Positions 1 through 64,000 of a stretch of 64,000 nucleotides of DNA are shown in pieces. A program made the position numbers and the translations under genes. The stretch comes from Octopus vulgaris. Its lineage: Eukaryota. The stretch spans positions 199,702,001 through 199,766,000 of the forward strand of contig OX597815.1 of the NCBI GenBank assembly GCA_951406725.2, given 5' to 3'. A model generated the notes under the pieces. It was not told the DNA's origin, ran no database searches, and worked only from the letters and a program-made list of their open reading frames with translations. Each line of letters begins with the position of its first letter. Position 1 is the stretch's first letter.

Positions 1-132
1 ATGCAAACTCCTCAGCACTTTTAACAAAGGTGTGCAAATGTTCACGTCAATCCGACCACATTTACTAACACTTTTACCTGCACAAATGCTTGTGAGACAA
101 CGTCCGCCCTTTTCACAAATATATGGTAGATA

Positions 133-337
133 AAGGAGCAAGCTGGCAGAATCATTAGGGCGCTGAGCAGTATTTCACCCGTCTTTACCTTCTGAGTTCA
201 AATTCCGCCGAAGTCGACTTTGCTTTTCATCCTGTCGTGGTCGATAAAATACGTACCTGTTGAGCACTGAAGTCGATATCATCGACTTATAACCTCCCCC
301 GAAATTGCTGGCCGTGTACCAAAATTTGAAATCAATA
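133..337 (+). mobile_element. SINE family A (tRNA-derived, Deu/Nin-like central domain), decayed
   Basis: B-box GAGTTCAAATTCC followed by gtcgactttgcttttcatcc...gtcgataaaat; the same sequence recurs more than 12 times in the window. Confidence 0.8.
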
Positions 338-524
338 GTTTAGATAGTGTTTTAATGCAAGCTATCTGTTTGTAAATGTACATGGACTATAGATGTAAAG
401 GAGCCTCCACACGATGGTTCGACTGCCAGAAAATACAACAGCCTAATCTGAATGAAATTACATTCTGCCCACTTGAATGAAGGACACGTGGGATAATGTT
501 AACGGGGTTACACATTCTATTTAT

Positions 525-890
525 CTTTTATTTGGGCTTTCAGTCACTGGACTGCGGCCGTGCTGGGTTTCCACCTTGAAAGGTTTGGTCGAACAAATCG
601 ACTTTAATGCTTATTTTAAAGTCTAAAACTTATTCTATCGGTTTATTTTGTTAACCCCCTAAGTTACGGAAAAGTGAACAAACCAACATGGTTGTCATGC
701 GGTGTGAATATTGGGGCAGACACAAAGATGTATACACACACACAAACACGGCAGGCTTCTACACAATTTCCATCTACCAAATTCACTCGCAAAGCAGTGA
801 TTGGCCCGGGCCAATAATAAGAGAAACTTGCCTAAGGTGCTACGCATTTGTACTGAACCCAGAACGAACTGGCTGCAAAGAAACCTATTT
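525..890 (-). mobile_element. SINE family B, decayed
   Basis: Reverse-complement similarity to the intact family B copies at 40668 and 55857. Confidence 0.7.
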
Positions 891-1020
891 AAATAAATGA
901 ACGAATAAATAAATAAATAAAAAAACACAGCAAAGAAATTTCGGTCATTCACTGATTGAATACCACAGCTCAAATAAGAACACAATATGCCTAAAATATT
1001 GTCCCTTTACAATTTCCAAG

Positions 1021-1270
1021 GTGGGGGCGCGTGGCTTAGTGGTTAGGGTGTCAGCATCATGATCGTAAGATTGTGCTTTCGATTCCTGGACCGGGCGACA
1101 CGTTGTGTTCTTGAGCAAAACACTTCATTTCACGTTGCTCCAGTCCACTCAGCTGGCAAAACTGAGTAACGCTGCGACGGACTGGCGTCCCGTCCAGGTG
1201 GGGAACACATACGCCATTGAAACCCGGAAACTTGGCACATGAGCCTGTCTTGGCTTTAAAAGGGCGCATT
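1021..1270 (+). mobile_element. SINE, head D (tRNA + CORE-like) with tail X
   Basis: A-box TGGCTTAGTGG, B-box-like TTTCGATTCC, CORE-like ttgtgttcttgagcaaaacactt; near-identical reverse copy at 35571-35825. Confidence 0.85.
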
Positions 1271-1308
1271 CATTTATTTTATAATTTCCAAGAGATTACA
1301 TTAACTCG

Positions 1309-1540
1309 TATGGCCTAGTGGTGAGCGCAGCGGACTCACGGTCGAGGGATCGCGGGTTCGAATGTCAGACCGGGCGATGTGTGTGTTTATGAGCGAAATA
1401 CATAAGCTCCACGCGGCTCCGGCAGAAGGTAATGGTGAACTTCTGCCTGACTCTTTCGCCACAACCTTCTCTCACTCTTTCCTCCTGCATCTTGGAAACC
1501 GGCCCATATGAGTCAGGCATGGCTTGAGAAGGAACAAACA
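1309..1540 (+). mobile_element. SINE, head C variant with internally deleted tail X
   Basis: A-box TGGCCTAGTGG, B-box GGTTCGAATG; matches 63782-64000; ends ggaaaccggcccatatgag like tail X. Confidence 0.8.
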
Positions 1541-1772
1541 ATATTAACTAGTATACGATGTTGAAGGAGATTCATCTTAACAGTTTAATGGCGTGTGGTT
1601 TGATATAAGCAAACGTAAAAAATAGAGACGATTGTAAAGGTGAGTTGGTGTTTCGCTTAGGCCAGTCGCCTTGTCTCTAGTCTTTGTTTAACTCACAAGA
1701 CATCCCTAATTGACGCAACCAGCTAAAGTCTGATTATATTCTACAAACTTATCAACACTATTTTACGGGTAT

Positions 1773-2123
1773 AAGGCGACGAGCTGGCGCCGAGATCGAC
1801 TTTGCCTTTCATCTTTTCGGGGTCGATAAATTAAGTATCAGTTACGCACTGGGGTCGATGTAATCGACTTAATCCCTTTGTTTGTCCCCACTATGTTTAA
1901 CCTCATGTGGGCAATAAAGAAATAAGAAACGTTAGCACGCCGGGCAAAATGCTTACCAGTATTTCGTTGTTTTTACGTTCTGAGTTCAAATTCCGCCGAG
2001 GTTGATTTTGCCTTTCATCTTTTCGGGGTCGATAAATTAAGTACCAGTTGCATACTGGGGTCGATCTAATCGACTGACCCCTTCCCAAAAAGTTTCGGGC
2101 CTTGTGTCTAGACTAAAAAAGAA
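1773..2123 (+). mobile_element. SINE family A, tandem partial dimer
   Basis: Two copies of the gtcgataaattaagta domain, joined tail to head at about 1922. Confidence 0.85.
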
Positions 2124-2289
2124 TACTTTACGTGTGTGTGTGTGTATACACTTGTAATTATGTAAACTATATGCTTAGGTATGTATGAATAAAAAGAAAA
2201 GAAATCTATTACGAGAGTATCTTAGAAAATCAAAAATGATCAACTAGATTATGGCTGAGGGTCAGCAGTTTACTTAAAGTAGCCACCTA

Positions 2290-3062
2290 CAGTTTACAGT
2301 ATGGCTTCAAGACAGCTCGGAAACCTGGCGCATGCGTTTCTCGCTGTATTCTTGAAAAGATCTTCGAACACATCCTTGGTCTTGGTTACCAGCTCGGCCT
2401 TGATGTTGCAGGCAGAGCGGTTGGTGTCTTTCTCAACCGCGCCCTACACATAGTAACCCATAGGGTTTGCAATGGGGAGGAAAGGAACGGGCAATTAGAA
2501 GGCCAGAAATTGAGGTTGGTGAAGTTGTAGAAATTCTCCGATAACAGCTTCTGGCTCTTTCCGCAAGTATGGCAAGGAGCCGAATCATGCTTCCACACAG
2601 CATTCCTGTAGCAATCCTCTCCAGCCGGGATTTGACCATCGTTTCCAGCAGCTTCAAAGACGTGTTTTCATTGAGTCTTCATCCCTGTTCAAAGATGTGG
2701 GGCGGCATGATGTCACCCACACTGGGGACACACACATAAAGACCATCACAGTTTTGGAAGGATTTGTTTTTCATAAGGTGCGCGCCACGTCTCGCAGCTT
2801 CCACATTGTTCACATAGCATTGAGCAGCACTCGAGTCGTCAAAATTCTGATGCACGGCCAGTAAAACATCATGTCACAGGTAGCTGTTTTCAAATATTCT
2901 GATGCTTCAAGTCCTTATATGTCAGTTAAAATTTTTCTCAACTACAACTTCAATTGTTAAGCGTTTCAACACCGTTGACTATTCATCAAAATATCAAGTT
3001 GTACCTGAAAAGCGAATAAAAAAAATCGAAAAAAAATCATCAAATTCGTACTGAACACCCTG
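2290..3062 (-). pseudogene. Tc1/mariner (maT/DD37D-like) transposase relic with 5' TIR
   Basis: Frameshifted minus-strand peptides VMVF..GDIMPPHIFEQG, WKHDSAPCH, FWPSNCP..NPMGYYV*GAVE; terminus CAGGGTGTTCAG at 3062. Confidence 0.8.
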
Positions 3063-3101
3063 TGTGTATGTGTGTGTGTGCGTGTGTGATTGCGCGTGTT
3101 T

Positions 3102-3870
<769 letters not shown>

Positions 3871-3991
3871 ATATATATTTATATATATATATATATATAC
3901 CGGAGTAAACACATAAATGTGAAACAAGGTGGAAAAAAGAGTACTCAAATACCAGTGGTAGAGTAATATGCTTTTATATATGTTCCATTCT

Positions 3992-4045
3992 AGCAAAAAC
4001 TGTCTGATGAACGGCAACGAGAAACTCAGAGTAACAGATTTTGTT
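3992..4045 (+). ncRNA. Type I hammerhead ribozyme motif
   Basis: agcaaaa(a)ctgt-CTGATGA-a cg GCAA cg a-GAAA-ctc a gag-TA-acag(a)ttttgtt; long stem I, GUA cleavage triplet; stem II closing pair is an A.A mismatch. Confidence 0.75.
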
Positions 4046-4090
4046 GAATTTTCTGCTGCTTAAAATAAAGTATATATATATATATATATA

Positions 4091-4519
4091 GAATATAGTT
4101 TTTTCACAATACGCACGCTACTCGAATAAAGGTCGACAGTTGTGCCCATGACTTAGTGTTTGCTTCTTCCATGGGTATGAGTAAGTATCTCATTTATTTC
4201 TTTTGCCACATGTACCACTGACGAAGAGAGGGCTCTTAGTAGCTAACTCTGAAATCGGTTCGATATGGTAATAATGGAATTTTTTAGAAATTTCTGTCGA
4301 CCTTTATTCGAGTAGCGTGCGTATTGTGAAAAAACTATATGGTTAATGGACAATATGTCCAATTTTTCGGCATATTTGGCATTAGAAAATTTTTTTCCCT
4401 TGCCCTCATTTATGAATTATATAAATTTAACCGTTAAAGGTATTTTTTAATATGCTGGCCATTGATAAAATTGTTTTCGAGAAAATATTTTTTTTCGAAA
4501 AGAATTTTATCCTCACATT

Positions 4520-4521
<2 letters not shown>
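4091..4521 (+). mobile_element. TA-flanked hammerhead-bearing element with a 47-bp inverted terminus
   Basis: 4093-4139 is the exact reverse complement of 4294-4340; contains the hammerhead at 4213-4270. Confidence 0.75.
4213..4270 (+). ncRNA. Type I hammerhead ribozyme, intact core
   Basis: tacca-CTGACGA-agag...ctct-GAAA-tcg gtt cga-TA-tggta; all three stems pair; AUA triplet. Confidence 0.85.
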
Positions 4522-4597
<76 letters not shown>

Positions 4598-4700
4598 ATA
4601 GAAATGGCAAGACAACAAAGGAATAAAAGAGACCTCGATATTGTTTAAATAGAGGAATTTATCTGTAAATATAATATGCGGCAATTATTCGGTAGCCATG

Positions 4701-4759
4701 ATAAAACTCAGACTTTCGGATGTCGGAGCAGAAACCCACGCTGGCATCTCTTTAGTTAT
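4701..4759 (-). ncRNA. Degenerate type I hammerhead motif in a TA-flanked element (4593-4790)
   Basis: Minus strand ataa-CTAAAGA-gatg...catc c-GAAA-gtctgag-TT-ttat; core G5 is mutated. Confidence 0.5.
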
Positions 4760-4861
4760 AAGGCCATCGAAAAAAATGCATTTTATATATATGTACATAT
4801 ATATACATATTATACTACGTATTATATATTTATATTTTATATATATATGTATATCTATGTC

Positions 4862-4937
<76 letters not shown>

Positions 4938-5053
4938 AGTTATTAATATATTATAAATAATATTATATATATAAATGAATATATATATGTGTGTGTGTGT
5001 GTATAAATATATATTCGTTAGTTCAACATCATATATATTATATATATTTATAT

Positions 5054-5092
<39 letters not shown>

Positions 5093-5579
5093 CCTACATA
5101 CATATATATATATATATATATATGTGTATATATATATGTATGTATTTATAAAGAGAGAGAGAGAGGGTTTGGGGACAAATAGTGGTTTCTGTGAGATTTA
5201 GCTGTTATTTCTTGCTCGCCGAAGGACCATGCAGAAACTCCTTAATTGAATCAAATACACTTGAATTGAGGCTCTGAGTAAAATGAACTTTCTACTGCAA
5301 TGAAGAAGGAGAAGAAGAAGGAGGAGGAGGAGGAGAAGAAGAAGAAGAAATGTCGAACAAGAGGTGCGAATTGACTGAATAAATTGTTGTTAGTGGAAAG
5401 CTAACCTAGAAGTTATGCATTTAAATTAATCTTAAAAAGAAGACTTCAGAATAAGAAACATTTTACAATACATAACGCATACACAGATCATTACACACAC
5501 ACACACACATATATTGTATGTATGTATGTAGATTGATATAGATATACATATATATATATATTTATATATATATATATAT

Positions 5580-5767
5580 TCTTTTATTCTTTTTACTTGT
5601 TTCATTCATTGAAATGTAAGAGTTTAGTCGAACAAACCGACCCCTGTACATTTTTTTTGAAGCGTGGCACTCGTTCTATCGTTTCCTTTTGCCGAACTGC
5701 TAAGTTACAGAGACGAGAACAAGCCGACACCAGTTGTCAGGCGATAGTAGGGGACAAGCACAAAGAC

Positions 5768-5807
<40 letters not shown>

Positions 5808-5945
5808 AAGCGACGTGCTTTTTTCAGGTTCCGTCAACCCAATCTGCTCAAAAGTCTTTGGTTGGTCCGAGGCTATCGTAGACTGAACCCGGATCCACTT
5901 GGTTGAGAAGCAAACATCTGACCACGCCATCGTTCTTGCACCTAA
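5580..5945 (-). mobile_element. SINE family B
   Basis: Homology to other family B copies, with the internal (CA)n. Confidence 0.8.
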
Positions 5946-5981
5946 ACATGATATATTACATATTCTTTTACACCGTTGTGT

Positions 5982-7331
5982 GTTCTAACCCAAAGACTGT
6001 GGCCGTGCTGGGGCGCCGCCATTTTCATCACCTTTTCATTGACCATTCTCAGGTATTTGGCTTTTGATGAATGTGAGAATTTGATATTGCTGCCCTCATT
6101 TGTGATTTTTGCAGTGATATAAGTTCATCTGGTATCTTGGTGAGCAGGTGGTCAAGGTGCCCCTTAAAACCTCTTCCCTAACTCCATGTAGCAACCTCAG
6201 GCTTTTTGGCAAGATATTAATCGACTGTGAGTCCGTGAAACCCAAGCTATTGCAGTACCTGGTACTCTCTACGAAGAGATTAAGGTCCTTGGCACTGTGC
6301 AGTGGATTCTTATAATTATCGATGCCAGAGCTTGGTACCAATCCATTTAGGATCTTCCATATGTAAATCCCTGAGTAGAGTCGTAATTCTTGCAACTTCT
6401 CCCAGTAGCTCAACTGTCTCATTGAACCAATCTACTTAGTGTAGCACCATTGGATTGTTTCGAGTACCGCTATTAATTTAACATTATGGTGTGACCATAG
6501 TTGAGAAAAGTAGTCTAGACGGCCGAGGGAAAACATCTTACATGGACCTGTATATTTTTTCTGGTCCCTTGTTCTGAAAATTCTCAGAACCCATCTGGCC
6601 ATTCGCTTGCACATTGCCAAGATCTTGCCACCACGAAACGAAGCATCGTTGCCCATATCAGTTCCCAAGTCATGCACTGAGTTTGATTGAAGGATTCTCA
6701 TTCCTTCTGGTCCGAAATGTCTTTTTTACAATGTGTTAACACAATTTGGCCGATAGCGAAGATCTTAGACTTTTCTGCATGAAACTGCATGTTATTTTCG
6801 TCAGCATATTTATAAAGGGCATATCAATCAACTTCAAGGGTTCTTGATTGCTTCTGCTACTTTTGCATTATCCGCATAGCTAGCAAGCGTGGCTCCCTGT
6901 ACAACTGATAGCACGTCTGAGGGAGCCACCACAAACAGCAGTGGCCCCGAGATAGTTTCCTCAGGCGCTCCATACACTATGAATATCTCCTTCGAGAGGG
7001 CTCCAATGGCTTCATACATCTTTTAAGAAGTCATGTAAACCACTGTCACAGTTTTCCAACGATGCCGAATCTACATGTTTTGAGACATATAATCCGGTGA
7101 TTAGCCTTATCGAAGGCCTTTGCAAAATCTAGATATTTCTTATTCTTTTATCGTTTACACGTTTTAGTCATAGGCTGCGGCCATGCTGGGGCACTACTCT
7201 AGTCAGGTATATTGACCTCAGTACTTATGCTTTTTCTAAAACCTGGAACTTATTTTATTGGACTCTTTTCCCGAACCGATAGGTTACGAGATCGTAAACA
7301 CTCTACCACCAGCTGTCAAGCAATGGTAACG

Positions 7332-7371
<40 letters not shown>

Positions 7372-7578
7372 CAGGATTCTTTCAGTTTCCGCCACCCAAA
7401 TCCACTCAGAAGGCTTTGGTCGGCTCGAAGCTATAGTAGAAGGCACTTGGTAAAGGTGTCACGCACAGTGAGACTGAACTCCGAACCATGTGGCTGGTAA
7501 GCAAGCTTCTTACCACACGAACACACCTAAGAAAATTCATAAGTTGCTTCAACACCCAGTCAAAATGCTGCAGAAGGT
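5982..7578 (-). pseudogene. CR1/L2-group LINE reverse transcriptase 3' fragment with 3' UTR, interrupted by a SINE
   Basis: Peptides LLQHFDWVLKQL (7530-7578), YLDFAKAFDK, GAPEETISGPLLF, SYADNAKV, RLDYFSQLWS, LSYWEKLQELRLYS, with stops and frameshifts. Confidence 0.85.
7140..7528 (-). mobile_element. SINE family B inserted in the LINE
   Basis: Family homology; RT peptide continues on both sides. Confidence 0.85.
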
Positions 7579-7594
7579 ATATATATACATATAT

Positions 7595-7713
7595 GAAGAG
7601 CGTAGGCTCGAAACGTAAAAGACTTGTTCTATTTCTAGCGCCATACTAATACATTTGTTTGTTTGTACTCCACCTGCCTTCGGCTTTTGTTTATTTTCGT
7701 AAACCTTCCCGTT
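7595..7713 (+). mobile_element. 5'-truncated TA-flanked hammerhead-like element (same family as 50510)
   Basis: gaagagcgtaggctcgaaacgtaaaagact is identical to 50540-50569; (TA)n on both sides. Confidence 0.75.
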
Positions 7714-8247
7714 ATATATATATATATATATATAAGTAGTTGAATTAATTATCTTAGTATGGATAATTTGCTTAACCGATACCTGGGTTGCAAATTCACG
7801 TCAGAAAAACACGGTTGAAGCTACATGCCAAGGGCAGAGATCACGTGCTTTCGTGTGGAAATTTGTGTGTTTTTTTATTTGCGCATGCGTGTGTGTGTGT
7901 GTGTGTGTAAGTGTGTGTGTGTTAATGTTTGTGCGCATTCGAGCATATGTGTATTACCAGTCTCGGCGTATAGTCGATCGTATTCTCGTAATAACCTAAA
8001 ATTGTGGCTATCAAGGAAATAACTACGAGACCTGAAAATGCCGAAGATTATCAGAAACGTTATTACGTCGGACAACATGACTTCCTTGTCACTACAATCT
8101 CATCTCAAAATCCTGCCGAGCTGAATTTTCCTTTTTGTTTTCACCGTTTAGGACCGATGAAGCAAAGTACAGTGCGAGATTTAATCGACTAAGACCTTCC
8201 TTACGATTTGTGGCGTTGCGCTTACGTTAGAAACATTATTATTATTA

Positions 8248-8465
8248 ATCGTTCGCACGCCGGCGCGAAATGCTTAGCATTATGACAGTCTTTACGTTCT
8301 GAGTTCAAATTCCGTCGAGGTCGACTTTGCCTTTCATCCCTTTCGGGGGTCGAAAAAAATAAAGTAACAGGTGAACGCCGATAGGCATTTGAACTCAGAA
8401 CGTAAAGACGGACGAAATGCTGCTAATCAATTTGTCCGGCTTGCTAACAATTCTATCACCGCTTT
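8248..8465. mobile_element. SINE family A fragments in opposite orientations
   Basis: Plus-strand copy 8248-8370 and minus-strand copy 8370-8465. Confidence 0.7.
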
Positions 8466-8536
8466 AATCTTCTTCTTACGCATACACACACACACACACA
8501 CACACATACACACACACACATACATAGATACATATT

Positions 8537-8621
<85 letters not shown>

Positions 8622-8682
8622 AACAAAAGAGAAGGTAGAAAAACATAAATTTCATATACAATTCAAAATATTATTGCACTTT

Positions 8683-8868
8683 ACAGTTAATATAGTTCTA
8701 TATTTAAAAGATGAGGAATTATGTACATTATTTACATTATTTACATTTGACCTCATCTTGTTTGTTGTTAACACATCATTTCGGCTGATATACCCTCCTG
8801 CCTTCATCAGGTGTGTTGGAGGAAATTTGGAACCTAGGTTCTCATTCCTAAAGTATTTTTTGATGTTA

Positions 8869-8925
<57 letters not shown>

Positions 8926-9090
8926 TCACTGCCTGGAATCGAACTCGGAATCTTGGGGTAAGTAGCCCGCGCTCTTAACCACTACGCCATATGCCCGTGG
9001 GGGGAGGGTATATCAGCCGAAACGTTGTGTTAACAACAATCAAGACGGGGGACAAATATCCGTCAAATGTAAATAATGCAAATAATGTAC
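8683..9090 (-). mobile_element. tRNA-headed element with (AAT)n spacer, minimal hammerhead and inverted terminal segment
   Basis: Minus-strand head 8921-8996 has A-box TGGCGTAGTGG and B-box GAGTTCGATTCC; hammerhead at 8770-8814; 9003-9090 is an inverted copy of about 8722-8798. Confidence 0.8.
8770..8814 (-). ncRNA. Minimal type I hammerhead motif
   Basis: acac-CTGATGA-a-ggcag...cagcc-GAAA-tgat-gtgt; the inverted partial copy at 9014-9030 reads cagccGAAAcgTTgtgt (intact 3' half). Confidence 0.7.
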
Positions 9091-9755
9091 TCTACAGCTG
9101 TTTCAACAAAGTATAAACATCACATGACACCCTAATTACCAAGCTTAATTAACTAACGTAGAATTAATGATTCCGTATATGCATGCAGTTTCCTTCCATT
9201 CGGATTTACTGCATTCTAATAATTCATGGAATTTAACGATGTTTTATTTAGTGAGCTTTTCACTACCGAGAGTAGATTTTTTTCCGTTATTTATGCCTCA
9301 GTTCACTATATAGATATATTGATTCGCTTCTTCAGTACACACCCTCTTCGATATATGTTTGAATTCATAATCCCCCGACTTCTTTCCTTCCCTTCAATTA
9401 ACTTGCACACTTTTCTTTTCAGCATCACGCATTTCATCTGCCTAAATAACAAAATATAATTTATACAATCTTTGCATTGTACCATTTACATCCCATGTAT
9501 TTGTTTCAAAAATTTTTTTTCTCAGTTTCTCATCATGTTCTCTTCTTCTTGTTTTTGTTTTTGTTTTTGTTTTTCTTTTCTTTTTTTTTTGGTGGTGCCT
9601 TTCTCTCTCTCTCTCTCTCTCTGGGACAGACCATATTTAATAATACGTTTCTGCTCCTGTCACGTATTCTTTGAAATTGTGTTTGGTCTTTTGGTAGTAA
9701 TTTATGCGTGCGGTAGTCAAAATATCAAGTTTCTGTTCGTTGTTCGGCATTATCA

Positions 9756-9794
<39 letters not shown>

Positions 9795-10089
9795 GTCTCT
9801 GTCTCTCTGTCTCTCTGTCTCTCTCTCTCTATCTCTGCACCACACTGAATTACTATCTAATCGATTCATCTAACATCAAGGCTAAAAAAGAAGACAAAAA
9901 CAAAACAATAACAAACCCTTTAATATATTCATTTCTAGTCAGTATTTTACATCCAGACAGCAAATGATAGATAGATATTTCTGTTTTCCTTGCGTAGATT
10001 CCACGAGTGTGAGGTCATTTCTGTGTATCTCAGTTTCATTCATGTTTTTGTCCTTTACGTTTGTCCCTGTTTATTATTATTATTATTAT

Positions 10090-11900
10090 TACTGACGGAG
10101 TAAGTTTTCCTGGCATCGAAGGAAATACAGTAAACTTCTCAGATAACAGCGATCCCTGGGATTTGAGATGCCGTTATTATAAAATTTCCTTTGTGTAGGA
10201 AATTTTTTATTATGTAAAAAAAGAAAGCAAGAAAGTACAATATATAAGGCATATAAACTGTGTATGTTAAATGCAAACTGCATAGTAAGTAATTTGGAAA
10301 AAATAATAAAGAAAATATTTTAAAAAATGAACGCTACAGCCATTTCTGGGTTTATCGATTAAGTTTTTTGCTAACAACGTCCAATTTCTTATTCCATAAA
10401 GCAACTTAAATCTGTCAACAAACCATGCAAAGAAACAAGTGAAGGTTTCCAAATCTATTTCTCTTTACAATCTTTAGCTTTGGCTAAAATCATATCCCTC
10501 CAATATAGCTATACCCTCTGATCCATGGCTGTTTGATCTAAGCTGTTAAATACTTCATTCACTCAGTTGGATTGTATCTTTTATACTGCTTAAGCTTTTC
10601 CCTAAGTATTTCTTCTCATCCCGTTTACAGTTTCTTTCTTAGATTCCGTCACTTTTCTTCTCACGTACAACTCATTCTTTCTCACTTCATTGTGATTCAT
10701 CAATCATTAAATTCACTTTCTTCTCCGATTCTGGGAACTGTATGCTTCACTTCTATTTTAACAGAACACTGTTATTTTATAGTCTTTCTCTTCTACGCCG
10801 GACTCATTCCAAGTATTTTCATTGCCATATAACATGCACTCCAGCTTTTGTTTCCTTATACGCCTCTTTCATATTATTAACACTTCCGCTTTCAATTTTT
10901 CTTGCCACAAATTACAAACTTTTTCTCACTCCCTTATCTACCCTACAGGAAATTGTCTCTCAGGATTCTCTTAATAATTCCATCCAATAACTCTGCTTCT
11001 GCTTTGCTAAATTGAACCACATTAATCACATAACAATTCACTACAATTACAATGAAGGCTATGTTTTTTTTTTTCTACGATATTGTTTCACTTTCGCCAT
11101 AATTTCCATTTGGATTTCGATTTCCTCAAAACTGTTGTGACACGTTTAACTTTGTATGCTTTTCACTTTGCTTAATGCTAAGAAAAGTTCAGAGTTCACT
11201 TTTCCTGGATCAAGTGGATTTATTTATTTTTTTTCTTACTATACTCTAATACTGCTGCTTGTATGAACGTTCTCCATATGTAGTTAACACCTGCATGTCT
11301 TTTGAGACATGTTCTTGAACTACTTTTAGCCGGTGTAATATTAATTATTTCCATCAGAGAGTGGTGTCATTATCATACTTACAGATCGTTAATAAACAAA
11401 CATTAAATACTTTTCTTTCTTGTATTGACTTATTTCTTGAAAAACGCGTACTAATCGGGAGAAAACCCCTCCTTGGATCCATCAGAGAACCCAACATATC
11501 TTGCACTTCTATTAATCACACGTACCCTCTTTTTGCTATATTCCCCGGGCTCATTTACTTGAGCCATGCTTGACACTTTTACTCAGCAGCTTTTTCAACG
11601 CCTTTACCTTCCTCACTAAGTAAGGCTTAAACAAGTCGATAAGGACTTGACTTTTGAGGAAACTACTTGCCCTCGGGCCTTTCAATCGTGTCCATCGTAC
11701 TACCTCTTTGCCACAGACATCTGGCAAAGAAACGGCCAAAGTAGAGCGGCAGGATGATTGATATCATGATGAATCCAGTCCAACCAGCAACAACATCTGA
11801 TCAACGTCTTCTCAAGTTAGCAATAATTGGATACTGAACAATAACACGAGGAACAGCTTCGTCGCTCTGCTTGCATCACGAAATGAGCGGCTGTAGGTAA
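10090..11900 (-). pseudogene. Highly decayed RTE-like LINE
   Basis: LLYGIRNWTL resembles the RTE motif LLYGSETWTL; upstream endonuclease-like traces; 3' end runs into (TAA)n. Confidence 0.45.
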
Positions 11901-13109
11901 TTCCCTGGTTATACTGTTTATCTGGAACAAGTAATGTTTCTTTCGGTAAGCTGCCAGACTAGAGATTTCTAGAAATTATCCATAGACCCCGATTAGACCA
12001 GCTAACTGATACGTTTCAGCGATTAGAGTTTTCTCAAGAACTTCATTTCATTTCTCTCCCACAAGTCCTCTTTAGAAAGCTAACGTTGCAGTTCCGTCAG
12101 CCACATTGCCCGATTGGTACAAAGAATTTCCTTTCTCTTTGTGTGCTTATATTGTTGTTTATCATGCTTGCTTCCTCACACGAAATTCAGTAAAACGCAG
12201 AAAAAAATCCAATTTCAGTCTTCAGTGAATTCGGCAGATAAACCGTATCGTAGTATTCGTTCCAACTTTCTATTTGCCAGCCTGGTAGATAGATAAATAG
12301 ACATACATGTAGACAGGAAAACAGACAGAGTTTAGATCTCACCGTGGTCAATTTTGCTCTTCATGCACTGGTTCCATAAATAAAGTACCAGTCAACTACT
12401 GCAATTTATTAGCTGGTCTGGTTCAGAGAACATTCAGTACCAGATAACTTCTAGAAATAACTAGTCTACGAGGCTATCGAAAGAGGCATTGCCGGTTCCA
12501 GATGCACTGCATAGTAAAGAAAAACCTTGCAAAGAAAAATGTAATATTAAATTTGCTTCTTTAGAAATCAAATTTATCAGTTTCCCAACACATATTAAAA
12601 AGTTAAAATTTCTTTATTCGATTTTACCAGCGGAAAGCCGATAAATTTTAAATTTTATATTACACTTTTGTACAGCTGCTTCTTAGAAGCTGTACACTGC
12701 GAGTTAGAGATATGAATGAACTCTCCCTCCTTTCCAAAATGACGGTGTTATTTACTTCGATTTTGTACTTGGCTTGCAAGATTCTTGATGTGAATTCGTG
12801 TGTTGAAATAAATCTTGTTTTTTAGGAGGGGGTCATTCACCAATGCATGCGTTTATTATTACTGACATAATGACTCTTTCAAGACACAACAAGCTGTGAC
12901 ATTTACTCTAAGCAACAACCATTCAACCACAAGTATTTAGTTGAATGTTCCAAAGTCTACGTCTGTATGCTGAATATAGATACGAAACCATAGTTTTGTA
13001 TCAAGCTTATTTTCTAGTGACCTGTTCGCGTCTTCTTATGCATATTAATCACCGGTTAAAAAGTATTAAAAAAAACTATAATATATACATAAAGATTTTA
13101 GCATTCTTT

Positions 13110-13955
13110 CAAATTTTGGCACTAGGCCAGTGGTTTTTAGGAAGGGTTCGTACTGATTTTATATCGACTTCAGTGTTCAACACGTATTTATTTTATCGAT
13201 TTCGAAAGGACGAAGGACAAAGTCCACCAAAGCAGCATTCATACTCAGAGCGTAAAGAAGCCATAAAAAATGCCACGAAGCATTTTCTTCGGTGCCGTAA
13301 TACTTCCGCCAGCTCGAAGCCTTTGTGAAGATTTTAATATTGGTTGGCCAGATATTTCGGTGCACAACTCGTATTTATTACATCGATCTGAAAGGGATGA
13401 GATGTAAAGTCGACCTCGGCAGAATTTAGACTCAGAATGTGAGACGGACAAGATAACGGCTAAGCCTTTTGACCGGCGTGCTAACGATCCCGTCATCTTA
13501 TGTACAGATTCTAACATTGGTTTCAAATTTTAGTACAAGGCCAGCAATTTCGGAGGCGGCATTAAGGCGATTACATCGACCCCGGTGCTCAGCTGGTACT
13601 TATTTCATCGACCCCGACAGAAACGAAAGGTAAAATCGACCTCGCAGAATTTAAACTCAGAAAATGAAAACGGACGATATGTTGCTAACCATTCTGACCG
13701 GCATGCTAACCATTCCTATTTCTTAATTCTTTATTGCCCATAAGGGGCTAAACATAGAAGGTACAAACAAAGACAGACAAAGGGATTAAGTCAATTTCAT
13801 CGACCCCAGTGCATAACTGGTACTTAATTTATCGACCTCGAAAGGATGAAAGGTAAAGTCGATCTCGGCGGAATTTGAACTCAGAACGTAACGACAGACG
13901 AAATACCGCTAAGCATTTCGGCCGGCGTGCTAACGATTCTGCCAGCTTGCCACCA
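13110..13955 (-). mobile_element. Cluster of four family A SINE units
   Basis: Repeated gaaaggatgaaaggtaaagtcgatctcggcggaatttgaactcagaac-like motif. Confidence 0.8.
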
Positions 13956-14114
13956 TATGTAAAGATATACTGATATATCTTTTAAGACATTGATATGGTG
14001 AAAACTGTTCTCATAATGCTGTGATGTTCAGACCTACTGAGACCTGGTCCAACTGAGTGTGTATCGAGCAGCATAAGGTCAGTTTATGTATAAAAGTTAC
14101 AGCTAGTATGTAAT

Positions 14115-14452
14115 TTGGCTGTAGTTTCCGGCTCGAAATTTCTAGAACCACCATTGACACTGGCTTACGCTTATATATTGCACTAATATTCCACACGCTT
14201 TCTATTGCATTGTTGCCTTTATTGAATTCATAAAGCAAAATATACAGAATATGCTCCCATGTCACTTCCATTATAGCTTTGAAAAAATAGCTGTTAAAAT
14301 CGAACTGCACTCTTCAAAACTTGCACTAAGAAGAAGGACAAGATAAAATTACTACCTGCTTTTATAGCAAGTTGATGTAGGTAGTTTATCCCATGCCTCT
14401 CCCACTTTTAGTTCATATAACTGAAAAAGACCGCATTACTTATGGGATAACG

Positions 14453-14458
<6 letters not shown>
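14115..14458 (-). pseudogene. mariner 5' end (TIR remnant + transposase N-terminus)
   Basis: MEVTWEHILYILLYEFNKGNNAIES...QWWF*KFRAGNY is a mariner helix-turn-helix region. Confidence 0.8.
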
Positions 14459-14498
<40 letters not shown>

Positions 14499-14501
<3 letters not shown>

Positions 14502-14863
14502 AAAAAAATACAAACTGGGACAAGAACGCAAAGCATTTAGAAGACGATACAAAAAACACGGACGGGACATTCGAAGCCTTCAATGTTCAGTCAAGAACCG
14601 GATCATCCTCGCAATTTCGGCTGATTAATCTTGAGATTACTCCGATCTGGCCAGCCCCAAAAGAAAATCTAAGCCAAGCGCATTAGATTCCTTGGAAGAA
14701 AGTCTCGAATGTATACAAAACAAGGACGGAAAAACGGACGATGTTACACGAATAAGAATACAAAAATACGTAAAAACAATAATGATAATAATAATAATAA
14801 CAAAAGCAGGACGTCGCAGACAGGCGTCTTTCGACAGGACGAGTAAACTTTGAGCTGGCGTGT
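14499..14863 (-). mobile_element. TA-flanked short element, pLTR-like, hammerhead scaffold without a catalytic core
   Basis: (TA)n on both sides; minus strand ggctg...cagcc-GAAA-ttgcga, but CTTTTGG where CTGANGA is expected. Confidence 0.45.
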
Positions 14864-14894
<31 letters not shown>

Positions 14895-14895
14895 T

Positions 14896-15278
14896 AGCAC
14901 TCCGTTGTTTACAACAATGAGGGTTCCAGATCATCCGATCAACGGAACAGCCTGCTCGTGAAACTAACGTGCAAGTGGCTGAGCACTCCACAAATACGTG
15001 TATCCTTAACGTAGTTCTCAGAGAGATTCAGCGTGACACAGAGTGTGACAAGGGTGGCTCCTTTGAAATACAGGTACAACAGAAACAGGAAGAAAGATTG
15101 ACAGAAAGTTGTGGTGAAAGAGTACAACAGGGTTCGCCACAAGCCCCTGCTGGAGCCTCGTGGAGCTTTTACGTGTTTTCGCTCAATAAACACTCACAAC
15201 AGCCGGTCCTGGGGATCGAAACCGCGATCCTACGACCGCAAGTCCGCTTCCTTAACCACAGGGCTATTGTGCCTCCAC
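14896..15278 (-). mobile_element. SINE family C (head C + tail C)
   Basis: Matches 22148, 38271 and 49796. Confidence 0.9.
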
Positions 15279-15284
15279 ACACAC

Positions 15285-15360
<76 letters not shown>

Positions 15361-15798
15361 GTATATACATACATACACACATTCATGTATGTGTGAATAA
15401 GTCTGTGCATGATATATATAATCATTGTAACTAGGACAAACAGATAGATTTTATTTATGGCGATGTAATAAATCTATCAATAAACCTACACGCACATTAA
15501 ATACACGTAAATACACATGCAAATTTATAATCCTATACACGCTTACTCAAGTCCACACATAATCCTGTACAGCCAGACACAAACTCCAATACACACCGCT
15601 TTTTCGTGTAAGTATAGAAATACAATATTGTCAGTTACGCTCGATGTGTTTTACACCTGGTTGTCTCGACAAAAACTACCAGACAAACAGCAACAAAGAA
15701 CAAACGTTGAAGACCAAAGTGGAAGCTTAATCTATCATATTTTAATGTAATATATTGCTCACAGTCAGTGTATTAGGAAATTATGTACGACTCGACAG

Positions 15799-17004
15799 CA
15801 CACACATACATACATACATACATACATACATACATACATACATACATACATACATACATACATACGTAGTTACGTACATACATACATACATACATACATA
15901 CATACATACGTACATACATACGCACATACATACATACATACGTACGTACGTACATACATACATACATACGTACGTACATACATACGTACGTACGTACATA
16001 CATACATACATACATGCATACATACATACATACATACGTACATACATACATAAATACGTACATACATAATACATACGTACATACATACATACATACATAC
16101 ATACATACATACATACATACATACATACATACATGCATGCATGCATACATACATGCATACATACATACATACATACGTACGTACGTACATACATACATAC
16201 ATACATTCATACATTCATACATACATACATACATACATACATACATACATACATACATACATACGTACATACGTACGCACATACATACATACATACATTC
16301 ATACATTCATACATACATACATACATACATACATACATACATACATACATACATACGTACATACGTACGTACATACATACATACATACGTACGTACATAC
16401 ATACATACATACGTACGTACGTACATACATACATACATACATAATACATACGTACATACATACATACATACATACATACATACATACATACATACATACA
16501 TACATACATACATACATACATACATACATACATACGTACATACATACATAAATACGTACATACATAATACATACGTACATACATACATACATACATACAT
16601 ACATACATACATACATACATGCATGCATGCATACATACATGCATACATACATACATACATACGTACGTACGTACGTACGTACATACATACATACATACAT
16701 ACATACATACATACATACATGCATGCATGCATACATACATGCATACATACATACATACATACATACGTACGTACGTACGTACATACATACATACATACAT
16801 ACATACATACATACATACATACATACATACATACATACATACATACATACATACGTACGTACGCACATACGTACGTACATACATACATACATACATAGAC
16901 ACGTACATGTGGTGTGTATCTGTGTACATACATACTCACAGACAAATGCAACATACGCACGTACTTTTAAGCTTAGTAATACACTCGCACATCTATCAAT
17001 CTAC

Positions 17005-17083
<79 letters not shown>
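15799..17083. repeat. (CATA)n array with CGTA/CATG variants, followed by (TATC)n
   Basis: Read directly from the sequence. Confidence 0.98.
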
Positions 17084-17084
<1 letters not shown>

Positions 17085-17099
17085 GATGATGATGATGAT

Positions 17100-17672
17100 G
17101 GCCTCAGCAAATATTCTGTTCAATACCAATGCCCTGATGCAGTATCAGACAGTGGCTCTCATGGCTTCTGATCTAAACTGATAGGAAGTGTTATCATGTA
17201 CATTGTTTTGTCTTGGTATAAAATATGGGCTACAGCAAATATTCTACTCAATACCACGGATTTGCTTGTCAGTTGTTTGACCTTAACCAATTGAGCATGT
17301 GGTTAAGGTGGCTGACAATATGTGCATCTCTGATCACGAGCAGAAATAGTGGGGAGCATCATAGCCATGTGTAGAGAGGATTTCTTTTAGGTTTAACTAA
17401 TTCACCTCTCGAAACATTAGTGTTTCGTTCAACACCCTTAAACAGCTCTTACTCAGGGACCTTTTGAGTGGGATGGGCTACTCGACCTGAAGAAAATTCT
17501 AACTGGGCGCCACCTGCAAGGTCATGCGTTGCTTACGTTATGAAATCACCATGTTGCGCACATATGGTTGTGATGCATGCGCCTGGTGTACTCTTATCAG
17601 ACGGGTAGTCACGATGGGTGTACTGGGTTTCGTATATTTTACCCCAGTGTTACTTTGATGGCATGCACTGCC
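17100..17672. repeat. Unclassified microsatellite-flanked insert
   Basis: Complex 570-bp block between (GAT)n and (TAA)n, with an internal direct repeat cagcaaatattct..tcaatacca (17105, 17233). Confidence 0.4.
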
Positions 17673-17725
<53 letters not shown>

Positions 17726-17731
17726 TATGAT

Positions 17732-17776
<45 letters not shown>

Positions 17777-17777
<1 letters not shown>

Positions 17778-17981
17778 TAGACAAATACATAACAAAAACA
17801 CCAGGACTTACAAACACATATAACATACAGAAAATTGCACTACTAGGCACTGCACACATCCTACGCACATCACTTTCCATACAATAACCATCAGAGCATC
17901 ACAACAAATCACAGCACATACCTAAGGAACACAGAGCTGCGCTCGGTAGTGAAGTGAAAGCACGCTATAAAAATAAAACTA

Positions 17982-17985
<4 letters not shown>
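17777..17985 (+). mobile_element. R4/Dong-like non-LTR retrotransposon, extreme 3' end in (TAA)n
   Basis: DKYITKTPGLTNTYNIQKIALLGTAHILRTSLSIQ* is homologous to the C-terminus ending at 18813. Confidence 0.8.
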
Positions 17986-18060
<75 letters not shown>

Positions 18061-18078
18061 GTGATAATAATAATAGTG

Positions 18079-18148
<70 letters not shown>

Positions 18149-18171
18149 TAATAATAATTTTTGTTTTTGTT

Positions 18172-18940
18172 ATGCAGAACAAGATCAGAGCTTGCCTACC
18201 AGAAATTACTATGCAAACGTCCTTAAAGATGGATCTGACCCCTCGGGAAAAATTTGTGGAATATTCGCAGAAATAATTGATCACATTGTTTCTGGTTGCC
18301 CAGTCTTCGCTGAAAAGGAGTACCTCATAAGAGATGACAGACTAGGGCAGCACATCCACTGGAATGTTTGTAAATATTACAAAATTAAATCCCATAATAA
18401 GTGATACAGGCACCACCCAGAGGATGTAGTAAATGGCGAGGGCGTCAGCATTCCTTTGGAACTTTCCAGTACAAACAGACAGAAAAATTGACTCCAAATG
18501 ACCAGACATTGTGATCAAGGACTACAACAGAGGAACTTGTCTGTTAATAGATATGTCTGTCTCACAAGATCAAAATGTCTCAAGAAAGGAATACGAAAAG
18601 CTTTCTCACTATAAAGATCTGCAAATTGAAATCACAAAAATGTGGAAGCTTAGTACTACGATAATACCAGTAATGATCGGTGCGTTGGGAAAGATAAAAA
18701 AGGGAGCGGAAAAGTATATTAAGGAACTCCCGGGTAACCCTAATCTCCGTGAGCTACGAAAGATAACTTCGATGGGTACAACCCATATACTATGGAAAGC
18801 ACTCTCCATTTAAATTGGAATAAATATGGCGATAATTTTAGCATGCATAGCAAAACAAAAGTGCTCTTACTACTTTTGGCCTCTGGAGGATGAGCGGTAC
18901 TAAGGCAGCTGAAATAAAGTTATAATGAAAGGAAACCATA
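18172..18940 (+). pseudogene. R4/Dong-like retrotransposon C-terminus (CCHC knuckle + restriction-like endonuclease)
   Basis: AEQDQSLPTRNY, ICG..AEIIDHIVSGC, HIHWNVCK, *PDIVIKD..CLLIDMSV, EKLSHYKDLQIEITKMW, IIPVMIGALG; flanked by (TAA)n. Confidence 0.9.
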
Positions 18941-18962
18941 AATGATGATGATGATGAGGATG

Positions 18963-19027
<65 letters not shown>

Positions 19028-19174
19028 CATGATAATGATAATAATAATAATAATAATAATGATAATAATAATAAACACCAACACGAACTTCCAACTTGTT
19101 GTCTCTTGAGGTCTCTGGGTGAGACTTGGAGCCAGCTTGTGCAAATGTAAAGCAGAAGTCATACATAGAATAAC

Positions 19175-19255
<81 letters not shown>

Positions 19256-19426
19256 TAATAATAATAATAATCATGGTTTCATTTATTTGCCATCAGGGTG
19301 GGATGACAATACAAAGACAGCCCCAAATTGTGGGGGATTTACATATAATGAAATGATAAATAAAAAGGAGAGGGTTAGTATACACGGTATGCAATGAAAA
19401 GGAAGGGACATATACACAGTATGATG

Positions 19427-19469
<43 letters not shown>

Positions 19470-19495
19470 TATTGATAATGATAATAATGATAAAA
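18941..19495. repeat. (TAA)n arrays with two short inserts (19075-19170, 19271-19420)
   Basis: Read directly; the inserts are probably further retroelement 3' ends (inference). Confidence 0.8.
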
Positions 19496-19689
19496 ACCAC
19501 AATAAACAAAGATAATAACATGAAATTTAGAGGAGAGCAAGGGAGAGAAGCGTGAAGAATAATTAGATTATATTTTATTGGCTTGTAAGATGGATGTTAC
19601 ATATAGCATAGCTGGAGAAATTGGATTTAAATACATAAATACATGTGTAAGTATGTATGTATGTCTCTATGTAATTATGCATCTATGTA

Positions 19690-20212
<523 letters not shown>

Positions 20213-20409
20213 AGGACGAATCTCCCGAGTTTGAATTCCCAATTATTTTAGTATGAGTGTGTGTGTCTGAGTGTATCTGTGTATGTGTGTGAGTGTGTGT
20301 GTGAGCGTGCATGCATGCCTGCGTGCGCGTATGTGTGATTGCGTGTGTGTGTGTGTGTGTTTGCTTGTAGTGCGTGTTACTGTGTGTGTAGGTTATCTGT
20401 ATTCGCAAG

Positions 20410-20450
20410 CATCTCTGACGATAGCACGATAACCGAGACGAGTCACTATG
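20410..20450 (+). ncRNA. Possible decayed minimal hammerhead
   Basis: CTGACGA-tagcacgataacc-GAGA-cgag-TC; stems are poor. Confidence 0.3.
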
Positions 20451-21189
20451 TTTTTGAATATATTCTTTTAAATATATATATATATATTCTGTTATTTCTT
20501 TATTCACCAGAGAAGCTTATAGACGCCACACTAACATGCATTTTAGTGTATTGATTTTGATTTTCAGGCACAAGGCCAATTTCTTTGTAGTTGGAGAAAA
20601 AAAAAATTATATATTCGATTGAATCGACTCTAGTATAGCAATAGTGTTCGCACTTGTGTTATCGATCCCCGAGTAATAACGATGGTTTTACATTGATTTG
20701 TTTTTTATAACTTCTACACAAGGTCATACATTTATAAGACAGATGTGCAGTCGATCCGATCGACCCCTACTAACAAATATAGTACTTAAAATATAGAATC
20801 CATGGAGATTAATGGTCGTCTGCTTCCTGTATTTTTCTCCAGACATAGTGTGTCTAGGACTACATTATCCAAGGTGTCTTTCATCTTATAAGGTAGTAGA
20901 GTGCTAATCAAGGAAAATTTATTTGCAAATTCTACACAGGTGAGTGAAGTATAGACTTCCCTGGTTGGGTGCGTAGAGTCAACATTGCCATTGAAAACAA
21001 ATTTGGCGCTAAATTGTTCCGCTTCTATTCGAAATTAGGTTGTCCTTATGCTGTGACCTAGATCAAACGAGAAAAAGCCCTTCTTACTAACACACCGTAA
21101 CTATTTAAGAATGAAATACTCCATGTATAACATGGATCATTATATTATGCATGACCATGTAATGCATAAATTAAATGCTATAATGAATT

Positions 21190-21395
21190 CTAATTTTGGT
21201 ACAAGGCCAGCAATTTTTAGGAGAGGGGAAAATTGATTACATCGAATCCAATTCTCGACAGGTATTTTATTTTATCGATCCTGAAAGTAGGAAAGGCAAA
21301 GTCAACCTCGACAGCATTTGAACTCACAATGTAAAACCTGAATAAATGTCGCTAAACATTTTGTACAGCTTACTAACAATTTTACCAGGTCGTTG
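21190..21395 (-). mobile_element. SINE family A, decayed
   Basis: Family homology. Confidence 0.7.
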
Positions 21396-22147
21396 CCCTA
21401 CATGTTATTATGAAAGGCACTTAGCAAATAGAGCCCCCACTTTGAAGGTTTTCGATAATGGCTCTCGTCTCATGGACCGTCTCACCTCGACAGTTTCCTC
21501 CAACGACTCACTCATTTCGCTTTCTCAAGCAGGACATAATGAAAACAACACAAGCCCTCTTTAAATTATTTTCATCTGATGTAACAGATGCACAGCTACA
21601 AGCCATTACAAGCTTCAGTAGCTTTCACGAGTTTATATCCCATCCATGTAAATTAACAGTACCACAAGGAGTAATTATTACACTAGCCTCAAAATATTCA
21701 CTTCACCAACAGCCATTACGAACAACACATCCCCCTCAACATAGTATAACACTATGAATGCTTCTCTGCTAACACTTAGGCAGCAGTAGTTATGTAACCT
21801 TTTGTCAAGACTTAACAGTACTCTAGTGATAAGCCATCGCAGTTTCAGCCGTTATCACAAGCTATCACATTTTGCAAATCACGACACAAATGATTCAAGC
21901 AAAACCTTACAAACTTAAAACCACAAACCATCATCGTAACCTCAACCATCTCAATTTAAATATTCTCCAGTCTGAATATAAATACTGTTATGTGTCGTTT
22001 CGTTCTAATGGGTGATAGACAACTCAAATGAAGGCATTGTTATCGTTTTACGTGTTTATTTGCTTTATGTGTTACACGAACTGTCCGACATTCAGCGTAG
22101 TGATACTTATATACTTTAGACACAGTTCGTACTGTTTGCTAATAAAA

Positions 22148-22498
22148 TGTGGAGGCGCAATGGCCCAGTGGTTAGGGCAGCGGACTCGCGGTCGGAGGAT
22201 CGCGGTTTCGATTCCCTGACCGGGCATTGTGAGTGTTTATTGAGCGAAAACACCTAAAGCTCCACGAGGCTCTTTCACCACAACTTTCTCTCACTCTTTC
22301 TTCCTGTTTCTGTTGTACCTGTATTTCAAAGGGCCAGCCTTGTCACATTCTGTGTGTCACGCTGAATCTCCCTGAGAACTACGTTAAGGGTACACGTGTC
22401 TGTGGAGTGCTCAGCCACTTGCACGTTAATATCACGAGCAAGCTGTTCCGTTGATCGTATCAGCTGCGACCCTCATCGTCGCAACCGACGGAGTGCTC
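22148..22498 (+). mobile_element. SINE family C
   Basis: A-box TGGCCCAGTGG, B-box GTTTCGATTCC, tail ending ccgacggagtgc. Confidence 0.9.
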
Positions 22499-23029
22499 CT
22501 ACTAATAAAATAGTGCCAAAAGTGGGGATGTATTCTACACACGTATGCCTACGTATACACATAGATATGAATGTGTAACAAATACCTCAGCGACAATATC
22601 ATTCAAAACCTTCTCAGTTTGTCTAAATATTAGGCATGTTTAAGCTGATAGAATTAAAATTTACAGTTTTCTATTTTCAGCAGTTTCTCGTAAAAAGTAT
22701 ATTTATTTTCTCTTTTGTCCTCCTCCCAATGATACTATCTACTCTAATCTGTGTGACATTCAAAGAACTTATAACACTATGAACTCTAAGTATAATACAC
22801 TTAATACGTAAATTTACCAACTGACTTTACAAACATATTTACGTTTGTGAACCTTGATTTTATGAGCGTTGTCCTTTTTGGAATCTGTATCGTCGCAATC
22901 TTTCTGTGAACACAAGTCATTTTTTGTTGTATATAATTGCTTTATTTTGATGTTGTATTTGAATTATTGCAGCCAGTCAGAACTCTAAACTACTGGTGGA
23001 TCGAGGAAAACATCTACCTACCTACCTAC

Positions 23030-23224
<195 letters not shown>

Positions 23225-23367
23225 CCTCAGGACTTATTCTTTGTAAGCCTAGTACTTATTCTATCGGTCTCTTTTGCCGAACACCGCTAAGTTACGGGGA
23301 CGCAAACACACCAGCATCGGTTGTCAAGCGATGTTGGGGATGGGACAAACATAGACGCACAAACACA

Positions 23368-23428
<61 letters not shown>

Positions 23429-23571
23429 GTCTACCAAATCCACTCACAAGGCTTTGGTCGGCCCGAAGCTATAGTAGAAGACACTCGCCCAAGGTGCCAC
23501 GCAGTGGGACTGAACCCGGAACCATGTGGTTCGTAAGCAAGCTACTTACCACACAGCCACTCCTACGCCTA
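23225..23571 (-). mobile_element. SINE family B next to (TATC)n (23010-23224)
   Basis: Family homology. Confidence 0.9.
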
Positions 23572-25057
23572 ATCATATTTGCCATTTCATTTTCAGATAT
23601 TTAGCTTTGCACTTACGTAAGAGATCAATTTATGTTACATATGTGAATATCAACTCGCAGTCTGTGATTTTCGCACTTGGTTTTAAGTTCACTGAATTTG
23701 TACTCTTCAATGTTTTGCCATGAATTACTTGACTAAGTTTCTAAGAGCTAGTTTCTTAATAGATTCTCAATAAATACAATAAGATGTAGACAGAAACTGT
23801 AAATCGATATACTTCGAAAGAATAAATGTTTCTCATATTTTTCTCGTTTGAATTATAGGATAAGTGACTCAAAGTAAATCACATGCTATGCATTGGCCGC
23901 ATTATAATTAAGTTCTAGTTGGTGTAAATAATACTTTCAAAGACTGAACATTTCACTTAGTTGCTGAAATCATTGAAAGAATGTTGCAAAGATTTTTTTT
24001 CTCTCGTTTGTTTTATCACAACAGAAAATATATTCCAAGATATTGTCTCATGGTAAGTGGTCAGCGTCTAGATATATATAAATACATTTTATTGCAGCCA
24101 TTTTAACTTGACCCCAGGTCAGCTCACATCGAGCATGATTACAGGAGTTTCAGCCGTGTCCGTCCTGTTTTGTGTTAAACATATTTTATCAATAACTTCC
24201 TTCTGTGTTTTTTTTAAACTGTATGTTAAAACCTCTTTTGAGGAAGCTTTAGCTGCTATTTTCTTTTAGAAGGTTTAGCAACTGCACAAGGATTTCAAAA
24301 CTGGGTCATAGACATTTATGATACGTCGATGCCAATCTAGTCTAAGTGGAATTCCATTTAAGTAATCAATCAATCGACTAATTTATAATGCACTACATAG
24401 CGCTTTGGTTAATTAAAAACATTGTTTACATGAGCTACCTGGATTAATTCATTCATAGACACTACACAACACTTTTCTATATCTTAAAATGTCAGATGTA
24501 CTTTTTAGTAAACAGACATTTTTCGCCTACCAGCGGAAAGTAAGCAAAGCGGTTTATGTCACAGTTTCATATCCCTGTGGGTAGAAACAATAGGATCTAT
24601 TTGGCGAGTTTCTAGCTTTATTTGAGTTTCATCAAAGAGGGAATACCTGCGTATAGCTTACAGCAAATTATAAAATGTATATTTGAATGTGAGGTAATAG
24701 TTGGAAGTGTCTAACACAATACAGCACCTAGCCAAGTTTACGGGATATTAAAAAAACCCCAAAAAACTCACACAAAAGGAAATGCGAAGATGAAAATACA
24801 TTGACTGGACATAATGAATATGAACCCCACATCTTCACAGTTTTTGTCTATAGGCCCGTCTTATTGTAGCTAAAGAGAAGAGAGAGGAAAACTATCTCGA
24901 ATGATATTTCTTCTTTGGTGGGGAACAACACTTTTGATTTGTATTATGTTGTGTTTTTCGTGGAATAAGAGAAAACTCTAAGACCACCCCGGGTGGATGG
25001 TGGAACAAACTGTAGCAACGTCACTGCTTAAAGAACCATCTATATATCCTGTTCAGA

Positions 25058-25473
25058 AGGCGGCAAGTTGGCAGACACGTTAGCGCGCCGGGCGAAATGC
25101 TTAGCGGTATTTCGTCTGTCGTTACGTTCTGAGTTCAAATTCCGCCGAGGTTGACTTTGCTTTTCATCCTTTCGGGGTCGATAAATTAAGTACCAGCTAC
25201 GCACTGGGGTCGATGTAATCGACTTAATCCGTTTGTCTGTCCTTGTTTGTCTTCTCTGTGTTTAGCCCCTTGTGGGTAGTAAAGAAATAGGTATTTCGTC
25301 TGTCGTTATGTTCTGAGTTCAAATTTCGCCGAGGTCGACTTTGCCTTTCATCCTTTCGAGGCCGATAAATAAAGTACCAGTTTCGCACTGGGGTAGATGT
25401 AATCGACTTAATCTATTTGTCTGTCCTTGTTTGTTCCCTCTATGTTTAGCCCCTTGTGGACAATAAAGAAATA
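25058..25473 (+). mobile_element. SINE family A dimer with 17-bp TSD
   Basis: TSD tatatatcctgttcaga at 25041-25057 and 25474-25490. Confidence 0.92.
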
Positions 25474-25669
25474 TATATATCCTGTTCAGATTTGCAGCAG
25501 CTCTTTGGCTGCCCATGGCTTAAACCAATAGCTGTCGCCAACCCACTCTTATAATACACATTAATGTACATGTTTGTCTCTTTTATTTAGAAATACTGAT
25601 AGAAAAATAAAGAACAAAAAAATAAAATATCGAGTAACGACCATGATATGTCATATTATATTGATTCCT

Positions 25670-25845
25670 TTGATACCACAGGGTGCCAACAAGAGACCTT
25701 TTTCTGTCTCAATCTTTGGAAATGGATTGTAGTTGTTCCTAAGTTTAGTCGCCTGTCAGTGCTTCCGTTTCTGTAGATCTTCTCCATGTTGTTGTTGGTC
25801 TGCTACGCTTCTGTCTCCCTTGAAGTGTCTGACGGAGAGATTACC
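25670..25845 (-). pseudogene. RTE LINE C-terminal fragment
   Basis: GRQKRSRPTTTWRR resembles the RTE motif GKRxRGRPxxTWRR; continues after the SINE at 26255. Confidence 0.6.
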
Positions 25846-26254
25846 TATTTTTTTACTACCCACAAGGGGCTAAACACAGAGAGGACAAACAAGGACAGAC
25901 AAGCGGATTAAGTCGATTACATCGACCCCTGTGCGTGACTGGTATTTAATTAATCGACCCCGAAAGAATGAAAGGCAAAATCGACCTTGGCGGAATTTGA
26001 ACTCAGAACGTAACGGCAGACGAAATACCTATTTCTTTACTACCCACAAGGGGTTAAACGCAGAGGGGACAAACAAGGACAGACAAGCGGATTAAGTCGA
26101 TTACATCGACCCCAGTGCGTAACTGGTACTTAATTAATCGACCCCGAAAGAATGAAAGGCAAAATCGACCTTGGCGGAATTTGAACTCAGAACGTAGCGG
26201 CAGACGAAATACTGCTAGGCATTTCGCCCGGCGTGCTAACGATTCTGCCAGCTC
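25846..26254 (-). mobile_element. SINE family A dimer with 15-bp TSD
   Basis: TSD gacggagagattacc at 25831-25845 and 26255-26269. Confidence 0.92.
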
Positions 26255-26744
26255 GACGGAGAGATTACCATGTAATGTTGGAACCAGGTCTCCGTAGTGC
26301 CTGTCCCCGCCAACAATCAACAACCACGATATACCTTAGAAAAAAGAAAAAAAAACTAGTTGTTGCTATTGTTATTGTTATTGTTTTTAACTTCCAAGTT
26401 GATTATGATCGAACAGAACTATGACCAAAGTTAGTCCAAGTGCGATTTTTTCTTTAAACAACAATATGACGCCTACCTATTATTACTGAATGTATTTTGA
26501 CCCTGTCCGATGGAATTTGAGAGACAATTTAGCACCTAGCCCTTGCAGATTGAGTAACTCAAGCGCAAACTACTTAATTAAACCTTCAACTCAAGAGCAA
26601 GCTACTTAATTAAACCTTCTTAATTAAACTACTTAATTAAACCTTCAAAAATCATTTTGATATTTGCTCCTACTGAAAAAAACGCGAGTAAACCATCTAA
26701 AAGGTTGCATTTCGTGGAAGTTGACACGTGTTCGGTTTTGGTTC

Positions 26745-26900
26745 AATCAATCGACTTAATCCGTTTGTCTGTCCTTCTTTGTCTTCTCTGTGTTTAGCCC
26801 TTGTGGGTAGTAAAGAAATAGGTATTTCGTCTGATGTTACGTTCTGAGTTCAAATTTCGCCGAGGTCGATTTTGCCTTTCATCCTTTGGGGGTCGATAAT
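26745..26900 (+). mobile_element. SINE family A dimer-junction fragment
   Basis: Contains the aaagaaatag|gtatttcgtc junction. Confidence 0.8.
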
Positions 26901-27264
26901 AATCAAAGATGATACTGAGTAAGACTGAGTATATATCTGAATCTTTATTTGGTGTTTATCGTTAGCAGTAGCTGTGGCTATAGTAATCCAAAGAAGAGTT
27001 ATAGGATGGTGTCATAGCTTCCATTTCAAAGCGGAAATCGAATGCATGAAACATCTTCCGCAGGAAAGGATCTCATTTTATCCTGCATATCACATTCAAC
27101 ATGTTTCTCTTCAAGGCCCCAGAGTCTATTAATAACGTTGGCATCGGCATTTGCAAGTGCCTACAGCAATTCCCGATATTTTTCGAACTCTAAGATAAGT
27201 AAAAGCAAGGCTCATATCGTAGTTTTTCAGTTCACTATACTAATTTATGTGAGATATCCCTATG

Positions 27265-27446
27265 TCTTTTTTAGTCTTTTACTTGTTTCAGTCATGCTGG
27301 AGCACCGCCTTTAGTCGAGCAAATCGACCCCGGGACTTATTCTTTGTAAGCCCAGTACTTATTCTATCGGTCTCTTTTGCCGAACCGCTAAGTGACGGGG
27401 ACGCAAACACACCAGCATCGGTTGTCAAGCAATGCTAGGGGGACAA

Positions 27447-27479
<33 letters not shown>

Positions 27480-27649
27480 CATACGACGGGCTTCTTTCAG
27501 TTTCCGTCTACCAAATCCACTCACAAGGCTTTGGTCGGCCCGAGGCTATAGCAGAAGACAGTTGCCCAAGATGCCACGCAGTGGAACTGAACCCTGAACG
27601 ATGTGGTTGGTTAGCAAGCTACTTACCACACAGCCTCTCCTGCGCCTAT
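27265..27649 (-). mobile_element. SINE family B
   Basis: Family homology. Confidence 0.9.
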
Positions 27650-27925
27650 ATGTCTGTTTAATATAAAGAAGGCTCCGTAGAGACTTTTCACTCAGCAATA
27701 TTGCTAGCATTCAAAGATGTTTTCCCATTTGCATTTTTTCCTTTTCTATAAAATTGGATTAGCTGAGCTTATTGTTATAATCTCCCTTGCTTGTATATTT
27801 TATATTTTAAACACCACCAGAGGGAGTTTTATTTTCGTTTAATGACCGCATGAATAAAATCAGTAAATCAAACAATTCTTAATATATTACAAAGGTAAGA
27901 GACCTATCTATGTAGTATGCACAGC

Positions 27926-28255
27926 GAAGGCGCTTGGCTTAGTGGTTAGAGTAATCGGCTCGCGATCGTAGGTCGTGAGTTCGAATCCCGGCGGTGCCTT
28001 GTGTCCTTGAGCAAGACACTTTATTTCACGTTGCTCCAGTCCACTCAGCTGACAAAAATGAGTAGTACCTGTATTTCAAGGGGGGGGGGTCAGGATTATG
28101 ACACTCTGCGTCACGCTGAATCTCCCTGAGAAGTATGTGAAGTGGTACACGTGTCTGTGGAGTGCTCAGCCACTTGCTTGTTAATCTCACGAGCAAGCTG
28201 TTCCGTTGATCGGCATCAACTAGAACCCTCGTCGTCGTAAGCGACGGAGTACCAG
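27926..28255 (+). mobile_element. Chimeric SINE: head D + tail C
   Basis: 5' half matches 1021-1168; 3' half from gtacctgtatttcaa matches the family C tail. Confidence 0.85.
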
Positions 28256-28340
28256 TATGCACAATGCGCGGCTCTTCTTTCTTTTTCGCCTCTCTATATA
28301 ACTTCTTTTCACTCTCTCTGTCTATTTCTTTCCTACACAC

Positions 28341-28404
<64 letters not shown>

Positions 28405-29004
28405 CCACACGCATATCCATTCACACACATAAGCATCCATACGTACCGTGGTTTACGAACGAGTCCTCGTTCAAAACAGAATTGTACCTAATAAACTTAC
28501 CTTGAATCGGTTTAAATTTCAGTCGATTACTTTAAAGATTTAAATGCATATCTAATTTTTTTCTTTCTTAATCTATCTATCAGTCTGCCTTTGTATCTCT
28601 GTTTATCTACTTGCATTTAATCTAAATATACAGACGACATTTTGTTTATATTTTCCCAACTGTATTTAAACACACGGAGGTGAACCATGCTTAATTTTAT
28701 TGTATTTATATTTGAATTTTATTACAAAACACACTGTGTTTTCTTTTAGAATCTTATTCACTTCTTCAATGTACGTCTTTACTTTCATCGTCTTCGATTT
28801 TATTTTTTTTAAAGTTTCTTTTATTTATGCAAAGTTGTAAACAGAATAAAAGCAGGATATAGGAACTATTGGAGTATTAGTTCGTGTTTAAACATGTATC
28901 CAGACTTAGAAAATAATTGTCTTTTCCAAGTAGTAATTAAATTGTTTTATCCATCTATCTAACTATGTATCTGCATATAAATAAAGTAATAAATAAATAA
29001 GTAA

Positions 29005-29010
29005 ATATAT

Positions 29011-29044
<34 letters not shown>

Positions 29045-29068
29045 ATATGTATATGTATATATGTCTAT

Positions 29069-29102
<34 letters not shown>

Positions 29103-29281
29103 GTATGTATATATGTATATATATATGTGTATATATGTGTATATATATAAATATATATATATATATACATATATACATATATGTATATATATATATATAC
29201 ATACACACATACATATATATATATATATATACATACACACATACATATATAGATATATATGTATATATATATGTATATATG

Positions 29282-29317
<36 letters not shown>

Positions 29318-29335
29318 CATAAATACATATATACA

Positions 29336-29383
<48 letters not shown>

Positions 29384-29479
29384 CACACATACATACATAG
29401 ATATATATGTATATATATACATATATATGTATGTATGCTTGTATTTACATATTTATATGTACGTGTGTGTGTCTGTATG

Positions 29480-29519
<40 letters not shown>

Positions 29520-29567
29520 TTCATATACACATATACAAATACACACGCATATATGTATACATATATG

Positions 29568-29616
<49 letters not shown>

Positions 29617-29620
29617 ATAT
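29005..29620. repeat. Compound TA/TG/CA microsatellite
   Basis: Read directly from the sequence. Confidence 0.97.
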
Positions 29621-29793
29621 ATGCACACACACACACCCACACATCAGCTCAAGCACATTCACTCACACACAATTCAAACACATTCATAGAATTTACTTAC
29701 ATTCTCACATACACACATGAAAGTACATACACATGTACACAAATATAACATATATATATGTACGTACGGGTATATTTACACAAACAAATACAT

Positions 29794-29847
<54 letters not shown>

Positions 29848-30065
29848 GTTCATATCTTGGGTGCGTGTGTGTGTGTCCTTTTAATGTTTATAAAAAACAC
29901 AAACTTAAGAAAGTATACTTATCTTGTTACGCAATACCCAACCTGAAACCAAAATAAAAAAATGTCTCCATCACCAAACAGCAGCGGTTTTCTTGTTTTG
30001 CTTCTCTATTCTTCAGATGTCATATCAGATTTCTTGGCTTTCATGTTTTTTTATTTGGTTTCCAT

Positions 30066-30133
30066 AGTATTAGTATTATTATTATTATTATTGTTATTAT
30101 TATTGTTATTATTATTATTATTATTACAATTAC

Positions 30134-30223
<90 letters not shown>

Positions 30224-30307
30224 TATTATTATTATTATTATCATGATTATTATTATTATTACTATTACTATTACTATTATTATTATTATTATTACTATTA
30301 CTATTAC

Positions 30308-30397
<90 letters not shown>

Positions 30398-30406
30398 TAC
30401 TATTAC

Positions 30407-30487
<81 letters not shown>

Positions 30488-30514
30488 TACTATTATTATT
30501 ATTATTATTATTAC

Positions 30515-30550
<36 letters not shown>

Positions 30551-31032
30551 TACTATTACTATTATTATTATTATTATTACTATTACTATTACTATTATTA
30601 TTATTATTACTATTACTATTACTATTATTATTATTATTATTACTATTACTATTACTATTATTATTATTACTACTATTACTATTACTATTATTATTATTAT
30701 TATTATTACTATTACTATTACTATTATTATTATTATTATTACTATTACTATTACTATTATTATCATGATAATTATTATTATTACTATTACTATTACTATT
30801 ATTATTATTATTATTATTACTATTACTATTACTATTATTATTATTACTATTACTATTATTATTATTATTATTATTACTATTATTATTATTATCATGATTA
30901 TTATTATTATTACTATTACTATTACTATTATTATTATTATTATTATTACTATTATTATTACTATTACTATTACTATTATTATTATTATTATTACTATTAC
31001 TATTACTATTAATATTATTATTATTATTATTA

Positions 31033-31077
<45 letters not shown>

Positions 31078-31136
31078 TACTATTATCATTATTATTATTA
31101 TTATTAGTATTATTTTATTATTATTATTACTATTAC

Positions 31137-31230
<94 letters not shown>
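30066..31230. repeat. (TTA/TAC)n trinucleotide array ending in (GTA)n
   Basis: Read directly from the sequence. Confidence 0.98.
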
Positions 31231-31430
31231 TGATGCTGCAGCAACGGTAGCAGCAGCAGCGGCAGCAGTAGTCTGTGCTGTCTTTGTTTTTAGCGCTATA
31301 GAAGATTTGGTTACCATTTGTTTTACTGTGTAGAAATTAGCATAAGGCAGGGACACATTCGTAAGCACATGTTTATCTCTCTCCACATCCTCTCCACATA
31401 TGTGTGTATGTATGTATGTATGTATGTATG

Positions 31431-31461
<31 letters not shown>

Positions 31462-31482
31462 GTATGTATGTATGTAAGTATG

Positions 31483-31514
<32 letters not shown>

Positions 31515-31614
31515 GTTAATCCAAACATGTAAACACAAAGAGAAAGCACAACAACGCGAGGACGTGGAACAAATATAGTATTATTGGACGCTCAGGAAAG
31601 AAGGGAAAAAGGAG

Positions 31615-31650
31615 GGATTAACGTTTCGAGCGGAGCTCTTCGTCGGAAAC
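31615..31650 (-). ncRNA. Minimal hammerhead-like motif with variant core, in a short element (about 31532-31727)
   Basis: gttt-CCGACGA-a-gagc tcc gctc-GAAA-cg-TT-aatc; shares ttcctgagcg downstream with the 50510 element. Confidence 0.6.
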
Positions 31651-31764
31651 ATAGGAGAAGGAAAGATCCAGAGAAGGGAAGACAGAGGGAAAAAAATCGC
31701 CAACGGTACACACGAGGTCACATTTTGAAAGACCGGAAGGAAGTAAGTAAGTATGTATGTGTGT

Positions 31765-31935
31765 GCAACTGTGTGGCATGAAACCTGCTTCCCAATAGCA
31801 TGATCCAGAGTTCAATGCCACTGCATGGTACCTTGAGTAAGTATCGTATCTTGTACTATAGCCTCGGTCCAACCAAAGCCCTGTGAGTGGATTTGGTAGA
31901 CGGAAACTGAAAGAAGCCCGTCGTTTACGTATGTA

Positions 31936-31998
<63 letters not shown>

Positions 31999-32493
31999 GC
32001 GTTTGTATATATGCATATATATGTGTGTGTATGTGTGAGTGCGTGTTTGTGTGCGTGTGTGCTTGTGTATTTATTCCCCCACCCAGTACCGCTTGATGAC
32101 TGGTGTTGGTGCGTTTACGTCTCCGCAACTTAGCGGTTCGGCAAAGAACTCGATTGAATAAGCACCATGTTTAACAAAAATAAAAAAAAAAGTACTAGGG
32201 TCCGTTCATTCGACTAAAAATTCTTCAAGGCGGTGCTCCAGCATGGCCACTGTCTAATAAATGATACAAGTAAAAGATATACTCTTTTACTCTTTTACTT
32301 GTTTTAGTCATTTGACTCTGGCAATGCTGGAGCACCGCATTTAGCCGAGCAAATCGACCCCAGGACTTATTCTTTGCAAGTCTAGTTCTTATTCTATCGG
32401 TGTCTTTTGCCGAACCGCTAAGTTTCGGAGACGTAAACACACCAGCATCGGTTGTCAAGCGATGTTGGGGGGGGGACTAACGCAGACATACAA

Positions 32494-32578
<85 letters not shown>

Positions 32579-32620
32579 CACACACACACACATGCACACA
32601 CACTCAGACACACACACACA
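31765..32620. mobile_element. Two family B SINEs tail to tail (+ 31765-32275, - 32280-32620)
   Basis: Family homology in opposite orientations. Confidence 0.85.
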
Positions 32621-32808
32621 CACGCACACCAACGTCAAGTTGTTGGTACAAGTGAGCATAAAGATTTTATCACAATAAAGAAATCATTTATTCAGGGTGT
32701 TCGGCAAGGAATTGCAGAACTGTGTTTCTTGGACTACGAAAGACCACCATCGTGTGTGTATGTGTGTGTGTGTGTGTGCGTGTGTATGTATGCATATATA
32801 TGTGTGTT

Positions 32809-32878
<70 letters not shown>

Positions 32879-33659
32879 CGTTGGCGTGCCCTGCATACGG
32901 CTACATTAACTTGAATCATTTCGCACTTACGTTAATTGTGATTTTGCCCTTATGGAAAATGGATTGCATTTGATCAATTTAAAACTTAAACTCTTTTGTC
33001 TACCACAAGACCGCTTCTCGGTGTTTTGGTTAAGATCAAAGCATAGTTAACAGTTTGAAAACTACAATAATTACAAACACACACATACACACACGCGCGC
33101 ACACATACATATATGAGTATGATATATGTGTGCATGAATTACGTTTAAGGAATGTGAGGTATAATTTCTTACATGTGGGTGTGCTTTTCTGTATTTTTTG
33201 TGTATGAATCAGTATGTATCTATAATAAGATTATCTGCGTGATAAAAATGTCTGTAGCTACATACGTTGTATGTCAACACAACGAAGTGTATGAATGTGC
33301 GTTTGAGAGATAAAATGTAGAAAATGAGAAAGAGTGAGAGTGAGAGAGAGAGAGAGTAAGTGAGCGAGTGAGAGAGAGTGTGAGTGTGAGAGAGAAAGAG
33401 TGAAAGAGAGAGAGTGAGAGAGTACAATACAGAATTCCTATGGTTTCAAATCAATGGTGCGAACCGTGTAACCCTTGACGTACCAGTAATCATACAACAC
33501 TTCCTTCCACCTCAGTCCTTTTCATTTCTACCTTTACATGCATAGGAATTAGACGACAATGTTTTAGTTTCACAAAGAAGTACATTCTTTTTGCTATATT
33601 CAATAATGGTTGATCGCCGCCACTGTTGAATTTACTTACATCAAATTGTAGCAGCGCCA

Positions 33660-34120
33660 AAGGGAACCGCAACGTGATAACAATAAATATTAAACTTGAT
33701 ATTTTGAAAAGGCTTGATGGAAGAGAAAATAACTAGCCACATTGCCAAAACATTAAATTTTACATCATTTACAGATAGAAGGACGTGTATGAAAATTAAG
33801 TCAAATGCTTAAGAAACTTCTACGTTAACTATCTAAACCTTATGTTTCCACTGATCTAATGTGATGCTTAAAATGGAAAAGTCTTCGAGTGGATGTTTCG
33901 AGGATCTGATTCGAGGTAATGTGCCTAGGGGTTCGATGGTAATAGCCAAAAGTTTGTATGACGATTCGCAGACAAGGGTAAGTGGAACTTTAAAAGAAAA
34001 GCTTTTTCGTTGGTAGTAAAGCCTGCTCCGAAAAATTTAAGAAGCGCTTGAATTTCCAGAATCTAAAGTTGACTGGTAAAGCTGCCAGTTCAGATACAAA
34101 GGCTGCTACTAGTTATCTCA
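33660..34120 (+). pseudogene. Tigger/pogo transposase N-terminal relic
   Basis: RNVITINIKLDILKRLD; MEKSSSGCFEDLIRGNVP..IAKSLYDD; FVGSKACSEKFKKRLNFQNLKLTGKAASSD (CENP-B-type HTH). Confidence 0.8.
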
Positions 34121-34187
34121 ATATAATTCTTATATTAGACCAGGTCACTTTACTTCTCATTAATTACAGTTTCATACTCAGAGGCAA

Positions 34188-34238
34188 CCCTTCTGACGAA
34201 GATTCAGAGCTTCGGTACTTTGAAATTATATAACAGGA
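34188..34238 (+). ncRNA. Possible decayed hammerhead upstream of (TA)n
   Basis: CTGACGA at 34193 and GAAA at 34222; weak stems. Confidence 0.35.
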
Positions 34239-34289
34239 ATGTACTTTATCACCGGTACGGAGTTCATTCTTCAAACACAACCTCATGAC

Positions 34290-34355
<66 letters not shown>

Positions 34356-34509
34356 TATATATATATAGATATATATGTATGTGTGTGTGTGTGTTCTACT
34401 TCTTTTTGATGTCCTGTACCCATATATGCATGTATATATACATATATATGTAGGTATGTACATATATGTATGTATATATATACATATATATATATTTAAT
34501 GCATGTATG

Positions 34510-34573
<64 letters not shown>

Positions 34574-34883
34574 CAACATATGTTTGTGTGTATGTATGTA
34601 TATGCGCCCACAGGAATATACTCCTTCTGGTAGTGAGCGATAATTGTTAATATAAAATCGAAAAATAAATTGTTTCATCATCGGGGATTTCATGAAACAA
34701 AACTCTCTCTGTTCTGCACTTTATCATACTTACGTGTACATACATAGAAATAAGCATATATATATATATATACACATATATACATACACAAATACACACA
34801 CACATATATATATATACATACATAAATATATATATATGTATATATATATATTAATACATGTATATACATGTATATATATGTGA

Positions 34884-34930
<47 letters not shown>

Positions 34931-35245
34931 CGAGTGTGTATATATATATGACTATTATTATTATCATTAGCCAAATTTCCATGCCATTAGCCCCTTATCG
35001 CTGTATATTTTTTGTTTTACTTCTGTGTCCACGAGGGAAATTTAAATGAATAATGAATTTATGATGTATGGTGCACAATACGTTCTCTATTATATTATTC
35101 AATTTCCTGCGACCGATTTCTTTGCTTTATCTTCCCACAGTTCTTTTCGTTTTAATTATGCAAATTACTCTTTGGTTGGACATACTAAAAGCTCTTCCAA
35201 TAAATATTAAATTGTTCTTCTGTGTTTGGTGGCGAGTGTTGCTAC

Positions 35246-35290
35246 ACTATTCTGATGAGACCGCACAGAAATAGAAACGCATCGGTTGCT
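35246..35290 (+). ncRNA. Decayed minimal hammerhead
   Basis: CTGATGA-gacc...-GAAA-cgca-TC (canonical form GAAACGCGUC); stem II lost. Confidence 0.45.
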
Positions 35291-35429
35291 CTCTTTCGTC
35301 TCTGAAATAAAGATCGGATTATCCCTTTTCCCCCAGTGTGTTAATTCAGCTCTCGAAATATTCGTGTTTTTGTTGAAATTATGGCGACTTCTGATTCAGT
35401 GTTGCGAATATTTATCGCATATAGAGAGA

Positions 35430-36790
35430 TATAAACGATGTACTTAATTTACATTCCTTAAAAGAGGTAGATTGTTGGTCAGATAATGCACTTGTGAGAG
35501 GCAAAATTTTAAATGATAATACATCATAGGTGTAGACGGTTTTACAATAAAAAAATAATAAATAAAATATAAATGCGCCCTTTTTAAAGCCTAGCCAGGC
35601 TCATGGGCCCGGTTTTCCGGTTTCTATGGCGTATGTGTTCCCCAGCTGAACGAAACGCCAGTCCATCGCAGCGTTACTCATTTTTGCCAGCTGAGTGGAC
35701 TGGAGCAACGTGAAATGAAGTGTTTTGCTCAAGAACACAACGCGTCACCCGGTCCAGGAATTGAAACCACAATCTTACGATCAGGGTGTTGACACCCTAA
35801 TCACTAAGCCACGCGCCTCCACCACAGTAAATAAAACTCTACCAAAACGTATTAATGTAGGAAATATTGAATGTCCTGATGTACAGGACGTTTGCCAGGG
35901 ACATCTTTCATCAATTCAGGATTCATCTTCATGGGTCGAACTACAAAAACAATTTATAGGATATCTCTTCTGAATGCTTTGGTTTTCAACAAGCTGACAA
36001 TAGGGATTGGTTTAATGAAAATCATACAGAGATAACTCTACTACGTGAGCATAAGCCAGCACTCAAAAAGAAAATCACTTCTTCAGAATAATTCATCCTT
36101 TATTAGGCGCAAAAAGATACAAGATGAGCTAAAACGAATTAAAGCAAAGGTACAGAGAGAAATAAGAAGCATGAAAGAAAATTGGTGAAAAGATTTGTCA
36201 AAAGATATTCAATCAGCTGCTGATTGCCATGGTGCTAAAAAAGTTTTATACTCTCATAAAAAAATGAATATGGTGCTAAACCTGCAAGAATTCTACTTTT
36301 ATACAAGAGCAATGGAGAAATATTCTTTACATCAATAGAAGTTATTGTAAAACTATTGAAGGAGCTTTTTTCTAACTTATTTATCCAAAATTGTAATACC
36401 AGTGATGATCCCGGCTCCAATCTTCAGTAAATGCCAATAATTTATTCCTTCAGTTGAAGAGGTTCAGATCTCGATTAGCAAATTTAATCCTGGATAAGTA
36501 CCACAAATAGATGGGATCGCAGCAGAGATTAGCCAGTTTGGAGATTACCATATTACAAAATTAATGCATAAAATAATTTTTCATAAGCTTGGTGTGATGG
36601 TGTTATAATCACGAAGTATAGTGGGGGAAAAAGAAGCAGGGAATAAATGTGAACATTCAAGAAGGGTCACACTCTTATCCTCTTCCGGCAAAGTACTTGC
36701 TGGGGTTCTCTTTGCACGATTAAACGATAAGATTTCATCAAATGTTCCCCTAAAATTCCAATGAGGTTGTAGACCAAATAAGGGGACCAT
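35430..36790 (+). pseudogene. RTE LINE fragment (end of APE domain, linker, start of RT), interrupted by a SINE
   Basis: DCWSDNALVRGK, PKRINV, DWFNEN, VQREIRSMKENW*, IQSAAD, VTLLSSSGKVLAGVLFARL, Q*GCRPNKGT. Confidence 0.8.
35571..35825 (-). mobile_element. SINE head D + tail X
   Basis: Reverse copy of 1021-1270. Confidence 0.88.
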
Positions 36791-36944
36791 AGTAAAAGAG
36801 TGTATGTCGTTCTTCTCAATGAGCAGGACTCTCCCATTGAAACAGACTGGATTTTATATGGGTTTCTGGGACAAAAGGAGATCGCAGGGGATTGATAGAT
36901 GCATCTGTACAGTTTTTTTTTTACTATTTTCTTCTTTTTAAAAT

Positions 36945-37161
36945 ATTGGTTTCATATTTTGGTACAAGGCCGGCAATTTCGAGTTAAGTGGTAAGTCGAT
37001 AGCATCGACACCAGTTTTCAACTGGTACTTATTTAATCAACTCAGAAAGGATGACAGGCGAAGATGACCTCGGCGGAAAACGGACTCAGAACGTGAAGAC
37101 GGACGAAATGCCGATAAGCATTTTGTCCGGTGTGATAACGATTCTGCCAGCTCACCGCCTT
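36945..37161 (-). mobile_element. SINE family A monomer
   Basis: Family homology; aaatat/ttttaaa flanks resemble a TSD. Confidence 0.85.
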
Positions 37162-37571
37162 CTTTTTAAAATATCTTGAAATCAAAAAAAATATTTAATC
37201 TAATATTATGATAAACTGTATCTTAAAGGCCACCACAACAATAACAATAATAACATTAACAAAAATGATAAACTTCGATATGTAAATAAATAAACAAAAC
37301 CGAATATTTACCACCTGTGCAGGTAAATTATAATTAGCAAAATTATATTTTAAAAGACATTGCCTTGCAGATGTTTCTATACGTGCATTGATGATGGCCA
37401 CAGGACTTGTCCCATTTGGTGTGTGTGTGTGTGTGTGTGTGTGCGTGAGAGAGAGAATTTTACATGCTGGAACGCTGTTAATTCTAGCTATGATTGTCAT
37501 TTGTTAAATCTCATAATCTATGCACGTGTGTAAACAGACATGTGTAAACTTGCACATTGAGAAATCAATAG

Positions 37572-37644
<73 letters not shown>

Positions 37645-38270
37645 ACTTGACGTTTCGCTTTGTGATCCAGAAAGCGAAACTACTGATGTAGGCAATGATC
37701 GCTGTTATAAAATGAAAGCAAAAATAATGTTCCCTAGTATAACTAAATTCAGCGATGAAATGAATCTGAGTGAATGTTTTTCTTTGGAAGTTGAATGTCG
37801 AGCTGATTGAAAGGAATTATGTTGTACGTGATATTTGTATTAATACGATGAACATTGAATATACAATTAACTGCCTTAGCATTGTTGGGATTAATTCATA
37901 ATTCATCAGCATTCTGTAATGAATCCATGCGTTTGGTGAATTGCTGCACCATGTTCGGATGGAAAAGCTTGAGGGTGGGTATTGTTGTAGGCAGGCATTA
38001 TCAAAGTATTAGATAAGATTCTTTCTTTTCTGGGTCTCATATCCCATTGCCTCGTCTCGTAAAGCTTTTGATTGATGGGCAGCATTTGGTTACAAACAAT
38101 ATGTTATGAAGCGACTTGATGTCGCTGGAGAAGCAATAGTTACACGGTGTGACTACTTTAGAGATGCATGCACTACGTGGTGTATCGACAATCCTATGCA
38201 GATTGGAGAAAGCAGATTAATCCGTTAGTTTTTAATCCGGCCATATCAGGTCCAAATATCTTTATATAGA

Positions 38271-38650
38271 AGCACTCCGTCGGTTACGATGACGAGGGTT
38301 CCGGTTGATCCGAATCAACGGAACAGCCTGCTCGTGAAATTAACGTGTAAGTGGCTGAGCACTCCACAGACACGTGTACCCTTAACGTAGTTCTCGGGGA
38401 TATTCAGCGTGACACAGAGAGTGACAAGGCCGGCCCTTTGAAATACAGGTACAACAGAAACAGGAAGTAAGAGTGGGAGAAAAAGTGATGAAAGAGTACA
38501 GCAGGGACCGCCACCACCCCCTGCCGGAGCCTCGTGGAGCTTTAGGTGTTTTCGCTCAATAAACACTCACAACGCCCGGTCTGGGAATCGAAACCGCGAT
38601 CCTATGACCGCGAGTCCGCTGCCCTAACCACTAGGCCATTGCACTTCCAC
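38271..38650 (-). mobile_element. SINE family C with TSD atctttatata
   Basis: TSD at 38258-38268 and 38651-38661. Confidence 0.92.
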
Positions 38651-38651
38651 A

Positions 38652-39048
38652 TCTTTATATATAAAAGTGAAGTTGTGTGTCTGTCTCCTACGATTTAGAT
38701 TCCTAACTACTCCCACATTTTGCGGTGCAGTTTAACTAAAACCGGGTATCTTATAGTCGTGATTCATATCGAGCCCTTCTGGGTATTAGCGCGCGTCTAC
38801 GATGAGTCTACGATTAAAAAAAAAATTACCATCATTTTTTTCCATTTTAATGCATTTTTTCGCTATTATATAAGGGAACTAACTCTCTAAAAATGTCTAC
38901 GATGAGTCAACGATGTAAAAAAAAAATTAACCATAATTTTTTTCCATTTTTAATTCATTTTTTTGCTATTTTTTGGCTATAACTCTCTAAAAATGCTTAT
39001 ATAGTTATTTCCCTTACAAACCCGAGCAACGCCGGGTGATACTGCTAG
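38652..39048 (+). mobile_element. Non-autonomous Helitron
   Basis: 5' TC, 3' hairpin cccgagcaacgccggg + CTAG, inserted between A and T; sister copy at 43506. Confidence 0.88.
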
Positions 39049-39934
39049 TTCTATCTATTGTATATTCAAAGCTGACCAGATCCGGCTTCTCACATCTACC
39101 CTACACTGTTATTGCATAAACAAACAATCACATCATTGAAATTTTAAAGCTATGAGATAATACATAATTAATTCAAAGCAATTTAAATAAATAAATATTA
39201 TATTTGACAGATTAATTTGAATGTTAAATGGTTATTAAATGTCTTCGGCAGTATTACTGTATCTAATTTTTATAGTTTAGTTTATTATTAAACAAAGAAA
39301 AATAAACTAAATTAAAAGAATTTTACAAAGAATTATATGTTATAATTACCATTTTGTTACATTAGGTTTGTATCACTTTATTTCCTTTCAAAGTAAACAG
39401 TTCTTTCATTTTCCCAGCTGAGTTTCGGGTAGATGACAACCACTGCTGACTTCAGTAGTTTTATTTTCTGGATCACAAAGCGAAACATCACCCTACTATC
39501 AATTAGAATATAAAAATAAATCTCAACTGGTAGCTACCGGGGTATATAAAAAGGAAAAAAATTATGTGCCGGAGTTTTGCCGAAGATGAATACTAAAGAC
39601 AGGGTCAATAGCTAAGGTTAAGCGGTGATGCGTCAAATATTGCTTGATGTGGGGTAGTGCTACGGTAGGCAATCACCCGTATGAAACTAGCATCTGGAAC
39701 TAAATTACATTGGGCTGATATTATGTGTACGTACATTAAAAAATGGGTGGGGATTGTATTGAGTCGCAGCAATGGAGCGTTGGAAAATTGTGAATAAAAG
39801 AAAATGGCGATAGTTGAAAACGTTTGAGAAACAATGCTCTGACGATCCAACCAATCTGGCGCCCTCATCTACAAAAAAAAAAAATAATAGATACAATATT
39901 ATTATTTTTCTTCTTGATTTCAACATTAAGAGTT

Positions 39935-40050
39935 ACACCACCACCACCACCACGACCACCACGACGACGACGACGACGACGACGACCACCACCACCACCA
40001 CCACCACCACCACCACCACCACCACAACGACAACAACAACAACAACAACA
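39935..40050. repeat. (CCA/CGA/CAA)n
   Basis: Read directly from the sequence. Confidence 0.95.
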
Positions 40051-40540
40051 CGAGCAGGAGCAGCAGCTACCCCCGACTTTCTACGCAACCGCTGAGCCTG
40101 GATGCGGATTCATTCATCCGTCGATGCTCTCGCTGTCGGGGGTTGACCTGCTTTCTCTTCTGTGGGTCTTACGAATAGCAACGGACCACGTTTCGGACTT
40201 CTCCCACTAATGGGACGAAGATCGCTTCGCTCAACAAACAAACAAACAAAGCAGCAGCAACAAAAACCAACATAGAAACCTACCTTACTCTTTGTAGCAA
40301 TGATCGTCCGCTGCATGAAACGAAAGCAGTTCTGCGCTTTGTAAGATAACTTTATTGTTGTTCGTATAGAGGTCTATATTTTATGACAAAAAAAATGCCA
40401 GTCATGTAGATTCTACTTATTATCTGACTTATTATTTATGCTTTAGATAATTTAATTTTTTCAATACAAACCAGTGTATAATTTTGTACATCTTCTTAGT
40501 GACTCTTCTATTACTGTTTCAGTAACTACGGTGAATGGTG

Positions 40541-40580
40541 TTTTCCTGATGAAGCCATTATAAGGCAGAACATGTTTTGA
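40541..40580 (+). ncRNA. Decayed minimal hammerhead (monomer 1)
   Basis: CTGATGA-a-gcc attataa ggc-AGAA-catg-TT. Confidence 0.55.
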
Positions 40581-40667
40581 ATTATTTCCCGTATTGCTGA
40601 AATAATATACAATAATATTCATTATTTTCACCTTACCGATAATATTTTTAACAAACTACTAATACAC

Positions 40668-41056
40668 CGTGTGGTAAGTAGCTTGATTACTAGCCTCATA
40701 GTTCCGGGTTCAGTCCCACTGCGTGGCACCTTCGGCAAGTGTCTTTTACTATAGCCTCGGGCTGATCAAAGCCTTGTGAGTGGATTTGGTAGACGGAAAC
40801 TGAAAGAAGCCTGTCGTATATATGTATATGTATATGCGTGTACGTGTGTGTGTTTGTGTGTCTGTGTTTGTCCCCCCAACATCGCTTGACAACCGATGCT
40901 GGTGTGTTTACGTCGCCGTAACTTAGCGGTTCGGCAAAAGAGATGGATAGAATAAGTACTAGGCTTACAAAGAATAAGTCCTGGGGTCGGTTTGCTAGAC
41001 TAAAGGCGGTGCTCCAGCATGGCCGCAATCAAATGACTGAAACAAGTAAAAGAGAA
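40668..41056 (+). mobile_element. SINE family B
   Basis: tRNA-like head with GGTTCAGTCCC, internal microsatellite, tail ggcggtgctccagcatggcc. Confidence 0.92.
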
Positions 41057-41195
41057 TAGTAACTTAACTATTTTATTATATGGATTGGAAATTATTTTCT
41101 AAATTTTACAAGCCATCTACACGAACTAATATCCAATCTTGTACATTTAATTAGTAATTCTTGAAGCGTATTTAAGCAATTACAAGGAGAGCCAC

Positions 41196-41242
41196 ACTTC
41201 ACTGATGAAGCCATCACAACAAGATCAAAACATGCCTGGAGT
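41196..41242 (+). ncRNA. Decayed minimal hammerhead (monomer 2)
   Basis: acttca-CTGATGA-a-gcc...-AAAA-catg-CC-tggagt; 6-bp stem I intact. Confidence 0.55.
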
Positions 41243-41362
41243 TGTCTCCCATACTTACTACCATAATTTCAATAATTTCTCGCCATTAAATATATTATCG
41301 TTCATTAAATATATTAACGCTAATTAAGCATGTACATTAGATCCGCTGCTATTTAAAAGGGT

Positions 41363-42060
41363 AAAGACCCCCTTCGGTCATGAATGACCATGGGATTGCA
41401 CCTAGAAAGTTACCCTCCTAGACACAAGTCCGGGCAAGGTTGTTTATGGAAGACCAGCAGTCGCCCATGCATACCAGCCTCCCTCTCCACGCCACCAGTG
41501 TTATCCAAGGGAAAGGCAAAGGGGCCGATACAGCTTGGCACCTGTGACGTCGCAACTCATTTCTACAGCTGAGTGAACTGGAGCAACGTGAAATAAAGTG
41601 CCTTGCTCGAGAACACAACACGCAGCCCGGTCCGGGATTCGAGCTCACTACCTCACGATCGTAAGCTCGACGCTCTAACCACTGAGCCATGCGCCTTCAT
41701 ATATATATATATTTTTTTTTTTTGAGACCCCCTTCGGTCATGAATGACCATGGGATTGCACCTAGAAAGTTACCCTCCTAGACACAAGTCCGGGCAAGGT
41801 TGTTTATGGAAGACCAGCAGTCGCCCATGCATACCAGCCTCCCCTCTCCACGCCACTGATGTTATCAAAGGGAAAGACAAAGGTCGATACAGCTTGGCAC
41901 CAGTGACGTCGCAACTCATTTCTACAGCTGAGTGAACTGGAGCAATGTGAAATAAAGTGCCTTTGCTCAAGAACACAACACGCAGCCCGGTCCGGGATTC
42001 GAGCTCACAACCTCACGATCGTAAGCTCGACGCTCTAACCACCGAGCCATGCGCCTTCAC
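41363..42060 (-). mobile_element. Two tandem SINEs, head D + tail Y (41363-41699, 41725-42060)
   Basis: Near-identical 335-bp direct copies with A/B boxes and a CORE-like segment. Confidence 0.9.
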
Positions 42061-42187
42061 TGCTATTATATAATTGTGATTATGGTAGGATTGGCATTTA
42101 TATCCATTCGTGTGAAGATGCTAAGATTTGTACTGTTTACTCTCGCTGCTGTTTAGCTCAGCATCAACTGTCATCAAGTTAACATAT

Positions 42188-42389
42188 ACTCTTTTGCCCT
42201 TTTACTTGTTTCAGTCATTTGACTGTGGCCATGCTGGAGCATCGCCTTTTAGTCGAGCAAATCGAACCCAGGACTTATTCTTTGTAAGCCTTCTACTTAT
42301 TCTATCAGGGTCTTTTTGCCGAACCGCTAAGTTACGGGGACGTAAACCCACCAGCATCGGTTATCAAGCGATGGTGGGGGATAAACACA

Positions 42390-42429
<40 letters not shown>

Positions 42430-42626
42430 CACACACATAGACATATATATATGCATATATACGATGGGCTTCTTTTAGTTTCCGCCTACCAAATCCATTC
42501 ACAAGGCTTTGGTCGGCCCGAGGCTATAGTAGAAGACACTTGCCCAAGGTGCATCGCAGTGGGACTGAACCCGGAATCATGTGGTTCATAAACAAGCTAC
42601 TTACCACACAGCCACTCCTGCGCCTA
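42188..42626 (-). mobile_element. SINE family B
   Basis: Family homology. Confidence 0.9.
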
Positions 42627-42636
42627 TATGATAATG

Positions 42637-42697
<61 letters not shown>

Positions 42698-42708
42698 TAA
42701 TAATAATG

Positions 42709-42777
<69 letters not shown>

Positions 42778-42778
<1 letters not shown>

Positions 42779-43015
42779 GTGCAAAAGATTGTCTTAACTG
42801 GTACATCACACGTATTGAGAAGAGCATTGTCGATGTGAGAACTGTTGCTGCTCATGTATTTTAAATTAACTTAAAAAAAAAAAAAAAAAAAAATGAACGA
42901 ACTCTTGAGTTTGGTTTAATGGCCTACCAATGTATACTATGAGTTTCTTTGCCCTAGGAGTCGGGAAGACACCCGGCAAGAAATGGAAGCAAATTTGAAA
43001 GAAGAAAAAAAAAGT
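42778..43015 (+). mobile_element. R4/Dong-like 3' end in (TAA)n
   Basis: VQKIVLTGTSHVLRRALSM*; (TAA)n on both sides. Confidence 0.75.
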
Positions 43016-43235
43016 AATAATAATAATAATAATGAACAAATGTCCCGAAGCGACCATGCCGTCTTTTGTTTTCAAAAGACATAGTGTAGCTCATAGACTA
43101 CAGTATTTCAACGTGTCCTGCCTCATTGTTTCGACGCTTGGACATGGAACGAGGGTGATTTTGCTGCTATATCAAACCAAGTAGATCAGTACGTCGAGGA
43201 TCCTTCGTTGACTAGAAAAGAAATAAGCACGCATT

Positions 43236-43445
43236 GTTATTGTTGTTTCAACCACAGGTCAATCCTAATGAAGCAGACTTATGCTCCGAGACATTCCAGC
43301 CGTGACTATCCTGTCGTATTTTTCGACATGATAAAGCGAGGGCTAACATAAAACAAGGCAATCATTCTTTTATTCAGATGGTAGAGAGGTAATTGATGGA
43401 GATTTGGCTTCTATTTCTAGCCAGTAACAACCACGTAGGAACGCA
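43236..43445 (+). repeat. Old interspersed repeat family E (also near 396, 5190, 20820, 24105, 26380, 43050, 58530, 60440, 63585)
   Basis: Recurrent motifs caggtca..gatcgagcagacctatga..cattccagccgtgac and gagatttggctgctatttctag. Confidence 0.6.
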
Positions 43446-43505
43446 ATTATTAACAGTGACGAAAGAAAACACGACACAAATGTAAATATACATACAAAAT
43501 ACATA

Positions 43506-43884
43506 TCTTTATATATAAAAGTGAGGTTGTGTGCTGTCTGTCTCCTACGATTTAGATTCCTAACTACTCCCACATTTTGCGGTGCAGTTTATAGTCGTGA
43601 TTTATATCGAGCCCTTCTGGGTATTAGCGCGCGTCTACGATGAGTCTACGATTTAAAAAAAAATTTACAATCAATTTTTCCCATTTTTAATGCATTTTTG
43701 GCATATATAAGCGAAGTATCTCTCTAAAAATTTATTATTAAATCTCAGAACATAAAAAGCTACAGTAACACCCTCTCCCTTTGTGGTTAGCCATATTGAG
43801 ATGGCTATTATACTTTACATCTTTAAAAATGCTTATATAGTTATTTCCCTTACAAACCCGAGCAACGCCGGGCGATACTGCTAG
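43506..43884 (+). mobile_element. Non-autonomous Helitron
   Basis: a|TC...cccgagcaacgccggg..CTAG|t. Confidence 0.88.
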
Positions 43885-44212
43885 TACAATATAGAACCAA
43901 AATAAAACTATTGGCTCTAAGACGCGACACATGTATAAGTAACGCAAAAGAAAATGTCCTATGCGACGGGAACGGGAAAGGAGACAGATGGAAAAAGAGA
44001 AGGAAAGAATAAAAAACATGTTGAAAATAGGGTAGGGAGCGAGAGAAACGTGACTGAACGAGTAGCGGTCAGGCGGAAAAGGAAATGGAACAGAGAGATG
44101 GGAGAGGTCACAGGTGACATTGTAGTGGCACGCGAGAGGAAACGTGGTGGAGGGTGGAGAGAACGAAAATAGCAGAGTGGTAAGTTGTTGAGGGAAGGAG
44201 AAAGGGGGAGAT

Positions 44213-44214
<2 letters not shown>

Positions 44215-44271
<57 letters not shown>

Positions 44272-44302
44272 TGAGAGAGAGAGAGAGAAAGAGAGAGATA
44301 GT

Positions 44303-44398
<96 letters not shown>

Positions 44399-44529
44399 AA
44401 GCGACAGGAGAGAAGAAATGGTGGAAGGTAGAGAGACAGAAATGAACAGAGATTAAGTTGATGAGAGAGGATAGGAGAAAGAAAGAGAGAGGGAGAGAGG
44501 AGAGGAAGAGTGGGAGAGAGAGAGGAATT

Positions 44530-44570
<41 letters not shown>
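44215..44570. repeat. (GA)n
   Basis: Read directly from the sequence. Confidence 0.97.
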
Positions 44571-44573
<3 letters not shown>

Positions 44574-44729
44574 CGTGCAAAAAATCTCCGGCTGAATAGC
44601 TGACGATGAGGGTGCATAGCGTTACGTTAAATAACAAGTTCCATATGCATGTCATTATTCAAAAAGGAAAGAACCGGTTTCTAACCCAGATCCTAGGTTC
44701 CTTCATTGGAATTTCAGCATCAACAACAG

Positions 44730-45085
44730 AGTATTTTTGTATGTATGTATGTGCAGATTTGCATGTTTTGTGCATATATTCTCATGCACATAGTTGCATA
44801 TCTAGACATGCTCATATATGTTTAAATGATAAACTTCTGGAAAGTTTTACAGATTTTTACACTTCCAGTGATGGATTGGATCTGTAGTCTTCGAATTAGC
44901 TTTCTCCTTTCTGGTTTTGAGAATCCTAATTTCTCAAGATTGTTATTTAGGCAGTGTCTTACATATCCCAGGGCCCCAATAATTACGGGTATAAACCTGA
45001 ACTTGTAATCTGGATAGAGTAACTGTAGATTCCTCAATAGTTCATCGTAGGTGTTCTCTTTTTCACTGATCTTCAGCTTTATGGG
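44730..45085 (-). pseudogene. RLE-type non-LTR retrotransposon C-terminus
   Basis: [36 protein letters not shown]...LQIQSITGSVKICKTF. Confidence 0.75.
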
Positions 45086-45190
45086 CAGCTAATTTCCACA
45101 ACTGTGCACAGTTTCACTATGTATGTATGTATGTATGTATGTATGTATGTATGTATGTATGTATGTATGTATGTATGTATGTATGTATGT

Positions 45191-45481
45191 ATGATGAGGG
45201 ACAACCTGGCCACTAGTGGTGGTGTAACACACCATACTAATCATATCTGTCAGGCATGTGGAAGAGAGTGTAATTCGGCAGGTGGACTTAAACGACATGC
45301 ACAGGTACATGAAGCCCAGTTACAACTACAGCCGGCTATTACCAGAAAAGGTCTTAGTTGCCAATTCTGTACAAGACATTGTAGATCTTTAGCTGGGCTA
45401 AAAAGTCACATTCGATCACAGTACCAGTAACAGTTAAGCTTCGTGCAATGGCCATACTCGATTACGAGGGGGCAGCCATAA
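45191..45481 (+). mobile_element. RTE-like LINE 3' end with two C2H2 fingers, in (TATG)n
   Basis: CQACGRECNSAGGLKRHAQVH and CQFCTRHCRSLAGLKSHIRS*, then a short UTR hairpin ctcgattacgag. Confidence 0.7.
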
Positions 45482-47142
45482 TGTATGTATGTATGTATGT
45501 ATGTATGTATGTATGTATAATAGGTGTGTGTGTGTGTGTGTGTGTATGCATGTATGTTGTAAAAGTTTGGTTTGTTTTGACTTCAATCAATAGTTTAAGA
45601 ATTTTAGAGCGTATCAATTTTTTTTATATATTATGTTACGGATTTCTTAACATCTTCGATTTCACCCCATAACTTAAAACTTGTTAGAAGCGTAACATTC
45701 GAACACACATCGTCACAAGCAGAATGATATAATTTCTATATCATTCTGCATCGTTAATCATTATTCTACCATCAAACATATTTCAATTCAATTTAGAAAA
45801 TATCGAGGCCCCGAAGTCAGCCAATACCCCAGAGGCACCCAAATAGTGTTTCTTGGCGCATTAGCGTCAGAGGCAACTAGTTATAGAACTAAAAACTAAA
45901 ATTATATTTAGAAAAATATGAAGAATACGAACAGAAATTTCTAAATATAGATTCTGAATACAATATAAAACATAAGCGTGTTTGCTAAACTAAACTAAGG
46001 GCCGGAGGTGGAGAGTAAGTGTCTTCCTGTCTTCTAATTAATTTACGGTCATTTAGGTACGTTATGTGAAAGAGAAAGAAGGAAAGGAAAATTTCAGTTT
46101 TTGATCATTATAAAATGTATGGAATAATCTTCAGAGTCGAGATATTCTCTTTGTAAGCTGACGATTCTATAGAGATTAGTAACAAAACACAATTACATTT
46201 ATTCATTTAATTGATTAAAAACAAATTATAATCGGTTTGTTTATTTCTCTATCTCTCTCTCTCTCTTTCTCTGTCTCTCTTTCTCTTTTTATCTCTCTTT
46301 TTCTCTCTCTCTAACTTTCTCTCTCTCTTTTTCTATCTCTCCATCTCTTTCTCTCTCACGCACTTCAAAGAAATACTGTGTACTACAAAGGGTTTTGATG
46401 TCTTTTATACTTTTCAGCCCACCTTGAAAGTTATAAATACTGTAGGAAATCGTATGTCGGAATTTGTACTGATCAGGCTTCAATCCATTATAGGTTTTAT
46501 AAAAGGTTTTGTTTACACGGCTCGTAAAACAGAAAATAACAGAAAATATCTTTATAGTATCCAGATGTGTTGCTCTCTGTATAGAGCGATCTACGTTTCC
46601 GGACATTACAAATGGAATTTAAACAATGTATTAAAGTTGTTGAATCACCTAATTTCATTAGAAGACCATTGAAAACTCGTTTATTTAAATAAATTTAAAT
46701 CGATGGGGATTCACGGTAGAGCTGTTTAATTTCATACTCAGAAGGCAAGTGACTGCTACAAGGTAAAGCACTACGTCGAGTAAATAAAATCCAGAAGGAA
46801 TCTCGTGTACCTTTTGTGGAAGAAAAACAGGAAAGCTTAATATATTCTCGTATACTCCTGTGATTACCTTTGATGTTAAATCAAAATTTCTTGATTGGAA
46901 TATTTAGCAGAAATTTTTACACATTTTTAAGTAGTGTCAACGGAAACACGAAAATGTAAAGATAAAAATATTCTCATTTTGACAGGTGTACTGAGTGCAT
47001 TACAGGTAAAAATAGAAAATTTGAGAAAATAGAGCAAAAGATGATAACTGAACTGCTTCTCTTAACATGAAAACCAGCTCGAAAGAAATAATTCCCATTG
47101 AAATTAGCTTTTGATAACCTTGGAAGAGAAAGTTTAAATTTA

Positions 47143-47708
47143 TTGGGTTGTCCGGAAAGTTCGTGCCGATTTATAGTAGCTTACATTTCGACTTATTTTA
47201 GAACATGGTTGAGTCCATAAAATAGGGTTTGACTGCACCTCCATTTAGAGCATAGTTTAAGCTATCTTTTCGTGGAAGAAGGTTTATGTTCCTAGAACCT
47301 GTGTTAATTCTGTAACCCTTTAAAATGGAAGATAAGAAAGTTTATATTCGACACTTGATGCTTTGGGAATCAGACAAAAATTGCTGCAGCTCGGCTGGGA
47401 TGTGTTAATCCATCTTCCATATTCACCAGATATAGCTCCTTCGGATTTCCACTTATTCAGGTCTCTGAAGAATAGACTTAATGGTAAAAATTTCAATTCC
47501 TTGGATGACGTAAAAAGATACCTTGATAAATGTTTTGCCACGAGACCCCCTCAATTCTGGGAAGAGGGTATTTTCAAGTTAAAGGAAAGATGGAGACGCA
47601 TTGTGCAACAAAATGGTTCACATTTGGTTGATTAAAAATGTAACGACAAGTATTTATTGACCTTTTTCTTTCCTTTAAAAATCGGCACGAACTTTCCGGA
47701 CAACCCAA
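47143..47708 (+). mobile_element. Internally deleted mariner with perfect TIRs and TA TSD
   Basis: TIR ttgggttgtccggaaagttcgtgccgattt at both ends; MEDKKVYIRHLMLWE joined to QKLLQLGWDVLIHLPYSPDIAPSDFHLF. Confidence 0.95.
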
Positions 47709-47789
47709 TATTTCGTCATCATTAGACACAAGCGCATATATTTGGGTTCAAAAAGCGTTAATAAAAAATATTTCACCTGATTCTGGTTT

Positions 47790-48240
47790 TGCAATTATCC
47801 ATGCTGGAACATCACCTTGTAGGATTGGTCGAACACATCGTCCCCCACTACTTATTTTAAAGTCTAGTGCTTAATTTATCATCCCTTTTGTCGAACCATA
47901 ATGTTACGGAGACGTAAACAAACTAACACCAGTTGCCAAACGCTGGGAGGACAAACACAGACACGCACAAACAATTCTACATACATAGATACTTAGATAC
48001 ATGCATGCAAATATACATACATATAGTTATGCATGTATGTACACACACACACACACACACACACATACACACACACGATGGGCTTCTTACAGTTTCCGTC
48101 GACCAAATTACACTCTAGGCATTGGTCATCCCAATGCTATAGTAGAAGCTATTTGCCCAACTTGCTGTGCACTGGTACTGAACCGAAAACAATATGGTTC
48201 CGAAGCGAACTACTCTGCAACAGAGCCATGCCATCATACA
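47790..48240 (-). mobile_element. SINE family B, decayed
   Basis: Family homology. Confidence 0.75.
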
Positions 48241-48382
48241 TAATTTTTATAATATATGTATAAACACTGCTTGGCGTTAACATTCCTCGATCGGCTGATC
48301 TACCAGCGCAATTCAGTCAAGGTTGTTGAGTGAATTTTACGTAAAGCTATTGCTTTATATGTTTGTTCAGAGTTGCCTCTCC

Positions 48383-48441
48383 TAGGTACAGCTCATTGAC
48401 AAGAGCCAAGAAGCTTGAAACATCGATGTCTGGGATTCCTA
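48383..48441 (+). ncRNA. Full-length type I hammerhead ribozyme (Sm-alpha-like), U3-A8 core
   Basis: taggtacagctca-TTGACAA-gagc caagaa gctt-GAAA-catcgatg-TC-tgggattccta; GUC triplet, palindromic stem III, GGUACA/AUUCC internal loop. Confidence 0.8.
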
Positions 48442-48734
48442 ATAGATGGCGACACTGAACAAACCGGGTGATTCACACCTTTTTTTTACCAGAAGAGTGA
48501 TATTTCCTCCACGGTAAGTAACTGCAGTAAATTTTCATGTTAACGGTTGAAATGTCACAAACATATTCTAACGAACCTAAATTTTTCTTATGCCTAAACA
48601 CTGTTTAACGCTAACAATTAGGTATTCTATAATATATATGTATACAATTATTTCTATAAATTGAACCAAAGTTAAAAAGGAAATGTGCCGCAGCTCCTAA
48701 TTTACGCGGTGGTTTGACCATCTCGAAAGAGTTC

Positions 48735-48870
48735 AAACGCTGCTGAGGTCTATTTTAACTTTCATCCTTTCGGGGTTGACTGAATGAGTTACCTGTTGAA
48801 CACAGGGGTCGATGTAAAAGATTTACTCCTTCCCTGAAATTGCAGGCTTCGTGGCAAAATCTGAAAGCAA
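48735..48870 (+). mobile_element. SINE family A, decayed
   Basis: Family homology. Confidence 0.6.
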
Positions 48871-49795
48871 TAAAATACCAGTCAAATTTGTCACCCTGTG
48901 CTAAAGTAAAAAACTTGGTAATTTGGTTCAGACATTGGTACTTGAGCACAACGCTCTGAGAAATTACAACCGTGTTTCGTGGTCTGCTATCACAACTGCT
49001 CCTTTATAGGATCCAGTTAGCTCAATACATAATCAGGAGGAACCATGCCCGGTTTCGGCCCCTACTCCTCTACCGTTTTGACGTAGTGGAGCCCCACTTT
49101 CGGAGGGGTCTTCAGCTCTGGTGCTGGGTGCATGTCTTCTTTCTTCTGTTCCCTGGCCTCTTCGATGTAGCGTCAACGAGTGTCAGCCGGCGACTGACTG
49201 AAGTCCAAATTTATATCTTTAATTATAACTGGTTTGTTTTGAAATGTCTTTAATTTATTTTCGAAAATTACTTTTTAGTAAGTTATTTTTATATTAAATA
49301 CTCATCCCATTCCTGTTTAGCATGCTATATGTTGGGTGGACTGTTGGCTATATTTATTAGACAAAAAAATAAGTGACCATTTAAAAAAATAGTTACACTA
49401 TAAAAATGAAATGCGATATAAATACGATCTAGAAATACATTGAATGGAAATATTTTTACAATTTGAGTTGCATAGCAACATAACATTTTCTAGATATTAA
49501 TGGCTATAATAGTTAGTAATAGTAATATATTTAAACACTGACCACATGTTTAAGGGGGGAATTTTTCTGCTTGCTATATCATTTGTTAACATTTTTTTTT
49601 TGGTTAATAATGGGTTAAATATTTCTTCCGATTTCGAAACGAAATGGGAAGAATGTAACCATACTTGTCGATGATATTCTTGTTGTGGTTTACTGGTTTA
49701 TTGTTTATACACATGTCAAACCCTCTTCAGCAAACCTATGCTCAAAGGCATTTCACCCGTAAACAGCCTATCTTTCTCTATATTTATATCTATCT

Positions 49796-50180
49796 GGAGG
49801 CGCAATGGCCCAGTGGTTAGGGCAGCGGACTCGCGGTCATAGGATCGCGGTTTCGATTCCCAGACCGGGCGTTGTGAGTGTTTATTGAGCGAAAACACCT
49901 AAAAGCTCCACGAGGCTCCGGCAGGGGATGGTGGTGATCCCTGCTGTACTCTTTCACCACAACTTTCTCTCACTCTTACTTCCTGTTTCTGTTGTACCTG
50001 TATTTCAAGGGACCGGCCTTGTCACTCTCTGTGTCACACTGAATATCCCTGAGAACTACGTTAAGGGTGCACGTGTCTGTGGAGTGCTCAGCCACTTACA
50101 CGTTAATTTCACGAGCAGGCTGTTCCGTTGATTCGGATCAACCGGAACCCTCATCGTCGTAACCGACGGAGTGCTTCCAC
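49796..50180 (+). mobile_element. SINE family C with TSD atctatct
   Basis: TSD at 49788-49795 and 50181-50188. Confidence 0.92.
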
Positions 50181-50225
50181 ATCTATCTAAATATGTATGT
50201 GCATACAGATATAAGTGTGTGTGTA

Positions 50226-50500
50226 TGAAGGTACCTAGTGGTTAGGGTGTTGCATTCACGATCGTAGTATCACAGTTTAAAATTCCCAGATCACAGTTTC
50301 GATTCCCAGCGCGTCGTTCTTGAGCAAAACACTTCACTTCCCGTTGCTCTAGACGTAAATAGATAACCGTGTGACGGACTGGCCTTCTGTCCAGAGGGAA
50401 AGTTGGTTTGCTCTCCTAGCCAGCGGAGTGGCATCGTTCGAAAGCTAAAACAATGCGAGGAAGCGCATAGTGACCAGCGCTATAGTAAAACGACCGATAG
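50226..50500 (+). mobile_element. SINE head D, decayed, with variant tail
   Basis: ctagtggttagggtgt..ttcttgagcaaaacactt. Confidence 0.6.
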
Positions 50501-50530
50501 TCGACTTCTCTCCTTGTTTTTTCTGTGTCC

Positions 50531-50566
50531 CTTTCTGTAGAAGAGCGTAGGCTCGAAACGTAAAAG
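50531..50566 (+). ncRNA. Minimal hammerhead-like motif with CUGUAGA core, in element 50510-50657
   Basis: cttt-CTGTAGA-a-gagc gtag gctc-GAAA-cg-TA-aaag; element ends in (TA)n. Confidence 0.7.
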
Positions 50567-50654
50567 ACTTTTCCAATTCCTGAGCGTTATACTAATACAT
50601 CTGTTTGTTTTGTACACCACCTGTCTTCGTCTTTTGTCTTTTTTTGTAAACTCT

Positions 50655-50698
<44 letters not shown>

Positions 50699-50701
<3 letters not shown>

Positions 50702-50912
50702 GAGGCGCAATGGCCTAGTGGTTAGGGCAGCGGACTCGCGGTCGCAGGATCGCGGTTTCGATTCTCAGACCGGGCGTTGTGTGTGTTTATTGAGCGAAAA
50801 CACCTAAAAGCTCTACGAGGCTCCGGCAGGGGGTGGTGATCCCGCTGTACTCTTTCACCACAATGGCGGTGCCCCAGCATGGCCACAGGTCAAGAGCTGA
50901 AACTGGAAAAAC
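50699..50912 (+). mobile_element. Chimeric SINE: head C + tail B/LINE 3' end
   Basis: Head C to about 50861, then aatggcggtgccccagcatggccacag..ctgaaac + poly(A). Confidence 0.85.
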
Positions 50913-50913
50913 A

Positions 50914-50981
<68 letters not shown>

Positions 50982-50985
50982 TACA

Positions 50986-52380
50986 CTAGCAGTAAATCCC
51001 GGCGTTGCCCGTGATCGAGTCTAGCCATATCGTCTTTGGTGGGGAAGTAGAATCGGGCATACTTCTGAAGCAATGTCTTTTCTCAACCAATCGAGTATAT
51101 GTTCTCTTGTCATTTTAACTAAAAGGTAAAATGATATTGGACATGCAGCAATGAACAATTGTAACACGAATGTTCAAGAAACGAGAAGTTCTTACCGTTC
51201 CCCCCTAGTTGTTGCGATTGTATCACCTCCTTGTACGCATTGTTCCGTGTTTTCCCGTTTTTGGCAAAGGCAGAAATATCCGTCTTGCTTCTCCCTCTCG
51301 AACAGCCTGCTTACAGTTGTTCGTGTGAAAGACAAGACACTTCCAGTAGAAGACCAGCCACAGATAGGGTTTGGACATCGCAAAGCTGACACAGATTGGG
51401 AATTGGAGCCTCCAAAATGAAAAGGGAACGTCCGCTCCTGATGAAATGAGGGGAATTCTTGGAATAAATACGTCGTCCCCTTCTCTATATCCCGATAAAA
51501 TGGTGGCTACGATGACATGGGGTAGATTCCTTTTTACAACCAGTCTTGAACCATTACAGAGCTGCTGTAGTTCCAGATTCCGAAGCAGCATTATCGGAAT
51601 TCCTTCCTTGAGTTCCAATGCATGTGTAGACCGTGAATATATATATATATATTCGATTTGTTCTATCTCCCAAAGGGAGTGCTCTAAAAGCATGCATTGT
51701 TTTGCAATCTGTGACTGAGAGCCTAATGCATGTTTATTTCAAAAATTGGGAGTATGGTTCCGGAGATAAACCCAGAAATGCATTTTTTTTTGAGTCGGTT
51801 TTTCCCGTCCTGTGCTCAAAGTAAACAAAATTTGAAAAATCGATATACCTATTTCTTTTCTACCCACAAGGGGCTAAACACAGAGAGGACAACCAAGGAC
51901 AGACAAACGGATTAAGTCGATTACATCGACCCCAGTGCGTAACTGGTACTTATTTAATCGACTCCGAAAGGATGAAAGGCAAAGTCGACCTCGGCGGAAT
52001 TTGAACTCAGAACGTAACGGCACACGAAATTCCTATTTCTTTACTACTCACAAGGGGCTAAACACAGAGAGGACAAACAAGGACAGACAAACGGATTAAG
52101 TCGATTACATAGACCCCAGTGCGAACTGGTACTTATTTAATCGACTCCGAAAGGATGAAAGGCAAAGTCGACCTCGGCGGAATTTGAACTCAGAACGTAG
52201 CGGCAGACGAAATACCGCTACGCATTTCGCCCGACATGCTAACGATTCTGCCAGCTCGCCGCCTTTTCTGCCAGCTAGACTCCTTGGACCAAAATACATA
52301 TGTGTATGAAACTGGTGAAAATCGGACAAACGGAGTTGACGTGATGCGCACATTGTGTCGATCAAGTTATACATATAGGA
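50986..52380 (-). mobile_element. Internally deleted Helitron with Pif1-like helicase fragment (about 51200-51630)
   Basis: LELKEGIPIMLLRNL..LCNGSRLVV..VFIPRIPL..RLQFPICVSFAMS; 3' hairpin + CTAG at 50986; probable 5' TC at 52380. Confidence 0.85.
51848..52264 (-). mobile_element. SINE family A dimer inserted in the Helitron
   Basis: Same dimer junction as 25058 and 25846. Confidence 0.9.
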
Positions 52381-52540
52381 TTATAAAATCTCGAGTGTTT
52401 TCCCTTTTAAAGGCGTTAGAGCGCAATTTGAAGGGAATTGAATTGTTATATTTATCAAAAAGAAGGACGAAGGAAACGCCATATTTCTTATTTTCGACTA
52501 CCAAGCTCTTTTCAGTTTCCGGCATTTTAGCGCTTTGCTA

Positions 52541-52930
52541 TACTCTCTTTTACTCTTTTATACTTGTTTCAGTCATTTGACTGTGGCCATGCTGGAGCAC
52601 CGCCTTTAGTCGATCAAATCAACCCCGGGACTTATTCTTTGTAAGCCCAGTACTTATTCTATCGGTCTCTTTTGCCGAACCGCTAGGTGACGGGGACGTA
52701 AACACACCAGCATCGGTTGTCAAGCAATGCTAGGGGAACAAACACACACACATACATATATATATACATATATACGACAGGCTTCTTTCAGTTTCCGTCT
52801 ACCAAATCCACTCACGAGGCATTGGTCGGCCCGGGGCTATAGCAGAAGACAATTGCCCAAGATACCACGCAATGGGACTGAACCCAGAACCATGTGGTTG
52901 GTTAGCAAGCTACTTACCACACAGCCACTC
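52541..52930 (-). mobile_element. SINE family B
   Basis: Family homology. Confidence 0.9.
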
Positions 52931-52935
52931 ATATA

Positions 52936-53038
<103 letters not shown>

Positions 53039-53341
53039 AGAGAGAGAGGCATATACATACACACACATACATACACACACATTATTAAGCAATAAGAAGA
53101 AAATACTTCGAGAATTTTATCAAAAGAAAGAAAATATTTACATTTTTGATCAAAATATGCTTAAGATTTCAATCGTTTTATAAGACGATTCAGCCATGCT
53201 GTAAGAGAAGTTAAAGTTTATTGAAATAAATTAAATTCAATTAATCTTTTATGATATATCAGTTCTGAAAGTTCACATGTTTTTCTTACAAAATTTACAT
53301 GTTTCTGGTAGTTTGGTTCCTTTTGATTGGCTGTTGGGTCT

Positions 53342-53687
53342 TAGTTGTAGTAGTAGTAGTAGTAGTAACAGCAAGAGCAACAGCAGTAGTAGTAGTAGTA
53401 GTAGCAGCAGCAACAGGAACAACAACAGTAGCAGCAGCAACAGTGGTAGTAGTAGTAGCAGCAGCAGTAGTAGCAGTAGTAGTAGTAGTAGTAGTAACAG
53501 CTGGAGCAACAGCAGTAGTAGTGGTACTAGTAGCAGCAACAGCAGCGGCAGCAGCAGCAGCAGTGGTAGTAGTAGTAGTAGTATTAGTAGTAGTAGTAGT
53601 AGCAGTAGTAGTAGTAACAGCTGGAGCAACAGCAGTAGTAGTAGTACTAGTAGCAGCAGCAGCAGCAGGAGCAACAGGAACAACAGC

Positions 53688-53718
<31 letters not shown>

Positions 53719-53774
53719 ACAGCAGGAGCAATAGCAGTAATATTAGTAATAGTAGCAGCAGCAGCAGCAACAGG

Positions 53775-53810
<36 letters not shown>

Positions 53811-54242
53811 GGTAGTAGTAGTAGTAGTAGTAGTAGCAGTAGTAGTAGTAACAGCTGGAGCAACAGCAGTAGTAGTGGTACTAGTAGCAGCAACAGCAGC
53901 GGCAGCAGCAGCAGCAGTGGTAGTAGTAGTAGTAGTAGTAGTAGTAGCAGTAGTAGTAGTAACAGCTGGAGCAACAGCAGTAGTAGTAGTAGTACTAGTA
54001 GCAGCAGCAGCAGCAGCAGCAGCAGGAGCAACAGGAACAACAGCAGAAGTAGTAGTAGCAGTAGTAGTAGTAGTAGTAGTAGTAGTAGCAGCAGCAGCAA
54101 CAGGAGCAAAAACAGCAGCAGCAGCGGCAGCAGCAGCAGTGGTAGTAGTAGTAGTTGTAGTAGTAGTAGTAGTAGTAGTAGTAGTAACAGCAGGAGCAAT
54201 AGCAGTAATATTAGTAATAGTAGCAGCAGCAGGAGCAACAGG

Positions 54243-54289
<47 letters not shown>

Positions 54290-54335
54290 TAGCAGTAGCA
54301 GTAGCAGTAGTAGGTAGTGGTAGTGGTGATGGTGG
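53342..54335. repeat. (GTA/GCA)n compound trinucleotide array with higher-order duplication
   Basis: agtaacagctggagcaacagcagtagtagt occurs four times. Confidence 0.95.
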
Positions 54336-54664
54336 TAGTTGTATCAGTTCTTAATTGTGGAAGCGGCAACTTAAGCAGTAGTAGCAGTTATTTGGCGGGA
54401 GTCATAGAAGCTGCAGTGTTGGTAGCAGCAATAACAGCAGCAGTAGCAGCTGTGGCAGTAGTGGTCTTAGTAGTTATCGCCCTTTCTCTCCCAAAGTTAT
54501 TTAGAAGTGGTCGGTATTTGGATATGAAGAGTTTTTTCATTGCTGATGCGTTGTTGTTGTGTTGTGCAGGTCTAAGGAGGAGGTTATAAGATTTATTTGA
54601 TTCTTACTTGAACAGTTGTTTATAGGTTCACTGAGTTATATTTGCCTGTATTCTTATATGTTAA

Positions 54665-55038
54665 CTAGCAGTATCGCCCGGCGTTGCTCAGGTTTGTAAG
54701 GGAAATAACTATAAAGCATTTTTAGAGAGTTATAGCCAAAAAATAGAAAAAAAAATGATGGTAAAATTTTTTTGAGAGTTAAAAAAGGTGGAGTTGCGTC
54801 CCCTAGACGGTCTGTGGTTTGGGTTTCTGATTCTCGACCCCATGTCGAATTTATCGATTTTTTTCAGAACTGGGGGAACTTTTCAAAATTTTCGCTGCGT
54901 TAGTTTTGAATTATGACATTGGGCTATGTGTGTGTCAAGTTTCATCAGAATCGGTTGAAAGCCGTGGTCAGAGTGAGGGTACGAGAAAACAGACACACAG
55001 AAAACGCACAGACAAACTGCCGTTTATATAGAGAGAGA
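54665..55038 (-). mobile_element. Non-autonomous Helitron (second subfamily)
   Basis: Same 3' end as 39048 and 43884; 5' a|TCtctctctatataaa. Confidence 0.85.
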
Positions 55039-55240
55039 TTAGTGATATATGTAGAGACATGCGTTGTCTTAAAGACACTACGGTTTGCTCCATGTAGTTT
55101 TCTCCTCACTCTGAGTAATCAGTTGCATAGATTAGGCTTTCAGACGCACAAGTGGAGTTATTTTTCGCTGTGTAGAGTTGTCTTTGTTTAAAACAGAAGA
55201 TACAGTCCTTGTCATACATACATACATACATACATACATA

Positions 55241-55551
55241 AGTGGCTGTGTGGTAAGTAGCTTGCTTATCAACGACATGGTTGTGTGTCTGTGTTTGTCC
55301 CCCTAGCATTGCTTGACAACCGATGCTGGTGTGTTTACGTCCTCGTCACTTAGCGGTTCGGCAAAAAGAGACCGATAGAATAAGTACTGGGCTTACAAAG
55401 AATAAGTCCCGGGGTCGATTTGCTTTGGTCGGCCCGAGGCTATAGTAGAAGACACTTGTCCAAGGTGCCACGCAGTGGGACTGAACCCGCAACCATGTGG
55501 TTGTTTAGCAAGCTACTTACCACAGTCTTGACTACCACACTCCTGCGCCTA
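55241..55551. mobile_element. Rearranged family B SINE with inverted heads
   Basis: Plus head, plus 3' half, then minus head. Confidence 0.8.
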
Positions 55552-55856
55552 ATTATGCGTACATACTTATGTCAAATTACAGATATTAGTGATATATCGA
55601 CTGTTTGCAAAAAGATTTCTTATCTGTAGTAGTGTTGCAACGAAATTCCTCGAAAAGAGCGACGAGGTGGTACTTTTTTTACTCACTCACCTCTTGCAAA
55701 ACTACTATCCAAACCGTAAAAGATGCTTTTATACTTATGTACATCTCACGGCCCAAGGTACGTTATTTAATCGCTCCACAGCTGCAGCCTTTCGGTTTAC
55801 CCCCTTGCCAAAACAATCGATATCAAAGTTTATATTGCATAAACTTTGTGCTATCA

Positions 55857-55999
55857 TAGGCGTAGGAGTGGCTGTGTGGTAAGTAGCTTGCTTACGAACC
55901 ACATGGTTCCGGGTTCAGTCCCATTGCGTGGCACCTTGGGCAAGTGTCTTCTACTATAGCCTCGGGATATCGTAGACGGAAACTGAAAGAAGCCCGTCG

Positions 56000-56070
<71 letters not shown>

Positions 56071-56281
56071 TTGTGTTTCGGTGTTTGTTCCCCGAACATC
56101 GCTTGACAACTGATGCTGGTGTGTTTACGTTCCCGTAACTTTGCGGTTCGGCAAAAGACACCGATAGAATAAGTACTAGGCTTACAAAGAATAAGTCCTG
56201 GGATCGATTTGCTCGACTAAAACGCGGTGCTCCAGCATGGCCATAGTCAAATGACTGAAACAAGTAAAAGAGTAAAAGAGT
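55857..56281 (+). mobile_element. SINE family B
   Basis: Family homology. Confidence 0.92.
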
Positions 56282-56480
56282 AATGTTACAAGAATTATCT
56301 GCTGCGCATCGTTTACTAAATGGATAACTAAAGATACCAATCTCTTGGTTTATCTGTACTACTAACCTGTAGATATGAGAAGAATACAATCTTGAATTAG
56401 GTGGCTGATAAAAAGAAAAAAAACTACTTCCTCCAAACCAAAAGTAAACTAAAGATTTAGAACCTTCACTAGAAATCATG

Positions 56481-57615
<1,135 letters not shown>

Positions 57616-57860
57616 AGTATGAATATCTGTGTGTGTGTACGACAAAATTCGAAATAATAGTTGAAGTTCGCTTATAACCTATTAAACTTTTCGACCGTTT
57701 GGAAACGGATATCCGTTCTTCGGCAGTGTTGTAATGAATTTCCGTAATCAATAAAGGCACTGGAAGAGACGACGGCGTCTGAAATCGATAAGTTGAACAG
57801 AGAAAGCCAAACGATGCTAAACAAACAAATAAACAAACAAACAAATAAATAAAGATTACA

Positions 57861-57895
<35 letters not shown>

Positions 57896-57939
57896 GAACA
57901 ACAAGCGACCATGATCACTGATGCCGCAGCTACAACCAT

Positions 57940-58255
57940 CGCCGCCACTACAACCACCACCGCCACCGCCACCACCACCACCACCACCACCACCACCACC
58001 ACCACCATCACCACCACTACCGCCACCGCCACCGCCACTACGACGACCACGACCACGACCACCGCCGCCGCCACCACCACCACCACAACGACCACCGCCA
58101 CCTCCGCCGCCTCCGCCGCCTCCGCCTCCGCCGCCTCCGCCTCCGCCGCCGCCGCCTCCACCGCCGCCGCCTCCACCGCCGCCGCCTCCGCCGCCTCCGC
58201 CGCCTCCACCACCACCGCCGCCGCCGCCGCCACCACCACCACCACCACCACTATC
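57940..58255. repeat. GC-rich (CCA/CCG/CCT)n
   Basis: Read directly from the sequence. Confidence 0.95.
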
Positions 58256-58475
58256 ATCAACGACAACAACACTAGCAAATGCAACAACACCAGGAGCAAA
58301 AAACAAAAAACAGCGCAATGCTAAGCACTGGTTCTTTGAGTCGACCCCTTTTTGTGGTATCAGATGCTGCCAGAGATGATGATAGAGAAACAATCAAATT
58401 CTTCAGCAGCACGAACCCCCTCCCTTAGTGACGAGAGAGAAAAAGAAAGAAAGAGAGAAAAAGAAAGAGAGAGAG

Positions 58476-58523
<48 letters not shown>

Positions 58524-58617
58524 GGAATTGCTATTGCTGTTATTTAGCCCTAGGTCAATCGTGATCGATCAGACCTATGATCAAAGGTATTTCAAATATG
58601 ATCACCTGGTCCTTTTT

Positions 58618-58619
<2 letters not shown>

Positions 58620-58674
<55 letters not shown>

Positions 58675-58741
58675 ATATATATATATATATACTGATATAT
58701 ATATGTGTGTATATATATAAATAAATATATATATATATATT

Positions 58742-58830
<89 letters not shown>

Positions 58831-58875
58831 ATATATATATGTATGTATGTATATGTATGTATATATATATATGTA

Positions 58876-58920
<45 letters not shown>

Positions 58921-58935
58921 ATATATATGTGTGTA

Positions 58936-58982
<47 letters not shown>

Positions 58983-59194
58983 ATGTATGTATGTATGTGT
59001 GTGTGTGTTTTATTTTTAAGGCAAAGTATATCTATGGTTATATAATCCAAATGTCACCTTTTTTATTTTTATTTTCTATTGAGACGTGAAGAAGTGTGTG
59101 GGTGTGGGTGTGTGTATGGGGGGGGGGAAAGAGATTTCCTTCATATTCCTTGCGAATGAAACGAACGCGTAAAAAGCTCCTTCTTCTTCAAGAG

Positions 59195-59245
<51 letters not shown>

Positions 59246-59365
59246 GAGAGGGAGAGAGAAAGAGAGAAAGCGGGAGAGAGAGAAGGAGGAGGAGGTGGAA
59301 GCAGAAGGAGAGAAAGGGGGAGGGAGAGAAGGAGAGAAGGAGCAGGAGGAGGAGGGAGAAAGAGA
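58620..59365. repeat. (TA)/(TG) and (GA) microsatellites
   Basis: Read directly from the sequence. Confidence 0.9.
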
Positions 59366-60246
59366 GGGGTTGCAGCTTTATTGCAGTTGGCATCAGCGAT
59401 AGTCAAAATCTCAATGCCTTTTATTGTCATTGTATGAGAATTCCCTTTGTAGTGGAAAGCTGCAACGATGATTCATGCATTTAAAAGAACAAAGCAAAAA
59501 CAACAACATAGATGGGAACATACGTGGAAAAAAGCATGATAGGGTGTTGTTTTTGTTTTTGTTTTTGTGTTTTTACTTTTTGACAATAACAAATACCAAA
59601 AAAAACCCCAAAAAAACAACGAAATAACAATAAGCTTTGCTACGCACGCACGCACGCACGTGTACATGCATGAACGCACGCACGCTTGAGCTAGCGTTCA
59701 GGCTATGTATAAAACATTGTCCCTGTTATGCCATTCAGATGCTGGAGTGTTGAGCAACCTTAACTATGGAACGACATAGAAGACATAACCCCAAATTTCG
59801 ACGTGATGGCAACAGCTTCGGACGAGTAGTGTTAGGCGTTCAACAGTGTTTTAACTATGGAATTAAATCGTTGACATAATCGAAATTTTTAACGTATCGA
59901 AAACAACGTCGAGAATTAAGTTTCAAAGCTTGAACGATATGGTAGATATAATCGATATTGTAAATGTAGTGATTAATAACAAGATCGAATGTGGTGTTGT
60001 AAGTAAACTTATTTATGGAACCAAATATATATGTATATGTGTATATCTATGTATGTATGTATGCATATGTATAGGTATATATTTGTACATATATATGTGT
60101 ATATTGTATGAATATATATATATATATATATATATATTATGTTATCCTCGGGCGGAATTCAGTTTGAAGTTGGGACCAGGCCGGAGCTCTGAATTATCGA
60201 TGTGTGTGTGTGTATGTGTGTGTGTGTGTGTGTGCCCACGCGTGTG

Positions 60247-60303
<57 letters not shown>

Positions 60304-61496
60304 GGTATGAGACAGACAAAGAGAGACAGAGCGGGCGTGAGAAATAAATAAATAAATAAATAAATACATGAAGAAAGAAAGAAAGAGAGCAGAGAGACAG
60401 AGAGAAAAAGAGAAAAAATGTCCTTAAAACCACACCTTTCATTCTTATAACAGGAGACGTTGGATAACATGGCCTTGGTCATCGGCGTATAGTGAAAAGA
60501 CTGGATGGTCACTTCTGAGTGCCCTTGGTCCAATATCTTCTCGATCAAAACTGACCTTGCGCTAAGGAAAAACAATGAATGAAACACAAAGAGCTAAACG
60601 AAAGAGCCACTATGTGGTCATTTGACTTACTAGAAGTAGCTGCCAGGATACATAAAATTACAGCCTACTGTCTTAAAAATGGGAAGGACGTCCAGGATAG
60701 CAAATAATTAGACCACCGTCCCACCGGACTACATAGTTCAGATACATCTTAGTGCTGTTATATCTCAAGTACCATCACTGGAGAAAGCTTGTGACTTAAG
60801 TTGAACACAGCCAGGACCCTTTGACGATTCAAGTTAGTTGACTAGTCAAGACTATTGAAAAGGTTGCAAGAGTCAAGTTAGTTGAGAGTCAAAACTATTG
60901 AAAAGGTTGCAAGACGCAACGAAAATTTTAGGAAAATAAAAATAAGAAATAAGTGGAAATTTTACCGGTGCGTGTGTTATATTATAAGGCACAAAAAGAT
61001 AATGACTCTCCCCAGACACAACTGACTAGTCAGAGTTCCACCACTTTTACGCTAATTATCCATGGCAACAGATGCAGTTCACTCCTAACTCATCAGAGAC
61101 TGCTAAGCAGGCGAGGGAAGTCATTCTTTAAGATAAATCTTACCACAACGAGTCGCACAGCTAAAACATGTTATCAAATAGCCTTGGAAGTTCGTTCATA
61201 GAAGGGCTGCAACAGTTTATGACAAAAAACGAAGCCTACAGCTAGTTGAAGCAAAAAAAGCGGTTTGGAAAAAATAACCCAGACCTACAAACCGAAAGAA
61301 CCACATGCCAGAAGCGGTTTAGCAGCAACATCAATGAAAAGAATAACGATGACGTCGATAGCGTTGTGATGAGCTCATGACTATGAGTTCATGAGTTCCA
61401 AGAAAACTCCATACCTGCCAGAATCTATAGATTGTAGTTACTCCTATGATCTTCGATAGAAACGAAGCAAAGAAGTAATATTTCATTAGAAGTAAA

Positions 61497-62232
61497 TAGG
61501 CGTGGGAGCGGCTGTGTGGTAAGTAGCTCGCTTCCTAACCACATGGTTCCGGGATCAGTCCCACTGCGTGGCACCTTGGGCAAGTGTCTTCTACTATAGC
61601 CTCGGGCCGACCAAAGCCTTGTGAGTGGATTTGGGGATTTGGTAGACGTAAACTGAAAGAAGCCCGTCGTATATATGTATATATATATACCCGGGTCCGT
61701 GCGTATCACGTCAGGTCGACGCTGGGAAGGATGGCTTCCCTTTGCAAATACTGATAGGGCACAGAAAGTGTGTCAATAGCCAGCTGGAGAAGATGTTCTC
61801 CTGGGGCTGCAAGCTACAGTAGCATCCACCCTTAGTGGTTAGCCATATTTAGATGGCAAATATACTTCACATTGTCGTGCAGCTAATGCTTATACCTCGT
61901 TCAGAGATTTATTATTGCTATATATGTATATATATGACATATATATATATATATATATATGACATATATATGTGTGTGTGTGTGTGTGTGTGCGTGTGTG
62001 TGTGCGTGTGTGTGTGTTTGTGTTTGTGTGTCTGGGTTTATCCCCCCAACATCGCTTGACAACCGATGCTGGTGTGTTTACGTCCCCATAATTTAGCGGT
62101 TCGGCAAAAAGAGATCGATAGAATAAGTAACTAGGCTTACAAAGAATAAGTCCTAGGGTTCGATTTGCTCGACTAAAGGCGGTGCTCCAGCATGGCCGCA
62201 GCCGAATGACTGAAACAAGTAAAAGAGTAAAA
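61497..62232 (+). mobile_element. SINE family B with a 230-bp insert (61690-61920)
   Basis: Both SINE halves present; the insert partly matches Helitron interior 43757-43840. Confidence 0.85.
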
Positions 62233-62233
62233 G

Positions 62234-62705
62234 GGTAACTTACGTCTAGTGACATCTGTAGTTACGAATTAACGAGGCAATATTTATTAAATGTCAGTAC
62301 CTCAGGTGCTGAAATATCAGTGATTTACGTTTTAAAGAAAGAATATTTCATTCAATGTTGGCAGTTTATTAAAGAGGCAATATTTCGTAAGACCTTCCTA
62401 ACTTACGTATAAAAACGTAAAGCCATCAATGAAACCGTATTTCATTAGACATCAGTAATTACATATTTAAGAAGCAATATTGGTGTTGGTAACTTGCATA
62501 TAGAAAAGCCGGTGACTTATATATTAAAGAAGCACCATTTCATTAGAATTCAGTTATTTACGTATTAGAGAAGAAATATTCCATAAGATGCAGGTAATCT
62601 ATGTATTAAAGAAATAATATTTACTAGACATCGGTAACTTAGATACGGAAACGTCAGTAACTTACGTATTAAAGAAACAATTTTTATTAATCGTCTGATA
62701 ACTCG
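62234..62705. repeat. Degenerate ~41-bp minisatellite
   Basis: Consensus approx. gacatcagtaacttacgtattaaagaagcaatatttcatta, about 10 imperfect units. Confidence 0.8.
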
Positions 62706-63154
62706 TGAACTATTATTAGTTGTGCGCTGACACAGATTAACTATGAGATGTCTGCTGTCGCAGATTAACTATAGCCTTGAGCTTCTCGTCTGTGAACAGT
62801 TTATTGTATGATTTCAATATTGCTATCAATACGCTTTGTATATTTCGGACAAGATAATGCCAGTGTTATTTTCTGTTATTCCATTTTCTTTTCTTTTATG
62901 ACTTAAAGCAGAAAAATTAGCGCCCATATTTTTTGGGCTCCTGAGAGTGGAGGCTGAGTTTAAATGTTTACAATTGAGAAGATTCCACTGACGTCCTCAA
63001 AGAGCAGGTGGTGGCGTTAAACAAGGTAATACATTAAGTTTATTATTCAAGAACAGAAACAATGCATTTGGTAGGCTTCCGCACAGTTTCCGTTCAGCAA
63101 ATTTCTCGTCTAGTGGCTTCCAACCGACAAATACCAGCTCCATCCTCACACAAA

Positions 63155-63365
63155 ATATTGGTTTCAAAGTTTGGTACAAGGCCAGCAATTTCAGGTGGGG
63201 AGGGAAAGAAGTCGATTACATCGATCCCTGTACTGGACTGGTTCTTATTTTGTCGACCCCGAAAAGATGAAAGGCAAACTCGAACCTGACGGTATTTCAA
63301 CTCAAATTGTAAAGACGGACGAAATGCCGCTAAGCATTTTGCCCAGCCTGGTAACAATGCCTATC
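63155..63365 (-). mobile_element. SINE family A
   Basis: Family homology. Confidence 0.8.
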
Positions 63366-63781
63366 CTGACACGAACTATTTGAACATGTTTAGCTCCTCG
63401 CTCCCTTTTTTATTAATGAGATGACAAAATAGATTTTATATCGAAATAATTATTCTTTCTAAGGTATTCGACACTTTAGCACTTAAACCGGTCACATCCA
63501 ACCTAAATATTCCACCTGTTTGCTGTTCAAATCAACCAGAACTAGTCTTTTACATTTGCCCTACAAAGTCCTTATAAGAATAAACCTATGGTGAAAGGCA
63601 TTCCAGCCGGGACCATCTAGTTTTTTTTCTTTGGTGCAAAATACTCAAGACTAGTGAATCGTTTTCTAAGGTGGTAAAGTGTGATTCAAAGTAGATTTTG
63701 TAGATCGAGCAACATCGTAGGTGTTACTTCGAAAGGGTCTTTCCCGACCATAGGCTCATAAGGTCGGTTTCCTTTATGGAG

Positions 63782-64000
63782 TGGAGGCACATGGCCTAGC
63801 GGTTAGAGCAGCGGACTCGCGGTCGAGGGATCGCGGGTTCGAATCTCAGACCGGGCGACGTGTGTGTTTATGAGCGAAACACCTAAGCTCCACGCGGCTC
63901 CGGCAGAAGGTAATGGCGAACTTCTGCTGACTCTTTCGCCACAACTTTCTCTCACTCTTTCCTCCTGCATCTTGCAGCTCACCTGCGACGGACCGGCGTC
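63782..64000 (+). mobile_element. SINE head C variant + tail X (runs off the window)
   Basis: A-box TGGCCTAGCGG, B-box GGTTCGAATC; ends ctgcgacggaccggcgtc like tail X at 1172. Confidence 0.88.

What the first reader, a model, noticed from the sequence alone, without database searches (positions are those of the whole stretch)
48383..48441. Sm-alpha-type full hammerhead with a compensatory U3-A8 catalytic core
Seen: AGGUACAGCUCA-UUGACAA-GAGC CAAGAA GCUU-GAAA-CAUCGAUG-UC-UGGGAUUCCUA. It has the GGUACA/AUUCC internal loop in stem I and a 6-nt CAA..A loop 2 like the Schistosoma Sm-alpha ribozyme (recalled, not aligned by software). It also has a GUC triplet (cleavage after 48430) and a perfect 10-nt palindrome ACAUCGAUGU in stem III that would allow dimeric folding. 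The core reads U3..A8 instead of C3..G8. Established: positions 3 and 8 form a Watson-Crick pair and compensatory variants retain activity. A plain CUGANGA search would miss it. Caveat: G8>A is also the expected CpG decay, so the compensation may be chance.
Basis: partly seen in the sequence, partly recalled or inferred. Interest (0 to 1): 0.75.

Follow-up and report, generated by a model that had tools for sequence, protein, structure and literature searches.

The report
Variant-core hammerhead in an old retrozyme
This is one ageing copy of a scattered, roughly 330-letter repeat that likely spread as a jumping RNA and carries a predicted self-cutting hammerhead motif; its swapped core base pair is the norm for the whole repeat family and is already published, so it is a new example of a known kind.

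Summary
The motif is real (48383-48441, +), but it is not a one-off. It sits in a 372-nt insertion (48255-48626, about 1.1 units) of a dispersed non-coding repeat with 324-355-nt units (829 genome candidates). U3-A8 is inherited: 77 of 100 listed family matches have it and none has C3-G8. In the window's subfamily 0 of 20 copies keep G8, while 108 of 164 CpGs survive, so decay after insertion is excluded. Stems covary within the family and across sister families, two of which hold both C3-G8 and U3-A8. Partial tandems, inverted pairs, clustered 3' ends next to microsatellites and a strongly folding circle fit a non-LTR retrozyme mobilised by Penelope-like elements (inferred). This copy has a near-private G48391 that breaks helix I, so it is probably impaired. 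U3-A8 is published (Perreault 2011; Cervera and De la Pena 2014), and this scan found U3-A8 retrozymes before on other DNA of this genome. Cleavage and expression are untested. What remains of interest: subfamilies appear to have amplified with U3·G8 and U3-C4-A8 cores.

The parts
48255..48626 (+). Retrozyme-like insertion, about 1.1 circularly permuted units (period 334 in this copy)
   Evidence: 83.7% identical to the family majority circle, positions 155 to 192 one turn later; family loci
48248..48257 (+). Candidate target-site duplication, left copy (TATAATATAT); low complexity, so weak
   Evidence: Sequence; overlaps the aligned 5' edge by 3 nt
48628..48637 (+). Candidate target-site duplication, right copy
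   Evidence: Sequence
48383..48395 (+). Helix I 5' strand with GUAC internal-loop strand (48386-48389); G48391 is a near-private mismatch
   Evidence: loop compared with Dufour 2009 passages
48396..48402 (+). Core strand U3-U4-G5-A6-C7-A8-A9
48403..48416 (+). Stem II (4 bp) with loop 2 CAAGAA
   Evidence: Pair 48406/48413 covaries C-G versus U-A within the family, Fisher p 4e-13 (copies are related, so not an independent test)
48417..48430 (+). G12-A13-A14-A15.1, palindromic stem III, U16.1-C17; predicted cleavage after 48430
48431..48441 (+). Helix I 3' strand; U48437 is the predicted loop-1 U that contacts the 3' A of loop 2
   Evidence: T in 91 of 91 copies; role inferred
48362..48463 (+). 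Predicted long rod that extends helix I and encloses the ribozyme
   Evidence: Fold of 48294-48627, z -3.8

Best explanation
The motif is the type I hammerhead of one old copy of a dispersed, protein-free repeat with ~330-nt units, likely a non-LTR retrozyme, and its U3-A8 core is shared by the family rather than new in this copy. Shown: the family, unit length, tandem and inverted layouts, family-wide U3-A8 and helix covariation. Inferred mechanism: tandem source loci were transcribed; hammerheads, probably paired as dimers through the 10-nt palindrome, cut after GUC; unit-length RNAs were ligated into self-paired circles; a Penelope-like RT/GIY-YIG enzyme primed about 120-210 nt downstream of the cut site at AT-rich or microsatellite targets and copied round the template, which gives more-than-unit and inverted insertions. 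U3-A8 keeps the 3-8 Watson-Crick pair, so source copies likely cleaved. This copy has drifted (8.6% from its subfamily), has a broken helix I pair and is probably a weak or silent relic.
For: 829 candidates, 52 matches among the 40 scored. 77 U3-A8, 14 U3·G8, 5 C3·A8, 0 C3-G8 and 4 other among 100 listed of 108 (counted by hand). Window subfamily (21 rows, support 100/97): G8 in 0 of 20 with a letter, CpG kept 108 of 164. Tandem periods 324-355 in 8 of 73 loci and inverted pairs in 18 of 73. 3' ends 120-209 nt after the cut in 93 of 126 segments against 35 of 126 for 5' ends; 36 of 126 longer than one unit; simple repeat follows the 3' end in 63 of 126 against 12% at random places. Majority circle z -10.4. 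On 11 hand-picked motifs of three families, 95.5% of cells pair and 9 of 14 pairs change on both sides. No in-line PLE ORF at family loci; a young RT/GIY-YIG element is abundant in the genome.
Against: No cleavage or circle was observed. Rfam support is weak (E 0.57). The predicted lowest-energy fold buries the core in this copy and in the majority circle. Only 25 of 91 copies keep an intact U3-A8 core and 10 of those have all helices paired. 50 of 73 loci hold a single hammerhead and no long array was seen. No sequence link between this family and the young PLE was found, so the carrier is inferred from insertion anatomy only. Within this family alone positions 3 and 8 do not covary (p 0.34), because C3-G8 is absent.
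Confidence: 0.8

Rival explanations
1. The units are truncated pseudo-LTR ends of an autonomous Penelope-like element, not a separate non-autonomous retrozyme.
For: Inverted and partial-tandem layouts and microsatellite targets are PLE traits. In sister family D one copy (L045) lies just downstream of a decayed PLE ORF in the same orientation.
Against: In 8 loci and in the window the sequence runs from one unit straight into the next at about 330-nt period. tblastn of a PLE protein over the fetched loci found no in-line ORF at this family's copies.
Confidence: 0.1
2. The ribozyme was already losing function in the source elements, and the family spread without needing efficient self-cleavage.
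For: Subfamilies appear to have amplified with U3·G8 and with U3-C4-A8 cores. C4 is in 28 of 100 listed matches. 3' ends do not map to the cut site. Li et al. saw cleavage in only 1 of 9 Xenopus retrozyme dimers.
Against: Helices I and II are fully rewritten with pairing kept across families that share the core. U3-A8 is reported active in vitro, and U4C is tolerated in a viroid.
Confidence: 0.15
3. U3 and A8 arose by chance in this copy (A8 by CpG decay), so the compensation is accidental.
For: Position 7-8 would be a CpG if G8, and a U3·G8 subfamily exists, so deamination in an ancestral source element is not excluded.
Against: 0 of 20 G8 in the window's subfamily against 66% CpG retention (binomial p 5e-10). 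Sister families with T or A at position 7 also have A8.
Confidence: 0.02
4. This particular copy has been co-opted as a functional host ribozyme.
For: Its core is intact and its hammerhead fold energy ranks 12th against 75 other copies. Contigs from runs with three other organism labels cross its left junction.
Against: Its divergence is ordinary for the subfamily (8.6% against a median 8.5%). G48391 breaks helix I and is absent from run X5, so it arose after insertion.
Confidence: 0.03

Closest known systems
Metazoan non-LTR retrozymes (Cervera and de la Pena 2020, PMC7229834, parts 2-3 of 6 read; Li et al. bioRxiv 10.64898/2026.07.22.740005, parts 1-3 of 5 read)
   Same: 150-450-bp non-coding units with a type I hammerhead, GC under 50%, self-paired predicted circle, larger target duplications, co-occurrence with PLEs; mussel units are 350-390 bp.
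   Different: Core is U3-A8 rather than C3-G8; copies are mostly dispersed monomers, partial tandems and inverted pairs, with no long arrays seen; old (6-9% divergence); circles and cleavage not shown.
U3-A8 minimal hammerheads of Schistosoma Cercyon PLEs (Cervera and De la Pena 2014, PMC4209133, parts 1-2 of 4 read)
   Same: Same core covariation (about 1,300 hits there), dispersed single motifs; opposite-strand pairs 100-700 bp apart are described there for min-HHRs.
   Different: Those are minimal motifs with long helix II and poorly defined loop 1; this one has canonical 6-bp helix I, 4-bp helix II and the tertiary-contact loops.
Schistosoma mansoni canonical type I hammerhead (as described in Dufour et al. 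2009, PMC2632901, passages read)
   Same: Internal loop 1 with a GUAC strand and a 5' U, hexaloop 2 with a C:A opposition and 3' A.
   Different: U3-A8 core; loop 2 CAAGAA instead of CAAAUA; G·A mismatch in helix I of this copy; no shared flanks tested.
Natural U3-A8 hammerheads of Perreault et al. 2011 (PMC3088659, section 8 and passages read)
   Same: First natural report of C3-G8 to U3-A8 covariation; states that such pairs were already shown active in vitro.
   Different: Several scattered examples there; here the variant is the norm in several repeat families of one animal genome.

Membership tests
Type I hammerhead ribozyme | Three helices round the core, stem I open | tested here: met
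   this copy has one mismatch in helix I
Type I hammerhead ribozyme | Canonical CUGANGA core strand | tested here: not met
   UUGACAA; the published U3-A8 variant keeps the 3-8 pair
Type I hammerhead ribozyme | GAAA and NUH cleavage triplet | tested here: met
   48417-48420 and GUC 48428-48430
Type I hammerhead ribozyme | Loop 1 / loop 2 tertiary-contact nucleotides | tested here: met
   By sequence only, against passages of PMC2632901; U48437 in 91 of 91 copies
Type I hammerhead ribozyme | Rfam hammerhead model at gathering score | tested here: not met
   0 hits; HH9 13.6 bits against a cut-off of 52
Type I hammerhead ribozyme | Self-cleavage | not testable with these tools
   Needs in vitro transcription
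Non-LTR retrozyme | 150-450-bp unit with a type I hammerhead, found in tandem | tested here: met
   Periods 324-355 in 8 of 73 loci; partial tandems only
Non-LTR retrozyme | No coding capacity | tested here: met
   No in-line ORF or PLE protein match at family copies
Non-LTR retrozyme | GC under 50% and highly self-paired predicted circle | tested here: met
   GC 38%; 69% paired, z -10.4; window unit as a circle z -5.0
Non-LTR retrozyme | Target-site duplication longer than 4 bp | tested here: inconclusive
   10-bp AT-rich candidate in this copy only
Non-LTR retrozyme | Expressed as circular RNA | tested here: inconclusive
   Only contigs of guessed-RNA runs were available
Autonomous Penelope-like element | RT plus GIY-YIG ORF flanked by this repeat | tested here: not met
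   the genome was sampled, not annotated in full
PLE-type insertion | Fixed 3' ends, variable 5' ends, inverted copies, microsatellite targets | tested here: met

The most novel reading that the evidence does not exclude
In this genome U3-A8 is the majority core of full, tertiary-stabilised type I hammerheads across a radiation of retrozymes (338 against 137 C3-G8 in one fixed pattern frame), the pair has flipped inside at least two element lineages, and source elements amplified with U3·G8 and U3-C4-A8 cores. That is a natural mutational series of the catalytic core. If the U3-C4-A8 subfamily, the least diverged one here, barely cleaves, then retrozymes can spread without efficient self-cleavage.
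Probability: 0.25. Interest if true: 0.55.

Novelty: new member of a known kind. Interest (0 to 1): 0.27.

Why it matters
Searches that require CUGANGA, and Rfam at its cut-offs, miss these families, so animal retrozyme counts are probably too low. The subfamilies give ready-made natural variants (U3-A8, U3·G8, U3-C4-A8, C3-G8 in sister families) to ask how much cleavage a retrozyme needs in order to spread. The single copy in the window matters little.

Tried and rejected
Expression: no RNA holder was listed; family pieces lie in contigs of four guessed-RNA runs, which shows neither level, strand nor circles, so it is not used as evidence. Idea that U3 was favoured because it lets the core pair with the stem III palindrome as an off switch: rejected, freeing the core costs 3.8 kcal/mol with U3-A8 and 3.6 with C3-G8 in this family, and the reverse holds in family C. 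The first majority circle had a junction error; it was rebuilt and the dimer energy is discarded, so dimeric folding is supported only by the palindrome duplex (-12.9 kcal/mol). The 'outer' pairs were partly out of register and are not used. Lower mismatch at core sites (4.3% against 6.6%) is confounded because loci were picked with core-containing patterns. The pair at C7:55431273/55433947 is not a full PLE. The order C3-G8, U3·G8, U3-A8 cannot be read from the unrooted, weakly resolved tree. Primary kinetic papers on the 3-8 pair (Przybilski and Hammann 2007; Nelson and Uhlenbeck 2008) were not held, so activity rests on Perreault's statement. No supplements were read; they may list cephalopod or U3-A8 canonical examples. 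No tRNA in the window.

Full report
Observation. The quoted sequence is present on the + strand: U3 48396, A8 48401, stem II 48403-48416, GAAA 48417-48420, perfect palindrome 48420-48429, C17 48430. The pattern occurs once in the window and in 0 of 100 shuffles. Rfam gives nothing at gathering score or in a 901-nt scan, and a weak Hammerhead_HH9 alignment on 106 nt (E 0.57). The window is G000:C2:199702001-199766000 of a 2.8-Gb genome.

It is a repeat copy. A DNA search gave 829 candidates and 52 matches among the 40 scored, mostly at 81-90% identity. Sequence downstream of the motif recurs upstream of it, so the element is a circularly permuted unit. Among 73 family loci, 8 hold tandem hammerheads 324-355 nt apart, 18 hold an inverted pair within 900 nt and 50 hold one motif; some loci were picked because they showed pairs, so these shares are not genome-wide rates. 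The window copy spans 48255-48626, about 1.1 units, with a weak 10-bp AT-rich target-duplication candidate. Of 126 segments, 93 have 3' ends 120-209 nt after the predicted cut, against 35 for 5' ends; 36 exceed one unit; 63 are followed by a simple repeat against 12% of random places. The majority circle (329 nt) folds at -112.9 kcal/mol, z -10.4. These traits match the insertion anatomy described for Penelope-like elements (passages of PMC8557442) and the definition of non-LTR retrozymes (PMC7229834). A young PLE with RT (PF00078) and a GIY-YIG-like C-terminus (my reading of the translation) has 18,247 candidates in the genome, and its copies also end at (TA)n. No PLE ORF lies in line with this family's fetched copies. 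Mobilisation by a PLE is therefore inferred; Li et al. argue the same for vertebrate retrozymes.

The core. With positions 3, 4, 7 and 8 left free, 100 listed of 108 matches were 77 U3-A8, 14 U3·G8, 5 C3·A8, 0 C3-G8 and 4 other; 28 had C4 (hand count). On a tree built without the core columns, the window copy falls in a 21-row group (100/97) with G8 in 0 of 20 scorable rows while 108 of 164 CpG cells survive. A8 therefore came from the source element and not from decay after insertion; deamination in an earlier source element remains possible. U3·G8 rows cluster (6 changes against 11.3 shuffled, 0 of 500) and U3-C4-A8 rows less so (10 against 13.0, 11 of 500). A 14-row group with majority UCGACAA is the least diverged (6.4%), and three TCAA copies fit C4-G5 having been a CpG in its template. 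I enriched the fetched set for G8, C3 and C4 copies, 16 of 91 copies were too short for the tree, and the bootstrap had not settled.

Covariation. Within the family, stem II pair 48406/48413 switches between C-G and U-A (33 and 39 copies; 9 discordant) and helix I pair 48393/48433 among U-A, U·G and C-G. Other families share the core but not the flanks: family B keeps the same palindrome with different helices I and II and 331-348-nt periods; family C and others have 4- or 8-nt palindromes (62 hits, 0 in the reversed control). On 11 hand-picked motifs 95.5% of cells pair and 9 of 14 pairs change on both sides; slid controls give 24-50%. Two lineages hold both states: L045 (C3-G8) and L161 (U3-A8) are 75% identical over 211 nt, and L058 (C3-G8) shares only short flank matches with family C (E 4e-6), which is weaker. 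One fixed pattern frame gave 338 U3-A8, 137 C3-G8, 41 U3·G8 and 67 C3·A8, with controls of 0, 0, 2 and 2 (odds ratio 17). The frame was drawn from U3-A8 families, copies are not independent, and some hits may be differently wired motifs, so this is not a genome-wide ratio.

This copy. G48391 faces A48435 in helix I; 88 of 91 other copies have T. Contigs of three other organism labels cross the left junction, and run X5 shows only T at that place, so the change came after insertion. The copy is 8.6% diverged from its subfamily, the median being 8.5%. Its lowest-energy fold pairs the core with the palindrome, and the core is also partly buried in the majority circle (4.7 kcal/mol to free). That fits the published idea that monomers are off and dimers on, but it is not specific to U3.

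Known work. Perreault 2011 first reported natural U3-A8 and says such pairs are active in vitro. Cervera and De la Pena 2014 found about 1,300 U3-A8 minimal hammerheads in Schistosoma. Dufour 2009 gives the Schistosoma loop nucleotides that this motif matches by sequence. My eight searches listed no paper devoted to U3-A8 in full-length animal retrozyme hammerheads or to octopus retrozymes; supplements and subscription papers were not seen. Earlier notes of this scan report U3-A8 retrozymes of 358-364 nt in the same genome; a sequence look-up found no look-alike of this family.

Verdict. Real motif, correct anatomy, genuine compensatory pair, but a known variant in a new family of a known kind, and this copy is probably impaired. 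Interest 0.27.

Noticed in passing
L062-L081, about 140 nt after the ORF stop (G000 PLE copies): The young, abundant PLE carries a hammerhead-like motif with UUGAAGA (U3·G8), a 2-bp stem II, an ACCGGU palindrome and an apparent extra U before the core, about 165 nt from its 3' end.
   Followed up: partly
L045 (G000:C5:4961281-4964314, minus strand): A C3-G8 copy of sister family D lies about 300 nt downstream of a decayed PLE ORF piece in the same orientation; possible parent pseudo-LTR or chance neighbour.
   Followed up: partly
L085-L104, L126, L127; L145-L164: Further U3-A8 hammerhead families with different helices; family B has 331-348-nt periods, and family C copies are 83-92% alike, so it looks younger.
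   Followed up: partly
window 55198-55049 (-): Remnant matching the C-terminal endonuclease region of the PLE protein (44% over 50 aa, E 1.5e-6).
   Followed up: no
window 49115 (-), within about 49050-49200: A CUGAAGA...GAAA core-like string in a GC-richer stretch with one match among the fetched loci; stem II does not pair in the type I order.
   Followed up: no
window 48639: Contigs of runs X2, X3 and X5 hold 31 extra letters here that the window lacks.
   Followed up: no
window 48043-48232 and 48729-48800: Other interspersed repeats flank the insertion; both recur in many fetched loci.
   Followed up: no
G000:C1:67330736-67353850: Four near-identical hammerhead-frame matches within 23 kb, three C3-G8 and one U3·G8.
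   Followed up: no
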